Assembly (NCBI GenBank): GCA_000708835.1 | Contig: DF237191.1 | Coordinates: 62,001 to 126,000 of the forward strand | Source: Klebsormidium nitens | Lineage: Eukaryota; Plantae; Klebsormidiophyceae | Direction: 5' to 3' | Length of the DNA: 64,000 nucleotides | Part shown: one piece after another, positions 1 through 64,000 of the stretch | Numbering within the stretch: the stretch's first letter is position 1 | Layout: the number at the start of each line of letters is the position of its first letter | Notes under the pieces: model-generated | The model's database searches: none | What the model was told of the DNA's origin: nothing | Seen by the model: only the letters and a program-made list of their open reading frames with translations | Program-made: the position numbers and the translations under genes

Positions 1-70
1 CTGAGCTGCCTTTCTGGCCATTGCACCAGAACGGCAAGCGAATCGGACCCCTGATATCATTTCCTTCTAG

Positions 71-1328
71 ATCACTCCCGACGGCGGGTTTGTGGCCAAG
101 AAGCCGAACGACCACCCCTGGACTTTCGCCCCCGATGCGTTCATCCATCAGGACGGCGTCTTCCTGGTCGTGCCGACTTTGACGGACCTTCTGGTGGCGC
201 TCGGTGGCGCTCGGTGGCGTCGTCGGCACGACGTGCCTCCAGTTCTACGTCTGGTCACAGGCGCTCGCGCGGCTCACGAGCCGCGGCGCGGACGTCCGCG
301 TCCGCGTGCTGCCCGGCATTATCTGCGATGACGCGCGCACGCGCGCGCGGGACGGCGAACTCCCCTTTGACCGCATTCACACCACCAACATCATCGACTA
401 CGTCGGCCCGCTCAATCTGCTGACGTCCGTGGGGTCCAAGCTGAGGCAGGGGTGTCCGCACTCGGCAATGAAGATGAGGGTCTTGCTCAACCCGGGACTT
501 TACCTCAAGAGCGGCAGCCCGACGCGCGCCTTCGACCTCGACTATTATCTGCAAAGGGAGCTGCTCCTGTCGCGCGAGGAGGTCTCCAACGTCATCGGTT
601 ACGACGTGGTGACGTCAGCGGATAGGTTCTCGGAGCCCACGTACCTGCTGCCCACCGAGGGCAGGCTCTCGGAGAGTGCCAGGTTGTCGGAGTGGCTCGG
701 CCAAACGCTCGCGCACATCGCGCTCCCCCCGGTGTCCGAAGAGCCTCGCCGGGGGGGCTGCTCGGCGCTCGAACCGAGGGGCCCCACGGTGGCCACGTTC
801 CTGAACCTGCTCGCGCACCTGGTGGAGACGCGCGGCGTTCTCCCGCACTGGGTCGCCGAGCGCCTAGAACGCCTCCTCCTGATGACGACTGAGCTTTGGC
901 ACGCCGAGCTTGTGGTCGTCACATCCCTGTACCTCCCAGCCCTGCCCTTCTTCCCAGCGTCCCCGGCCCTGCTCCCAGTCCGTTCTCTGACGCGCCAGAC
1001 CCTGCACGTGCCTTTCCTTTCCTGGGCTGTAAGAGACAGCCCATTCTTGGGGAACCCGCAGCTCGCGCTCCTGGTGATTGCGCCCGAGGAAATGGATGGG
1101 TTGATAGACGAAGCGGGAATCTCAGGCGGCGCGCTTCGAAGGCTGCTAACGAAGTGGCGTGGTAGGGTCCACTTGTTCTCGAGCTTCACCGTGAGCAAGC
1201 CAGACGAGGATTTCGTGAGCAGTGCGGAGATTTGGCTCCCAAGGGAGTGGGTCGATGAGGGGACCTGGAGAGCCATCATGTTGCGAGCCGACAGGTATGA
1301 GTTTGTGACCGACTTCTTAGCAATCTAG
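71..1328 (+). pseudogene. 3' part of a large unknown protein (weak resemblance to DUF4470-associated proteins); frame broken at 193-212; 5' end lies outside the window
   Basis: Acceptor ttccttctAG at 69-70 opens ITPDGGFVAKKPNDHPWTFAPDAF...TDLLVALGG. This continues into the 374-aa ORF 204..1328 (VVGTTCLQFY...FDRIHTTNIIDYVGPLNLL...) only if one copy of GGTGGCGCTC (193-202, 203-212) is removed. The DUF4470 resemblance is from recall, not a search. Confidence 0.45.
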
Positions 1329-3043
1329 ATGGGCAGACTCGGCAAGGGTATCGTCGAGGTGTCTATGCTCTATAATCTAGATGTCCAAAGGGCGTATAGA
1401 CGACAGACTAACGACAGCGTCGAGCGGCTAAGGATTCAATGAAGTCGGTCCTGTTCTTTGACTGAATAGAAGCTGGGGCAAGGTAGAGTCCAAGAGATAA
1501 GTAGCGACTTTGAAGATTTTGGTAAGGTCGAAGGCCCGGGGCGAGCGGAGGTGTAGTGCTTACATGTTGAAACGGTCGCAAGCTTATTCACACTGTCGTG
1601 GAACACTAGCTGTGCTTCCCTGTAATGGGATGCAACTAAGAACCCAGATTAAGTGCACCCCCATCTGCTTTTTGGATGCATACACATTCTGCCGCATGCG
1701 CATGGCGCATCAATGTGCAGGCGGCCTCTGTTGAACGCCCTGAAGGGTGCATCGCTCGAGACAACACATGGCCGGGCCATCATGATGCACGCCGGCTAGC
1801 TAGCTACACTTGTTTGTTTCTGTTACAGAGGACTCACGAGCTGCACTTTAAGCGTTTCGAATTAGGTGCACGATATGCACAGAATAGCATTTCAAAGCAA
1901 TGCACATAGGTGACTTTGTGCAATGCGCGTAGGACGGGCAGGTTGGACTTTTCGATGGCCGGCAATTGCATCTGCACCTCACTCAATCACGATGTCCAGG
2001 GCCGGTTATTCTGCATTTCTTTCACGGGCACGAATCGATATAGTACAACGTGAGCTAGTGACACTCCTTAGCGGGCAGTCATGGTCAACATGCGGCGCAC
2101 ACATGGCACAGCGCCAGAGCTTTAGCCAACATAAGTAGCCTGGCCCGTTCAACTTGATGCATGCTTAATATCTCGTCTGCGCCGGGCTCAGTCAAAGAGC
2201 TTGGCAAATAATCTTTCGTGCGCTACTCCTGAGCACTACCGTCCACTATGCCTTTACACCCTTTTCAAGTTTCGTCTGCATCCATTCGGAAGGTTGTTCC
2301 GATGGTCTACCGCATCCGACCTCTGCTCCATCCATCACACCTGTCTTCTGCGAACGCAAGCTTTGTCAGCTTCCATGGAGTCACCTATGACGCCTCGAAT
2401 TACTGTAGGAGAATCCGTTGTAACTCCATTCCGTGCGAAGCATATCAAGATAGTGAAGGTTTGCAGTTGCGAGAACCGCAAGCCCTGAGCGGCCCTCAAC
2501 CCCACTTTCTCTCTGGTAGGTGATCATCTGTACTATATAGATTCGCGTGATGATGCGAGGATATTGCGATATGTGGAAGAACAGCCAGTCCGCACAGGGA
2601 CAACAGTTGAAGCAAGAAGACATACACTATAAAGCGAACGCATGAGTCCGCTTGCAAGTTGTTTCGGCGGGATTCGGACGTACATCGTACACTCTAATCA
2701 TCATGCATGCAATAGAGCATGCCACAAGTGCCGAGTTAGAGGCATCAAAATGGCATGAACAGGCGGATCATCTCGCAGCTTTTGCGTCTTTTCTAGCTAG
2801 AACGGATCGAGCATTCAAGAAACGTTGTATTGAATCTGTTGTTGGGTTTGTCAGGGAGCATGACCCGCATCGCAGCACAGCTCTTGGGCTTCTGCTAATG
2901 TACATCTGATTCTGCATCAAGCACCAAAAGTAACTCCTTGCGTCCGCTCCTAGCACTTCCAAGTCGCCAGAAGCAAGGAACCTCAATCTCGCTGCCAATC
3001 TACTCTTTCCCTCCGCTGATCAAATCTAGGGCGGCCAATCGAA

Positions 3044-6000
3044 TCACCTCTTTCTTGACAGCAAATTCGAAAGAGCGCTTTGAGCTTCGGCGGCGTCCTT
3101 GACAAGCACATTCTCTTCAAAAGATAGGCGTTGAACGTTGAACTGCAACAAAAGACAGCGTATATCAGACGAGCGCTGTTGAAAGGTGGTGGCGTCTCAT
3201 CCTACCGTAGAACACTGGGCTCCAAAAGACCGGGTAGACCGTGACGAACGATCAATGCAAGCCATGCACGCTGTCTCCAAGTAAGTGGAGTTGATTTTGG
3301 AGTTTGATTCGGCCGTGAGTGCCCTTTCGTCCTCGCTCCTTTACAAGTAGGGGATGCTTTGCCTTTGAGGAACGGGCAGACCCTCTTGAGGTACAGAAGT
3401 CTGCTCTAGCTGGTTCCGCGAGCGGCAAGGCAAAGCCCGCTTCAATGTGACAAAGGGTCCATTTGCAAGTTGGCTGGCAAAACTACAACCGCTGGCAGGT
3501 TAAATGCGCCGTCGACCGGGGGCCTCCCAAGCCAACGCAAAACAAATCACGCGACTTCCAGACCGACAAGTTTTTGGGTTTTGAGCAGAATTGAGGGCCG
3601 ACGTGGCAAAAGAACAAAGGCCGCTTCTCACGCTGGCGGTTATGAAACCCCTGGCCTTTCCACCCCACGGGAATCTTGAGCAAAGTACAGGAAAGGAGAA
3701 GCAACGAAGAGGCTGACTAGTACCAAGCAAACCGGAAGGAGCATCTCATCCACGATCCTTGCGGCACCGGCATGTCGACGCCCCTACACCCATGACACTG
3801 ACAAATTTTTACCCCCAGCCTTCTCGCCTGACGGCGGATCTTCAAGAGAAGCCAGCTCTTGAATGAAAATCAAAAAGGCATAATGAGTTAAAAACCTTTC
3901 GCCTTGCCGCCGCTGGTGCCATCACGTGCGCACATCTTACCCCCCACCTTTTCGAAGGATCGCCATATTTGAGCGAAGACAAGCAGGAACTTAGATGAAG
4001 ACTGGATACAATCGAATGGCGCATCTCACCCGCGCGCCTTGCCGCACCCGCACGTCGACGCCCCTGCTGTCGATGGAAATGAGCGCCGCGTCGTCCACTT
4101 CCTGGCCCAGCTCCTCCGCGAGGTGCCCGCACAGGGGGTCCGAAAACTCGTTGTTCAGCACCTGGCAAGAGCAAAGACAAACAGCATCAGCTTCAAAGCT
4201 GGAAACCAAGGCCATTACTTTGTTCCATTTGTAAAGCATCGTGCCAACACACCACCTAAGACAGGATAGGTCTGCGGCCGTGAACGCGGTAAAATTTTTG
4301 AAGGAGCGTCCGCGCATTCTGAAGACTCAAGTCTCTCTGAAGGTGACCTGGTTTCTCTGTTTTACAGGACCGGAGACACCGTTCTTAGCACAGCAATGTC
4401 CTTCGCCCAAAAGGACGTTGAAGACGCTCTTATACGAATAACCCATTTGTTCTGTGATAAGGACGGTCCAGGCTCAGGCGAAAAGTGATTGATAAAAGCC
4501 ATTTGCATGTCGACTCTGCTGATACTACAAAAATCTCGAGAGAGTTCCATGGGCGGACAGAAAGGGGTGGTGCAAAATCAGGAACGAAGAGCAACAGGAA
4601 CTGAAATATTGCCCCGTTATCCAGACGGCAGAAGTGCAACCAATCCAGCACGTTTTACCCCAGAAGCAGTGAGTGACGTAGCTTTGCTGACGCAACATAG
4701 GATCAGATCTTGTCTGCTAATACGTGATGCTAAGATGTGAACTTTGACCAAACTCCCGCCTGGCAGTGCTGTGAACTCCTCCGTTCTCATTCGCGACTTC
4801 CCTACGTACAAACCCCCATGCTTACCTGGAGCGTCTCGCTGACGTTCGAGGCAGCGATGATGTCCGGTTTCGCTGCGGAGTATTCCTTGACATCGACCCA
4901 AGCGACCGTCCCAAAGCCCCCTACGAAGTAGATATCGCTGCACGCGCAAAAAGGCAGCGCTTAGTATCAACAAACACTTGACGCTTTGAAGACTCGATAA
5001 AAACTTCCACAATCGGGTTAGGAACATCCGGTCATGTGCACACAGCCCGTCCGTTTGAGTGAAGGTCGGTGGCAGAAGCTGAATAAGGGTTCTAATCTTT
5101 GAAACAGTGAGCACCTCTCTGTTCGCAGAGCATTGACATAACAACAATGATAGGTACGCACCCGTCCGCTGATGCTGTTTACGAGGAAGGAAGTAAGCCA
5201 TGCATCACGACACAAGCAAAAACTTTTGGGAGCATTTTGAAAGGGTTGAAAAAAGGACAATTTGTCCAACTGTCCGCTTTCTATTCCTCCGAGCAGCCTG
5301 CGCTTTCCGACAGCAACTCACCTAATATTAGCCATCCGGTAGAAGTAAAAGTTGCCCCACTGGAACGACGCCCCGTGGTTGTGCTTGGCGCTATGCAGCT
5401 TCTGTGCCCATTCCTGAAACAAAAGAGCAAGAGTCAACACGAGCAAGGGTGGAGCTTGGTAAGGCTCGCAGGGCTCTATTGGCCCGCCTGCCTGACCATT
5501 CACCGAATCAGAAGACAGAGCCGTCATCTTCTTCACGCCTCGTCTGCAAGTTGAACCGCAGTCGGACGGAGCCCCATGTCCGAAGGTCGAGATCGGCCGG
5601 GGAAGGAATGCCCCTAGACCTCCACACTGCGACCTTGCCCGCACAGCACACTAAAATTCTTGCACTCCGTCAGCGACTGGTAAAACCAAAGGTCAGGTTC
5701 TCAACCGCTCATTTTAAACAATGCGCGAGAACACGACAAGCATGGCAGAAGACTTTGCATCGACCACCCTCTGCGGTCGCCCTTTCTCACCTGCTGTTCC
5801 TGTGGCAGTGGGTACACGTCACCAAAGATGGTCACGCGCGCGTTGGCGAGCCCGGACCAGCCTGGAATCTGAACGACGAGCGTGCACCGGGGGTCGGCCA
5901 AAATGTTTCGGGTGTGGATGGCGAGAGGGGAGAGGGAGAAGATCGGATCTGCACCAGATGAATGCGGCTAATCAACGTAAGTCGCGATTATGATGAGTGT

Positions 6001-9000
6001 AAATGCTTTGGGGTGGAGGAGTAGAGGGATTTGGTTCTGTTTTGCAGTAAATGCGGATGAGGCAATGTAACAATACGAGCTCTCCAAAACGACGCACCAA
6101 GTTGACGACAAGCTGTGTGGCTGATTTGACAAGAAGGAAGTTACCTGGACCAAAAGCTAACGTCACCACAAGAAAGTCACTGCGTCTACAGGATATGCAA
6201 CAACTTGTCCATTGGCCTCAATGGATCTGAAACTGAGACTCATGTAGTCCCATGGTTCTTACAATCATTGCCAATCGCGAGGATCATCAAGGAGCCGTAG
6301 AGACTGCACCTAAAAGGGTTTCAATATCGCTGTTGCGTACTCAACAGGACAGTTCGAAGTAGAAAGAAGGAATTGCAAGACGTGAAAAGCGAAACACGAG
6401 TTAACCCATCTGATATGAGAGCTGCATTCCTTATTCTCTAGAGAGTCAAGAAGGTAAACGCATCAATGCTTTTACCCTGGACGGTCAAAGAGAGAAATGT
6501 TTGCTGAAGGGGTACCAACCAATGTCGGGTTGATACCTAGGGCTTCAATCGACGACCCAGAGTCTGAGACTTCGGAAAAAGTCCCACGATGTTTCAGTCA
6601 TAGCCGTCAGGAAGAGATTACGAGCAGATGCGCGTGCTTTCTTAGCTGTCACTTCAGAGAAGCATGCTGAAACGCTTGCAAATTTCCGGGAACATACTGG
6701 CAATTGCGCCTCGGTAAAGTAGTAGTGCAGCCATGAGTCAGCTAATACAATCATTATGAATTGGGGATGATTACAGTAGAACATCGCCCGCGTTTCAGTC
6801 ATTCGCGAGTACTTCCATCGGCAGGCCGCCTCTTTCAAAGTCGTTTGCGGTCTACAGAATCACCAATAAGGAAAGAGAGTTTTGCAAACCATGATGACGA
6901 TTAATGGGAACCAAAGAACGAGTTGCAAATGAGCAGACAGCGTCCATGAATGATCCTCGTCGACGTCGGTGCCCGTGCCCAATTCGAAAAGCTGTGGGAA
7001 TGCATCCTTGTAGTATGTGACCAGGGTGAGGGAATACAAAATCTGAACGGCAAATACTGAGACCGAAGCAAACCTTGACACCAACGCTCCGCAGTGTCGG
7101 GACAATCATAGCCAGACTCGAGGGAAAGGCAGAACCCGAAAATTTAAGCTGGAAAGGCCTCCTGATCCCACAATCTCTATCCAGCGGCGTGTATCAAGTA
7201 CGACTCTTTGCTCAGAAGCATCCGCGAAGAGGACACAGAGCAGAGTCTGCAGCGCGTGCATGGTGTGGAGTAAGTATTGTCAAAAAGCGCATCCTTTCGA
7301 GCGATGCATGGCTCTCGCCATCTTCGACCAATAATGCACATGAGCAGTTTCAAGCAGACAGGACCAGAGTAAACCAACTGGCTTCGATGCGGATAACACT
7401 TGGCGTTGACCAAGCCGCGCAAGGGGGGAAGTCATCATTGCCAACGGTGCTTTGGAGAGTTTGATATGCTCGACTCGCGCCTACTCAAAAGATTGACACT
7501 ACTGAAGGACGTTGGACGTCATTTGATCGTCTAGCTAGGAAAAAGGAGCGTCCCGCCTATGAGCCCCAAGCATGATGCTCCCGGGAATCGAGACAAACTC
7601 CATTGCTTTTTGTTCCTGCTCCTTGTCACACAAGCATTCGCTGCGTGGTCGTCAGCCCCCTCAGGATTTGAAAGCTTATGCAGGTTTGGCGAAGCCGCTG
7701 ACAACACAAGAGGGGCTGCCGCGGTGATATCTGGGGGGCGGGGACCCAAACCGAAAAGCCCAGAAAGTAAAAGAAAGTAAGAGGGGCTGCCGCCTTACGT
7801 CCTTCCTCGTCGGTTGTGAAGTCCACCAGCGAGCCAAAGGGGTAGCCTCGCCTGCGGTGGTGCATGCGCGACATCACAGTGCACAGGTGGGCGTACTTGG
7901 CCTGCAAAAACCACCCAGAACATTCAGGAAAGGGGACGCTAGACATCCATCGATGACCTGCGCCATCGACTGTTGGCGATGGACCAAATTACGGCCACTC
8001 GCGGACTGACATCTGGCACCATGTTTATCCAGACACTTCTGTCGCAGGGGCAATACAAGAAAGATACGGAGGTGCCGGTGTTGTCAAGGATAACTGAAGA
8101 CAGAGATCCTAGGTCTGCCAAGGGGTACCAACGACCAGGATCGCAGTGCAAAAGATCGCCCCCAAGAACAATTCTGAATTTCACTGATGTGGAATATGCA
8201 AGTCGCCAAGCACACCTGCCGCCACAGCCACCCGAACACCGCTGTGTAGAGCGCAGCATTTAGGATGAAATGTGGAAGACAGCTTTTCATGTGTAATGAA
8301 ACTTGGCTCACCTGAGCAACCAGGTTCCGGACAGCTACCGCAGGCGGGGGCAATCCATGCGACGACGTGGCACTTTGCACCCCCCCTGAAATGGGGGTAC
8401 GGAACAGACCAGACCTGCCTGCATTTGTTGGGCTTGGTGGCCCCCCCTGCTTGATTGGGGGTGGGCTGGGAACAGACAAATGGTTGGGGGAGTCTATGGT
8501 TCGCAGCTGGTAATAAGCCTGCAGACAGAATTAGCTTCGATGAGGGCAGCATTCAGCAAACGGACAGGCTAAAGAAGTCCACAATAACTGCATTTCTTTC
8601 TTTGTGAGAGGTTTGAGAGGACACACAGAGCATGTACCAGAAGGGAAGTATGCTCTCAACAACCTCCTGGTCTAGGAAGACGATCAGGCAGACTGGATCA
8701 TGCTAGATGATCCCTCTGACCCACCTTTCAGGCCTGCATTTCTGAGATGCGCATCAGTCTTGGAAAATTCAAAGTGTGACACAATACAGGTATAATGCTT
8801 GATCAGTGCACGATCGCTTTGCCACCAATGGGTGTTTTTCAACAAGCAACGATACATCGGTGGCAAAAACACAAGCTACCAAAACTCCTCGCAGTTCAAA
8901 CAGACTGACAGCCTGAAACATTCTCCAACATCGATTGCAACTTATCGTGAGCATTTCACCGAATCCTGCAGCAGAACCGCTACAGCGCAATGTTGATCCT

Positions 9001-9632
9001 GAGACCTCTGAGAGGACAAGTTTTCCACTCGCTCGTCTTCCTTCATGAGCGAGCAAAATGAGTTTGCTTTGGAGCTGGTAAAGGTGGTCGAGGATACGTG
9101 CCAACCGCTCAAATAAGTAGTTAGAAGCTCAGAGTAACTAAAATGTCTCTGTGCCTCATTTACAAAGTCACATTACCATCAAGAAGGGTGGTGCGAAATT
9201 CTGAAAGAGTACATTGCGGCTTATTGGGAAACACAAGCTTCAGAGATGTGAAACTTGAAGAAAGTCCAGCAAATCACTCACAACTTCAGGCGTCGGTTCC
9301 AGGAACTCAATCGGCAAGTCTGCCACACCATCCGTGTCGTCCGAGTCCTCCTCTCCTTGGGCCCTCGCTCCCGTGCTTTTTGAAACCCTAACCCGTCCAC
9401 TCGATCCCCTCTCCGCGTTTTGCGCCCAGCTAACCCCCTGGACTTCCCGCCCGAAAAGAGAGCTCCTCAAAGGGGCGAGCTTCTTTGCCCCCGTGGCCCT
9501 GTAGAGGTGCGCGCCAAAATCAGGATTGGCGGAGTTGTAAGATGTGGATGCCCGGCTTTCTGCCTCGTGGGAGGCAGCAGAAGGGTTCCAGGCAGACACG
9601 TGCGGCTGAAGGGCGACGCGAGAGGCCGCCAT
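3044..9632 (-). CDS. Pyridoxamine 5'-phosphate oxidase-like / HugZ-type split-barrel protein, ~413 aa, with a likely plastid transit peptide
   Basis: Eight in-phase GT-AG exons: 9632-9282, 8506-8312, 7901-7799, 5948-5791, 5413-5322, 4937-4826, 4161-4030, 3142-3044 (1242 nt). Motifs GLFRTPIS, AHLCTVMSRMHHRRRGYPFGSLVDF, HPIFSLSPLAIHTRN, VQIPGWSGLANARVTIFGDVYPL, QWGNFYFYRM, DIYFVGGFGTVAWVDVKEY and DDAALISIDSRGVDVRVRQGARFNVQRLSF match the plant family of Arabidopsis AT1G51560/AT3G21140 (recalled). The N-terminus is Ser/Ala/Arg-rich. Confidence 0.9.
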
Positions 9633-9699
9633 GGCGCTGCTGTACTTGTCTCCGCCTGAGGCTGAGGCGCTGTTTCTTCCTCTGAAGCTTAAAGCTTCG

Positions 9700-9810
9700 C
9701 GCGAGTGGACGCGCGCTTTACGGCATTTGGGCCGCGGCCGCCAAGCCTACAGGCCCGCGGCCGCCCCTACCGCCCGGGCGCGGCCCGACGACCTACAGTA
9801 GCCGCGGGGC
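9700..9810. promoter_or_regulatory. GC-rich island with repeated GGCC(C)GCGGCCGCC and CCTAC motifs, 70-180 bp upstream of the PNPOx-like ATG
   Basis: Sequence composition and position upstream of the minus-strand ATG at 9632. Promoter function is inferred. Confidence 0.35.
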
Positions 9811-10114
9811 CCAGAAGAATTCAAAATTTTATTAGGATGTTCGAGGACCACAGTTCCCACTTAGCCAGACGTTCGCTGCCTTCAAGCTCAGGGCGCAAAG
9901 GAGAATCCAGACAAATCACGAATGACTAAGACGTTACGTAACGTGCACTACTCGCAGCTGTTCTGTCGATGGCTTCTGTTCAATCTGTTCTGACACTGGG
10001 AAGGCAGGAAGCTCGATGGGCGGCGCCATGCTTCGTCGGCGAAAGCCTTTGATGCTGTCGACTGGGACCTTCTCGTGTCAGCTAAGATGGGCTCGAGTCT
10101 GTTACAGCAGTTTG

Positions 10115-10399
10115 TGCCCGGTTGCGATCGATAGATAGGGTCAATTTAACTTTAGTTTTGGCTGAATCTAGTGTAAGTTTAGGTACGTTTCCAGATTAGT
10201 TGACGTATGATCTTGGAGGGCATCTCAACACGTGGAAGATTCTCGCACGTCGGATGGACCTGCCCAGAGCCTCTACGGCTCGATGGTCACCCCTTTTCTA
10301 CCTCGCCGGCTGAGATGTTAGATGACGTCAAAGCAATAGCTAAAGATTGGCTGATATTTAGTATCTAAATAGACCCTATCTATTGATTGCAACCGGGCA
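10115..10399. mobile_element. 285-bp MITE-like element with 34-bp terminal inverted repeats
   Basis: Left end TGCCCGGTTGCGATCGATAGATAGGGTCAATTTA (10115-10148) versus reverse complement of the right end TGCCCGGTTGCAATCAATAGATAGGGTCTATTTA (10366-10399): 31/34 identical. No coding capacity and no clear target-site duplication. Confidence 0.6.
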
Positions 10400-10942
10400 G
10401 CTTGCCCCGAAAATGCTGTAGACTCCCCCGTTGACGAAGCATCAATCCGCTAATTTAGTCGTATGATGTGTCTAAGATAGGATCCGTATCTAGAAATGCT
10501 GACGTGGAAAATCAAGTCTTGTGTATAGTCCGCACTGACTTGAGAGTTGTCGGCCTCAGGCCTGCTAGGCCGCGCACCCGTTGATGGCGCTTTCAACAGA
10601 GTAGGTTCTGCTTAACTTATTTTCGAGAAAACCTGGTACGTACGTTCTGATAAGCAAAAACTCGAATATACTTTGCAGACTATACCTTTCGCAGAGATCT
10701 CTTCCGAGAAGCGCACATTGACAGGCGCAGAAAAAGCCATGCAGAGAGATCGCCGTAGCTGGGGGCAGCTGTAGATTTTGGCGGGAAACACGCAGGGGCG
10801 TAAGACGCCAGTTGAAAGTACCGCGCTTCTGAAGAAAGTCCACTGCAACTCTTTGCACTCCTGCAGAAACGACTTGAACGAATCAACCGGTTTTTTAACC
10901 AACAAAAAAGTCTTCTTCTAACAGCAACACAAGCCCATCAGC

Positions 10943-13900
10943 ATGCAAGCGGCGCAGCCAGGAGCAGTGGCTTTCCCGCAAGGTGTGGTTCCGGGCGGAA
11001 TGCCTTCACAGCAAACGGACGAAAGAGAACAGCTTGGCCAGGCGTTTGTTGATGCCTCGCATACAGCGGCACCTGAACTCGGCATGCAGGGGCAATTCGC
11101 AGGCATTGAGCAGAGTTTGTGGAACCAGATCACGCAATTGGTGGGGAGCGAAGCTGGGGAAATGTTACGTGGCAGTCTGCTCCTCTCGCCGAACCAGGAA
11201 GCCGTGAGAAAGTTTCTGTTGGCCGGGGGGGTGGCTCAGACTCCGACGCAGCAGGGAGAGATTCAGGGGGATCAACCAAGCATGCAATGGCAGGCAGGTT
11301 GCGGAGCCCAAGAACCGCCGTCCGCGTTTCCGATGCAGGACGTTCCGTTTGAGCCCTCGAGCGGAGCCGGAACCGGGAGCCAAGAGGCGTCTCTCAGCGC
11401 ATGGGAACTAGGAGGGCCGCCAACGGATGCAGTGACGTCAGGAGAAGCGGTGACGTCAGAGAAGCATCTCGAGCGCCAGAATGCATTCAGAATTCCATTC
11501 GGCGGGCACACCTTCGATTCGGAAGCCGTTCCGCAACCCCTCCACCTTGAACCTCTCAGTCCCGACGGTCGGTCTCCTGAGAATACCCAAGCAGTTAAGA
11601 CTTTCCAAGAGGGACAACAGTGGGTAAACCTCCAAAGCGGTCAGGAAACCGTGCGCCAAGGAATGGGTGGCCACTTTGCTAACGTGGCAAGCACTCAGGA
11701 TCCCATCAACGTCCAATCGATGCCAAGCCCCAAGACTGCTTCGAAGGGCGACGCAACATGCGGTCCGCAAGGGGAGGTGTCCCCTCTGGCTGCGCTGCTG
11801 CGCACCTTCATCGCGACCGGCTTCGAGCGACAGCCCTCAGAGAGTGCGCCTCAGGGCGGTGCTTTCGGATTTACTCCCCCGGCCCCTTCAAAGGGCTTCC
11901 CGGCGCAGACATTTCCTGCGCAAAAGCAACCGGGGGGGCAGCCTTCTGTCCTCGGAGAATTGGGAACGAAGCAATCGGAAGAAGCGCGAAACATGCCTCA
12001 GGAAAACATTCTGCCCGAGCAAGTTTTAAGTGGGGTCTTTTCGGGTCAGCCGCTGCCGAATCCAAACGGAGGTTTCCCGAGGGATCCCTCTCAAGGGGGC
12101 AGCCAGCAATACCAGCCGGGGCAGTTCTCCGGTTGGCAGTCTCTAGCCGGCCAGCCTCCCGGAGAACAGAATGTGACGGGGGGTCGGCAAACGGTAGAGG
12201 CGCTCGGTGGGCAGGGTCCAACCGGTGGGCGAACACCGGTTGGTGGGCAGTTCTCGTTCGGTGGGCCGTTTTCGCGCGGTGGGGAGTTCCCGGGTAGTGA
12301 GCAGATTCCAGTTGGACAAGATGGGGAGAAGAGTCGTATCGGCTTCCAGAACGACCAGCGTCAAAGCGGAAATGTCGAGAACGCAGGCCTTCCAAGTGGG
12401 CACTTCTTGAGTGCTGGGAGTTCTGGTGGGCAGTTCGCCGGGGCGTATCTGCAGGCAGGGGGTGCAACGTCTCAGGTAAACCTTACATTCGTTATCCTCT
12501 GGCAGAACTTGGCAAGAACCGCGGTTGAGAGAAATGAAAACATGGAAGATTGACTCTAACGATAGCCTTTCAAAACAGCCTCTAGACCTGGATACTCACC
12601 GCCGATGCTGTGATTTGTGGACGACTTTCTGTGGACACTTTGCAGAAGACTACTACATTGTCCATCTTGCAGCACTTTATAAATAGAATTTTCAAACGGA
12701 CTGCAACCACATCGTTTCAGAAGCCTCGTGGTAATCGAATTTCCCGTCTAGTTTTAAAGTCGAAAATAGGGCACAGTTTTGTCTCCTCTTTCCGACGACG
12801 TTACACCGTTCTGCAGGCCCCTTTTCCCGGCGGTTCATCACCTTCCGGACAAATTCCAAGAACTCCAGGAGCGTTTCCGAGCGGGCAACCTCCACAAATT
12901 TTCAATGAAGCGCCTCTGCAGACACCTTTCCCGCCCGCTTTTGCCGCGTCGAACCCGGATACCCAATTGGGGGGGCCGTTCACTCCGTCGCAACAACCCA
13001 CTCCGCAGCGCGTTCCGGCCAGCGGACCAACGGAACTGTACCCCGCTCCAAAAGCTCCGACTCAGATCGTTCACCAGCACTTTCAACCGGCACAAAGCGT
13101 CCCGGCGAATCCAAACCTGCTGTCGCCGATAAGCCTTCCCGCCGCACGGGGCCCTCTCCCGGATATGCGGCGCGGGCCCCTATTCTCACAGATGCAAGCC
13201 CCGCCTTTTTTCCCGGGTCAAGTAAATCTTTACCCGGGTCAAGTTAATCCCGCCGGACCCGCCGCCCAAGGTCCAATTAGAGCCCAGTTCGCGTTCGCAA
13301 CACCGTTCCAGAACGCCTTCCGGCCAAGCGGTTACCAATCGGCGCAGTTTCCGGTGCCCGGTCCAAGCCCCCAGTTCTTTCCACGGGGCCAACGACCGGC
13401 AACTTTTCGCCGGCCAGCCTCTGTGCCCCCGAACGTTCCGTCGTTCCGCCCGGGGGAGCGCTTCCGTCCGTCCGGTCCGCTGCCGCCCCAGAATGTGGCC
13501 TACCGAGGAACTACGTGGCGAAGTGACGGATGGACTCCCAGGTTTGGTCCCCCGGGTGGAGGTTTCGGGAGAGGGGCCCCCAGGGGAGGAAGAGGGTGGC
13601 GCGGGGGTTCGCGCTTTCGAGTGCCTGATAGAGGGAATCAGCCCGAGGTGAGGAATGCTTGGAACTTCTGGACATTCTAAGTCTTATGTTTGATAAGACA
13701 GGTACTTCAGATTGAAAAAGACCATAATCATCCAAATGAAGTACGTGATCTGGTTCTAGATTTCGTAGTCTGCGCCCCAACAGCATCGACGTTCCGACGG
13801 GCTTATCCTTGCTCCAATGGCGCATGTTGGCGTTCAAGTGTCTCGTTGTTTGCATCGAGACCCATCTGTGCCGACTCTGCATTGGTCCTCTGATGTTCCA

Positions 13901-14870
13901 AGGTTCAAGTGGTGTCATATCTCTCTATAGGAAGTCGAGTTGGTCATGTTACATTTTTGAATCTTTCTTTATAAACAGATGATTGGCTACCTTTGACTGA
14001 CTGGTTGAACCATTGTCTCGTCGTGTGCAGCGCCCGGCGTACGGACCGCGTCCGCGGTATGTACCGTACGTTCGCAGCGACGTCCTGCTGCGTCAGCGCA
14101 TGACCTTCGAGCACGTGCCCCGAAAACGTCAGCACGAGGAGGAGGAGGCGGCACGTGACGAGAAGCGCGCGCATGCGCCTGACGAGAAGAACAAAGACGA
14201 AATCTCGCTCGAGAGCAGCGCGGAATCCGTGCAGAAAGATAAGAACAGGGGCGGAAGCGCGGAATCGGGTGTCGTCGAGAAGGCGAAAGACGAAGACCGC
14301 GAGAGAGAAGAGCCGGGGAAGCAAGAAGAACGGGGGGCGAGCGAATTGCCCGGTAAAGAGGACCGGGTGGTTCCAAAGCGGACGCATGTCAGGTTTTCGG
14401 AGGAGCAAGGGGGAGCGGAAACGGCGGAGGAGCAGAACGGAACGGCCGGAGAGGCGGAAGGAGAACCGGTGCAAAGTCCGGCGGTCGTGAATGCTGTTCC
14501 TGGAAGGGGAGGACATGAAACAGGAAAGAAAGCAGTGGCCTTCACGGAGAGAAGTGAGCTCACCAGAAACGGGCAGGAGCGGAACGCGGATCCGACCGGA
14601 ACCCGGAACGCGGGTTCCGGTCAGCGAGCGGAAGGAGCATTACCTGGGGCGCCCCCCGTCCAGAATGCTGTGTCGAACGCACTCCCAAGACCGATGCAAC
14701 CTCAATTTCAAAAAGCAGCAAACAGGTATATGTCGCAACGGGGAAAAGTCGGTGTGGACGGAGCAGCAGCGGATGCGCATATGCCGCAGCGAAACAAAGC
14801 GGCGGGAGCAGCCGTGACGTCGTATACGGGTCAGGTTCTGGAAGCCGCGGCGCTTTTGGGTGCGATTTGA
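10943..14870 (+). CDS. Low-complexity Pro/Gln/Gly-rich protein with an RGG box and an acidic/basic tail, ~1067 aa, function unknown
   Basis: Three long ORFs join in phase 0 at canonical splice sites: 10943-12475, 12817-13647, 14031-14870. Contains GGGFGRGAPRGGRGWRGGSRFR. An acceptor-like ttcttctaacAG ending at 10924 suggests a further upstream exon. Confidence 0.65.
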
Positions 14871-15749
14871 GGTCCATGTGAAGGTCCACATCGCTGGTAG
14901 ATAATGAACATAGGCTAGGTGAGCATGAGATATAGTGCTACATGTCATAGTCATCTGAAGCGGCTCAGCTACTTTCTTTCTCCATTCTGTAGCGCGGACC
15001 TGAGTAGTCACAAGATGTAAATCTCCTAAGATGCTATATCCTCATGTCTATAATTCAGTCTGCGGATGCAATGGTGTCCTACGGAGGATTTTGAAAAGTT
15101 GCAAACCCTCCATTTCAATCATGAGGATTGTTGATTTTGGGCAATTGATCGACAGGTTTGCATTCTCCACTTAAAAGCTGTATATCATCGCAATCCAGAT
15201 ATGATCATGACGCAACTTGTCTCTGGGGCCCACATTGAGATCTCAAACCCCGAAGATTGGACGCATGCAGAGTTCTGCTAGTACCAATAGCATTGTACGT
15301 GGCATGTGTGCACCTGTCGACCACTTATCTCAACTACTCTCATGCTAGGCTTTCAAGATTCTCGTCGACTTGCAGATACACGTATGACAAATCTCCTTAT
15401 CTTATGCAACATTGCTCCCGTTGAGTGAATCTAAAATGAACTTTGAAACAAGTAGCTGCTGTGGCTGCAAAGCCTGAACGCTCCCGAGTTCCGCAAACAC
15501 TGAGTTTCTACAATCATTTTGCATGCTATAATATGGGCAATGATTCGCTTAAGAACAGATTGGATTGCAGAATGCTGGTCAACATCTGCTCATAGTACGT
15601 TCTACTGTCATAAGAATCACCACCTTCACTACACAAATACTCCACCTGATCTGCACACTGTTTTCAAGCGCAGAAAGTGGCTCTACATTGGTAATTGCCC
15701 CTGCCTCTTATAATCCAGGTGACTGATCGGGAATTATTACCCGGCTCTT

Positions 15750-18700
15750 TCATGGCTTCCACTCCCTGTAGTTCTTAGGCGGAGTCGGCTTGTTCTTCAT
15801 GACATCTTCGACCTTCTCAATCACCTCGGACGTTAGCTTAGGCAAGAACTTGAGCGCTTCCTTGTTCTCCTCGAACTGCAAACGATTGCATCAAGAGCTT
15901 GGGGTGAGGAATCGGTCACGATCGTGGGCAGCATGAGCGTCAAAAAAAGGCCCGTTTATCTTGATCAGAAAAGCAGAAGCTTATCAACTCACTGACAATT
16001 GAATCCGCAAACCTGTGATTATCATGTTACTTTACATAAAGGCGGGTTTCTCCTCGCCCCTCGTAAGTCCGAAAAGTGGAGATTCTCGAGAATACGGAAC
16101 GTCTTCGAATAAACCAGCGCTCAATCGTCTCTATGAATACAATGTAGGCCAGAATAAGACAAGAATCAGAATCTATGCGACCTAGCAACTTCGTCCGGTT
16201 CCGCTTTCTATACGATCCGCCTACCTGTTCCCGCTTGGAGGCGCCCGTGAGAACCGTCGAGACGTGCGGGTTTTTGAGCACCCACGCGAGCGAGAACTGC
16301 GCGAGCGTGGCGCCAATTTCTTGCGCGATCGGCTTCAGCTTGTCCACCTTCTCCAGATTCTCTTCCGTCAGCAGGCGCTCCCTCAGGCTCTGCAGATGCA
16401 AAAAGGTAATTAGTCGCGGTCTGCATGTTGGGATTCTGGTTCAAAGGAAGTAGCACCACGGGCTTGAGATTCCAGCGGAAAGTTTCAAGCCGACAATGGA
16501 CTTCGACGAACAGGACAAGGAGGATTGGGCTCGCTGCTGTGGTTTTTGCAACACTCCATATGCAACAATAAACTCGTTCAAAGGCCTTAAGAATTTGTCC
16601 CGAAGGTCCCGGCTTTCCTATCCATCACTTCGTCTCTAGAGACCTCTTCTTTTGCGGATTTCGAAGCGACGAGGGGCGACCTCATCAGGTATCGGAACAG
16701 CACATCTGACCAATATGTGATCTTTGTTTCGCCAAATCTGTATCGTTTCTATTTTGACCACTTCTGTCGTCACTATGACGCATTCGAAGGCGTAGAGGGG
16801 CAGCCCTCAGACCCTTGCTAAAGCGCCCACGATTACGATTACGAGGGTGAAGCTGTTCAACCTAGGATCTGCATCCAAGCGACCTCCCAGATCCGTCATT
16901 TCAAGCGCGTAGAATTCCCAGGTTCTAGGGTACTGAAAACAAATACCCGGACAGCCTCACCTTGTACGCGTCGAGAGACAGGCGGGATCCCTCCGGGATG
17001 TGGCCCTTGGAGTACTTGCCCGTCAGCAGCCCGGACGCGAGCGGAGACCACGTGGTCAGACCCAACTTGTACTCCTCGTACAGAGGTTCGTACTCCACCT
17101 CGACCTGGGTACCAAAACTCCAAGCATATCAGAGATTTCGTTTTTCTTCGTGGGTGCTTTGCCAAATATGGGAGTAAGACCAGGCAGCCCCGCGGCTCCA
17201 AGAGCCCCGGCTTGTATATTCCATCTTGGGAACCAGATCAAGGATTTGGGGTTCTACCTCCGCTACAGACACGGCGTCTTGAGCTCCATAATTCAGCGGA
17301 TGAAACGGAAAGCTGTCCATTTTTTCAAAAGACGTCAATAGAGTCGGTACGTACGAGAATTTCGATCAAAATGACGAACCAGAATGAGATGGTCTGCCGA
17401 AACATTCCAGCCCTACCCTTAACAAATAAAAGAGCCAGAACAGCTCGAAAAGCTGACTGTGGTTAAAGACTCCCCTCGTAATCGACTAATGATCGGCCCA
17501 GAGCTCCTTCGACCGCGATGAAAAAGATCGTCATACTCATCCTCTTCATTAAACTAAGGAACCGTCTACAAATCTTGATTTACCATTTCCTGACTCCTTT
17601 TTCTCTTCATGTGCGGACGTGTTACGGTCGGACCTCTATCGTCATTTTAGGGGAGTAAAGATCCTTACAATCGACCGTTCAGAACATCCTGACAGGCCCT
17701 TGCCAGCTTAGAGCTGCGCACGCTGTGTGTTTCACATCCTGTCTTTGTGGAATAAATTTTACTTCAGCAGCTCCACGAAGTCCCACCAAGCCTACTTTGA
17801 TCTTGTGTATAAGTTTCTTGAACACTGAGGTTGTTTTCAGTGTGCGCGCGCATGAACTGCTCACCCGGGCCCTGTGGAACAGATAGCTCTTAGGCTGCTT
17901 CATCCATCAGGCCTAGACTGATACAGGGATCCTGAAATCTAAAGATTCATTTGTGCGCGCGCGCGCGCGCGAGCGGCTCACCCTGTCCCTATGGAAGAGG
18001 TTGTACTCTGGCTGCTCCACCACGGGCCCAATCAAGCCCAGCCGCTTGGCAATCCCCCACGCCGCTTCGATCTGCTGCGCGGACCACTCGCTCGTGCCCC
18101 AGTAGAATGCGTAGCCCTGAAAATGAGAGATTTTTGGAGCCATTTGAAAATGGGGTAATCTTTGCGTATTCTGCAAAAGCGGAGGAGCGGAGACCCGTCT
18201 TCTGTACTGCCCACAAAGGACCTTGAGTTTCTGAAAAATCCTACGTTTGCGCCCTTTCCCCGCTTGCGAGAATTTCTCGGACGTCCATTTGAGAGTCGAG
18301 GCGCAGTATCTTCACGCTCCCTGTATGACCGAAAGAGGGCTCAATACGAAACCGAAGATTTGTGATTTTTGGATGCTGCAGCAAATGTGGGTCGCATGGT
18401 CTGTCCGAAGAGGTAATCGCCGCGACGCGGCTCCCCACGGTGATGGAATATGCGACCCCCCAGCCACGGAGGCCCGAGGGCCTGCCACGTGGCGGGTTTT
18501 GATCTGTGACGTTTGCGCTGGAACATACGGCTTGGAAGCTACGCCGCTCCACAAGCGCAGGGCCGTCAGCCAGGCTGACTGACGACCCCCGTCACAATAT
18601 TCACTCGTCCCTAGGAGAATCCTTGAGTTTCTTGTCGGGAAATTTGACGGCTCTTATTGCAGCATGCCAAAGAAACCGGTGGCCTTCGGCAGTGAATGGC

Positions 18701-21059
18701 CTTGTGGTTGCCAAAAAGGTTTGCTGCGACTTTGGTCGCTGTCATCGCCGGCCTTCTTTGCATGTAGGGACACGCAAAGGTGTTCCGTCAAACAGGAGCA
18801 GGAACAATTCTCAGCGAACGCATCTTTTATGTCTCACTTCCGAGGACTGAAAGGAACCTTAAATCCCGTCAGCCGCTACACACTCCTCATGAACCATATG
18901 TAGATTCTAGATTTATAGTTCATAAGACTCAATGTTCAGTTAGTCTTCTTACCTTGTCGATGATGTGGTTGAATGCGCGCACAGTCTCCTCGATCGGGGT
19001 CGTGACGTCAGGCCGGTGCGCGTAGATGACGTCAAAGTAGTCGACCCCGTACCGCTTAAGCGACGCCTGGGTGCCCTCGATCACGTGCTTCCGGCACAGG
19101 CCTCTGCGCAGAAAATGATAAAACTTCGTTGTGAGATCGAATTGAAGTTCGTGGGTTGTTTCCCGAGCCGCCCTTTGATTGCTTAAAATTTTGGAAGCGT
19201 CAGGTTCCTTGCTTTCAGGCGAAAGCCTGTGCGCACGTGACGGGCGTCGTAATTGCGTTACCCTTGAAAGCAGATGGAATACACATGCCATCCTAAAATT
19301 AACCTCAAGAAACACCCCCAAAATGCGTTCACTACGTTCGTTCGGCTTTGGAGGCTCAACATCCCGAAACAGTCAAGACAGAAGATTTCTTCGACTTCCA
19401 TTTTAATGCACATTCCAGCAGAAAAGCGCCGACGAGATTCTCGAGCCATCAACAGAGCAGAAAAACTTTCTGAAACTCATTGAGATGATCCTCGATGCAA
19501 TCTATTTTGGATGATTATCGCAAGTCTGTCTTCCTGGGCATTCTTTCTCTGTGCCACCGATCGTGCGAGGCACCACCAAATCTCTCAAGTCCCGAACAAG
19601 CTTGTAAGCATCCTGCGGGCCCTCTAAAGCAAGTTTCTGCGCCACATTCAGCATCTGAGGGCAACGGAGTCTCACTTCTCATTGGGGGCTTCGCCGCCCC
19701 AGAAGATCTTGGTGGTGAGTACCAGCTCAGAGCGCTTGATGTCCAGCTCTTTGAAGGCCTGGCCCATCACCTGCTCCGCCTTGCCCCCCGCGTACACCTC
19801 AGCATTGTCTGCAATTAGGCCCAACCGGAGGAAATTATCCTTTAATGAAGAATAACTACCACCGAGAGAGGCAATATATGCCTGGTGTAAGGGGAATCGT
19901 TTGACCTTGCCATGGGCAGAATGAAGCGGAGCCCTATTAGACGCAAAGTACCACCATTAATTACAGAAGCACAACTAGTGTAGCCTTCGTAAGGTTCCTT
20001 TCCACAAGGTCGGCACGAGCACCGTTAAGTATATGGCTTCTGATAGGTCATGGCAAGAAGCTTTTGACAGAAAATGTACTGATGCCGGCGCCGTTTGTTG
20101 AATCACTGAAAACACCCTTCGCTCCACTTGAGGAAATCGTGAAAACAATGACGACGGACAACAACGACAACTAGGACGTGAAACCTGATCCACAAAGTCG
20201 ATATTGAAGGACTTTTGAAGGAAAGGACGAGGTGACTGACCGAAGAAGTTGACTCCTGAGTTAAACGCATCCTGGAGGATCTCTTTGGCCTCCGGGACCT
20301 GGGAGCATCGAGATGCGAGGTCAAGGTCCAGCAAAAAATACTCAGATTTGCAGAGAAACGAAGTCGGATGCTTTCTTTCAGAACACTTGAACACAGAAAT
20401 AGATTCAATCAGTACAGCAGGGCGCGAGAAGTTACCTCTACATGAGGAATCTATCATCGAGCATTTCCCCCGCAATATTCACAGAAAATGCGAATCGATG
20501 CTATGTTTCGCCGAGGTCAGCTGTCAGGCTCACCTGGACTTGGTTTCCAAATGTAACCTGCGGACCGGAGAGACTAGTTACGAACTTGTCGCGTCGCCAT
20601 AGAATTGTCTGCATCATTCCGTTTCCATGATTGCTTTGATTGAAGCTGCCTCTCGTCGAGATAACCGCAAAGGATGATGACCAGCAACCAGTGAACGTCC
20701 ATGCAGAATGCTGCCAATCAGCCTTTCGCTTCTCGCAAACTTACTTACCCAAGCACCCAAACCGAGGGCGCTCACTTTAAGGCCTGCATGCATAACGAAA
20801 AGACTAATCATTGATCCACATTATGCCGCTTACACAGAGTTAGTCGTATATCAGAGCAGACGAAGCACGCAATCGAGCAATGTCGCTCGACACGGGCGCA
20901 GAGTCATCAAACAGTAGACAGATACTTCAGCAGACCGTCTTTATCGGACAGAACACTCATTCAGGAATATGCATTCATCATGCAGACCTTCAGATTGACA
21001 GGCAGCAATTCTGTTCCTTGCTGGATCTTACCTGTGTTCCCTAGGAACCTGTACTCCAT
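15750..21059 (-). CDS. KAB1: Aldo-keto reductase of the K+ channel beta-subunit (AKR6/KAB1) family, copy A
   Basis: Ten exons giving [10 protein letters not shown] / [11 protein letters not shown] / VTFGNQVQ / [19 protein letters not shown] / [12 protein letters not shown]...TTKIFWGG / GLCRKH...YAHRPD / [12 protein letters not shown]...EQPEYNL / [13 protein letters not shown] / [19 protein letters not shown] / ...PKNYREWKP*. Confidence 0.93.
17955..17971. repeat. (GC)8G perfect alternating CG run in an intron of KAB1 copy A
   Basis: Directly visible as gcgcgcgcgcgcgcgcg, ending about 10 nt from a donor site. Confidence 0.9.
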
Positions 21060-22535
21060 CTCGAGGATCTTGCGGACCGTGCTTTGGCACATGCGATTGA
21101 GCCGTTCATAAAATGGACAAGGAGAATAAGCCCTGGTTCCTCCAGCTCCACAGGACCACTTGCAGCTCAACGGGACCCTGTAGAAATACTCCCCAGTCAA
21201 TCGATCACTTGGTCGAAACGAATGCTTCTCTGGGCCAGTCTACGGGGGCGCCTCTTCGCAAGCTTCTCCAGTGCTCTGCATAAGTTCAAGCTCAGGCGGC
21301 CAGGGAGGACGTCAGGAAGCTCGAAGCTGCCCCATGTCGGCCAAGCTCAAATCGACTTTGCCAGTAGATCGACATGCGCGATGCGAGGGCCGACAATGCG
21401 CGCGGCGCGCCGTCTCCTTCAGGCGCGCGGGCGCCTGCAGGATCGATACTGGCAACTCTCGTGTGACCTAACGGGCGTGTGAACTAGTCTCCATGCAACC
21501 CGGGCAGACAAACTAAATTCCTAACCGAGATAATCACGCGCTCCGCACCCATTGCCATCCCAACCCACCCTAACCACCTTACCTACCCCACCCGTCTCCC
21601 GGGCGCCTATTTTAGGTCACACGCCTGTAAAGTCACATGCGAGAGTTGCCAGAATGCAGGCTCGGCGCGGCCCGGGACTGGAGACCGTACCGCGTGCACC
21701 CCGCCCATATGCGTATGCTGCATTGACAACCTGAAGCACTGTCTAGAGCGGGTAAGGGCGGGTACGTTTAGTCAATTAGAAGAACCAGTGGAACGCTCTT
21801 GGAACTGATGACGTGGCGAACTTTATGTTTGGAATGTGGCCTTGGCGTTGCTCGATCGCGACCAACCGATGATCGAGAGCGCCCTCTGGCCCCAATTAAA
21901 CATTCACGTTTTCACCCCAAAAAACACGTTCCTTTCAACACCACTGTGCATGGGTCCGATCGCGAGTCATTCTAAGCGATCAAACTTCAGGACAACTCAA
22001 GAGCTTCATGAAACAAGAGAGGACCTTGACATGCGCGGTCCGGCCCGTCACGGCAAAATGAACGGTACCATTTGTAAAGAAGATAGATTTAAGTATTTCC
22101 CGTACACAGTAGAGGATTTTGCCGTGATACCAGCAGCTACAATAGATCAACTAGCATGATAGGCATTCATTGCAAACTATGATACCCGTACCGACGTACC
22201 CCGGTGTGAAATAAACTTGCTTCAGCAAAACTTTGGCACGTGGCCGGGCTGCAATGACAAACATACTATGGTATAGCTTAGCGCTGACGGGACTGGACAA
22301 GGGTCTGATCTGACGCGTCATGCAAATCTTACTATTAATCGAAGCATTCCGGGAGAACCTTATCGTACATTGGAAGCTGACTGTCACAAAATCTCGGATC
22401 TAGAATATTGTGAGCGACTGTGGTTGTCGCGTGCAGACCTTCTGACTTGGATCCAACGCACGCATACAGTCAACATATCTAATCAAGGAGCAACCCTTTC
22501 CAGCAGATAAGGACCAGCCGAACTCTGCCATCCCG

Positions 22536-25500
22536 TTACTCTCGGTAGACCTTTGAAGGAGTTGGCTTTGTCTGCATGATCTCGTCGATCTTGTCCATGA
22601 TCTCAGGTGTCAGCTTGGGTACGAACTTGAATGCTTGCACGTTCTCTTCAAACTGCGGCAAGTGAGAGACAAACCCAGTTGGTATATCTTCACCTTGGCT
22701 TCGAGGCGCGGATCCCCAGGCCGACAAGAAAGGCTTACATCATTAAATTGACGCACTCAGTCTCAAGAGCGATCGAAACCTTCGCTCGGCGCTGAGGCCG
22801 AAACACAATCTGTTCGACCCGATGCCGACATTACGGCCACCATACCATCTTCCCAGCCCTGCTTTGAACCACCCGTTCAACTTCCAACATTTTCAGAAAA
22901 GCACGAGAGGAAGCAATGCGTTGCGGACAGGTTCGGGCCCGAAAGCGCCTGTATCAATAGAAAGGGCTTGCACGACGTTCGACAACTCATCAACGAAAGC
23001 GAGATCCACCCACCTGCTCGGGCTTCGAGGCACCCGTGATGACCGTCGAGACGTGGGGGTTCTTGAGCGCCCACGCGAGGGAGAGCTGGGCCAAGCTGGC
23101 GCCTACCTCTTCAGCGACCTTCTTGAGCTTGTCCACTTTACCCAGCTTCTCCTCCACCAGCGACCGCTCCCGTGAGCCCTGCACGAAGTGTTTGAATTGT
23201 TAGAATTCATTCAGAGAATTCAAGTGCGCGCACACTGGGGCAAGAATCAGCAGTGAAGCTTTCCTGTTGCAATTGACACGACTTCGAGATGATAAGGAAG
23301 TCTGTGATGAGCCGAGGCAACGACCGCAAGCTGGCGGAAATGTTGGAATACATAGGATGACGCAGATTACTGGTCGACTCGTTGACTTCAGTGAAGGCGA
23401 AGCTTGGGAAGAGCGACTCTGGCCTACACGCGCCCCTCTTATCGACTCAAGTATTGTGTCCCGTTGGCAAATTCCGCATAGCAACTTGAAGGTCCTCGAC
23501 GTTCCTCGAGGTCAAGGCCAAGTTGGGTGCGTCAGTGTTCCAACAATTTGATGCAAATAGCGAAGCTTCCGGCAATCAGGCCGCTCCCTGCCGACAGTGT
23601 CGTCCTCTCACCTTGTGAGCCTCGAGCGCAAAGCGCGAGCCTTCGGGGATGTGGTCCTTGGAGTACTTGCCCGTCAGCAAGCCAGACGCAAGCGGGGACC
23701 ACGTGGTGAGGCCCAGGCCGTACTCCTTATACAATGGAGCGTACTCAACTTCAACCTGAATATCAGCAGCAAGGAGGGCAATCAGACCTTAGGAATCTGC
23801 TGTTCGAGTGTCCACAATCGTCCTGTGGTGCGTAAACTCGATCCAAGCTTGGCCCTCTGGGAAGCTGTGAAAGGACCGATTGCTATAACGTTCCAGATAA
23901 CGGGCGCGGTTAGGCTGGGAGTTAGCGCGATCCGGGCTGCGAAACGCACACCGTTTATGGATTTTTGGAGGCCTGAGACTGGACGGCAAGTTTCTTCGAC
24001 GAAGGAGAACGTAGGGGAGATTCTCCCTCCATTTTCAGCCTCCGATAGGTCTCCACCGCGTGGCAGGCACCTGGCAAAATTCGTTGCACTGGTGACGTGT
24101 CAGGCTAGCTCTCAATGATGTTTTGTGACTGCTCACCTTCTCTCTTGCAAACAAGTTGTACTCTGGCTGCTCCACCAGCGGTCCGATCAGATTGAGCCGC
24201 TTGGCAACGCCCCAGGCTGCTTCGATCTGTTGAGCGGTCCACTCACTCGTGCCCCAGTAGAAGCAGTGACCCTGCAAGGGGTCGAGCATCCAGAATTGCT
24301 ACACATGTTACATGTTCAAAGCTTCGAAGTTTATATCCAATTTTAAGACTTTTGACTGCGCCTCACAGCAATCTGGGATGAACTGAATTCGCTCGATTTT
24401 GAATTCAAGCGAGGCCCGGACTATTCAGCTCCCATTTGAAGAACGGAAAATGGGTGAAGTGCCAGAGACGCTCTGGAAAGAGGTGAGGGAATCTGCCAAC
24501 CACGAGAGCTCTCTACTCTCAATCAGGCCCTTCAGTAACGTATTCAAAGGGAGAAAAACCTCGATTCTGTTTGCCAAGCGCAGAGTCCGTGATACAAATG
24601 TCAGCCCTATGCCCTCGTTGGCCTCCACAAAGCTGAGAAGAAATTCCCCAACCAACATGGAGGTAGAAGGCAGGTCGAATGTCGACCAATTCGACGAATC
24701 GTCTCTCTGCCCACCTTTTCAATGATGTGATTGAACGCCCTGACGGTCTCCTCCATGGGGGTTGTGACGTCGGGCCGGTGAGCGAAGATGACATCGAAGT
24801 AGTCGACTTGGTATCGCTTGAGTGATGCTTGAGTTGCTTCAACGATGTGCTTGCGGCTCAGACCCCTGAACACAACAGGAGTGATGTCCCTAAGATCACT
24901 GTCCTTCAGATAGTCCCAAGCTCCAACAACGTCTCTGCGATCTGCAGGGCTAATTCAGAAACCTCCACAACCTTGAGATAGCAGGAGCGGAACAAAGTTT
25001 CGACAAAAAGGCAAAGTAAGATAAGAGTGCAGAGCAGTACAAGTAACTTAGACGTTGGGGATTTGAAGGGCAGGTATAATCTGACACCGTTGATGCGCTC
25101 ACTTGTCATTGGGTCCTTGGCCTCCCCAGAATATCTTGGTGGTGAGGACCAGATCGGACCTCTTGGTGCCCAGCTCCTTGAAAGCCTGGCCCATCACTTC
25201 CTCCGCCTTGCCCCCGGCATATACCTCAGCATTGTCTGCAATTAAACATCCAACGATAACTTGAGACACAGTGAGAATCAACCCCCGTCACTGAACTACC
25301 TTGAAACTTCCAACGCAATCATATATCCAACGATAATTTCAGACGCAGTGTGAGTCAACCCTCGTTACTGGACTACCTTGAGACTTTTCTGCTGGCCATC
25401 ATGGTGTTCTAGTATTTGCTGCATTCCAGTTGATCCAGTAAGGGTCTTGGTTTACTGACCGAAAAAGTTGACCCCAGCTTTCAATGCTCCCTCCAGGATC

Positions 25501-26215
25501 TTCTTGGCCTCCGGAACCTGTGAAGAGAGATCAAGAGCGCAGTCGATCATACCATTTTAAGTGCATGTAGTGAGAAGGACCAGAGAATGACCATCACAAT
25601 TCAATAGTCAGGCAAAGAACTAGCACTTGTCCATCATTACATGCAGGGGATGCGACCTGAAGTTGAAAGTCTTATTGCTTGTTTGATTTTTCTTCACCAA
25701 GTAAACCAGGTTCAGTCACATACCTGGACCTGATTCCCAAAGGTAACCTGCACAACAGCAAATCTGGTTGAGATAGGAGCTTCAGCACCGTAAGCTCATG
25801 TCACAGAAAGCAAAACAGTTGATGACAAAGCTTGGTATAGCTTGTACGACTCTGCAAAGGGGGATAAAAAGAGATTGACATAGGACCATATACAACACGT
25901 AAGATCAGCACATCAGGCACACAACAATGAATCTGATCGTCCAATTCTGAATGCAGCATCACTCACCCAGGCGCCAAAGCTGAGGGCGCTAACTTTCAAA
26001 CCTGTGAATGTACAAAGACAGCATAGCTCAGATCAATAGGCACAAGGTCCAACTGAAGCCCGTAGCAGCAAAGAGACATATCAAGGAAGCAACATCTATA
26101 TAAAATTGAAGGGAGCAGAGAGGTGGAAGCAGTAATATCCAGCCTTTCATGGCATTCCAGCTTGCACCACTCTCGCATCAATCATACCTGATCTCCCAAG
26201 AAACCTGTACTCCAT
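22536..26215 (-). CDS. KAB1: Aldo-keto reductase of the K+ channel beta-subunit (AKR6/KAB1) family, copy B (tandem paralog)
   Basis: Same exon series as copy A: [10 protein letters not shown] / [11 protein letters not shown] / VTFGNQVQ / [19 protein letters not shown] / [12 protein letters not shown]...[14 protein letters not shown] / GLSRKH...FAHRPD / YWGTSEW / [13 protein letters not shown] / [22 protein letters not shown] / ...PSKVYRE*. Confidence 0.93.
25248..25387. repeat. Diverged 77-bp tandem duplication inside an intron of KAB1 copy B
   Basis: ATCCAACGATAA...CAGTG...TCAACCC...ACTACCTTGA occurs at 25248 and again at 25325. Confidence 0.8.
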
Positions 26216-27564
26216 CTTGAAGAACTTGCAGCTGTTGAGCTTCTATGGTGGTGCGCACAATTGCAAGTCAGCCACCTTCTTCTGGGTCCTCTTTGCTCCA
26301 AGAGACTTGCAAGCAATGGGCACCAGCAGAGTAAGCGCAGCGCAACCAGGGGAAGGACGCATGCAATGCTGCATGCAAGCCGCCAGCTGAATGCACGCTA
26401 GCGCCGGCGCGCAATGGTGGGCGGCCGCGAGTCTCGCAGTTGGCGGCCGCGCCGCTGCACGCGGCGCTGCGCATAACGCGTGTCCACGCTGGCGCTGCTG
26501 CGATCAGACTTAAAACGCAGTATGCTTCTCCGAGTAAGATTCAGCCTGCTCCAGTGAGACACCGCCCTGAACGTTGGCCAGGCTGAGTGTGAGGGTTGCA
26601 CTAGTGCCATCTCACTGCCTGATAATTTGGCACCGATTGTCTTTGGCATAAGCCGTACCAGTCGCTTCAATGCCCACCAGAAGCTAGCCTTGTGCTCACT
26701 TAAAGTAAACGTCAACTTCTCATGGTTTGGCAACCCAATGCTCCGTGCAAGCCGGCGGACCAGCTTTTCCACAAGGCTTCAATTCCTGCCGCTATTGAAT
26801 GGTTTTCCGCAAGGAGTTGATTGACTAAAGCATGTCGTCCTTGATATCTTTGCAAGCTGACATTGGTGCAAGCACGACACAGACATCGAGCAGCCATCTA
26901 CTTGAGCTAGACACCGTGCCGATCTCGGGCAGCGGCTTCAAGTAAAAGGCTGCACACGTAAGTTCAATTCGTTCACCGACAAAACGGCCGTCATGAAATG
27001 CCTTTTGTCTGCTTTGTTCACGGCAGAGCCGGCGCAAAGGAATCCAAGGAGGACACGGCGTAGGGCCAGGTTCAGTTGTGCTACGCCTTAACGGGTGAGC
27101 AGTTCAGTTCGTATCTCGACAAAAGCCTACTAAGAAGTATCATGCAAGTGGACGTCATTGTGCCAGCTTCACTTTTTACATCGCACTCGAATGTTATGAA
27201 AGTTTGGTTTGATTTTGTCGGATCAGAAACATGACGTTTCAAGAGCCTTGTTGCAGCTGCCAAGCTGTTCAGCTGAATGACCGGACTCTATTCGAGAGAA
27301 CAAAAAAAGCACAATTTCCCCTAGATTAATCTGCGGTCTGCGCAAACTCAGTGCTAATACTATCGCATCTCAAGACGTCGAGCCCGTACACCACATGAAC
27401 AATCCGTGTCCAGGCGCATACATTTCTAGCGGGAAGCACCCACAAAGACCCAGGCTTTCTTTTTTTCCAGGGGTCAGTCTCTCACTATCGACAACCAAAA
27501 GTCCTTCCTAGCCCTGCCTAACGATCGCAATGGACCGACTCCTTATAAGACATTAGAAATCCCA

Positions 27565-30500
27565 TTAGGGTCCGGGTCGAGGTATAGCAGGGGACCCGGT
27601 ATTGGTCGGGCCTGTAGCATACGTCAGGCCTATCCCCGTGATTGTCCTGTTGTAAAGCGGCTGAATGGGCCGGTTGTTTGTCCGGGCTCCGCCCGAGACC
27701 CCAGCAGTGGCGCTCATGAGAAGGATGATCTGCGCCTGGGAAGCATAGCGCGGCTTGGTCGTGACGTACCTGCAAGCACGAGAAATGGGCGCACGTGCGA
27801 AGCTCAAATCCTGACCACATGCATATGAACGAAGAGCGCCCTTCATAAATGTTGTGGTATTGAGCATACGAAGCTTCGAGAATAACGAATCCTGATGCAA
27901 AAGTCTATGCGGAAAGGGTGTACCAGTCCGCATTTCTGACGAGAACTCTCCCAAGTCCTTGAAAGCGAGCGTGAAGGCATGCTTATCGACGCGGTGAAGC
28001 GAAATCTGAGACGCCAATATAAGTACGCCCCTCATTGATATGCACGCGTTGGAAGACGCTAGCTAACTAGAACAAGCCACCTGCTTTACAATGAAGTTGC
28101 AATTGTTTTCCGTCTCACCAGGTGACGCCCTCAGTGCAGGGGGGCTGCGTCAGGCTGCCAACATAGGTGACGTAATCAGCGGGCCCGTTGGGAACCGTCA
28201 CGCTCGTGAAGTCCAGTACCCTGCCCGTGCTGACGTTAGCCGGGCCTCCGGCGACGAACGGAACGATCCTGAAAAAGGAAGATAAGCTTCGGAATCTGAC
28301 ACTGTGGGCGCGTAGATGCCGTAGAACCAATTTCACAACGCAAGGATTCGCTTTGTTCAAGTGGCATCACAAGCAAACGCAGGACCATGTCCGTCTGACC
28401 AAAAGATGGTGGTTGCAAGGTCGAAGTGGAAAAGATGGAACCAATTTAGGGTACTCGTGACGACGTGTGTTCGGTTATCCTAAAGAGCGTCCTTTCGAAA
28501 AAGCCTCGTTCGATTCCGTCGGGACGCATCTCTCTCAGACGTACTCAATAAACCCTTGTAAAGCTTTATCTGACGGTGTGAAACCTAGTCTTGGCGCGGC
28601 AGCACCATCGTTCTGGCAGCCACTGCTTTGTGCTTTCGGGCTGTTGGGGCCAACCTCCACAGCACTCTGGTCGAACATAAGGGAGTCTAAGGTCACGAGT
28701 CCAAGACTTACTGGTCTAGCAACAGGTCGGGAGAGGTATTGCTGGAGAGATAATTGCATGAGAATATGAGCTCGCGATTTGAAAGACTCACCGGGCTGAG
28801 AATGGTTCGGCCGAAACATATTTGAAATGGTAAAATGCACTTACAAAAAACAACATAGCAGAAACGGAAAGCCGCGCTCAGGGTTCAAGCAAAAATTCGA
28901 CCGATAGTGAGAGTAGGAGGTTGCGGGTCCAAAGGCTCACTGGTTCAAAAAGGGGTCAGGAGCGAAGTCTTCGGAGAGGTAGAACAGGATAGCTAGCACC
29001 GCGATTCTCTGGCCGGTCGCCGTCGCATCGCTCGACGTGCTGAGAAGGAAAGAGCGCTCGTTTGGTACGAAAACCGCTAGGAGATATCGTTTACAAAGAG
29101 AACAACTTTCAGTGGCTTTGACTCATTCGCTCCGTTCACCATCTTGACCCCCTTGCTGTACATAGCCTGGTACTGTGTATCTTCGACGCTTTTCTGCTCA
29201 ATTGACGGGCAAAGAACGTCTGATGGGCGATCACCCATTTTCGCTGGACTTCCTGATGTCGAGCAGAAGGCGCGCCGGTGGAAATACCAACAATCGTCGA
29301 CAGAGGAACGAGCCCTTGGATGTCCGCTTGTGTGGACTCGCTGTCGTATCTGGTGCAGCAATGAGAAAGCCCTCGAATGCGCAGCTGTCGAGAGCGTAGT
29401 TCTTTCCTGAGCGCTGTTCAACAAGCCTGAGAACGTCCCCACGTAACGCTCTGTGACCACGTTTGGAGTCGGACGAGCGCATCTTTGACAACCGTTGTGG
29501 ACGACGACAGCTGAGCCACTTTGTTTCACACTGCCCAGGGCTTGAATTTAAACCAATCAATGAAGCGAAATTCACCTGTGCACGTAGTGTGCCTCGAGCG
29601 TAGCGAGCTGTCCGTCAAGGGAGTGCTCTCCAACCTGGTGGAAGTGGATGTTGTGCAGATAGAACACGCTGCAAGCGTTGAGCAATCCAAAGCAAGGCGT
29701 TAGCAGGGGCGCTCTCTACCCGAAACGAGAGCAACGTAGAGCGAACCACTGCTGAGCGAAGGGAGGACCAGTATTCCAAGCTTCAAAGAAAAAGCAGCTC
29801 GCGATTAGACAGTGCGTCCTCGTAGCTGATCAAGCACCGAACGTACCCTGTAAGGAGGCCTTGTTTTCTGAATAAAGGGTTTGAGCAGTCCAGGGCTTAC
29901 GAATGAGACTCAAGGGCCTCATCAAGCGTTGGGCTTGAGCGTCGTATCCGGAGTCTCGCGCGGGCACTCCTTTTGTCTCACACGTTTCCTACCTTGTTCT
30001 TACTTATTGGAGGTCATGCTCCTCGCACCGGTTTGGAAGACAGTGACACTCATGGTCAAGGGCCTGAGTCGGGTAACCAATTCGAAGACGCGACTTACGT
30101 GCCGTCTGCCGCCGTCAGCGTGCTGTTGTTGTTCACCGGAATGATGACCCATTCGTTGTATGGAACTGTGTTCACCGCATAGTTGATCTGAGGCCGGTAG
30201 TCAATACGAATCGGAGGGGAGCTGGATACGCCCGCAGACGCTGTGGAGATGTCTATGGGGGACTGCTGACGCCCAGCCTACGAAAAGAACAGAGACATGA
30301 ACGAAAACATTGTCAGTAGAATTTCAGGATTATGCGACATCTTCGGGTGGAAGATGACAAAATACTAGAACAAGGAGACGACAAAGAAAGACGACGTACT
30401 CAGATGGAAAAAGCGTCGAGTTAGGTTCAGCAGCACATGATTGATGCTGCCGTCACTATGATTTGGCTGCGGCATGGAATACATACAACACGTCACGTTG

Positions 30501-31278
30501 ACTTGTTGGGGCAGAGGAGTGCTTCCTAAAGGGACAGGAGGAAGGATGCAATGAGTCCTGAAAGAAAAGGATAGAAGAAGGTTACGGCCCAGTTACGTTA
30601 CAGTGGCCGAATGACTCAAGTGTTTTGGTAGCGCCCAACATTTCGTCGGTGTAGCAATGACCAAAAAAGATATGGGGTTCGACTCTCCGGTTCTCCTTCG
30701 GGAACTCAGTTGTGGTGGTCACAACCTCGAGCTACAAGCTCGGGTCTGCAAACTGTCGGTTCAAACCCGGCCACCGACATCTCCTCCCTTTTGCTTATCC
30801 TCTTTTCATTCCGTGAGACTATTCTCTTGTGTTTGATAACGTAACCCGTTTTTGGTAGCGAGACCGGTGTTGTTCTGGTAACGTAACCCAGCCAGGGGCA
30901 AAGGATCACACGCAGACGAGGCGTTTGACCAGATTTGCCAGGTTAAAGGGAAGCTCACTCATTTGGAAAGCCTGCCTCTTCCACTGCAAAAGGGTACTTC
31001 ACCAGGGTTAACCAAACTTAAAGTCAGATTATCGCTGAGAGTTCAATGGTGCTTCTTCAAAAGCTCACCGTGCAGAGGCCGCCCCAGTCGGCTCCTGACT
31101 GCGAGTAGTTGAAGGGCTGTCCAGGTGTCACGGGTGCCAGCATGCGCCGTCCAAACCTGGTCCCTGACCCTTTAACGGCGAGTTTGGTAGCACACGCATT
31201 GACCTGTTCAGTGAGTATGTGGACTACTAGGCCGAAGAGGACGACGCTGATACAGAGCCTCGGTTTCGCGTGCGCCAT
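27565..31278 (-). CDS. Secreted/periplasmic alpha-carbonic anhydrase, ~311 aa
   Basis: Six in-phase exons: 31278-31069, 30277-30099, 29668-29576, 29039-28941, 28268-28119, 27769-27565 (936 nt). Hydrophobic signal peptide. Motifs GLC-x-AGRQQSPIDI, zinc ligands in NIHFH...GEH...LEAHYVH, IAVLAILF, YVGSLTQPPCTEGVTW and NNRPIQPL. Confidence 0.92.
30645..30779 (+). ncRNA. tRNA-like structured element (135 nt) in intron 1 of the carbonic anhydrase gene, antisense to it
   Basis: Perfect 7-bp acceptor stem GTCGGTG (30645-51) / CACCGAC (30772-78) plus A. TAGC follows the 5' strand. T-arm GTCGG-TTCAAAC-CCGGC (B-box). Hairpins GTTGTG-gtggt-CACAAC and CTCGAG-CTACAAG-CTCGGG. TTTT at 30789-92. Confidence 0.5.
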
Positions 31279-32680
31279 GTTTCTGCACCAAGGCGTAGAA
31301 TCAAGAATTGCGCGGAGAAGCCCAGGTCCCTTCCTGAGATAGCTGTGCTCAGCTAAGCACCTGATGAGACCAAGGTGCGACCGGCGCCGCTTCCACCCCA
31401 GCAGGTTCAATGTAGGCAATAATCTCCTCAAAGGAGGGATTGCATGCTTGTGTTGCAAGCAAACGGACTGAAAGCCTCTGCCTGGCCGACACCGTGTCGG
31501 CAGTCTTGATTCGTGTAGCTACACCTCCGGTTGCGGCAGTATATCTTCCGTGGCGGCAGTCTCGGATCCTCGTCACGGAAAGAGCTGACCCTTGCAAGAC
31601 CCTTGCTGACTCTTGCTGATCCTTGCATGACGATTTGCAGGGTATCGAGGAAGCTGCTGCATCCCCTGTAGCAATTGCTTCCTTTTCTCGATCGAGTTCG
31701 TCAACGTTGGGAGTAATCTTGACATCCCGGGGCCGGCGATGATTTAGCCGAATCAAAGTGTGAACTGTTGTGATGGTTTGCTTCGGTCTCATACATGATG
31801 CATTTGACGAGTGCGTCACTCTCCAGCCACCCATCGATGCTAGCTAGGCCTTATCGTTAAAGGAAGTTTTCTGCGGGCTTCATGTGTGTCTCCAACCCGC
31901 GACTTGACTTCAGCGTCGAAGATTCCAACAGCATCTTCCGCGACTAGCTCGAGCGAGGAGGCCCCCTCTAACAATGACGCGGGGTTAGCCTCGAGCCCGC
32001 GCCGTCTCGTTGACGTCTCCGACGACTGTCTTCAATTGCCCACCGTAGGTGGATATATCGACAGTCATTGACGAATGCAGTACGTGCTGTCCAATCACGC
32101 ATGATTACGCTGTAAAGTTTCGAACTTAGTGGGGAGATATCCTCGGCTTCGATCAATCAATGTCAGGCGGTCAACGCCTATGCATCATGTGCAAGAGAAT
32201 GCGGAATTAGAGACCATCAACCAAAGATTCCCTTAATATCATCGAATCCGTGCCCCTTTCGAGGGCCGGCGCTGAGCGAAAGCGACTGGATATGCACAAT
32301 AATCACGCCGACTTAGTGCAGAGCCGCCGAAGCAACAATCAACGCGCGAATCATTGTGCGTGAGCCGGCCCGCGCTTCCCGCCTTTCAGTGCATGTGGCA
32401 GCTCCTTCATGAATCAACGGTAGACCGGGACATGCATACAAAGATGATCATGAAATGAATCGGGTTTTGAGTTGGGGAAGAAAGAAACGACAAACGTACG
32501 AAATTAGGGGAGTGACTCAAGGCATGTTGCCAGTTCCAAACAATCATCTACCATATGACCAGATGCATCGCGCACGCGAGCGACTTCTTAGAAAGCAGCG
32601 CAATCACCATCAGTATCCTGCCATCACTATCCTTTTCCTCGAGGTCCAACGTCTCGCCACACACGCCGGATCAGCCACCC

Positions 32681-35600
32681 TCAACCGTTCTCTACTGTGC
32701 CCGACTTATGCTTGGGCGTAAAGCTAAACCCAGCGGGTGCCGGCCCCAGCAACATCTCGCTGATGCGCACCCAGTCCGCGGCGTTGTCGCTGGCCATCAT
32801 GATTTCCAGGTCGCTCCGGCCGCGATACGCGGGCGGCCGCCACGCCATCTTTTGCGGCAGCACCTCGAGCAGCCCGGCGGGGACGTAGCGGTGCAGGTAG
32901 CTGAGCCACTCCAGCAGGAAGCGACGCGTGGTCTCGACACCTGGCAGTGGAGAGAAAGAATGTCCTTTAGGATCAGCGTCGACGAGAAGAAAGGAGGGGA
33001 CCGAAGGTGATTCAGAACCGCCCACATGCCACATTCGAACCCATTTTTGTTCGCTCATCGGAGAAGCCAATGTTTTAAAGATGGGCGAGGAGCAAAATCT
33101 AAGATTGATTGCAACGCTGGCAGTCCCTCAACAACCGGCTCTTCTGGTCGACGCAGAGCCTGGAGGTCAGTAGTTGGCCGAAGGGCCGCTCTCGAAAAAG
33201 CAGCGCAATCTAAAATAGAGAACGCGATGTGGGGGTTATTGACTACTGCGAACATGCATGCGGCACGAACTAAGCGGCCTTTCTCGGAATTTGGTACTTC
33301 GCTCTCTGGTTGGTGAAAAAGAGCCGAGAAGCGCAGAGAAGCGTCAAGAGGCGCATGTCTTCCTGTGCGTAAGCTCGTTTGCGGCCTTGTAAGATCCTAG
33401 AAGACAATAGCATCCCAGACTAACCTCCAAACAGCAATTGAAAATTAGCAGAACGGCATCCGGAGCAAGAGCGGCGCGTACAGGAAATACGTGGCTCATT
33501 CTCAAGGTCTTACCTTTGTCGTCTGAGCCCCAGTGCTCGATGCCGAACTTGCAGTACTGCCGGAGCAGGTCCAGCCGCTCGCTCGCGCTGATGTCCCAGT
33601 GACGCTGCTCCTTGATCTCCGTGAACAGCCACGGCTGCATGACGAGTGCGTGACGTCAAGCGCCACGACCATATCTTACGCATTTACTAGCAGCAGTCAG
33701 AGCTAGATTCGCTTTGAACTCAATGGACGGGAATATCAAGGAAGGGAGATCCGTCTCCTATCGCCTTACTGCCGAATGCAAAATATGTTGGGAGGAATCT
33801 CCGGGGGTTTTCGCTGAAGCTGCAGCGACCAATGTTGCTTGCGTCAAAGCTCCAAGGTTGGACCAAGTTTCAGTGCGTTTGCTGAAAAACACCAGCACTC
33901 CTTCAAACAGAAGGATGAGACACCTTTTATCCCCCAATCTTGGACGGACGGAAAAATACAGGAGACTACTGAAGCAGCCAATCACCGAATATAAAGCCCC
34001 ATAACTTACCTTCGGTCAGAAAAGCCTTTACAAAATAGCACGCACCTTCCCGCCACACCTTAGCTTGGCTTAAGTACGAACCTACCTTCACCAGCGCCCC
34101 CCTCGCGATCATACACGTGGCAAGCTCGGGGGCCTCGGCCACGTGGGCGTTGTAGTCCTCGAAGCTCATGACGTCACCGTTGCCGATCAGTTGCACCCCC
34201 TTGGCGGCTTCTGCACATCGTGCGATGTACGACCAGTCCGCCTGCTTGCTGTAACGCTGCTGCCTCGAACGGCCGTGGACCGTTACGGCGGCAGCTCCCC
34301 ACGAGCTCAACTGTCGGGATGAAAGAGTGGGGTGTTAGATCAAGAAATTGAAGATCGGGAAAAGCCATAACAACCTTGAAACCCGCTGCTTCGAAGCTAA
34401 GTAATAGCGCAAAGGGCTGTCTGCAGATCACGCAGGCAGCTCAAAAGCACGCAGTCATGACGGTGAAATAGAAGGGCATGGGCCTAAGAAAATAACGCAA
34501 CTTGCAGACTATTGATGTCTCCTGAGCAGGGCGCACTGGGTCCCATCGTTGCTGTGCCACTCGCTCACGAGCACAATTTCGCTACAAAAGATCTCACAAA
34601 AACAATTCGTGTTGGAGCGACCGCTTCAGAATTGATTGTCTCAGCAAAACGCAATGAATCGATGCCGCCAAAATGGCCCACTCGCAGAAACCACTTTCTG
34701 GCTTAGTAGAACAAAAGGCCCAATCCTAACTTTCTAACCGGCAGAGATGTCAAGCAACAAAATCTTCCAGGAAAGGCAGACTTTGAAAGCACACCGTTGG
34801 GCAGTACCTACGTCGAAAACAGATTACCCGGGGCATGAAGCGGCGCGCTAGCCTCTTATGCACAAAGCCCGTGCGACTCCGATGGTCGCTGACGCCCGCA
34901 AGAAGCTCGCGCTTTGAACGACTCTCGGGAAAGCGAGATCTGAAAAGAGCACAAGACTGGACCGTCTTCACAAGTATCACCTGGGGCATGAAGAGGTGCG
35001 AAGTGGCTTGCTTGTCCAAGAACCCCGTGCGGACTTTGATGGTCACCGGCACCCGCGACGCGGCGACCGCGCACTTGACAATCTGCTCGATGCGCTTCGG
35101 CTTCAGCAGCAAGTGGGACCCGGCGCCCTGCAAAGAAGATTAAGTAGAAACTTGAAAACTGGGAACGCTTTGAGGAAGCGAGACCTTCCTCTTGTTGGCC
35201 GCCAACAATCGAGAGTTAGTAGCCTGCAAGAAAAGTGCACTTATCAAAGCTGCCGGAACTTGAAGAAAAGGGAGTTGACAGGCCAGTCCGGAAAACGTGT
35301 TTGCAGAGATTGGAGAGGCGGCCAAGAACGTACCAAGACGTTGGCAAACACCTTACTAGGGAACATGACTCTGGGGGCTTTTTTGGATCAGAAATCTGGA
35401 GTTAATTCTCACGCGTTCAGATGTAGCCGTGAAACGCAGGTCTTGTTGCCAAATCGCGGTTCTCATCCCGGTGTGGGTCAGCAAAGACTCATAAAAATGA
35501 TGAAAAGACAGAGACTGGACGCAGCTTGATCAGAAAACGAACCAAATGCAGGCCACAAGGAAGCGACCCTACGCATGTATTTGGAGGGAGAACTTGCTTC

Positions 35601-38600
35601 TCCGCCGGCAGAACAGACTACACTCAGTCCTTTCGACCCCATGTCACTGAATACAAAAGCATTGACCCTAACCCACATAGCTGTTTGTGTGGATGCAGTG
35701 GAGAGTTCCAAACCTGAGTCCACGAGCAAGTGAAGGAAGACCTTGAATCTCTTCCTCCCCACCTTGTTGACAACTAGATCGATGGGGCACCCCATGTTGA
35801 TGTCCACGAAGTCAACGGAGCACGAGTCCGTGATCATCTCCGCCGCGCGCGCCACGTGGTCCGGCTTGCTCCCGCAGATCTGCACGCCGAACACCGCCTC
35901 GCTCGCGTGCCGCCGCAGGAGCGCCCACTCCGACTGCTGGCCCTGCGATCGAGAAGCGGGTGTTTCTCAAGGGTTCTACAGTTGTGAAGGACAGGATCGT
36001 GAGATACCTTTTGAATGTTCAGTGCGAGGCTATGAGTGCTCGGAGCGATGCAAACTGCGGACCTGCGATTGCTGAGGACATGTAGGAGAGCATCGTAGCA
36101 CGATGCGATCGAGATCGGCCAATCTCGAATCTAGAGACGCAGGATTGTAAGTGTGCTAAAGCGCCCGCTTTCCACGTATTGTGTTGGCTGCAAGATATAG
36201 GAGAGACGTCCGCTGAATCTGTACGTCCAGCCGTTTCAGAATCGAAGCTTCGATCAGGGCATTAAAGGGGTCTGGTCCTAAGGATGCCAGCTTCTGTGCC
36301 AGCCTGGCGACCACCACAGCCTTACCTGCAGCAGGTTGGTCGCCATCGCCATCTCCCCGCACGTGATGTCGGCGCCCAGCCCGAGGCAAACCCGACGGAA
36401 CGGCAGATTTCCGACCTGCGAGGATGATGGGAAAAATAAAACGCGAGACGCTGACTGGAAGGGCGACTTTCTGCAACGCGTGGGGGGTGCGCATAGGATG
36501 CAACATGTCAAATGATACTCGCCAATGCTCAATGTTGAAATTGTAAAAGGCTCAGGTGCTGAAATAATGAACCCTGGTATCATCCAATGAAAAGATACAG
36601 ACGGGGCGACATGAGCAGAGTCGATTGAGTTCTAGCTATCTAGCTACCAGGACGGCAGGCTATTCTGAGACAAGTAAAGATAATCATCCAGACCCTTTTG
36701 TTATAGCCGCCATTCTGAACAAGTAGACAGTCCATACAAAAGTTAAAGTCTGCAAACTCAGGGTAGCAGAAGTCGCCGAGACTCGAGCCACGAAAGCACA
36801 TGGGGTCAACCGATGAAGCTGCAAACGAATCGAACGCTCTTGATGTTACTCGACGGGTGGTCCTATGATACGGACTTGAAGCAGGGGACAGTATAAAGTC
36901 AAACAAAGTGCAAGTCAATCCAGACCCCTCGAACCCCGAACCTCAGTAAACTAGGGCTTACGGTGGTCAGCGGTGCGAGGTACAGCTTCCCCCGGAAGTC
37001 AATCGTCCGCTTGCCTCGCCTCTCGACACCGAGGCCCTCCGCCCCGCCCCCATTCACATCCCACAACTTTGTCGGGCCCACCTCCGTACCAGCTCCATTT
37101 TCAACCAGCTTCGCTCTCTTTGCTGTCGGTTCACTTTCTCCGTTGACTTTCCGTTTGCCCTCTTCCGCTGCTTCCGTTCCTTCTCTGCCTGCCGGATCAG
37201 CAGAGCCGCTCTCCTCTGCTAACGGGAGCGCTGATCCATCCACACTTCCTGCTTGCAAGCCCGCACTGTCCATCTGGGGTTCGGCTTTACTCGGCTCAAC
37301 TTTACTCGGCTCGGCCACTCCGTTTGTCTCTTGCGCTACGCTGGCCGCCAGTGCTTCGGAGGGAATGTGGTGGTCAGCTTTCGTCTGGACGTGTGCGGGC
37401 TCGGATGGACCTTCTTGCTCCATGTCACCTGCAACGCCTTCCTCCTGCGATTAAAAGGAGAAGGGCATTGACAACGGACCGCTGGTCTCAGTATCTGATA
37501 GTATCCCACGATCGAGAAAAAGTCGAATGGCTTGTTGAAAGCCGGGCAGACAGAGTAAAGAACTCCTCAGGCATATTTGGCTGGCAAAAGCGTAGGTGCC
37601 TCGCAATCACGAACCCGAAAGAACCAAAAACAAGGACTCGAGACTGAAGGGATATGCACCGTTGATAGAAAGGCAACGGCTGGCTTCGCTGGCTGGTTGA
37701 AATTCATCTGCAAGGCTCTAGACACAAGTATAATGAAAACTTTAAAACAGATTGTCACTTACGAGATAACACCACTGTGGTACGGCAGCTTCCGAAAAGT
37801 GATGCCTTGTTGAAATCCTGTCCTGATAACCATCAGAGACGTCAAACGTTCCATCCAACCAATTGCTCACGTCGAAGCAACGGCTATCACGGATTGAGGC
37901 TAGCAAAACTTCATGAATTTCCCACCTCTAGTTGTCTGCCATGGTGGCTGATCTGGATCCCCAGCTGCTTGAGGGCAGCTGAAGCGCGCGGGGATGCAAT
38001 CTGCTGCTTCCACAGCCTCTTCTGTAGATCCTTGTCTAAACTGTTCACCTCGTCCCTGCAACAGAAAAAGGAATCGTCTCGTGGGCCTAGATTGAAACAG
38101 AACCCAGTAGAGAGGGGCTGGTTGCTTAAATAAGGCTCGAACCTAGTCATGAACAGCTCTATGACCAAAATGGACTGGACACTAACCTAGACATCTGCGC
38201 GCTCCGCATCCACACCCACCTTGAGCCCCAAGCTAACTCCATCCTTCCCCCGGGCTGAGCTTACTTTTAAGGAGTCGAGGCTTTTATTGACACCCTTTCA
38301 AGGTGGCAGAGGAGTAAAGTCCTACACATACTTCCTGTCGTCACTAAGAGAACTGTGTCAGAATTTCTCAAGAATGTCCAAAACGCATCTCTCCCGGATT
38401 CGAAGCAGGTAAAAAAGTCCACTCTTGGAGAGTAATTTAAAAGCACGCATCACTTCTCTGGGGAAGTTTTCGTTCTTTAGAAACTATTCAAGAGCAAGTT
38501 GTGGTGAGTCACCTTGGCACAAACACCCCGTCACCGGGCCCCTTCTTAGCGGTCCCCCTGAACACAGGCTTCCCATCCTCCACTGCAGGCCCTGTGTTGT

Positions 38601-39890
38601 GCTTTGTTGCATAGCGGCAAGCCACTCCGAAGGGGCACGGCTCATCAGATGCAAACGGACAGGGCCCCTCGAGATCAGCTGCCTTTTTCTCCAAGAACAG
38701 TGTAAGGTCATGACTGAAGCGGCACTGACTGCCGTATGTGCAGGCGTTTGAGTTCCCCGTTCGAGCGACCACTCCGCACACGTTGGTCTGCAAACAATTG
38801 GAGCGCTTTGTGCCGTCAGTAGTGCACTTTTAGAGGACGTCACATACAGAAAGTTGCCAGGTATCTTTTTGAGATGTCTTCGCGTGAGTTCGCAAACAGC
38901 GCCCAGCCCTTGCAGCTGGACGCGAGCATCTTGGAGGAGGAGCATAACTTGCAATTGGTGGTACAATCCTCAATGATTCTCTAAGTAATGTGATGCACCA
39001 AAGAGACTCTTGATGGAATATTTGGCAGAACATCTGCTCACACCAAGGTCCCAGAATAGTGACAGTACTGGTGTCGCCAGCAAAGAAATGATGCTCAAAG
39101 TCTCCAAGGTCCTTGGCCAAGCAACCCCATATGCGATTTGGCAGTCCGGTTATTAAATGAAGAATCTACTTTGTTTGTCTCGATAAGGTAACAAAAAGCA
39201 AGCATGGGAATGAGGGGCACTGCAGGCCAAAGATATCTATGAGCCTGGACAATTATCAACAATGAACCTCGTCTACCAACACTGGCCGATGTTGCACTTC
39301 CTTGTCAAAAATTGCCGAAGCCAGAGGGCATCACACAGGATGTGCATCATTTCCAGCAGACAAAAATCGCTTGCTTGAACAAGTCCTATTTCAGTCTATA
39401 CACCACCCGTTGGACAACAAAGACAATCTCACATAGACAGCGATCTCCCAGGGTCGGGGTTTACCTTCTTGGCCTCAGCCCTCGCTTTTTTCATCGCCCG
39501 CTTGCTCAGCTTAGATCCAGATACCTTCGCACCGTCCGCGGCTCCTTCAGCTGACTGCCCGGTGTTTGCTGCTCTCTCCTTCTTCCAGGCATCTCTCTCT
39601 TCTGGCGTCCACAGAAACTCCTCTCTTACAGGGGCAATGCCACGAGCCAGCTTTTCTTCAAGGGAGAGGGGTGGACGAACAGGCTTGACCCCATCAATAC
39701 CAACCCCATTCACACCACCGTTCTGCTCCTTGACAGCAACTTCCTCTGTCGCAGACGGCTGGATTGCAGTGACATTCTGCATCAGCGATTCTGGGAGCAA
39801 GCTCTGATGACTGGTGGTCGCAACCGTCACCACTTCAGTCACTTCGGCCTCACCAATCCTGCCACCTGCCGCCTGCGCAGGCTCTTCCAT
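32681..39890 (-). CDS. DUS3: tRNA-dihydrouridine(47) synthase DUS3/DUS3L with N-terminal CCCH zinc fingers
   Basis: Multi-exon. Motifs [11 protein letters not shown]...CPF...[66 protein letters not shown] (catalytic Cys), [37 protein letters not shown]-like [10 protein letters not shown] and C-terminal FTPKHKS. Confidence 0.93.
34823..34889 (-). repeat. Degenerate duplicate of a DUS3 exon 3' end and donor site, located in the following intron
   Basis: Source 34976-35046 ([22 protein letters not shown]|GT). The copy lies 153 nt downstream and reads [17 protein letters not shown]|GTAATC in the same open frame. Confidence 0.7.
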
Positions 39891-40617
39891 TTCCTGAGGC
39901 AGAACACCACCTCCAATGCAATAGATGACCGATGGTGGTGCTATAAACTACTATGATAGTATCCAATGTGCCAGACAACTTGTTTCTCTGTTTCGTCGCC
40001 CTTCCTCACCCTTCCTTCTGCCCCAAGCATGCCTCCTTCCACTTGCTCAATTGCCATACCGTTAGTATTTGGAGACCAGCCATCGTGGCAGCAGACTGTC
40101 TTGTAATAGGATTCAGGAACTGTGCAGGCGGGGTACTTCGAAGTTCTAGAATCTAGACTACCTGTGTAAAGAGACTTGGAACCATTACCGGCTTCAGCAA
40201 ACGGTGCACGGCTGTCTTGCCGGCGTTGTTGTCTGATACACACGTCTGGGCTAAGAACGCGAGCACCGGGTACCCCACGTTAGCGGCAACGGGACGGTTG
40301 ATCAAGATGCAATATCATGTTGAGGAAACTTGAGGCCCAGGCGGGGGCCCCGGGGGGGGGCGCACGCGAGTCGTTTCTCACCTCCGACTCTCCGAGTTCG
40401 CCGAGCGCCGATTCTATCCGCGCGCGCGCGCGCGTCCCGAGTCATCTCATGTGCTGATTAGACGGAGTAGACCAGAGTAGACCAGCTGCTCATGATCCCT
40501 CTTCAGCTAGCTCAAGCCTCAGACAAATTGAAGCCACAAAGAAGAGCGCTTAGCATTAGTGTAGGTGAGTACGTGCATGACGGCTTTGCTCCCTCGAGCT
40601 GGCAGGTTTGCTGCAGG
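39891..40617. promoter_or_regulatory. Short head-to-head (putative bidirectional) promoter region between DUS3 and the SDR
   Basis: Divergent ATGs at 39890 (-) and 40618 (+). Central GC-rich core with GGGGCCCCGG, a 9-G run and (CG)8. Confidence 0.55.
40419..40434. repeat. (CG)8 perfect alternating run
   Basis: Directly visible as cgcgcgcgcgcgcgcg. Confidence 0.9.
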
Positions 40618-43354
40618 ATGGCTGGACCGAACAAATGCCGCCGATACGAGGGGAGAGTGTGCATAATTACAGCATCAACAGCAGGGATCGGGCTCGGAAT
40701 TGCGAGGCGGCTTGCACAGGAAGGAGCTTCCGTCGTTATATCGTCCAGGAAAGAAAAAAACGTGAATGATGCAGTTGCTCAGCTCAAAAAGGAGGGGCTG
40801 GAGGCCTTTGGAGTGGTGTGTCATGTTGGGAGCGCTGAGCACAGGAAGAAGCTGATTGATGAAACAATCCAAGTGAGCCTTCTGTAGATATAGGAGGCTC
40901 CAGCAAAGCCTTCTATGCTGTGTTCATCTTTCAGTCTTACAAGTATTCTACTTTTGTTGCCAGCTTACTGGCCCGAATCACCAGGAACTGATTTGCAAGC
41001 CTTCCTGCAACTTCTGGCGTAAACTGTAGTAACAGATTGCAATCTACCGAGGCTTGAAAGGTTTGACTGTGCCATGCATTGCATGTGACATTTTTGGACA
41101 TTCGAGTTGTGATCAGTCAAATCTTGAGATAGTGGTAGGACTTTTGAAAGCTCCAGCATTGTCTGCATCTGGCACAGGCACACTCCCTAGAGACAGTCAC
41201 CCAACCACTTGGTGGTAGTTTTTTTTTTTTCCTGATACAGCGTTTGGAAACAGATTGCCAAAGCTGCGTAAAGTTCTGTCTTTCTGCTCAGAGTAAGGTC
41301 AGAATCATGGATGATATCAGCATCCCCCTCATTTCTTAGTCCATGGAGACTTTGCGTCTGTGCATCCTGCTTTGCGATGAAGGCACTGAAAAGGCAGATT
41401 TTACTCCCTGCAGTTATTGTGCCTTTCATGATTGCTTGGGCAATCAAATGTTTTAATAGTTTGGCTTGGACATACCTCATGAAAGCGTGAAACATAACTC
41501 ACAGCGGTTACTTTCTGGAATGCAGAAGTATGGCAAGATCGACGTGTTTGTTTCCAATGCTGCTGTCAACCCCGGCGTCGGTCCCATACTGGACATGGCA
41601 GAGTCGCAGCTGGACAAGATTCTGGAGATCAACGTCAAAGTTTCGGTCCTCCTAGTCCGGGTAAGTTAGAAGATTTCATAACGGCTTTGGCTCTTGGCAG
41701 ATGCTTTTAGAATGACAGACAACCAGAGAAGGAGTGCAATTGACGGAACCAGTTGCAATTGCACTGACAGAGAGAGTGGAAGAAGTTGAGCCTACCGTCA
41801 GTATCCGGTCAAGATAGAATATTGTCATTTGCTGCTATCTGGGGGTGGCGGTCTACCATACGTGCCGTAGTGTCAGCCTGATATCAAAGGCACTTTTTGT
41901 TATTGTCTCAGCAGTGCTCCCAATCTCAATGCACATGTCTACACAAGAGCCCTGTAATACCGGGAACCATGTGCTTCAGTATCTTGGACAAGGACTCTAC
42001 TGGTTTCGTTCCAACCATCCAACCTAGGAATTTCATCACACCAAAAGGTTCAGAAAACAAAATCCACCCAAGCAGCTCCCAAGCAGCTGCAAACATCTGC
42101 AGGAAGCAATCCAGCACATCCCGTCTGGCGGAAGTGTTATCTTCACCTTCTCATTGGCCGCATTCAACCCCTCAGCCCCACTCGCCTTCTATGGCGTCAG
42201 CAAGACTGCTCTTCTCGGGGTCACCCGGGTAAGTCACACCTCAGACTGAGCACCCGTTTCTTGAGTGTTGCAGGAGGCCGCCCCACACATCCCATCAGGC
42301 GGTAGCATCATTCTCATCTCGTCAATCACAGCCTTCAACCCGGGGGCGCCTCTAGCTATGTACGCAGTCAGCAAGACGGCTCTGCTAGGGCTGACGAGAG
42401 TGAGCGTTTCTATCGAAAGGAACTTTTCCGGAATGTTTTGAAAGACCCCCTTGGTTTCTTTGCAAGGGGCCAAGCTTCATTGCTAGAAGGAAGTCATTAG
42501 ACGAGATGTACCCTCCGTCCTTGCTCTTGATCGTAGTGTGAAAGTTGGGCTCCATTCCTGCTCCCAGTCTTAGTTGAATTTGTTTTGAAGCTATCCTTTG
42601 TGGTCTGATTGGAGTAGGGAAGTTGGACAACATGAAGTCGTCATGGTCGACCTTTCCTAAAGTTCATGCCTTAACATGTATCTCTTGTAGCATCTCGCTG
42701 CCTTCGTCGTACTTTCAACCTCGAGCACCCTTTCTTTTGCAGGGCCTGGCGGCTGAGCTAGCTCCCAACGTCAGAGTCAACTGCGTCGCCCCGGGTATTG
42801 TGCCCACGCACTTCGCAAGCGCTCTGGTAGCCAACGAGGCCTCGGTGAGTGGCCGTTCGAACCTTGGCTTCGACTGGAATGACTCAATGCGTGGGGTTAG
42901 ATAGTGACTACTACCGTGGTGCCTTGGCAGAGAAAATCATGCCACGAAGGGGAGTTTTGTGTTAAGAAGACGCATTAAACAATGTATACATAAGATGAAA
43001 TCGTATCCTGTTGCTCAACCGGACCGAGTTTCGTGTCCCTCCTTCATTGCTTTCTGAAAGTCGCTTGAGGCTCCCACTTAAGGCAGGGGTTTTTGCAGGA
43101 ATCTCAGAGATCATCTGGTGCGACTGCTTGGATGGTGAGCAGAGGGTTACACCATTTCTATTGCAATGCATGAGGCCCTGATTAACTGCTCTACGTATAT
43201 GCAGAAGAAAGCCATGGAAGACCAGACCCTGCTTAAAAGACTTGGGACGCCCGAAGACATTGCAGGGGCGGTGGCCTTTCTAGCCTCCGATGATGCCGCA
43301 TACGTAACAGGAGAGACCGTGGTTGTGGCTGGAGGGACGCAGTCAAGGCTCTGA
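40618..43354 (+). CDS. IBR1: Peroxisomal short-chain dehydrogenase/reductase (IBR1/SDRA, DHRS4-like), 255 aa per isoform
   Basis: Exons 40618-40872, 41526-41660, [42103-42228 or 42274-42399], 42743-42844, 43205-43354. Motifs ITASTAGIG, SSRK, VSNAAVNP, YxxSK, VRVNCVAPG, LKRLGTPEDIAGAVAFLAS and C-terminal PTS1 SRL*. Confidence 0.92.
42103..42228 (+). other. Alternative SDR exon 3A (putative mutually exclusive exon)
   Basis: ctgcAG acceptor, 126 nt encoding EAIQHIPSGGSVIFTFSLAAFNPSAPLAFYGVSKTALLGVTR, GTAAGT donor, phase 0/0. Confidence 0.8.
42274..42399 (+). other. Alternative SDR exon 3B (putative mutually exclusive exon)
   Basis: ttgcAG acceptor, 126 nt encoding EAAPHIPSGGSIILISSITAFNPGAPLAMYAVSKTALLGLTR, GTGAGC donor, phase 0/0. 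Confidence 0.88.
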
Positions 43355-43888
43355 GAGACGTCGGAAGCAACGAGTAACGTTTGAAGGTACCGCTTCCTAA
43401 CGAAGTCCGAGAGTCCGAGTTCCATGTATATAACGGGTATATTACGTTGATATGAATCTGGCACGCTCACACTGTAAGGATTTGTCGCATGCAGAGTCTG
43501 CTGGTACAAAGACATCTAAGGATAATCATTGAGGATTAAAAGAAGGGCTTGCGCGCGGAATCGGACAGAATGATCCTGACAGGTCTTTTGCATCACGCTT
43601 TGCATCACCGCTGAGCGCCACCACAAAAAGCCTACACCTTATGTTCATGTAAGATTGCTCAAACCGAAGCCTGAATGGTTGAGCTCAGAAGGAGCTTGAT
43701 TCAAAATGGAGTGTCAAAGACTCTACTGAATACACGAATATCCTACAAAAATCAGATACCATCAGATTCTTGGCGGCCGCATCGTCTGACAGTCATGGAG
43801 TCGAGGAGGGGTCGAGAACTACATGGTAGGCTCTAGGTACGTCCTTGCACGCATGTTTTGACACCTTTAATTATAGTTTTAAGTGCCA

Positions 43889-44657
43889 CCCGGTAATGAC
43901 ACAGTTTATTCGTCCCCTGATTGGCCAAAACCCTTACCGAAGACCACGTTGACCAGCATTCAGTACAACCTTTGCAGTCCCCTCAACCTAGATCGATACA
44001 ACGTTACAATCTGCACCGTTCGATCCTCATCGACGGCTTACACTAGCCAATATTGAGGTTCTGACCTTACTCTACCTGATGCCGGCCGGTCTTCGCTCAG
44101 CCACGTGAAGACGGTTTTAAGACCCAAAGAGGCAGTGTCGATATACAGTATAAGGATTCAACCAAACCCACAAACTCTTAACACCCCACCAAGGGTCTGA
44201 GCTTATTAACCTGCTGACCCACCACCTTAACTCAGCTTGAAACCCAAGTAATTATAAGGTGCTTTTGACAATATCATCTCGAGTACGCCCGGTAATGACA
44301 CATTTGATTCGTCCTCTGATTGGTCGGAACCCTTTACCACTGACTTCGTTGACCACGAAGTCACCAGATTTAAAGCGCACCCCACCCTAGATCGAAGATT
44401 CAAATGATCGACACCGTCAAGCTTTCAATCGAACGGCAGAGAAGTACACCATTCGAATGCATCGCAGGCTCCGATACTAAGGCAACCCTAATCATAACTC
44501 GTGTCGGCCGGTCTCTCCTAACCCATGAAGGTTAACCCTGAAACCCCAGAAAGAAGTGTCAGTTTGAGAACAAAATTTGCCCCCACTTCATATGACAAAT
44601 GTCGGAGCTGATTAGCCAGGTGACCCAGCACCTTAACTTGGCATGAAACCCGAGTAA
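43889..44657. repeat. Diverged head-to-tail duplication of a ~400-bp non-coding unit
   Basis: Shared blocks: CCCGGTAATGACACA...TTCGTCC.CTGATTGG (43889, 44288), CGTTGACCA, CCTAGATCGA, GGCCGGTCT, and CACCTTAACT...TGAAACCC.AGTAA (ending 44251 and 44657). Confidence 0.8.
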
Positions 44658-44749
44658 GGTGGCCATTCTCTTTAGGTACCTACCTATTAGGTATATGAGC
44701 ATTATATAAGATGTTCCAAGTCGTGCAATGTTTCTGCAAAGCACGTGCC

Positions 44750-45040
44750 AATCTGCCCGGGCCGACGTACGGACGGCCGCCGCTGCTCAGCCTCCTCTCC
44801 TGGTCCCGGGCCAGGCTGAGCGGTCACGGTGCCCGGTCGGACTCGCGCGAGGCCTCGCGGTATTAGGTACCTAGGTAGGTACTCCGTACTGCTCCAGTCT
44901 CCATAGTTATCCGGGATCGGGGTTGCATGGCCGGGAGTCCGGCACCCGGGCGGCCGGGCCGGCCCTCGATTCGCGCACTTTGTGGGCCTCGCGGCCGGGG
45001 CCCCGGACCGGGACCCCCCCGGGGCCCCTAGGGCACTGAG
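44750..45040. other. Very GC-rich, palindrome-dense island about 0.8-1 kb upstream of the GATase-SIS gene
   Basis: Hairpins GCTCAGCCT...AGGCTGAGC, TAGGTACCTA, and GGGGCCCCGG (44997-45006) / CCGGGGCCCC (45019-45028). Confidence 0.6.
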
Positions 45041-45814
45041 CAGTGAGCAGCCTAGCTGGATGTGCACCGCCGTAAATTTCGATGCGCTGGTCACAATCAA
45101 AGTCCTTCTACGAAAATTAATTGGCGTGTTCAAGGCCCAAGCTAGTGTACTTAATGTACCCCAACACGTGGTTGAGACGCAGCTGCCAGCACCTTGCAAG
45201 CTTATATCACAATTAATTCACAGCTCGGCAAAGGTACACCGGCGCAGGCGTCCCGGACTTCTCGGCCTTGTCTAATGGTATGTACGTGCACATGCTAGGT
45301 ATGTACTGTGTACACTTGGGACGGCACCCTTAAAGACGAACGAGGCAGGGTGCAAGGCTTGAGCCCCTGGGGCCTGTACGGTAGGCTGTCAGCCACACTG
45401 TAGCTGTGACGGTAAGTTGACGTACACCCCTTGAAATTCAATGCAGCCACATCAAGTGGGCAATTGCGCTTGCATCACAAACTGATCTGGTGCCGCTTGT
45501 TGAACATGTTTTCCAAATTCATCTCTAGAGTCTACAGCATGCAGCTGGCGCAGGCAAAAGAGACGGGGTGCAACGTACTGCTTTCAGACGCGCAATCCAC
45601 TTTCCTCCTTGCAAAGATTTTGAATCGAGTTTGCTGTGACATTGCCAACAATTTTATCCTCTGTTAGCAGTCAAGCCGGCGCAAGCAACGTATAACCTAT
45701 GCGCTTCTTGCTTGAATGAGGAATGAAGTAAATGAAATAGGTAGTAGTAAGTCCTCCGTCCATTGCAGGTGTTGGAAGACACTGTAGCGAGCGCTGATCT
45801 GCTCCGGAGCAACG

Positions 45815-48800
45815 ATGCAGCTCCTCACAGCTATCGATGCGCTCTCTCTCTTCCTCGCCCCTCGGGCGGCGCGCGCGGTGCTCGCAGCGGCAGCAGTGTC
45901 CCTGGCTCTCTCTACCTTCATAACACATTCGCTTAGCGCTGGTGACGTCAGGGCCCTGCCGTCCCTCCAAATGGGCGCCAGACTGGTGACGCAGCTCCTG
46001 GCGCTGCGGCTTGGCCTTGTTCTCTCAACGCTCCTCCACGAGTGGGCCCATTTGGCTGCTGGCGCCGCCATACTCATCACCCGCAAGGCCTTCTGGCTGG
46101 AGAAAAACGCACTTGCAAGGGCCTGGTTCAGCCTGAGCAATGTGCTGGGAAACGTGCCTGTTTCTAGTTGGCTCGCGTGTCTTGTGCCCTTTACCCCCCT
46201 CCCAGAAAGCGTGCAGCCTGTGGTGGTGCTTAGAGGAAAGGGGGCAGCAGAATCTGACAGTCAGTCAGGCCACAAGGGAGGTCATGCTGAGACGGGGTTT
46301 TTAGATGCTCAGGACACGTTCGTTCGCCTTGGGGGGTGGTTTGTCTCCGGAGTATGCTGCGTTTTGATGTGGATGGTTGCGCACAAAGCAGGTGAGAGTG
46401 GGTAGCTGCCACTCAATGCCTCTAAGTCTTGAGTTACTTTTCTGCTTTGCAAGACCTGGCGGTTTTTCCTCCGGCTGCATCCACTGTAAGATGCATCTCA
46501 ATGCTTCATGGAACCAGGCAAAGAGGTGTGTTGAGAAGAAAGTAGTGCTGGCTGGATCTATATTGTCTGAAAGACTTGCTCAACACCTACATCCTGTGTA
46601 TGCAGCTAGAGTGGATGATAGAACCTTTGGTCGGACCCTGATGCTTCAAAAATAAAAGAACAAGCACTTGACTCAGGCCACATAGCTCTTTCAAGGTTGC
46701 AGACGATAATCCAGATGAGTCATCGGTTTATTGCCCCTGTTGAAGTAGTCTCAGCTAGGTCATGCGATGAGAATGGTGTTTTCAAAAGTACTTGTTCTGA
46801 AACTTACAAAGTACGTCAGAGGATCAAAACCCTTAAAACTTGGTATGCTTTGCGTCTTGTCTCCCGCGGGTCTAAACATGTGGCATCGGTTGACTGCGCA
46901 GATGGAAACCTGTGGGGCCTGTTCGTCAGCAATGTGCTAAAGGTAAAGCCACAGAAGTTTCATGCCCAAACTATCTCAACATGCTGAAAAGTTTTGAGCA
47001 AACAATGTGCTCTGACCGCAAGGCTTTAAGCAATGAGTTCTAGCCTGCTTCTTCAATCCCTAATTCTGGCTTCACTCTTTAGTACAATTCTCCGCAACTG
47101 CGATGCTCCGTGCTATTGCTTTCTATAACAAGGCTTCAAAGCAACCCACATGATTTGAAGGAGGAGTCTTAGGGTTTCCACATTCTGGAGTGATAAGCTC
47201 ATCAAGAGTACAAGCAGAGCTGATGTTCACGGACCTGCAGAGGTGAAGTCGCTGCCAGCAAGTCATTGCGTAGGTCTAGAAAAGGGAATCTGAAGGATGT
47301 CTGAGCTTCCAAAGGAGGAATCCAGATGCTTGGCGAAACAGCATCAGAACCGGGAAGTGTTTCCAGATCCACTACTTCTCTATATGTAGGGCTGTTTGTA
47401 CACTTTCGCCGGCGCCTGTGCGAGCGACCTCTACGAAGTCCTGACAGGTAGCGCCACAAAGGGCCACTTCCGCTGCGGTAACTTTGGGCTCATCCTGGTG
47501 AAGAGCGTCCGCGAAGGGTGAGCCTTGGGGCCTCTTCAAAAGTGCTCTTTCATTTTTGCAGCCTCTTATCTCTCTCATTTTGGTTATTACTCTAAAGATA
47601 AGACCTGACTCAGCAAACTGGTGCACTCTAGCGAGATCCCCTTTTGCGGACCTTACTCTCGCTAAAGAAAGGGACCCACATATCAGCCGTTCTTCTGCGA
47701 GGAGAGGCGCGGCCGCTTTCATCAGTCAACTTGCACATGCTAAAGCTGATTCGATCGGAGAGTCAAGCGAAACATATCGGGCTACACGAACTGCCCCATT
47801 GATCATATCCCAGGTTTTCTTTGAACCACACAAGCCATAACGGTTCCCTCAAGCACGACCTACCGTAAACCGTGAACTCCTCCTTATCAAAGAGAACTTT
47901 GATTGGCAGACCTCAATCATTCTCCGAGAATGCAAGCAAAAGCTGCCTTCTCCACTTGCTTTGCAGGGCGAAGCAGTTGGATATCTTTGCGGCACTGTCG
48001 AGCATGTGCGGCATTTCCAGTCAGCGGGGAGGCCAATCGGGCGGGCTCGTGACGTACGTCAAGAAGTCGGACACGTGCACCGTTGGCGTGCGTGCGAGGA
48101 TTGTACCCTCCAAGAGAGTGTCCGTGGCTGACAAGGTGCAGAGAACGACTGATCTAGACGGAAATCGCTTTATATCTGTCACAAAAACCGAAGAAACGAT
48201 TAGACAAGTGAACTGCGTTTTGAGCGGGATTCTTGGCACAAACAAATAAAGGCATTGAGGAATGACAGACTGATAGGTACATTCAAGTTAGCAGCGAATA
48301 ATGAACCACTGAGATTTGCCGCGTACAATTCCTTCGAACTGCGGCAGACTTACACCTGGTCGAGATCCGAAGCGGTCTTTTTGGTTGCTGAAATCCGGAG
48401 AGGCCTTCGTCAGGTTTCTTCCTGAACCACCGCAAGTTCTCCTCCACATCGCAAAAAAGTCATTCCCGCCGTTTGCCAGAATCACTCATATGACGACCAT
48501 GCTCATCTCGACTTCTTCAAACTCGACCAAAACCTACCCCATTAAGACGAGTCTGTCTGAGAGGGGACTGACTCGTGATTACCGCAGACCGTGAGTGAAG
48601 AGATCCCTGTCATTTCCAGAAAACATTCCTCCGGCTAGCTGTGTCAAGGTAAACAATTCCTGTGGCAGCTCCTCTCAACACTCCGGCGCCTCATCTGGTG
48701 GGAGAAGGCCAAGGCGAAGCTCACTGGCCACGTCAGCACCGAAGAAAACCCGGTGCAGATGTTCCTAGGGCACACGCGCTTTGCAACCTCGAGGTACGGA

Positions 48801-51800
48801 CAGAATGAACACCTTTCTCTCGATATCCCATTTTATCAGAATTACGGCCTCGTTGGAAAATGTTGACTTTTGAAGGTCGTCGTCACGGGCAGCATGCAGT
48901 GGACGAAGAGAAGATCCTGAAGTATCCCATTTCGCCTGCCCACTCGATTTGGCCTTTGAAACTTTTGTGTGCCTTTTCTTTGCGCATAGCTCCCGATATT
49001 ACGGCCCGGGTCAGGAACCTTTCAAATGCCCAGAAGTTTATTGGAGTTCTTCAGGTAGGATGCTTGGAAGAACGACGACCTCATGTCACGCTTCCAAGAC
49101 GATCAAAATTCTCACTTAAGCCGACTTGCCTAAAGCTTATAGTATAGTATATAGTTTGCGCCCTGCAACAGCTTATACGTTTCACTTCGAAACCCTGCAC
49201 CTCATTTCCGGGGGGGCCGGCGTAGCACCCACGTCACTGACCGTCAGGCAATAAGGGGATGAACAATTTCGCAGGAGGGTCGGTTCGAAGCTTCTGCTGA
49301 CGTCACTCGTCCGGTGACGGAAAGTTGCATTCAGTCACAATCAAGTCACCCTTGGATCATTCTTCACACATACGCCGACGCCCTCATTCAACCATCCTCT
49401 AACCCAATTCACTGACCCTCCTCTTTCTCCCGCAGCATTCCCAGCCCCAACGAGTCGCACCCGCACCAATGGTCCCCCCCCCTCCCCGTCACGCACTGGC
49501 AGCACCCCCCCTCGGCGCAAGTTCCCACGCCCGCCGCCACCCAATTTAGCCTATTTGTCACCCATAACGGCGACTTTGAGTTTTGGAACCTGTACGGTTC
49601 GGACCGGACCCACAACGAGATGGCGGCGTTTTTGGAAAAGGCCCTGTGCCGGCCGGCGCCGGCGCAGTGTGACAGCGTTGTCGTGGCGGGAGTGGTGGAG
49701 CTGCTGCGGACACAGGGCCTCTGGGGAGCAGCGCTGCGTCTCGCCTTCTTTCAAGTGAGCGCCAGACCGGGTCTCATGTATTCTTTGCTCCACGAATTTG
49801 GTTCTGTATGATTGATCTGTTTGCTTTTTTTGACCTCTTCTGAAAGCCGACGAAAATAGGTCGAGGTGTCGCTTTTGTTACCCAACTTAGAGTTTTCAAG
49901 TTGGTTTCATGAATCCTTGAAGGGCGAAGGCCACTCTTGCGTATGAAGAAGTTAGAATCAGCGATTTCAAAACCTGCGACTGAGCAGAAGCATACCGCCG
50001 CCTAGACGTTCGTCCTTCCAAACTGTGCCGAACCCTGTCGGTTTTATGCTTGAATTGTAGAACACTGTTCTCAAGCAACTTTCCAATTTGGACAGTCCAC
50101 TTCCTGGTTCAGCATTGGCCGCCCCTCTTTCCCACGTCAAAATGGGCCAATCTTTTGGTCTCGCAAGCTCCCTGATCCATTATTTGTGCCTTTGCCTTCA
50201 CGTCACGGTACAAACTCGGACCTGGAACGAGCAGTGTGAGCAAATGTGGCTTCTTTGTACTGATTCTTGCGTACTGTCCGGGTATTACAGACGGTGGTTA
50301 CCAATTTCTCGGACGTCCTCGACAGCAGCAATGCAGGCCTTGTCATCCCGGACGCCGCCGCTCAGAAGGCTATGGCCGCTGTTGCCGATGCCGCTTACAA
50401 GGCCTTTTTAGAAGGGGCCCAGGAAACCACCCCCGACGAAGAGAAGGGCGGGAAAGGGGCGGCCGGCTATGAAGACGGAGAGGGCTTCGCCCGTACGCTA
50501 TGCCAGGAAATGCGCGCAAACGGACCAGGTGAGCCTTCGGTAAACATAGATATGAGGTTCTTTCTGCCCAAAATTGGCGTGCAGACGGCCAAAGTAGGGC
50601 GCCGATTCTCCCATTACTAGCGAACACTCAGAAAACCCCATGAATGTTCTTACATGGCATAAGGATTTTCCTTCAGATTCGTTGCTTTCTTGAAAAGAAG
50701 CTCTTTTTGTCTGGTCGCAGCTCCCTTGAAGGCCCTGCCAGAGGCGCAGCTGCAGGCGCTGTGCAGCCAGGCGGTGGTTAACTTCACCGAGAACGACTTG
50801 TACACCGCCGTCAAGAAGTTCCTCTTCCGAGCCAAGGTGAGAGCCAGCCTCTCAGAACTCTGCTCATAAGAGTCCGACGGGTTCATTCGGGCAGCAGAGC
50901 CGTGCACAAAAGCGCAGAAGGTGAACCTCTGCATAGCACGAATACCGAAACGTCAGAAGTATCTCGCCGAGCGTTGAGGTGAGGAATATAAGGCTGAGCG
51001 GGTGCGAATTGCAGAGGGTTTGGCTCGTAAACAAAAAAGAATCGCAACGACAAAGTCGTCTGCCCGTGTCAGATATAATAGAGGGGACGCTTCAATGTGA
51101 AACCTGGGCCACTGTGGATATGCAGATGCACTCTTGAAGAAGCCCAACATAGCCCGGCCCCATCTCTCGCGTTTGTGATGTGCTCTAAGTCCTGACCATC
51201 AAAGAGACGCTGAATGACGTAATACTGCCTGGTAACACGCACGGAGTCTTTCCGACCTGGCAATCAATGGGCGACTCTAAGGGAAGCCTCGCCTGCTACA
51301 AAGCTGCTTTCGTGCTTCATGAACGTGGTGTCAATTCCGGTGCTGCTCCCTGCAGGGATCCTTTGGGCTGGTCGTCACCACGAGCATTGACACCGATCGC
51401 GTGGCCATGGCTGCGTTGAACCAGACCATGTCTATGGGCTTCTCGAAGGAGTACCGAACAGTCCTCTACAGGTACTCTTGTCCGAGAGTCTGATTGGCTG
51501 GTTACTGCGTTTTGCATTACTCTGGTCATTTGATGCCTAGGTATTTGCCTCAGTCAGCTTCCTCAGAAGATCTCGGGAGCGAGAATGCTTCACTGAGAGC
51601 CTGAAGCCAGATACAATAAAACAGGCGCACAGACTGAACGGCTGATTTGCACACCCTTTGCATGGCCGCCGCCGAGAGCCATTGTGATTAACTTTCACAG
51701 ATCTCTACAAAATCTGGACGTCCGAGAATGTTTTCATCATCCAGCATCACGCTAACAGCTTCCAAAGCCCACGGAATCTGAACCATTCTCTGCTCCCCGG

Positions 51801-54800
51801 ACTCTGACGGCCAATCTTTTCCCAGTTCCGAGGCGTGCGGCCTCAAATCGTTCCTGCAACCCGCGGGGAGTTCGGCCACTGTCTCTGAAGACCAAGTGAC
51901 TCATGTTTTCAACCTCGACGAGGGTGGAGGGGAGGTTCTGGAAGTCGTGCTTTTGGATGAGAATGCCCCCAAGGGAAGCACGGTGACTGGCGCCTTGTTT
52001 CAGGTAAGTACGAGCAAACGCTGTGAGAATTTTCTACAAGATGTGTGGGAAGCCGCATCCCTTGAATCCTTTCTGCGCATTTGGGCTACTGAGAACCGGC
52101 CCCAATAAATGTAAGCGAGCGGTGAGTCTGTCTACGAAGCCAGAGGACTTGCCGCTTGACCATCGAAGTTTTCGTATCTCCAGTCGTTGGACGAGTGGAT
52201 TCTTGGAATTTAGAGTTGCGCCCCTTCGAAACGAAGCAGGATTGCTTGATCATGCGGCGTCGCGGATTTACCGAAGCAGACCTCCGATTGACCGCTCTGG
52301 TGTCCTCGCTTCTCCAGAGAATCGTTCCGCTACGTTGACACTTTGCACTGCGGCGCCGAGATCGGGTTTTGGACTGTCATGAGTACGCTCGTCGCCTTGA
52401 GAAGCTTCGGTGTGGCCGCCATTTCGCCGACGGCAACTACGTAGACATGGGTACTTCAAAAGAGGTACAGAGAAGAGCAGACGGTCCTGGGTGGAAGCCA
52501 CGTGTCACAATGCAAAGATTCCTATCTCAGAGGAGTGCCACGTGTCACCCATGCAGTTGAACGACTCGTTACAGAGCGGCGCAGCCCTGGCCGCACCCGT
52601 GACCGACCAAGCCGCCTTCCTGCACGAAACGACCGGCTTCGACCCCTTTGAAGGCACCGCGGCAGCGGCAGGCGATGCCTACGTCAGCATGAAGGTGTAC
52701 CGGCTCAAGGACCAAGCGACGATGACGCAGGTACGACTTCGTTCGACTGAAACAATCGTCTGTTGCTCGGGAAACTACGACGTGTTTGCTTTCTCCAGAT
52801 TCTAGGGATACAAATTAGACAATTGTCTCGGGTTTAGGCAAATCGAGTAGGGCACAGGTAGCGAAGAAGTGTATCTTAAGTTTAGATGCCTTTGACACCC
52901 ATTCGGCGCTCACTTTCAACCTCCTTTCCCTGCCTCGTGGGAACACGTTCGGTTTACGAGATTCTCAGAGCGAGCGACAATATTACGTTTGAAAACCTTT
53001 GCATCGAAAGGTGCGCAATGTCTCGCGCTCCTAAAATGATCTGACGCTGCTCATGCCCTATGTTCTCGAAACGCTGCCCTATGCTTTCAAAAGACATCCA
53101 AAATGTTCCACTGTAAGCATCCAACTCTGAAGCCTCGGAACACCGATAAATCTGCAAGAAAAGTCTTCAAGAGCAGCATCGCGGCCTCGTGCTTCTGGCA
53201 AGCTATCTGGCAAAGCTGACTCTCTACTTAGCCGTTCGTTTCCCCTGTGTAGGCCGACTTCATCAGCTCTGGGCGCTTCACCGCCGTGAGCGATAACGAG
53301 TACCTGCCGTTCAAGATCCCGCCCCCAGTTAAGGACGTCGTGGGCCAGGACATTGCGGTAAGAATAAGTCTCGGTTTTAGTACTTTTAGTTTTTGCAAAG
53401 TTGCGCTTGAGGAACGAGATGAAAAGGGGAAGGACGCACTTTACTGAAACCCCAGAAATTAACTACCTGCTCCGCACCCTTTCCCACCCATCCCGCGAGC
53501 TGACCCCCCCCGTCCCCCGGACACTGACATTTTTCAGCTTAGCTGTGACATCGGTACTACTGCGGGAAAGAACAGCAGAAGATGGTTCTGCTCATAAGCA
53601 CTCTCGGTTAAGTGCTTTTTATCCGGGGTTTAACCAGGGTCGGCTGGTAGCAAGGCCCCTGGCCCCTGGCCGCTAACTAGATTTAGTAGGAACCAAGCAG
53701 CTTCGTCGCACTGGAGCCTTTCATTTGGCCGTGGAAGATCCACCGTTGCTTTGCGCAGAATTTGGCGTCGCGGAAACTGCTTCCATGCAAACTTCTTTGG
53801 AAGCTCCTGGATCAACTTATTGCGCGTTCTTCAACCGAACTTGAGCTTTGAAGGCTTACAGATCCTTTGAATTGAAGCTCTTTGACCTTTTTTAGCCTTC
53901 CAGCCCAACGGTTCCAAGGAGACTAGCAAAACATGCTTCGATGATTGCAGGGACCATTCTATCGTCGAAAGAGGAGAACTCTCTTGCAAGGACTGTGGTG
54001 TTCGGAAGGAGTACAGGCGCCTCTAATACCCGCCAGCCGCCCGTGCTAATTTCCGCCTCCCTGTCCCATAGGATATCCCCGCCGTCATCTCGGAGATCCG
54101 CGCGCAGTGGGCGGACAAGCTGTCCCTCAACCGGCGCACCGCGGCCGCGTTCTTCGACGCGCTCAAGGGGCGCGTGCTCGAATACCACCGCGAGCACAAG
54201 CGCGAGATGGTGATTGACGTCGTCATCACGGGATGCGAGAGCAGCCTCTGGATCGCGGAGCAGTTTGCGTCCGACCTTATGAACAGTACGTCGGCATATC
54301 CAAGACCGCTCGTCTTGTTCATCTCTTGAGCTGACAGTGGGCTTGGGGCTTCCGGTTGAGACCAGAATCAAGATGCAGTCCGTAGGAAGAAATGCGATGC
54401 CCTCATAAGACCGTGAATAAGATCTCCTTGCCAACAGAAGGAAACAGTTCTTGAATGTCGCTGTTCATGTTTTTCCGACGCTGCGCTCGATATTTGACGG
54501 CCAATCCCGCTCCATTCCGCACGTGCCAATTTCGCATTCCACGGGTATAAGTCCTGCAGAGATTCTCTCTCTTTCAGTCGTCCTGGAATGTACGCTGATG
54601 TACGAGCTTCCAACCTGATTCTGAAGTCGTCCTTGAGAAGGCTTGTCAGAATGGTACTTGTGTCGGAAGGCCTCTATGCTCAGTTAGCCTCCCTGTTCTA
54701 TCTTCATCCCCACCCTGCAATACTGCTACAGCTCCAACTCAAGATATCGTTGGAATCATGTCCTTAACTAACTCATCCAGGTCTTGGCCCACTGATAAAA

Positions 54801-57800
54801 TGAACCTATCCATGGCCCAGTAACTGAAGACGTGCAACCTCGTGCCCCGCAGCGTTCCCCAGCTCTACATCAAGGCCATTTCGTCCAACAAAGCCACCAA
54901 AGCAATACCAGAAAAAGCTGCAAAGGTATCATTATCCGATTTGCATGCAACAAAACCGTCAACTTTTCTGCCCCGCAGTGTTCCCCCAGCTGTACGTTGC
55001 CGCCATATCGTCGAACAAGGTGATCCAGATCCTGGGCAGCAACAAGGGGCGCATCTCCGCGGCCGGCTTCGCGTTCGGCAGCCTGGCGCAGTACCTCGAC
55101 ACCGCCGTCGTGCTCTGCATCTCGCAGTCGGGGCAGACCTTCCCCACCCTGCACGCCACGCGCATCCTCCTCAAGCAGTGCCCGGGGTGAGTCCCCGGTC
55201 GATAGCACAGTCTCTGCGAAAGAAGCTCTCGGCGCTCTGAATTACGGCGAGGTATCTTTTAGCTCGAGCTCTTTACCGCGTGGCTAGGCGTTTAAAGCAG
55301 ATTCTGCACGCCACGCGCATCCTCCCTCAAGCAGTGCCGGGGTAAGCTACCGGTCGATGGCAGCGTTTCTGCCGAAGAAGCTCTTCGCGCTCTGAAAATA
55401 CGTCGAGGTATCTTTTTAGCTCGAACTCTCTATCGCGTGGTCAGGCGCTTCGATTCCGACCCTGCACGCCGCGCGCATCCTCCTCAAGCAGTGCCCGGGG
55501 TAAACCACCGGTCATCATACAGTAGACCTTCATTTTCGAAGCACCCGTTGGCATGTCGAGAAAAACTCCTTATCGTGTTCGCGGGACGGTCGCTTCCAAT
55601 CGCAGACACGAACTTCAGAGCCCTGCAGTACGCGTGTGGAACGTCAAAAACAGAGTTTCTTTTCGACCTGGCGCCTTGTTCTTGTTTCTGAAGATGTAAT
55701 TTCCGATTTACCTTTCAATTTTAGGTCGTTGACTTTCTGGGCAATCATTGAGGCAACCTCATAAGAAATGAAAACTTTTCGGTCGTCTTTCTGAGTTCGT
55801 TTACTGATTAAGGTCCTGAGTCCACGCGCGGCATAACAGATGCACAAACGAAGCGTCATGAAACTTGCGCCTAATCGTTATCGAGTCCTTCTTTCTGCAC
55901 AATACTCTTCCAGATTCAACCCACTGAACCAGTTCTCGGAAACACCAGAGAATAAAGAGCGAACAGGAAAGCAGGGTCTAGCAAACCCATCATCTTTTCC
56001 CATTTCCCCAGGCGCGTGTTCGTGTGCGTGGGCATGATCGACAGCAAGATGAGCGAGGTCGTGGGCCAGAGCAGCACAAAAGGCGCGCCCTTTTGCGCGC
56101 GCATCTTCACCAACTGCGCGGGCTGGCGCGTCGCGGAGCCCGCCAGTGTCTCGTGCGTGGCGACCCATCAGACCCTCACGGAGCTCATGCTCTTCCTGGC
56201 GCGGCAAATGCAGGTAAGCGGCGCAGGAAACTTGTCCAAGCGACGCTTGATCAAGAGGGCGCGCCCCCCCCACCTTGCTCTACGGCGACACAATAACCTG
56301 GACACCTGACAGAGTGTCGCTGCGAGTCTGAAAAAATGGAGCCCCCGCTATCTGATCGCGGGGACAAAGGGTGTTATGGTGCCCTCGGTTGACAAGCGTT
56401 GATGTGCTTCCTTTCGTCAGCGGAACGGTCTCTGGCTTGGGACCGGTTTCTGATCTTAGAATTGCCGCATCATAATGGTGTCCTTTATCTGCGGGTTTCC
56501 TTTGCTTTATTGTCAGATTTTGTCCTGCTTTGAAAATCTTTGAAGATCTTTAAAGTTTCGCAACATGTCAGCCCGCTTATGATACAAACATTCTGGCCTT
56601 GCGGTCACTTTGCCAATGCAAAGCAACTCTGTTAGTTAACAGTCTTCCAGCCTTTCCGTTTGACATCACCGGCCTTCTCAAAGAGCACCCCGTTCTGGTT
56701 CCTGCAAAACCCTGCATAACCCCGCTGGTCATCTTCGCACATTGGATATGGAATCGCATCCGCTGGGCATGCGGATGAGCATCAAAGACGTCATTCTCAC
56801 AAACCTGCAATTCCGTGGTTATCCTCGCCGGTTAGCGTCGGCATCGCAAACCCGCTGGCATGCGGATGAGCTTCAGAACCTTAAAATCCTACAAACCCGG
56901 CATATCCGTGGTTATTTCGCAGGTTAACTTTGGCCTCGCAAATCCGCTGGGCATGCGGCTGAGCATCAAAGACGTGCGGGATGTGGAGGCGGTTAACCAG
57001 GTGTTTGGGGTGGGGGTCGGCGAGCTGACGGGAGAGAACCCGGACGCAACCGTCTATAAGGATCTCATAGCCCAAGGCCGACACGTAAGCGATCCTTTCA
57101 TTTCCTGTTCCGGTTTTCTTTATCTGTTTTGCATTCAACACAACGAATTGAATCCTAGAGATCATTGAGGAGGCTATCTGAATACAGGCAACTGCTACAC
57201 AGAAGCCAGCGCGTGAGCGATTCGCATTTCTGGAGTTCCGACCTTTACGGCCTGGGTTCATACCTCTCATGAAGCTAAGCTCTGCACTCCATAGAACCCA
57301 AATCGCCGCGACCGTTCACAGAGACAATCTACAAGGTCGCGCACATATCCGGTGACTAGAGTCCTGGAAGACAGGCGGACGATCTGGCTCGTTTGACCAT
57401 TTTCAAAGAAAGATCTGGGAGGTCTAAGAGAGTCGCTTTCGCCCACGGATCTGACCCTGTGGTTAGCAACCTTAATTGAATCGTAAAACCCTGTCCGAGT
57501 TGCTTTTGCTCCGGCCGCAGTGGGGGTGGCACATCCTGGAGGGCCCCATCGTGTGGCTCATGTGCGCGGCTTACATCATCGGCACCGTGACGTCACACTT
57601 CCCGCTGTTCCACGACATCTGGCTGCTGCTCCAGCTGGGCTTCGGTAAGGTTCCGTGCGATCGACGCAAGGGCTGATAACCCCAGAGCGTCCTGTGAATC
57701 TCCGATTGAGAAGCTCTGTTTGCAAACATCACATAAGGAAGAAACCCCAATCATTCCGCTCCGTCTAGTGGAGGATATCAGAAATTACTCATGACCGCTC

Positions 57801-60800
57801 TCCGGAGTGATACGATTGTGTAACCCAGATACTCGGGAGTACTTTCCAGACCTTCGAATTGCAAAGGCCAAACCTTGGAGAAGTCTCCAGTTGCAGGTGG
57901 CCTGCCTGAAGGACTATTCCCTCGGCGCCTCAAGATTTGGGCTTCTCAATATCTTCGATAGCTAAGACGCTTGAGTTCCAAGCCTCGTCGTTTGAGTGTT
58001 CCGTCACTCAAGGTTTGGGCTGGGTCGTTGCTTGCGAAGGAGCCCATATTTCGCACTTGATTGGACGAGCCAAGATGGCCCCGTATCTGATGACCACTTT
58101 GTTTTAGGACAGAAACAGAAATATCAGTCGACGCAGGAGACGAGGTCAAAACGCACCTTGTTCCTGAACTTGCAAGATGAGTAATCCAGATTTCAACGGT
58201 CCAAATCTTCCACTCGCAGGCGGCCCCGCGAAGACGACCCTGTTCTGGTGGGCGTCGTTCGTGGACTCGCTGTTCTACCTGTTCCTTCCGCTCATGATGA
58301 CGCTGCTCCTGCGGCTGGTCCAGCGGCGGAAGCTGCTCGCGCGCATCGGGAAGCGCACGCTTGTCATCTGTGACGTACCGTACGTGCACCAGCTGCTCGA
58401 GATCTACGTCTCCAAGCTCGTGAGTCTGTAGCATTTTCTGGCCCGGGTATGCTTTTTGCAACGACTCAAAGCGATGGAACGCTTTGCGTGACAGTCTTCT
58501 AAAGCTTCGTACAGGACTTTCAGGCTGCGCGACGCCCAGCTGATGTGGTACCCTTGTGTGTGCGTCCCTTGTGCGCGTCACCTAATCAGGAGGCGCTGGA
58601 TGATGGGAGAATTGCGGAGGGAAGGGCGAAAAGATCAGCTCTGTATTTGAGAAAAAAGTAGGTGCCCAGAGGCCCCAGGAGGTATCGAACAGCTCGGATG
58701 CGATGTGCGTGAAGATGGACAAATTACAAGCAAGTGGTAAGAGTGGCGGGCTTTGATCAGGAGAGCTACTGGACGTTGGTATGGTGCAGAACTGATCGAG
58801 GAGGTGTAGATACCAGAACGAGAAGGCGAGACGAAAGCTCAACTCAAACGTAAAGGACCGGGAAGCTGATGGGATTCTTAAAACTTGTGCAGTTTGCGCT
58901 GAGCTACTCGATTGCCAGCATAGACGTGCACGGGGCCAACCCCCTGGACCACTTGGTACACCGCTTTACGCACCGGGTCACCAGGTGAGGACGTTTGCGA
59001 GGAATTTTCTGGTACCTGGGTCGCATTAGATTTGGAAGGAATCTGAAAAGCGATTTGGATTTCAATCGAGATCCAAAAAAATCGCACTTGCGAAGACGCG
59101 AGAGATGCATCGACAATCTGATTTGAATTCTCCTTTACCTGCTCTCACATCGAGATACATTCAATCTTGAGGGGCTTTAGAGGCTTAGGGTTTCAGCCTT
59201 TGCAGGGCGGTCGCCTTTAATTTGACTGGACTTTTGTAGATCCTTTGCGCTCGTAAAGAGACCATAGGAGCATGCTTGCCTTTCGGAACTTTTTCCTGTG
59301 CAGTGCTTGGGGAAAAGAGAGATCGAAGCGCAAGCTCAGAAAGGTTTCAAAACCTTCCTTGTAATGTTCTCGACGTCATTCTGTGTCACTTTGCAGAACT
59401 GGATTGACGGAAATGTTTGCTTACTTGCGCAGGGGAGTTCTTCTTGCTGTTGGGAGACCCGACGGTCGCTTCACCACACAGACAAAGAGTGAGCACAGAG
59501 CGATTGTAGTGACTATCTTCGGTTTTTCTGCTTCTTTCCTTTGCCGCCTGCCATTGTTTTCAAATGTTTCGGATCGTCAAGACGTGCGGTACTATCCAAC
59601 GATGTTTGCCGCTTCGATGCACGCGCTTACGTAGAGTGGCGCAGAACGCTGTGGCGTCACCATCTGATGTGAAGCGTCCTATGGAGCATCCGGTCAATCC
59701 GCCCACTTGCAAGCATTTGTCTTAAAACTCAATGCAAAATTCGTTTCCTCATCTTTTCCACGGTTTCAAAAAGAAAGTGTCGGTGGAGATAGAGTCTTTC
59801 TGTTGTCAACAAGTACACACAAACCCCTTGACCACGTTTCCGTCTGCTTTCTTGTAGACGAGGCCTGGGTGCTTATGGCCCTGCTGCAAGCGAAGAGCAT
59901 CGTCAACCTAGGGGTTGGGGCGGAGACGCTGACTGTTGGTACGGCACACAGATCTGTTTGTTGAGAACTTTGATCCGAAACTATTGCCACTTTCTTGTTG
60001 TGGTGCAAAGCACGGTTCTGCCATGTTCGGACGCAGATTCGTGCTACTTCCCTTGCGCAGTGACTCTCAATAGAAGAAAAAAGTGTTCTGACAGCCGATA
60101 AAGAGAGCCGAATATGTCTCACGAGCTTTGCTAGCAGCCTGAGCACTTGCAAGATCCTTGCTCCTGACTCTGTCAGCTGTCAAGTCATTGCATACTTAGC
60201 CGATTCCGCAATCAGATCTCCTATTGCTGATCGCATATCGCTGTCCATCCTTGTATGCAGGCCATAACCTGTACTCCGTCAAGATGATCATGGATAAGCA
60301 CATCACCATCCCGTCTCGTCGCCCAAGGTTCATCTGCGAGGCGATCTTGGGGGATGCCGAGGCAGAGCCGGTAAGCGATGCTTCGAGTAAAAAATCTCAA
60401 GCGGCTTGGAGCCCTTTAAAACGCTTGCAAGAAGATAAACCCCCAGAGTACGCGCTTTTATAAAGCTATGAAAGGTGTCTAATCGCGGATTTGCGCTGGA
60501 AACCACCGAACGAGGGCCGGTTTAAGCGGTCTATCCTCTCCGAAACGTCTGGTCACTGGAGGTGATACGTAGCGCCTTTGCGAAAGAAGAACGATCAATC
60601 AGCGAAGGGTACTCAATCTGCACTATTCTGCTCTGCATCCGAATCGAAGCATTCATCCACCGAGCGCCCGCGAACGTGATCTGAAACGGTCAATGGCGTC
60701 ACTCGAGTGCCCGACCGAAATCTCAAAAGGAAAGCGGGGCTACTAAGATTGAAATGACGGTTAACCTTAGTTAACCACCGGTTCCCCGTCCCAGATGCGC

Positions 60801-62915
60801 CTGTCGGCCCGCCAGCGCGCCATCACCGAAGGACAACACGGCGACGCCTCTTTCTACGACGACATCAACAAGAGCGTCGTGGGGGGTCATCTGCTCGACT
60901 CGGCGCCCGTCAGAAAAGCCCGCCGCCGCATCGTGAGGCCTAGGCCCACGTTTCCTTTTGAACTCTTTGCTGCGTGCGTTTTCTGGAGCGCTACTTGATT
61001 GGGGTCTGCCCATGGAAGCTTCGACTTCGATTCGAGCCGCTGTAGGCCTTGCGTCGCCGCCTTAAACTCAGTCACAAAAGCGACCGCTCCAATTGGGCTG
61101 CGTACTGCTCCTACAACTTGAAACCGGGGTCAACAAAGCAATCAAAGGACCGTAGTTGTTGGCAGCTCACCCGATTCCGCTGATAGGTGGACTGCCGGTC
61201 CGCTTTTCCTCCGTTGCAGCAGCGTCGTTTCCATTACGTATCCAAGTCACCCTGAGCTTTCTCCGTCTCCTGCTGGCTCCTTCTGCAGAAAGCCCAGCTG
61301 AAGCAGAACGCGCTCGCGCACACCCAGAGCGTTCGCCTCACCGGGGAATCCGTTCCGGTCCTCAATTCCGAGGGGCTGCCCGTGGCGGAAGCCCCCGAGG
61401 AGCGGAATCAGCTCCTGAGCACTCTCCCCGCGGAGGTCCAGGCCATCTTCGACTCGCAGGCGCCGCTGGAAGAACTGGTGGACAACCGGTTCCTCTCGCT
61501 GCAGCGCTACATTTCGTTCCTGGTACGTTATGCGTTTCGTATAAGAGCCCAGAAACGAATATCAGTCCTTTGCGGGGTGGGACTAGGAAGGCTGTTCAAA
61601 GACAAGTGCTGCGCAGCTCTTGCGGCGGGGCGAAAATGAACCGTTCACTTTTACGCCTGGCAATCTAGTTGCGAGGGCTGGATGAGAACTCGGCAGACGG
61701 GCCCAGATACAGCCTTTTCGACTCAAATCATTTTCCCTCGCCGAGAATCGTGAAATTTTCTGCGGAACCTTCCATCATTGCCGTTTCTGGTGTCCTGAGC
61801 GTCTTGCCCATACGTCTCCCTCCGGAAGCAACTCTCGGGGACCGACCTTCTCTGTTTGTTCTTCGTATTCTTCATCGCCTATTAAAAGGACGCACTGTTT
61901 GCGGACTCACTCCCTGGCAAAATTCGAACGGGCACCTCCAATAATTCCTCTCCAGTTATGTTCTCTTTACCGTGTGCCCGTTCCCTGTGCACCGTTCTTA
62001 CAGCCAGCGGACCAGCGTCTCTGGTCATTCCTCTCCCCGGGCACCGTTTACGACAGCACCTTTCTCTTCTCCGCTTTTTTCCCGGGCACCAGTCTCTCCG
62101 GTTTGCCGGTAAGTGGTCAGCTGTGTCCTAACCTGGAGATTATTCCTGGGTAAATTCCAGGTGATTTTCCACGAGATGGCCCGCCGAGTGTCCTCCTTTT
62201 GGCCCCTCAACTTCGACATGCACCGCAGCCAGTCCGAGCTCCGGATCGCCACCACCGCAGGTGAGGATCGAGGCGGAATAGCGGAACAGCGGAATGATTG
62301 AACCGCGGGCACGCTATGTACCTTATAAGCACAAGTTGTGGAACACGAAGGGAAAATGATTAACGATTCGCGCTGTGATGTAATAACGTAAGGCTCCGTT
62401 ACCGGTAGAGGTCTGAGTATTCTCCCACGGAAATACCAGCTTGTGTTCGACGGCTTGCAGTGTTTCGAGACTCTTTTTGCGACTCTTGATTTGCAAACGC
62501 TTGATTCTGAGGGCCTCGTCTTGAGATCGTCTCGAGTGAACCTCGGCGTTCCGTTTGCCGGTTCCGTGCAGAGGAAACGGAATGCTCTTTCCTCAACCCC
62601 TGATTTCCTTGGAGTGGTCTAGGATACTGTTGCCCACAGTCGAGAAATCCCGAGCTGAAATTGCTGACGTAAATGGTCCCTTCTTGGTTTGCCCCTGCAG
62701 CCCCGGTTTCCGCGGCGGAACTGGAGCGCGAGTGGGAGGAGAGCCAGGATCCGGCGGAAGACGACGACACCCTGGCCATGTCCTTCAAGTCCGTCAGCGC
62801 ACATCTCATGAGCGTCACGCGCCTCGGCAGCCGTAGCAGCTCGCTACTGCGCGAAATGAAGAAAGTCAAGGAAGAAATGGACGCGGCGGAAGCCGCCGCG
62901 TCCCCCGCCATGTGA
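45815..62915 (+). CDS. ~1473-aa multidomain membrane protein: HExxH (M50-like) domain + class II glutamine amidotransferase + SIS sugar-phosphate-binding domain + TM helices + degenerate second SIS-like region (atypical GlmS/GFAT relative)
   Basis: 26 GT-AG exons in continuous phase (4422 nt): 45815-46391, 46902-46942, 47390-47517, 47967-48135, 48669-48793, 49436-49754, 50291-50528, 50721-50836, 51356-51471, 51826-52003, 52557-52730, 53253-53357, 54072-54285, 54979-55186, 56012-56213, 56923-57084, 57521-57644, 58220-58419, 58893-58984, 59433-59488, 59858-59938, 60261-60370, 60795-60932, 61289-61522, 62161-62260, 62701-62915. Motifs LLHEWAHL, CGNFGLI, QRGGQSGG, GHTRFATS, ESHPHQW, VTHNGDF, CDSVVVAG, GSFGL, ITGCESSLW and ISQSGQTFPT. 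Confidence 0.88.
54843..54892 (+). repeat. Degenerate duplicate of the exon-14 acceptor and 5' end, 126 bp upstream of the real exon
   Basis: TGCCCCGCAG-CGTTCCCCAGCTCTACATCAAGGCCATTTCGTCCAACAA versus TGCCCCGCAG-TGTTCCCCCAGCTGTACGTTGCCGCCATATCGTCGAACAA at 54969. The copy is one C short, which shifts the frame. Confidence 0.8.
55149..55512 (+). repeat. Tandem array (~156-bp unit, about 2.3 copies) spanning the exon-14 donor
   Basis: CTGCACGCC.CGCGCATCCTCC..AAGCAGTGCC.GGGGT starts at 55149, 55304 and 55462, each followed by a GT donor-like site. Confidence 0.88.
56665..56980 (+). repeat. Tandem array (~91-bp unit, 3 to 3.5 copies) spanning the exon-16 acceptor
   Basis: TCGCA..CCGCTGG(G)CATGCGG.TGAGC starts at 56754, 56844 and 56936. 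Only the last copy follows an intact AG acceptor. Confidence 0.85.
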
Positions 62916-64000
62916 CCGGAATGGCCGGAAATGGATTGGACCTTTAGCGGCTCGGAAGAGGGCGTGCGTCAGAGGCCGGAAACGAGTTGAGATAACCAAG
63001 CTTTAAAAGGGGCATATAAGCACAGGGTTATCTCTAGATGTTGTCATAGGCACCACGCATCCGCTCACGTAGATACTGCTTGCACATTTATGGACATTTG
63101 CGAATGACCGCCGAATGTTAGCTAGCCTCGCTAGCTGCCTCGCTACCGAGGCAGTCGTAAAGTGGTGTGCTTGAGTTGCCTGGCAGGGTGGTGAGAGCCC
63201 AAATAGCGTTTGTTTGTAGGACCCAGTGCCGATGCTTAATGGGTCCTAGGGCCCAGACCCGTCCTAGACTTAGAGCAAGAACCCTAGCTGCGAGGTCCTG
63301 ATTAACTGAAACTTCACCAAAACTCAAGCAATTTCTTGGCGGAAAACATTATCCCGATAGCCTAGCTCATGGTCAGCTGCAGTCCCGACCCTGGTAATCA
63401 TCACTGCATTGTTGGAAGATAGCGGGTTGCATTCCTACGGCACATTGACAATTACGTAGATGGAGTATTGGGGGTTGTCTCTGTTGAGGCGAGGCAAGGT
63501 CGGGACTTCATGTTTAATTCTACAAGGCCGTACCACATAGGTAGCACGAGCGCCCAAGAAGACACTATTTAAACTTTTAAGATGCGTCCTAGATTGTGCT
63601 ACAGAAGTAGAAATCTGACGTTCCGGATCCCTCCAAGTCAGGGAGCAGGAAACGGCAATGGTCCCCAACGACAATTCTAACACCCGGCTCATGGGCAGGG
63701 CTTGCTAAGAAAGCAACTTGTGACCCATATTTGCATAAAAGCTAGTCGTATGACGCCGCCCCTTGCTCATACCTTTGACTAAACGGCGCGGTCCGATCAA
63801 TTCGAGACCTTCAAATCACCTATCTTAATCTGCTTTCAATAATCATCGATCCCCTATTTCTATCACTTAGCATCAAAGGACACTAAAGAAGTTAAGATAA
63901 ATCGCAACCAATTCTGAAGACTCGGAAGTCGCGGTCTATCGTAACTGACTATGTTGACTTTAGTGCAATGCGGAATTACCGGGCATATTCACGTCTTTGC

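What the first reader, a model, noticed from the sequence alone, without database searches (positions are those of the whole stretch)
42103..42399. Mutually exclusive active-site exons in a peroxisomal SDR, separated by only 45 nt
Two homologous 126-nt, phase-0 exons each have an intact AG and GT and no stop. Each encodes the catalytic Ser region and YxxxK: 3A IFTFSLAAFNPSAPLAFYGVSK, 3B ILISSITAFNPGAPLAMYAVSK. The spacer (42229-42273) is 45 nt with a branch-like CTGAG about 17-22 nt from the donor. That spacing is the classical steric mechanism preventing the two exons from being joined. Either exon alone gives a 255-aa protein of normal IBR1/DHRS4 size. Both retain the catalytic residues while substrate-pocket positions differ, which suggests selection for two specificities from one gene. 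Homologous mutually exclusive exons are well known in animals and rarely reported in the green lineage.
Basis: partly seen in the sequence, partly recalled or inferred. Interest (0 to 1): 0.76.

Follow-up and report, generated by a model that had tools for sequence, protein, structure and literature searches.

The report
Either-or twin exons in algal dehydrogenase
A green-alga gene for a peroxisomal dehydrogenase holds two adjacent look-alike exons for its catalytic core, and each mRNA keeps exactly one, so one gene makes two enzyme versions; this is a well-supported case of a splicing mode seldom documented outside animals.

Summary

- **Exons.** 3A (42103-42228) and 3B (42274-42399) are homologous 126-nt phase-0 exons with intact AG/GT sites. 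They lie 45 nt apart in a five-exon DHRS4/IBR1-like SDR gene ending in SRL.
- **RNA.** Spliced contigs from four public runs show exon2>3B>exon4 in all four runs and exon2>3A>exon4 in two. In those two, 3A makes up about 30-40% of the bubble depth. No 3A>3B joint and no exon2>exon4 skip was seen.
- **Age and selection.** Third codon positions between the copies are saturated (pS 0.78) while pN is 0.18, so the duplication is old.
- **Conservation.** Two related taxa (genomic Logan contigs L003 and L004) keep both exons, all splice sites and a 46-nt or 42-nt spacer. Exon 3B is 100% identical in protein; 3A has omega 0.07-0.09, like the constitutive exons.
- **Spacer.** Its only conserved internal element is ACTGAGCA. 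Its A lies 24-25 nt before the 3B acceptor and only 18-21 nt after the 3A donor. This fits steric exclusion, which is inferred, not shown.
- **Outgroups.** A moss-like homologue and another algal homologue have a single exon 3.

Earlier notes of this scan report several other either-or exon pairs elsewhere in this genome, which they call Klebsormidium nitens. Homologous either-or exons are already verified in Volvox (cyn23). I class this as a new member of a known kind.

The parts
40618..40872 (+). Exon 1 (ATG to CAA, 85 codons). It encodes the Rossmann start with TASTAGIG (TGxxxGxG) and SSRK.
   Evidence: Sequence. Pfam adh_short positions 2-71, E 3.5e-12. Joint 40872>41526 in all four runs.
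41526..41660 (+). Exon 2 (45 codons), constitutive. It contains NAA and the Asn of the catalytic tetrad (EINVK).
   Evidence: 93-96% protein identity in L003 and L004.
41661..42102 (+). Intron before 3A (442 nt). Its acceptor is pyrimidine-poor, with no CTRAN motif in the last 60 nt.
   Evidence: pyrimidine fraction 0.45, the lowest of the gene's five acceptors. Removed in the joint 41660>42103.
42103..42228 (+). Exon 3A (42 codons), the alternative and faster-evolving copy. Ser codon 42151-42153, Tyr 42190-42192, Lys 42202-42204.
   Evidence: Spliced exon2>3A>exon4 in runs X15 (depth 23) and X1 (depth 93-131); depth zero in X11 and X9. Orthologues in L003 and L004 with omega 0.07-0.09.
42229..42273 (+). 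The 45-nt spacer intron (GTAAGT...TGCAG). I never saw it spliced out on its own. If retained it gives an in-frame TGA at 42247-42249.
   Evidence: No 42228>42274 joint and no depth on the spacer in four runs. It is 46 nt in L003 and 42 nt in L004, while the other introns are 287-659 nt.
42245..42252 (+). ACTGAGCA, the likely branch site of the 3B acceptor (branch A at 42249).
   Evidence: It is the only internal spacer element invariant in all three taxa. Its A lies 24/25/24 nt before the AG and is nt 21/21/18 of the spacer. The branch point is not mapped.
42274..42399 (+). Exon 3B (42 codons), the default, ancestral-like copy. Ser codon 42322-42324, Tyr 42361-42363, Lys 42373-42375.
   Evidence: Spliced exon2>3B>exon4 in all four runs. 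100% protein identity in L003 and L004 despite 9 and 23 synonymous changes. It scores higher than 3A against Pfam, DHRS4 and the outgroup homologues.
42743..42844 (+). Exon 4 (34 codons), the constitutive acceptor for both 3A and 3B.
   Evidence: Joints 42228>42743 and 42399>42743. Pfam adh_short_C2 positions 157-185.
43205..43354 (+). Exon 5 (49 codons plus TGA). It ends in SRL (43343-43351), a type-1 peroxisomal targeting signal.
   Evidence: SRL is kept in L003 and L006.

Best explanation
This is a conserved pair of mutually exclusive exons. It arose by an old tandem duplication of one ancient exon of a peroxisomal DHRS4/IBR1-type short-chain dehydrogenase gene in the Klebsormidium lineage.

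**Shown.** Each mRNA carries 3A or 3B, never both and never neither, at the detection level of contigs. 3B is the default and 3A use ranges from undetected to about 40% between studies. Both copies and the short spacer are kept under purifying selection in three taxa.

**Inferred.**
- Exclusivity is enforced sterically. The branch site for the 3B acceptor (ACTGAGCA, A at 42249) lies only about 20 nt from the 3A donor. U1 on the 3A donor and U2 on that branch site therefore cannot sit there together, and the 45-nt spacer cannot be removed as an intron.
- If 3A is defined as an exon, its donor must pair with the exon 4 acceptor and 3B is lost. If the 3B branch site is taken first, 3A is lost.
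- The choice is probably made at the weak 3A acceptor.
- The result is two 255-residue isozymes. They share cofactor site, C-terminal lid and SRL signal. They differ at fixed positions flanking the catalytic Ser and Tyr and in helix F. They therefore probably differ in substrate pocket and/or subunit interface.
For: **RNA.**
- Joints exon2>3A and 3A>exon4 occur in X15 and X1. Joints exon2>3B and 3B>exon4 occur in all four runs.
- The 184-nt contigs of X15 are two unbranched bubble paths, exon2-3A-exon4 and exon2-3B-exon4.
- No 3A>3B joint, no exon2>exon4 joint, and zero depth on the spacer.

**Selection.**
- 3A against 3B: pS 0.73-0.80 and pN 0.15-0.18 in each of three taxa.
- Orthologous 3A: omega 0.07-0.09, against 0.06-0.07 for exon 1. 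Orthologous 3B: 0 nonsynonymous and up to 23 synonymous changes.

**Conservation of architecture.**
- Spacers are 45, 46 and 42 nt, while the neighbouring introns are 287-659 nt and differ by up to about 170 nt between taxa.
- All AG and GTRAGY sites are kept, and ACTGAGCA is invariant.
- L003 is collinear with the window across the whole gene.

**Other known exclusivity mechanisms excluded by sequence.**
- All donors are U2-type GTRAG.
- 126 is divisible by 3, so double inclusion or double skipping would stay in frame and escape NMD.

**General rule.** A donor-to-branch distance under about 50 nt is the accepted criterion for steric interference (PMC5740500).

**Family.** Pfam adh_short on every exon. 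DHRS4 structures 3o4r and 2zat are the best hits for both copies.
Against: - The branch point is not mapped.
- The minimal spliceable intron of this alga is unknown to me, and some eukaryotes splice 40-50-nt introns.
- All RNA evidence comes from Logan contigs, which drop rare variants. Low-level double inclusion or double skipping cannot be excluded, and depth ratios are rough.
- The conserved ACTGAGCA also carries the in-frame TGA met on spacer retention, so its conservation has a second possible reason.
- No enzymology or structure was done, so different specificity is inference only.
- In the window's own 3A, the residue before the catalytic Ser is Phe, whereas both relatives have Ser. Some loss of activity in that isoform is therefore possible.
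Confidence: 0.75

Rival explanations
1. Exon 3A is a decaying or noise pseudoexon. On this view it is a leftover duplicate that is occasionally spliced in without function.
For: 3A is absent from the contigs of two of four runs (X11, X9). It scores lower than 3B against Pfam and DHRS4. It evolves faster than 3B. The window's 3A has an unusual Phe before the catalytic Ser.
Against: The duplication is old enough to saturate synonymous sites. Even so, 3A keeps its frame, both splice sites and Ser/Tyr/Lys in three taxa, with omega 0.07-0.09, the same as constitutive exon 1. It makes up about 30-40% of bubble depth in two independent studies.
Confidence: 0.04
2. The exons are truly mutually exclusive, but exclusivity is enforced by something other than steric hindrance. 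Candidates are competing RNA structures or trans-acting splicing regulators, with the short spacer being incidental.
For: RNAalifold predicts a 7-bp pairing of the 3A donor region (CCCGGGU) with ACCCGGG inside 3B, invariant in three taxa. A CCAAGCAGCT tandem motif sits before the 3A acceptor in two taxa.
Against: The consensus fold has no covariation support (covariation term +1.13). The CCAAGCAGCT motif is absent from L004. Neither idea explains why the spacer stays at 42-46 nt with a conserved branch-like motif at the canonical distance from the acceptor, while all other introns drift in length.
Confidence: 0.15
3. The 3A isoform is not a second enzyme specificity. It is instead a regulatory or poorly active subunit that co-assembles with 3B subunits and tunes the tetramer.
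For: The exon encodes strand 5 and helix F, which in classical SDRs forms part of the main dimer interface (established knowledge of the fold). Fixed 3A/3B differences include helix-F positions 31 and 40. 3A inclusion varies between studies. The K. nitens 3A has Phe next to the catalytic Ser.
Against: All catalytic residues are kept in 3A in three taxa. Most fixed differences (positions 14, 18, 19, 24, 29) flank the catalytic Ser and Tyr rather than the interface. There are no biochemical data either way.
Confidence: 0.2

Closest known systems
Steric-hindrance mutually exclusive exons of animals (alpha-tropomyosin exons 2/3 type; about 9% of human MXE clusters by the under-50-nt donor-to-branch criterion, PMC5740500)
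   Same: Two adjacent alternative exons. The branch site of the downstream exon lies too close to the donor of the upstream exon. Exactly one exon appears per mRNA.
   Different: Here the whole spacer is only 42-46 nt and the exons are clear homologues. The organism is a streptophyte alga. The branch point is inferred from conservation, not mapped.
Volvox carteri cyn23 mutually exclusive exons 4/5 (PMC4378016)
   Same: Green-lineage gene with two equal-length homologous exons used alternatively, giving isoforms of identical length that differ at about a dozen residues.
   Different: The cyn23 exons are 106 nt, not divisible by 3, so frame can enforce exclusivity. Here the exons are 126 nt and in frame, so a splicing-level mechanism is needed. 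Conservation across species and selection are shown here.
Other tandem-exon pairs noted by this scan in the same genome (DTC carrier, MATE, NHX, GSH1, fucosidase and others)
   Same: Same genome and same architecture of duplicated adjacent exons. Several are said to have RNA support for either-or use.
   Different: These are unchecked AI notes. This case swaps the catalytic Ser-Tyr-Lys segment of an enzyme, and its in-frame exons depend on a very short conserved spacer.
DHRS4 (human 3o4r, pig 2zat) and plant IBR1-type peroxisomal SDRs
   Same: Best structural-database matches for both exon versions. TGxxxGxG, SSRK, N-S-Y-K residues and C-terminal SRL are present. The exon 2/3/4 boundaries are shared with a land-plant-like homologue (L001).
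   Different: Animals diversified this enzyme by whole-gene duplication (the DHRS4/DHRS4L1/DHRS4L2 cluster, PMC2892492). The moss-like and second algal homologues have a single exon 3. Here diversification is by exon duplication plus splicing.

Membership tests
Homologous mutually exclusive exon cluster (tandem exon duplication) | Adjacent exons of similar length, same phase, with intact splice sites and sequence homology | tested here: met
   Both are 126 nt and phase 0, with AG and GT intact. Identity is 71% in protein and 66% in DNA.
Homologous mutually exclusive exon cluster (tandem exon duplication) | Transcripts contain exactly one exon of the cluster | tested here: met
   One search shows all four either-or joints, no 3A>3B joint and no exon2>exon4 joint in four runs. 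This holds at contig-level sensitivity only.
Homologous mutually exclusive exon cluster (tandem exon duplication) | Both copies maintained by selection and conserved in relatives | tested here: met
   The pair is present in L003 and L004. Omega is 0.07-0.09 for 3A and 0 for 3B.
Steric-hindrance type of mutual exclusion | Distance from upstream exon donor to downstream exon branch point below about 50 nt | tested here: inconclusive
   The whole spacer is 42-46 nt, so any branch point inside it qualifies. The conserved ACTGAGCA is 18-21 nt from the donor. A distant branch point upstream of 3A is not excluded because none was mapped.
Steric-hindrance type of mutual exclusion | Lengthening the spacer permits joining of the two exons | not testable with these tools
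   This needs a minigene or genome edit.
U2/U12 splice-site incompatibility type | One intron of the cluster has U12-type donor and branch consensus | tested here: not met
   All donors are GTRAGY and all acceptors are CAG. There is no ATATCC or GTATCC donor.
Frame/NMD-enforced mutual exclusion | Exon length not divisible by 3, so double inclusion or skipping shifts the frame | tested here: not met
   126 = 3 x 42, so double inclusion or double skipping would stay in frame.
Docking-site/selector RNA structure type | Conserved competing base-pairings with covariation | tested here: inconclusive
   RNAalifold on three taxa gave no covariation support, and three sequences give little power.
Classical SDR, DHRS4/IBR1-like, peroxisomal | TGxxxGxG cofactor motif, catalytic Asn-Ser-Tyr-Lys, adh_short domain | tested here: met
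   TASTAGIG is in exon 1 and EINVK in exon 2. Ser17, Tyr30 and Lys34 are in both exon 3 copies. Pfam PF00106/PF13561 hits cover all exons in collinear profile order.
Classical SDR, DHRS4/IBR1-like, peroxisomal | Closest relatives are DHRS4/IBR1; C-terminal PTS1 | tested here: met
   3o4r and 2zat are the best PDB hits for both copies. Exon 1 best matches land-plant 'tropinone reductase-like 3' and DHRS4 entries. The protein ends in SRL. Localisation and activity were not tested.

The most novel reading that the evidence does not exclude
The 3A/3B switch is a condition-regulated isozyme switch that retunes the substrate range of a peroxisomal DHRS4/IBR1-type reductase. It would be one instance of a genome-wide habit of Klebsormidium: diversifying proteins through tandem exon duplication and strict either-or splicing. 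Here that splicing would be enforced by the same steric rule as in animals, implying that the rule is ancestral to, or convergent across, plants and animals.
Probability: 0.3. Interest if true: 0.72.

Novelty: new member of a known kind. Interest (0 to 1): 0.56.

Why it matters
- Alternative splicing in the green lineage is usually described as intron retention with little effect on the proteome. Here a streptophyte alga makes two full-length enzyme versions by strict either-or exon choice, and both versions have been kept by selection across species.
- The exons are in frame and all splice sites are U2-type. The case therefore isolates a splicing-level exclusion mechanism, and the conserved 42-46-nt spacer makes the steric model directly testable outside animals.
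- It offers a natural pair of active-site variants for studying what sets substrate choice in DHRS4/IBR1-type peroxisomal reductases.
- Public annotation of this gene can hold only one isoform per model. The second isoform is likely to be missed; I did not check this.

Tried and rejected
- **Word search with exon 3A alone.** No candidates. A 42-residue query sees only proteins of 23-73 residues, so the blank says nothing.
- **The search for related loci with a single 42-residue exon.** I redid it with the 3A/3B alignment, which gave only two near-identical moss-like metagenome loci with a single exon 3.
- **Paper search for the DHRS4 specificity residues.** I recall positions 158 and 161 in pig numbering from Endo et al. 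2009, and position 158 would align with exon position 24. The paper exists (reference list of PMC2892492), but its residue details were not readable here. That mapping stays a recollection and is not used as evidence.
- **Consensus RNA fold of the exon cluster.** No covariation, so no support for a docking/selector mechanism.
- **Big representative-protein search.** Not used. The family is not open, and clustering at 50% identity would merge the two isoforms.
- **Joined spliced protein.** Never built, translated, searched or folded. All searches were exon by exon, by reference. There is therefore no structure model of either isoform and no look-up of the public annotation.
- **Organism name.** Not independently verified.
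Full report
**Observation**

The gene lies on the + strand. From the sequence and the spliced contigs it has these exons:

| Exon | Coordinates | Codons | Notes |
|---|---|---|---|
| 1 | 40618-40872 | 85 | |
| 2 | 41526-41660 | 45 | |
| 3A | 42103-42228 | 42 | alternative |
| 3B | 42274-42399 | 42 | alternative |
| 4 | 42743-42844 | 34 | |
| 5 | 43205-43354 | 49 + TGA | protein ends in SRL |

- All boundaries are phase 0.
- With either exon 3 the codon count is 255. I obtained this by adding codon numbers.
- 3A and 3B have AG before and GT after, and no stop.
- They share 30 of 42 residues and 83 of 126 bases.
- The 45-nt spacer 42229-42273 reads GTAAGT...ACTGAGCA...TGCAG.

**What the gene is**

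- Every exon matches Pfam adh_short or adh_short_C2 in collinear profile order. The two copies match the same profile positions, 127-161.
- Among solved structures both copies hit DHRS4 best: human 3o4r and pig 2zat.
- Exon 1 carries TASTAGIG and SSRK.
- Exon 1's best database neighbours outside the close relatives are land-plant proteins named tropinone reductase-like 3, SDR or DHRS4.
- The C-terminal SRL is a type-1 peroxisomal signal (established knowledge).
- The label 'peroxisomal DHRS4/IBR1-like classical SDR' therefore fits. Activity and localisation are untested.

**RNA evidence**

I laid the contigs of four runs from four studies on 40400-43500. All four are clearly RNA, because their contigs skip every GT..AG intron.

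| Joint | X15 | X11 | X9 | X1 |
|---|---|---|---|---|
| exon2>3B and 3B>exon4 (depth) | 51 | 80 | 280 | 154-177 |
| exon2>3A and 3A>exon4 (depth) | 23 | none | none | 93-131 |

- In X15 the two forms are two 184-nt unbranched contigs. One is 27 nt of exon 2, then 3A, then 31 nt of exon 4. The other is 27 nt of exon 2, then 3B, then 30 nt of exon 4. This is the signature of an either-or bubble.
- A 3A>3B junction above the assembler's threshold would have broken these contigs at the end of 3A.
- No 3A>3B joint, no exon2>exon4 joint and no depth on the spacer appear in any run.
- In X11 and X9 one contig runs exon1-2-3B-4 without a break. Depth on 3A is zero there, although intron fragments at depth 2-5 are present.
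- 3A use therefore ranges from undetected to roughly 30-40% between studies.
- Limits: contigs drop rare variants, and their depths are rough.

**Age and selection**

- Between 3A and 3B, codon positions 1, 2 and 3 are identical at 33, 36 and 14 of 42.
- pS is 0.78 (saturated) and pN is 0.18, Fisher p 1e-9.
- The duplication is therefore old, and both copies have been held as protein-coding sequence.

**Relatives**

A word search with exon 1 found exon-sized ORF fragments on genomic Logan contigs of two related taxa. Both carry the tandem pair.

| Taxon | Exon 1 identity | dS to window | 3A | 3B | Spacer |
|---|---|---|---|---|---|
| window | - | - | 42103-42228 | 42274-42399 | 45 nt |
| L003 | 94% | about 0.25-0.5 on most exons | 1608-1733 | 1780-1905 | 46 nt |
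| L004 | 85% | about 1.2-2.4 | 1485-1610 | 1653-1778 | 42 nt |

- All splice sites are intact in both relatives.
- L003 is collinear with the window across the gene.
- Exon 3B is 100% identical in protein in all three taxa, despite 9 and 23 synonymous changes.
- Exon 3A has omega 0.07-0.09, like exon 1 at 0.06-0.07.
- Seven positions differ between 3A and 3B in the same way in all three taxa: F/L14, L/I18, A/T19, S or T/G24, F/M29, G/A31 and V/L40.
- Most of these flank the catalytic Ser17 and Tyr30. Positions 31 and 40 lie in helix F.
- A moss-like metagenome homologue (L001/L002) has the same exon 2/3/4 boundaries but one exon 3. Another algal homologue (L006) has a single segment fused to exon 4.
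- 3B is closer to these outgroups and to DHRS4. So 3B is the ancestral-like default and 3A the derived copy.

**Mechanism**

- Frame and NMD cannot enforce exclusivity, because 126 is divisible by 3.
- U2/U12 incompatibility is out, because all donors are GTRAG.
- What remains conserved is the architecture. The spacer is 42-46 nt, whereas the gene's other introns are 287-659 nt and drift by up to about 170 nt between taxa.
- Inside the spacer only ACTGAGCA is invariant.
- Its A is 24-25 nt before the 3B acceptor, a normal branch-site distance. It is only 18-21 nt after the 3A donor.
- A donor-to-branch distance under about 50 nt is the accepted criterion for steric interference (PMC5740500).
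- The 3A acceptor is the weakest of the gene: pyrimidine fraction 0.45 and no CTRAN motif. This fits a regulated, non-default exon.
- I therefore take steric exclusion as the most likely mechanism, at about two in three.
- Caveats: the branch point is unmapped, the minimal intron of this alga is unknown to me, and the same octamer holds the in-frame TGA met on spacer retention.
- A consensus fold gave no covariation support for a competing-structure mechanism.

**Context and novelty**

- Earlier notes of this scan call the genome Klebsormidium nitens. They list several other tandem-exon either-or pairs in it, including DTC carrier, MATE, NHX, GSH1 and fucosidase.
- I did not verify the name. 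The land-plant affinity of the protein, and the fact that runs labelled organism A and organism B give identical sequence, are consistent with it.
- I found no paper on mutually exclusive exons in Klebsormidium.
- The green lineage has a verified precedent in Volvox cyn23 (PMC4378016).
- Steric exclusion is classical in animals.
- This is therefore a new, unusually well-supported member of a known kind, not a new kind.

**Not done**

- No structure prediction or annotation look-up, since both need the joined model.
- No branch-point mapping and no enzymology.

Noticed in passing
window 40753 (exon 1, A7 run): The main spliced contig of run X11 (750 nt, depth 80) has one extra A in the coding A-run, which would shift the frame. 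The other three runs agree with the window (table 4). It could be a strain mutation, transcript slippage or a homopolymer error.
   Followed up: no
window about 42066-42090: CCAAGCAGCT occurs twice in tandem just upstream of the weak 3A acceptor. It is kept in L003 but not in L004. It could be a lineage-specific splicing element or a small duplication.
   Followed up: partly
window 42249-42263 and about 42724-42737: The 3' half of the spacer (GAGCACCCGTTTCTT) resembles the 3' end of the intron before exon 4 (GAGCACCCTTTCTT). L003 has GTGAGCACC at the second place too. It may be a shared branch-site/polypyrimidine pattern or a trace of how the duplication arose.
   Followed up: no
window 42223-42230 with 42334-42340: A predicted 7-bp pairing of the 3A donor region (CCCGGGU) with ACCCGGG inside exon 3B is invariant in three taxa. 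Both sides are constrained coding or splice-site sequence, so covariation cannot test it.
   Followed up: partly
window 40345-40485: The 5' flank of the gene holds a G9 run, a (GC)n stretch and a 9-nt tandem GTAGACCAG x2. It lies between this gene and an open-looking region on the other strand at about 39440-39900.
   Followed up: no
L001 3731-4800 and L002 (metagenome contigs): An AT-rich, moss-like homologue shares the exon 2/3/4 boundaries of the algal gene but has its exon 1 region split by an extra intron and a single 129-nt exon 3. These intron positions therefore predate the split from land plants.
   Followed up: partly
window 41218-41231: The T-run in intron 1 differs in length (+TTTT) in a low-depth contig of run X1 (table 4). 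This is ordinary homopolymer variation or error.
   Followed up: no

Follow-up and report, generated by a model that had tools for sequence, protein, structure and literature searches.

The locus and its transcript

The gene for GAQ85582.1 lies on the forward strand of the window, the 64,000-nucleotide stretch of Klebsormidium nitens DNA analysed here (Table 1). Along the protein, an M50-like domain is followed by a glutaminase, then by a SIS-like region with two more hydrophobic helices and finally by a conserved C-terminal tail. The borders of the first three coding exons are GT-AG and their frame is open, and the translation of exon 1 matches residues 1-192 of the K. nitens database protein (P0001) at 100%, the N terminus of that protein being identical to the gene model.

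Table 1. Features of the gene for GAQ85582.1, in positions of the window
Feature	Position	Strand	Description
Whole coding region	45815..62915	+	1473 residues in the model; 26 exons
5' UTR intron	45411..45767	+	joint 45410>45768 (GT..AG), in one RNA-like contig of run X1
Exon 1	45815..46391	+	residues 1-192; N-terminal hydrophobic helix, HExxH helix, loop, G-x-x-x-S helix
HEWAH (H75, E76, H79)	46037..46051	+	residues 75-79; presumed zinc-binding/catalytic motif in helix 50-89, pLDDT 87-96
V136-V138	46220..46228	+	short beta-strand predicted in the loop that follows the HExxH helix; may correspond to the membrane-reentrant edge strand of site-2 proteases
VRLGGWFVS	46322..46348	+	residues 170-178; R-x-x-G-x-x-x-S motif in the second core helix, counterpart of the M50 'AGPxxN'
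Exon 2	46902..46942	+	residues 193-206; splice model and RNA-like contigs
Exon 3	47390..47517	+	residues 207-249; end of the third core helix, linker, start of the glutaminase domain
D219	47426..47428	+	presumed third ligand of zinc, at the C terminus of helix 196-220; invariant (78/78)
R234-C235 bond	47471..47476	+	bond whose cut would give the Ntn cysteine a free amino group; C235 at 47474-47476
Class II (Ntn) glutaminase domain	47474..53357	+	residues 235 to about 762, exons 3-12, with long insertions

Exons 1-2-3-4 are linked at the predicted GT-AG sites in RNA-like contigs that stem from four independent studies. The junction 46391/46902 is present in contigs from 4 studies; a single contig (45978..47518) covers exons 1-2-3, and a second extends from exon 1 as far as exon 7. 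The first coding exon begins near 45768, and an in-frame TAG (45785-45787) lies in this same exon 28 nt upstream of the ATG. The translation contains no methionine between residue 187 and Cys235, and none precedes Cys235 within exon 3. A first-pass annotation, made from the letters of the window alone, had located the ATG, HEWAH, VRLGGWFVS, D219, C235 and the end of exon 3, and all of these coordinates hold. It had also allowed that exons 1-2 might belong to a separate transcript, which is ruled out by the contigs crossing the predicted junctions, and that translation might start just before Cys235, against which stand the upstream stop and the stretch free of methionine. The 234-residue N-terminal extension is a real, transcribed and conserved part of the protein.

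A site-2 protease-like domain ahead of a glutaminase

From sequence and model together, the N-terminal domain is predicted to be a minimal three-helix core of the site-2 protease (S2P/M50) type, with HExxH on helix 1, G-x-x-x-S on helix 2, and Asp at the end of helix 3. A profile search against the PDB matched RseP (9j82, E=1.7e-4; also 7w6y and 7w6x) and MjS2P, and aligned HEWAH with the HExxH of the RseP structures. Within the family, 21 of 78 members match the Pfam model Peptidase_M50 (PF02163; best E=3.3e-6, matches being listed at E up to 1), and 11 of the 78 match the M50B model. For the K. nitens protein Pfam gave no match, the single exons and the whole of P0001-P0007 all coming back empty, and its link to M50 therefore rests on profiles and folds. 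When the AlphaFold2 (AF2) model of the domain was compared with 48,161 chains by VIA-align, RseP 7w6z ranked first (Z 7.2, 133 aligned), SpoIVFB 8vjl second (Z 6.9), RseP 9j83 fourth (Z 6.4) and MjS2P 3b4r ninth (Z 5.8); all of these Z-scores are below 8, which is moderate and not decisive alone for helical bundles. The top rows from the ESM Atlas were M50 clusters (TM 0.51/0.59), and Foldseek of the domain model against the PDB returned nothing below E=0.5. Stand-alone relatives of the domain were not found under the word and length filters applied: the N-domain of P0001 as query returned only Closterium, and a profile query returned one fragment (P0128). The likeness to M50/site-2 metalloproteases noticed in the first-pass annotation is thus borne out by the sequence profile, the Pfam matches of members and the predicted fold.

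The motifs of this domain are conserved together with the cysteine that follows it. In an alignment of 78 homologues, with 17-34% identity in this region, H75, H79, D219, C235, G236, N237 and G239 are invariant, which excludes a chance motif; the co-conservation of HExxH with the internal CGNFG that had been proposed for survey is therefore present, in that both His, the Asp and CGNxG are kept in all 78. Glu76 is not a metal ligand, and its retention in 67/67 sequences of the HExxH type, mostly algal (67/78 overall), argues for retained catalysis. In the second helix, which aligns with the GP..N helix of RseP, G174 is kept in 75/78 homologues, and position 178 is Ser in 67/67 HExxH-type and Asn in 11/11 HGxGH-type sequences. 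The earlier suggestion of D219, in ASDL, as third ligand also stands, since this invariant residue occupies the position of the third zinc ligand of M50. By the ranges of the structural alignment it is level with D137 of SpoIVFB, a zinc ligand (PMC11486902). The surroundings of D219 differ from those in canonical S2Ps: the N-x-x-P-x-x-x-x-D-G motif, with its Asn clamp and Pro, is absent, K. nitens having G-A-C-A-S-D-L, and in the family alignment neither Asn nor Pro is conserved near the Asp ligand of the algal clade. The lack of this motif and clamp in algae counts against a cut by the M50 site. In the HGxGH clade, the position 10 residues before the Asp is an invariant Asn.

It is very improbable that this architecture is an artefact, with N-terminal exons taken from another transcript or HExxH arising by chance in a hydrophobic leader or targeting peptide. 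The empty Pfam result for the K. nitens protein itself would fit such an origin, but the upstream stop and the profile and fold matches to M50 speak against it, and it is already refuted by the splice junctions in contigs of four studies, by six distant homologues (P0002-P0007) in which the N-domain and CGNFG lie within a single uninterrupted ORF, and by the invariance of the motifs in 78 sequences.

The domain after Cys235 is assigned, by model and conservation, the Ntn glutaminase fold of GlmS with the conserved Arg, Asn-Gly oxyanion hole and Asp. The best Foldseek match is the GlmS glutaminase domain 1xff (TMt 0.69, E=6e-7, probability 1.0), followed by GFAT1 and PurF. In 79 sequences R269, H340, R342, T345, H355, D393 and D426 are invariant, and N391-G392 is kept at 90% or more. 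Pfam recognised no GATase family at E up to 1 in the whole K. nitens protein and gave no match over the amidotransferase region in any member scanned whole; TIGR01135 (GlmS) scored 25.6 bits against a cut-off of 418. In the C-terminal half, which has two hydrophobic helices and a conserved extra C-terminal region, the SIS identity is marginal, with PF01380 found in one member (P0050) at E=0.0047, below the family cut-off, and SIS proteins appearing at E=0.25 in the profile search against the PDB.

The family comprises 456 matches, and some 90%-identity clusters contain hundreds of metagenome sequences. For the analysis of the N-domain and the cysteine 78 sequences were aligned, and the arrangement is shared by at least 77 relatives in other algae and in bacteria. 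The family is found in green, red, cryptophyte, haptophyte, dinoflagellate and euglenid algae and in some bacteria. Beside the 67 sequences of the HExxH type, 11 form a bacterial clade of the HGxGH type in which Gly replaces the catalytic Glu, with both His, the Asp and the Cys retained; canonical M50 catalysis thus cannot expose the Cys there, an observation that weighs against a cut by the M50 site. Three relatives begin Met-Cys-Gly-Asn-Phe-Gly without any N-domain. They are nested inside the HGxGH clade, a placement that points to later loss of the domain from within this clade, and they keep the whole 1000-residue remainder conserved. The N-domain is therefore dispensable once Met removal exposes the Cys, and the remainder works without it. 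A split form, with the N-domain encoded as a separate gene upstream of the bacterial Met-Cys genes, was considered and rejected, as the upstream gene encodes a response-regulator/HisKA protein and ends 5 nt before the start. A second, 1009-residue ORF in L002 was dropped as a Met-Cys-type paralogue because its translation starts differently. Literature searches, including searches with the peptide motifs themselves, found nothing on the family or its architecture, in agreement with the first-pass statement that no characterised protein has this arrangement.

Exposure of the Ntn cysteine

Catalysis in class II amidotransferases relies on a free alpha-amino group at Cys1. In the primary product of the K. 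nitens gene the cysteine is residue 235, with no Met just ahead of it, so the glutaminase would be inactive as long as the bond before Cys235 is intact. The enzyme probably starts as an inactive precursor that cleavage switches on, a proteolysis-gated activation that we infer from the architecture. The reading that we favour, although we give it somewhat less than an even chance, is that the protein is a membrane-bound, GlmS-like class II amidotransferase zymogen activated by its own M50 site cutting before Cys235. The fused site would cut its own linker, either in cis or from one subunit to another; residues P3-P1 would add themselves as a further strand to the loop strand V136-V138, beside the predicted metal site of H75, H79 and D219. 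After the cut both parts could remain in the membrane, as the C-terminal half has hydrophobic helices of its own.

The model of the N-domain is consistent with such docking. It contains only two strands, residues 136-138 and 232-234, which must therefore pair, and this pairing corresponds to the known mode in which S2Ps bind substrate by strand addition (PMC11864173; also PMC11486902). The spacing from the Asp to the Cys is tightly constrained (mode 14, minimum 12 in the family alignment), and P2 is hydrophobic, being Phe or Leu in 67/78 homologues. In K. nitens the core lies 16 residues upstream of Cys235. As to the linker itself, residues 226-233 are disordered and undocked in the long AF2 model (pLDDT <50), and the docked strand of the short model has a pLDDT of only about 72; both observations count against cleavage by the M50 site.

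A close rival is Ntn autoproteolysis, in which, as with the propeptides of PurF-type enzymes and in other Ntn hydrolases, the thiol of Cys235 would attack the preceding bond (an N-to-S acyl shift). The M50-like domain would then be a membrane-anchoring or regulatory pro-domain, perhaps a module that binds metal and keeps hold of the linker or lets it go, and not the protease that cuts. Self-cleavage of short propeptides has been reported for class II amidotransferases (MEROPS C44; PMC9140057), which in principle makes a second protease unneeded. It is this known self-cleavage, together with the Gly in place of the catalytic Glu in the HGxGH clade, that keeps autoproteolysis a rival, and the retention there of Cys and metal ligands, the later loss of the whole N-domain from within that clade and the disorder of the linker in the long model all agree with it. 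Autoproteolysis leaves unexplained, however, the invariance of Glu76 in the HExxH-type sequences and of both His and the Asp throughout, as well as the constrained Asp-to-Cys spacing; moreover, the self-cleaved propeptides known in this class are a few residues long, compared with a membrane domain of about 100-230 residues. On balance we consider autoproteolysis doubtful, and we favour cleavage in cis by the M50 site.

It is also conceivable, though unlikely, that no cut occurs at Cys235 and that the protein is a true site-2 protease acting on other substrates. The GlmS-like part would then be a cytosolic sensor or regulatory module, comparable with the CBS domain of SpoIVFB and the PDZ domains of RseP, and would bind glutamine or a sugar phosphate without a free Cys amino group. 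Among S2Ps, an M50 core with a cytosolic regulatory domain behind it is a standard layout, as in SpoIVFB with its CBS domain (PMC11486902). The bacterial homologues directly follow three two-component signalling genes, and EF-hand, ACT and cNMP-binding domains are added in some family members, which suggests signalling. Against this stand the invariance of all glutaminase catalytic residues, the constraint on the Asp-to-Cys spacing and the persistence of Met-Cys forms without the M50 domain, whose conserved remainder must have a function of its own.

If cleavage by the M50 site is taken as the working model, a wider and more tentative proposal can be put forward. An S2P-type core fused to its own substrate may cut 14-16 residues after its own Asp and so free an Ntn Cys, forming a cis-acting, possibly signal-gated zymogen switch widespread in algae; in the bacterial clade an invariant loop Glu (N-x-L-E-N/H-R) may have taken over from the catalytic Glu of HExxH. 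Cleavage in cis by an S2P is, to our knowledge, unprecedented, a point that weighs against the favoured reading.

Comparison with site-2 proteases and class II amidotransferases

Site-2 proteases are known to act in trans on other proteins, following an initial cut or a gating step, and Ntn amidotransferases are known to expose Cys1 through Met removal or self-cleavage of a few residues. An S2P core directly before an Ntn cysteine would, if the favoured reading is correct, link both mechanisms and place a new gate on nitrogen transfer at the membrane. The natural variants of the family (HExxH, HGxGH, and Met-Cys starts without the N-domain) represent built-in controls.

With the site-2 proteases of MEROPS M50 (RseP, SpoIVFB and MjS2P; PF02163) and the M50B-like proteins (PF13398), the K. 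nitens N-domain shares the three-helix core of HExxH helix, Gly-x-x-x-Ser/Asn helix and Asp ligand at the cytosolic end of helix 3, and apparently also the topology, in which helix 1 is followed by a short strand. A further parallel is SpoIVFB, which activates a protein by removing its N-terminal pro-sequence. In contrast to these proteases, the family has no PDZ or CBS domains and retains only the minimal core (about 100 residues in the shortest members), its domain is fused to the presumed substrate, one clade has HGxGH, and the algal clade does without the N-x-x-P-x-x-x-x-D-G motif.

The class II amidotransferases with propeptides (MEROPS C44: PurF/PPAT; glutamate synthase) have the same catalytic Cys after a pro-region to be removed, and the glutaminase fold, Arg, Asn-Gly and Asp are conserved. 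Known class II propeptides are a few residues long, 11 in PurF of B. subtilis, whereas the pro-region of K. nitens comprises 234 residues (about 100-380 in relatives), is predicted to be membrane-embedded and carries invariant metalloprotease motifs. The glutaminase domain is structurally closest to GlmS and GFAT (1xff, GFAT1), and the domain order is shared, with weak GlmS and SIS signals further on. The K. nitens protein nevertheless lies far below the cut-offs of these families and differs from them in its long insertions, in the two hydrophobic helices of its C-terminal half and in the conserved extra region at its C terminus.

A single gene and transcript

The window is intron-rich eukaryotic sequence, and the gene, rebuilt by hand and checked by script, comprises 26 exons (45815-62915) with GT-AG at every border and a single open frame of 1473 residues. 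Its first three exons match exactly those drawn in the first-pass annotation. Among 1.8 billion representative proteins, phmmer identified one of 1418 residues at 100% identity to exon 1: GAQ85582.1 of Klebsormidium nitens, annotated 'putative type II Glutamine amidotransferase', with an N-terminus identical to that of the rebuilt model. In the region 61523-62915, the deposited protein (1418 aa) continues past exon 24 with a tail of 49 residues, for which 127 other proteins compared offer no counterpart. Because the tail encoded by rebuilt exons 25-26 matches 109 of these 127 proteins (identity up to 72%), the 3' end of the database model is probably wrong. Introns 14 and 15 carry degenerate tandem copies of the adjoining exon-intron borders. 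Two of them, ~155 and ~313 nt further downstream, repeat the end of exon 14 together with its donor (76-84% identity), and two others, upstream of exon 16, resemble its start (71-97%). A pseudo-copy of the exon 14 start lies near 54857-54925.

Features of the rebuilt gene
Feature	Position	Remark
5' UTR intron	45411-45767	seen in one contig
In-frame TAG	45785-45787	within coding exon
Exon 1	45815-46391
Exon 2	46902-46942
Exon 3	47390-47517
HEWAH	46037-46051	residues 75-79
D219	47426-47428
C235 of CGNFG	47474-47476
TAG in intron 1	46403-46405
Border copies in intron 14	55108-55513
Border copies in intron 15	56758-56975
Exon 25	62161-62260
Exon 26	62701-62915

When words were sampled from a 6-kb stretch (~30% exon), seven public runs, whose RNA nature is our guess, contained 25-33% of them, and contigs from four runs of four studies were compared with the window. 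These contigs join exons 1-2, 2-3, 3-4, 4-5, 5-6, 6-7, and 7-8 at the predicted GT..AG sites; a single contig covers 45978-46387, 46898-46940, and 47388-47518, and another extends from exon 1 through exon 7. Lacking the introns, they are not derived from this genomic DNA. Contigs from all four studies join exons 1-2-3, placing the HExxH extension and Cys235 on one transcript, as first proposed. The in-frame TAG precludes an ORF start further upstream, and the rebuilt model has no Met between residue 187 and Cys235; neither a separate transcript for exons 1-2 nor a start just before Cys235 agrees with these observations. Short contigs inside introns 1 (46395-46703) and 4 (48404-48633) are probably unspliced pre-mRNA; intron 1, if retained, would bring in a stop and yield a product of 196 residues that lacks the third core helix. 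Each of the four runs has a contig that agrees with the window only over ~49695-50824 (exons 6-8) and then continues as related but different sequence, which suggests either gene conversion between paralogues or a paralogue that is expressed.

Identity of the two domains

Pfam gives no match in the K. nitens protein. A profile of the N-domain (residues 1-234) compared with PDB sequences finds RseP of Aquifex (E=1.7e-4), Kangiella (1.9e-3), and E. coli (3.7e-3) and MjS2P (0.08), aligning the helices that carry HExxH and 'GP..N', and a Pfam scan of each of 78 family members finds Peptidase_M50 in 21 (best E=3.3e-6), Peptidase_M50B in 11, and DUF3267 in 2. When an AF2 model of residues 30-243 (pLDDT 86, pTM 0.83) is aligned to 48,161 PDB representatives, RseP (Z 7.2), SpoIVFB (6.9), RseP (6.4), and MjS2P (5.8) rank 1, 2, 4, and 9; the Z values are moderate, yet concentrated on one family, the one that the profile also found. 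The closest clusters in an ESM Atlas structure search are M50 families (TM 0.51/0.59). These four lines agree in assigning the N-domain, as judged by profile and predicted fold, to the M50/site-2-protease (S2P) family, bearing out the resemblance noted in the first-pass annotation. By alignment range with SpoIVFB (model 23-198, chain 22-145), D219 is level with D137 and H75 within two residues of H43; D137 and H43 are zinc ligands of SpoIVFB (PMC11486902). D219, which is invariant in the 78 sequences, thus stands as the candidate third zinc ligand that it was first taken to be.

An AF2 model of residues 1-780 (pLDDT 83, pTM 0.70) matches the glutaminase domain of GlmS (1xff, TMt 0.69, E=6e-7), GFAT1, and PurF, and the glutaminase-site Arg, Asn-Gly, and Asp are invariant or nearly so across the family. 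Beyond this domain, GlmS and SIS signals are weak, and there are two further hydrophobic helices (residues 1029-1047 and 1078-1096). From these features, the protein is predicted to be a distant, membrane-bound, GlmS-like amidotransferase.

Conservation and natural variants

The exon 1 search returned six further matches, fragments of other organisms at 33-47% identity (one from the cryptophyte Hemiselmis), all single ORFs with HE(W/Y)(A/S)H, (S/T)D, and then an aromatic or Leu residue before CGNFG. Residues 235-1250 matched 456 proteins, from green algae (Chlamydomonas, Volvox, Gonium, Trebouxia, Closterium, Cymbomonas, and Pycnococcus) and from Guillardia, Symbiodinium/Effrenium, Prymnesium, Pavlova, Porphyridium, and Euglena. 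HExxH lies 80-230 residues upstream of CGNxG in 71 of the 104 CGNxG proteins listed; the others are mostly incomplete at the N-terminus. Across an alignment of 78 N-domains, H75, H79, D219, C235, G236, N237, and G239 are invariant and G174 nearly so, with Glu76 and Ser178 kept in 67/67 HExxH-type sequences. The architecture is therefore conserved, HExxH together with the internal CGNFG. From Asp to Cys, the spacing peaks sharply at 14 residues (29/78) and is never below 12; Phe or Leu occupies P2 in 67/78, and P1 is variable. Among homologues P0062, P0116, and P0040, some carry added C-terminal EF-hand pairs or ACT domains, and in one, three cNMP-binding domains lie close to the N-terminus; of three N-terminal glutaminase motifs scanned for in this protein, none was found.

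Eleven proteins (1199-1590 residues) carry H-G-(L/F)-G-H, with Gly replacing the catalytic Glu and both His, Asp, and Cys retained; at least one is encoded on a prokaryote-like contig, downstream of three two-component signalling genes. The swap is coupled: this clade has G76, E112, N178, and N209 (each 11/11), where algae have E76, G112 (where the loop is present), and S178. N209 precedes the Asp by 10 residues, and the invariant Glu, Gly in algae, belongs to a loop motif, N-x-L-E-(N/H)-R; the catalytic Glu could have moved to this loop. Three proteins have no N-domain and start Met-Cys-Gly-Asn-Phe-Gly, the upstream gene ending 5 nt ahead of the start. As they nest in the HGxGH clade with support 1.0 (FastTree, core region), the N-domain was lost secondarily, the remainder keeping its sequence. 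The same three genes directly precede Met-Cys and HGxGH bacterial homologues (contigs L001, 1-9030, and L002, 1382-11738): a Tll0287-like/HisKA/HATPase/receiver hybrid kinase, a HisKA-receiver-ParA-like protein, and a receiver-HisKA-receiver protein. This neighbourhood hints at a signalling role.

Exposure of Cys235

Because class II amidotransferases require the free amino group of Cys1, the precursor should, by analogy, be inactive. We tentatively favour a cut before Cys235 made by the fused M50 site: Glu76 is invariant in algae though not a metal ligand, and the Asp-to-Cys spacing is constrained. In the AF2 N-domain model, too, residues 136-138 and 232-234 (P3-P1) form the only strands and would have to pair with each other, much as S2P substrates bind by strand addition (PMC11864173, PMC11486902). 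That the HGxGH clade lacks the catalytic Glu speaks instead for Ntn self-cleavage, as does the literature on MEROPS C44, and we consider this source of the cut only somewhat less likely. The signalling context would fit a genuine S2P that leaves the bond before Cys235 uncut and uses its GlmS-like part as a sensor domain; weakened by the Met-Cys forms and the intact glutaminase site, this reading seems improbable.

For cleavage by the fused M50 site, SpoIVFB offers a precedent of pro-sequence removal. The predicted N-domain layout is that of the conserved S2P core (PMC11864173), with HExxH near the cytosolic end of helix 1, a cytosolic loop leading to helix 2 and, beyond a short turn, a third helix that has the Asp at its end. 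The algal clade lacks the canonical S2P motif N-x-x-P-x-x-x-x-D-G. A literature search that included the motifs themselves found nothing on an M50-like domain fused before an Ntn Cys, in line with the initial statement that no characterised protein has this arrangement. M50-like domains and amidotransferases are both of known kinds; we know of no earlier description of the two fused at the catalytic residue.
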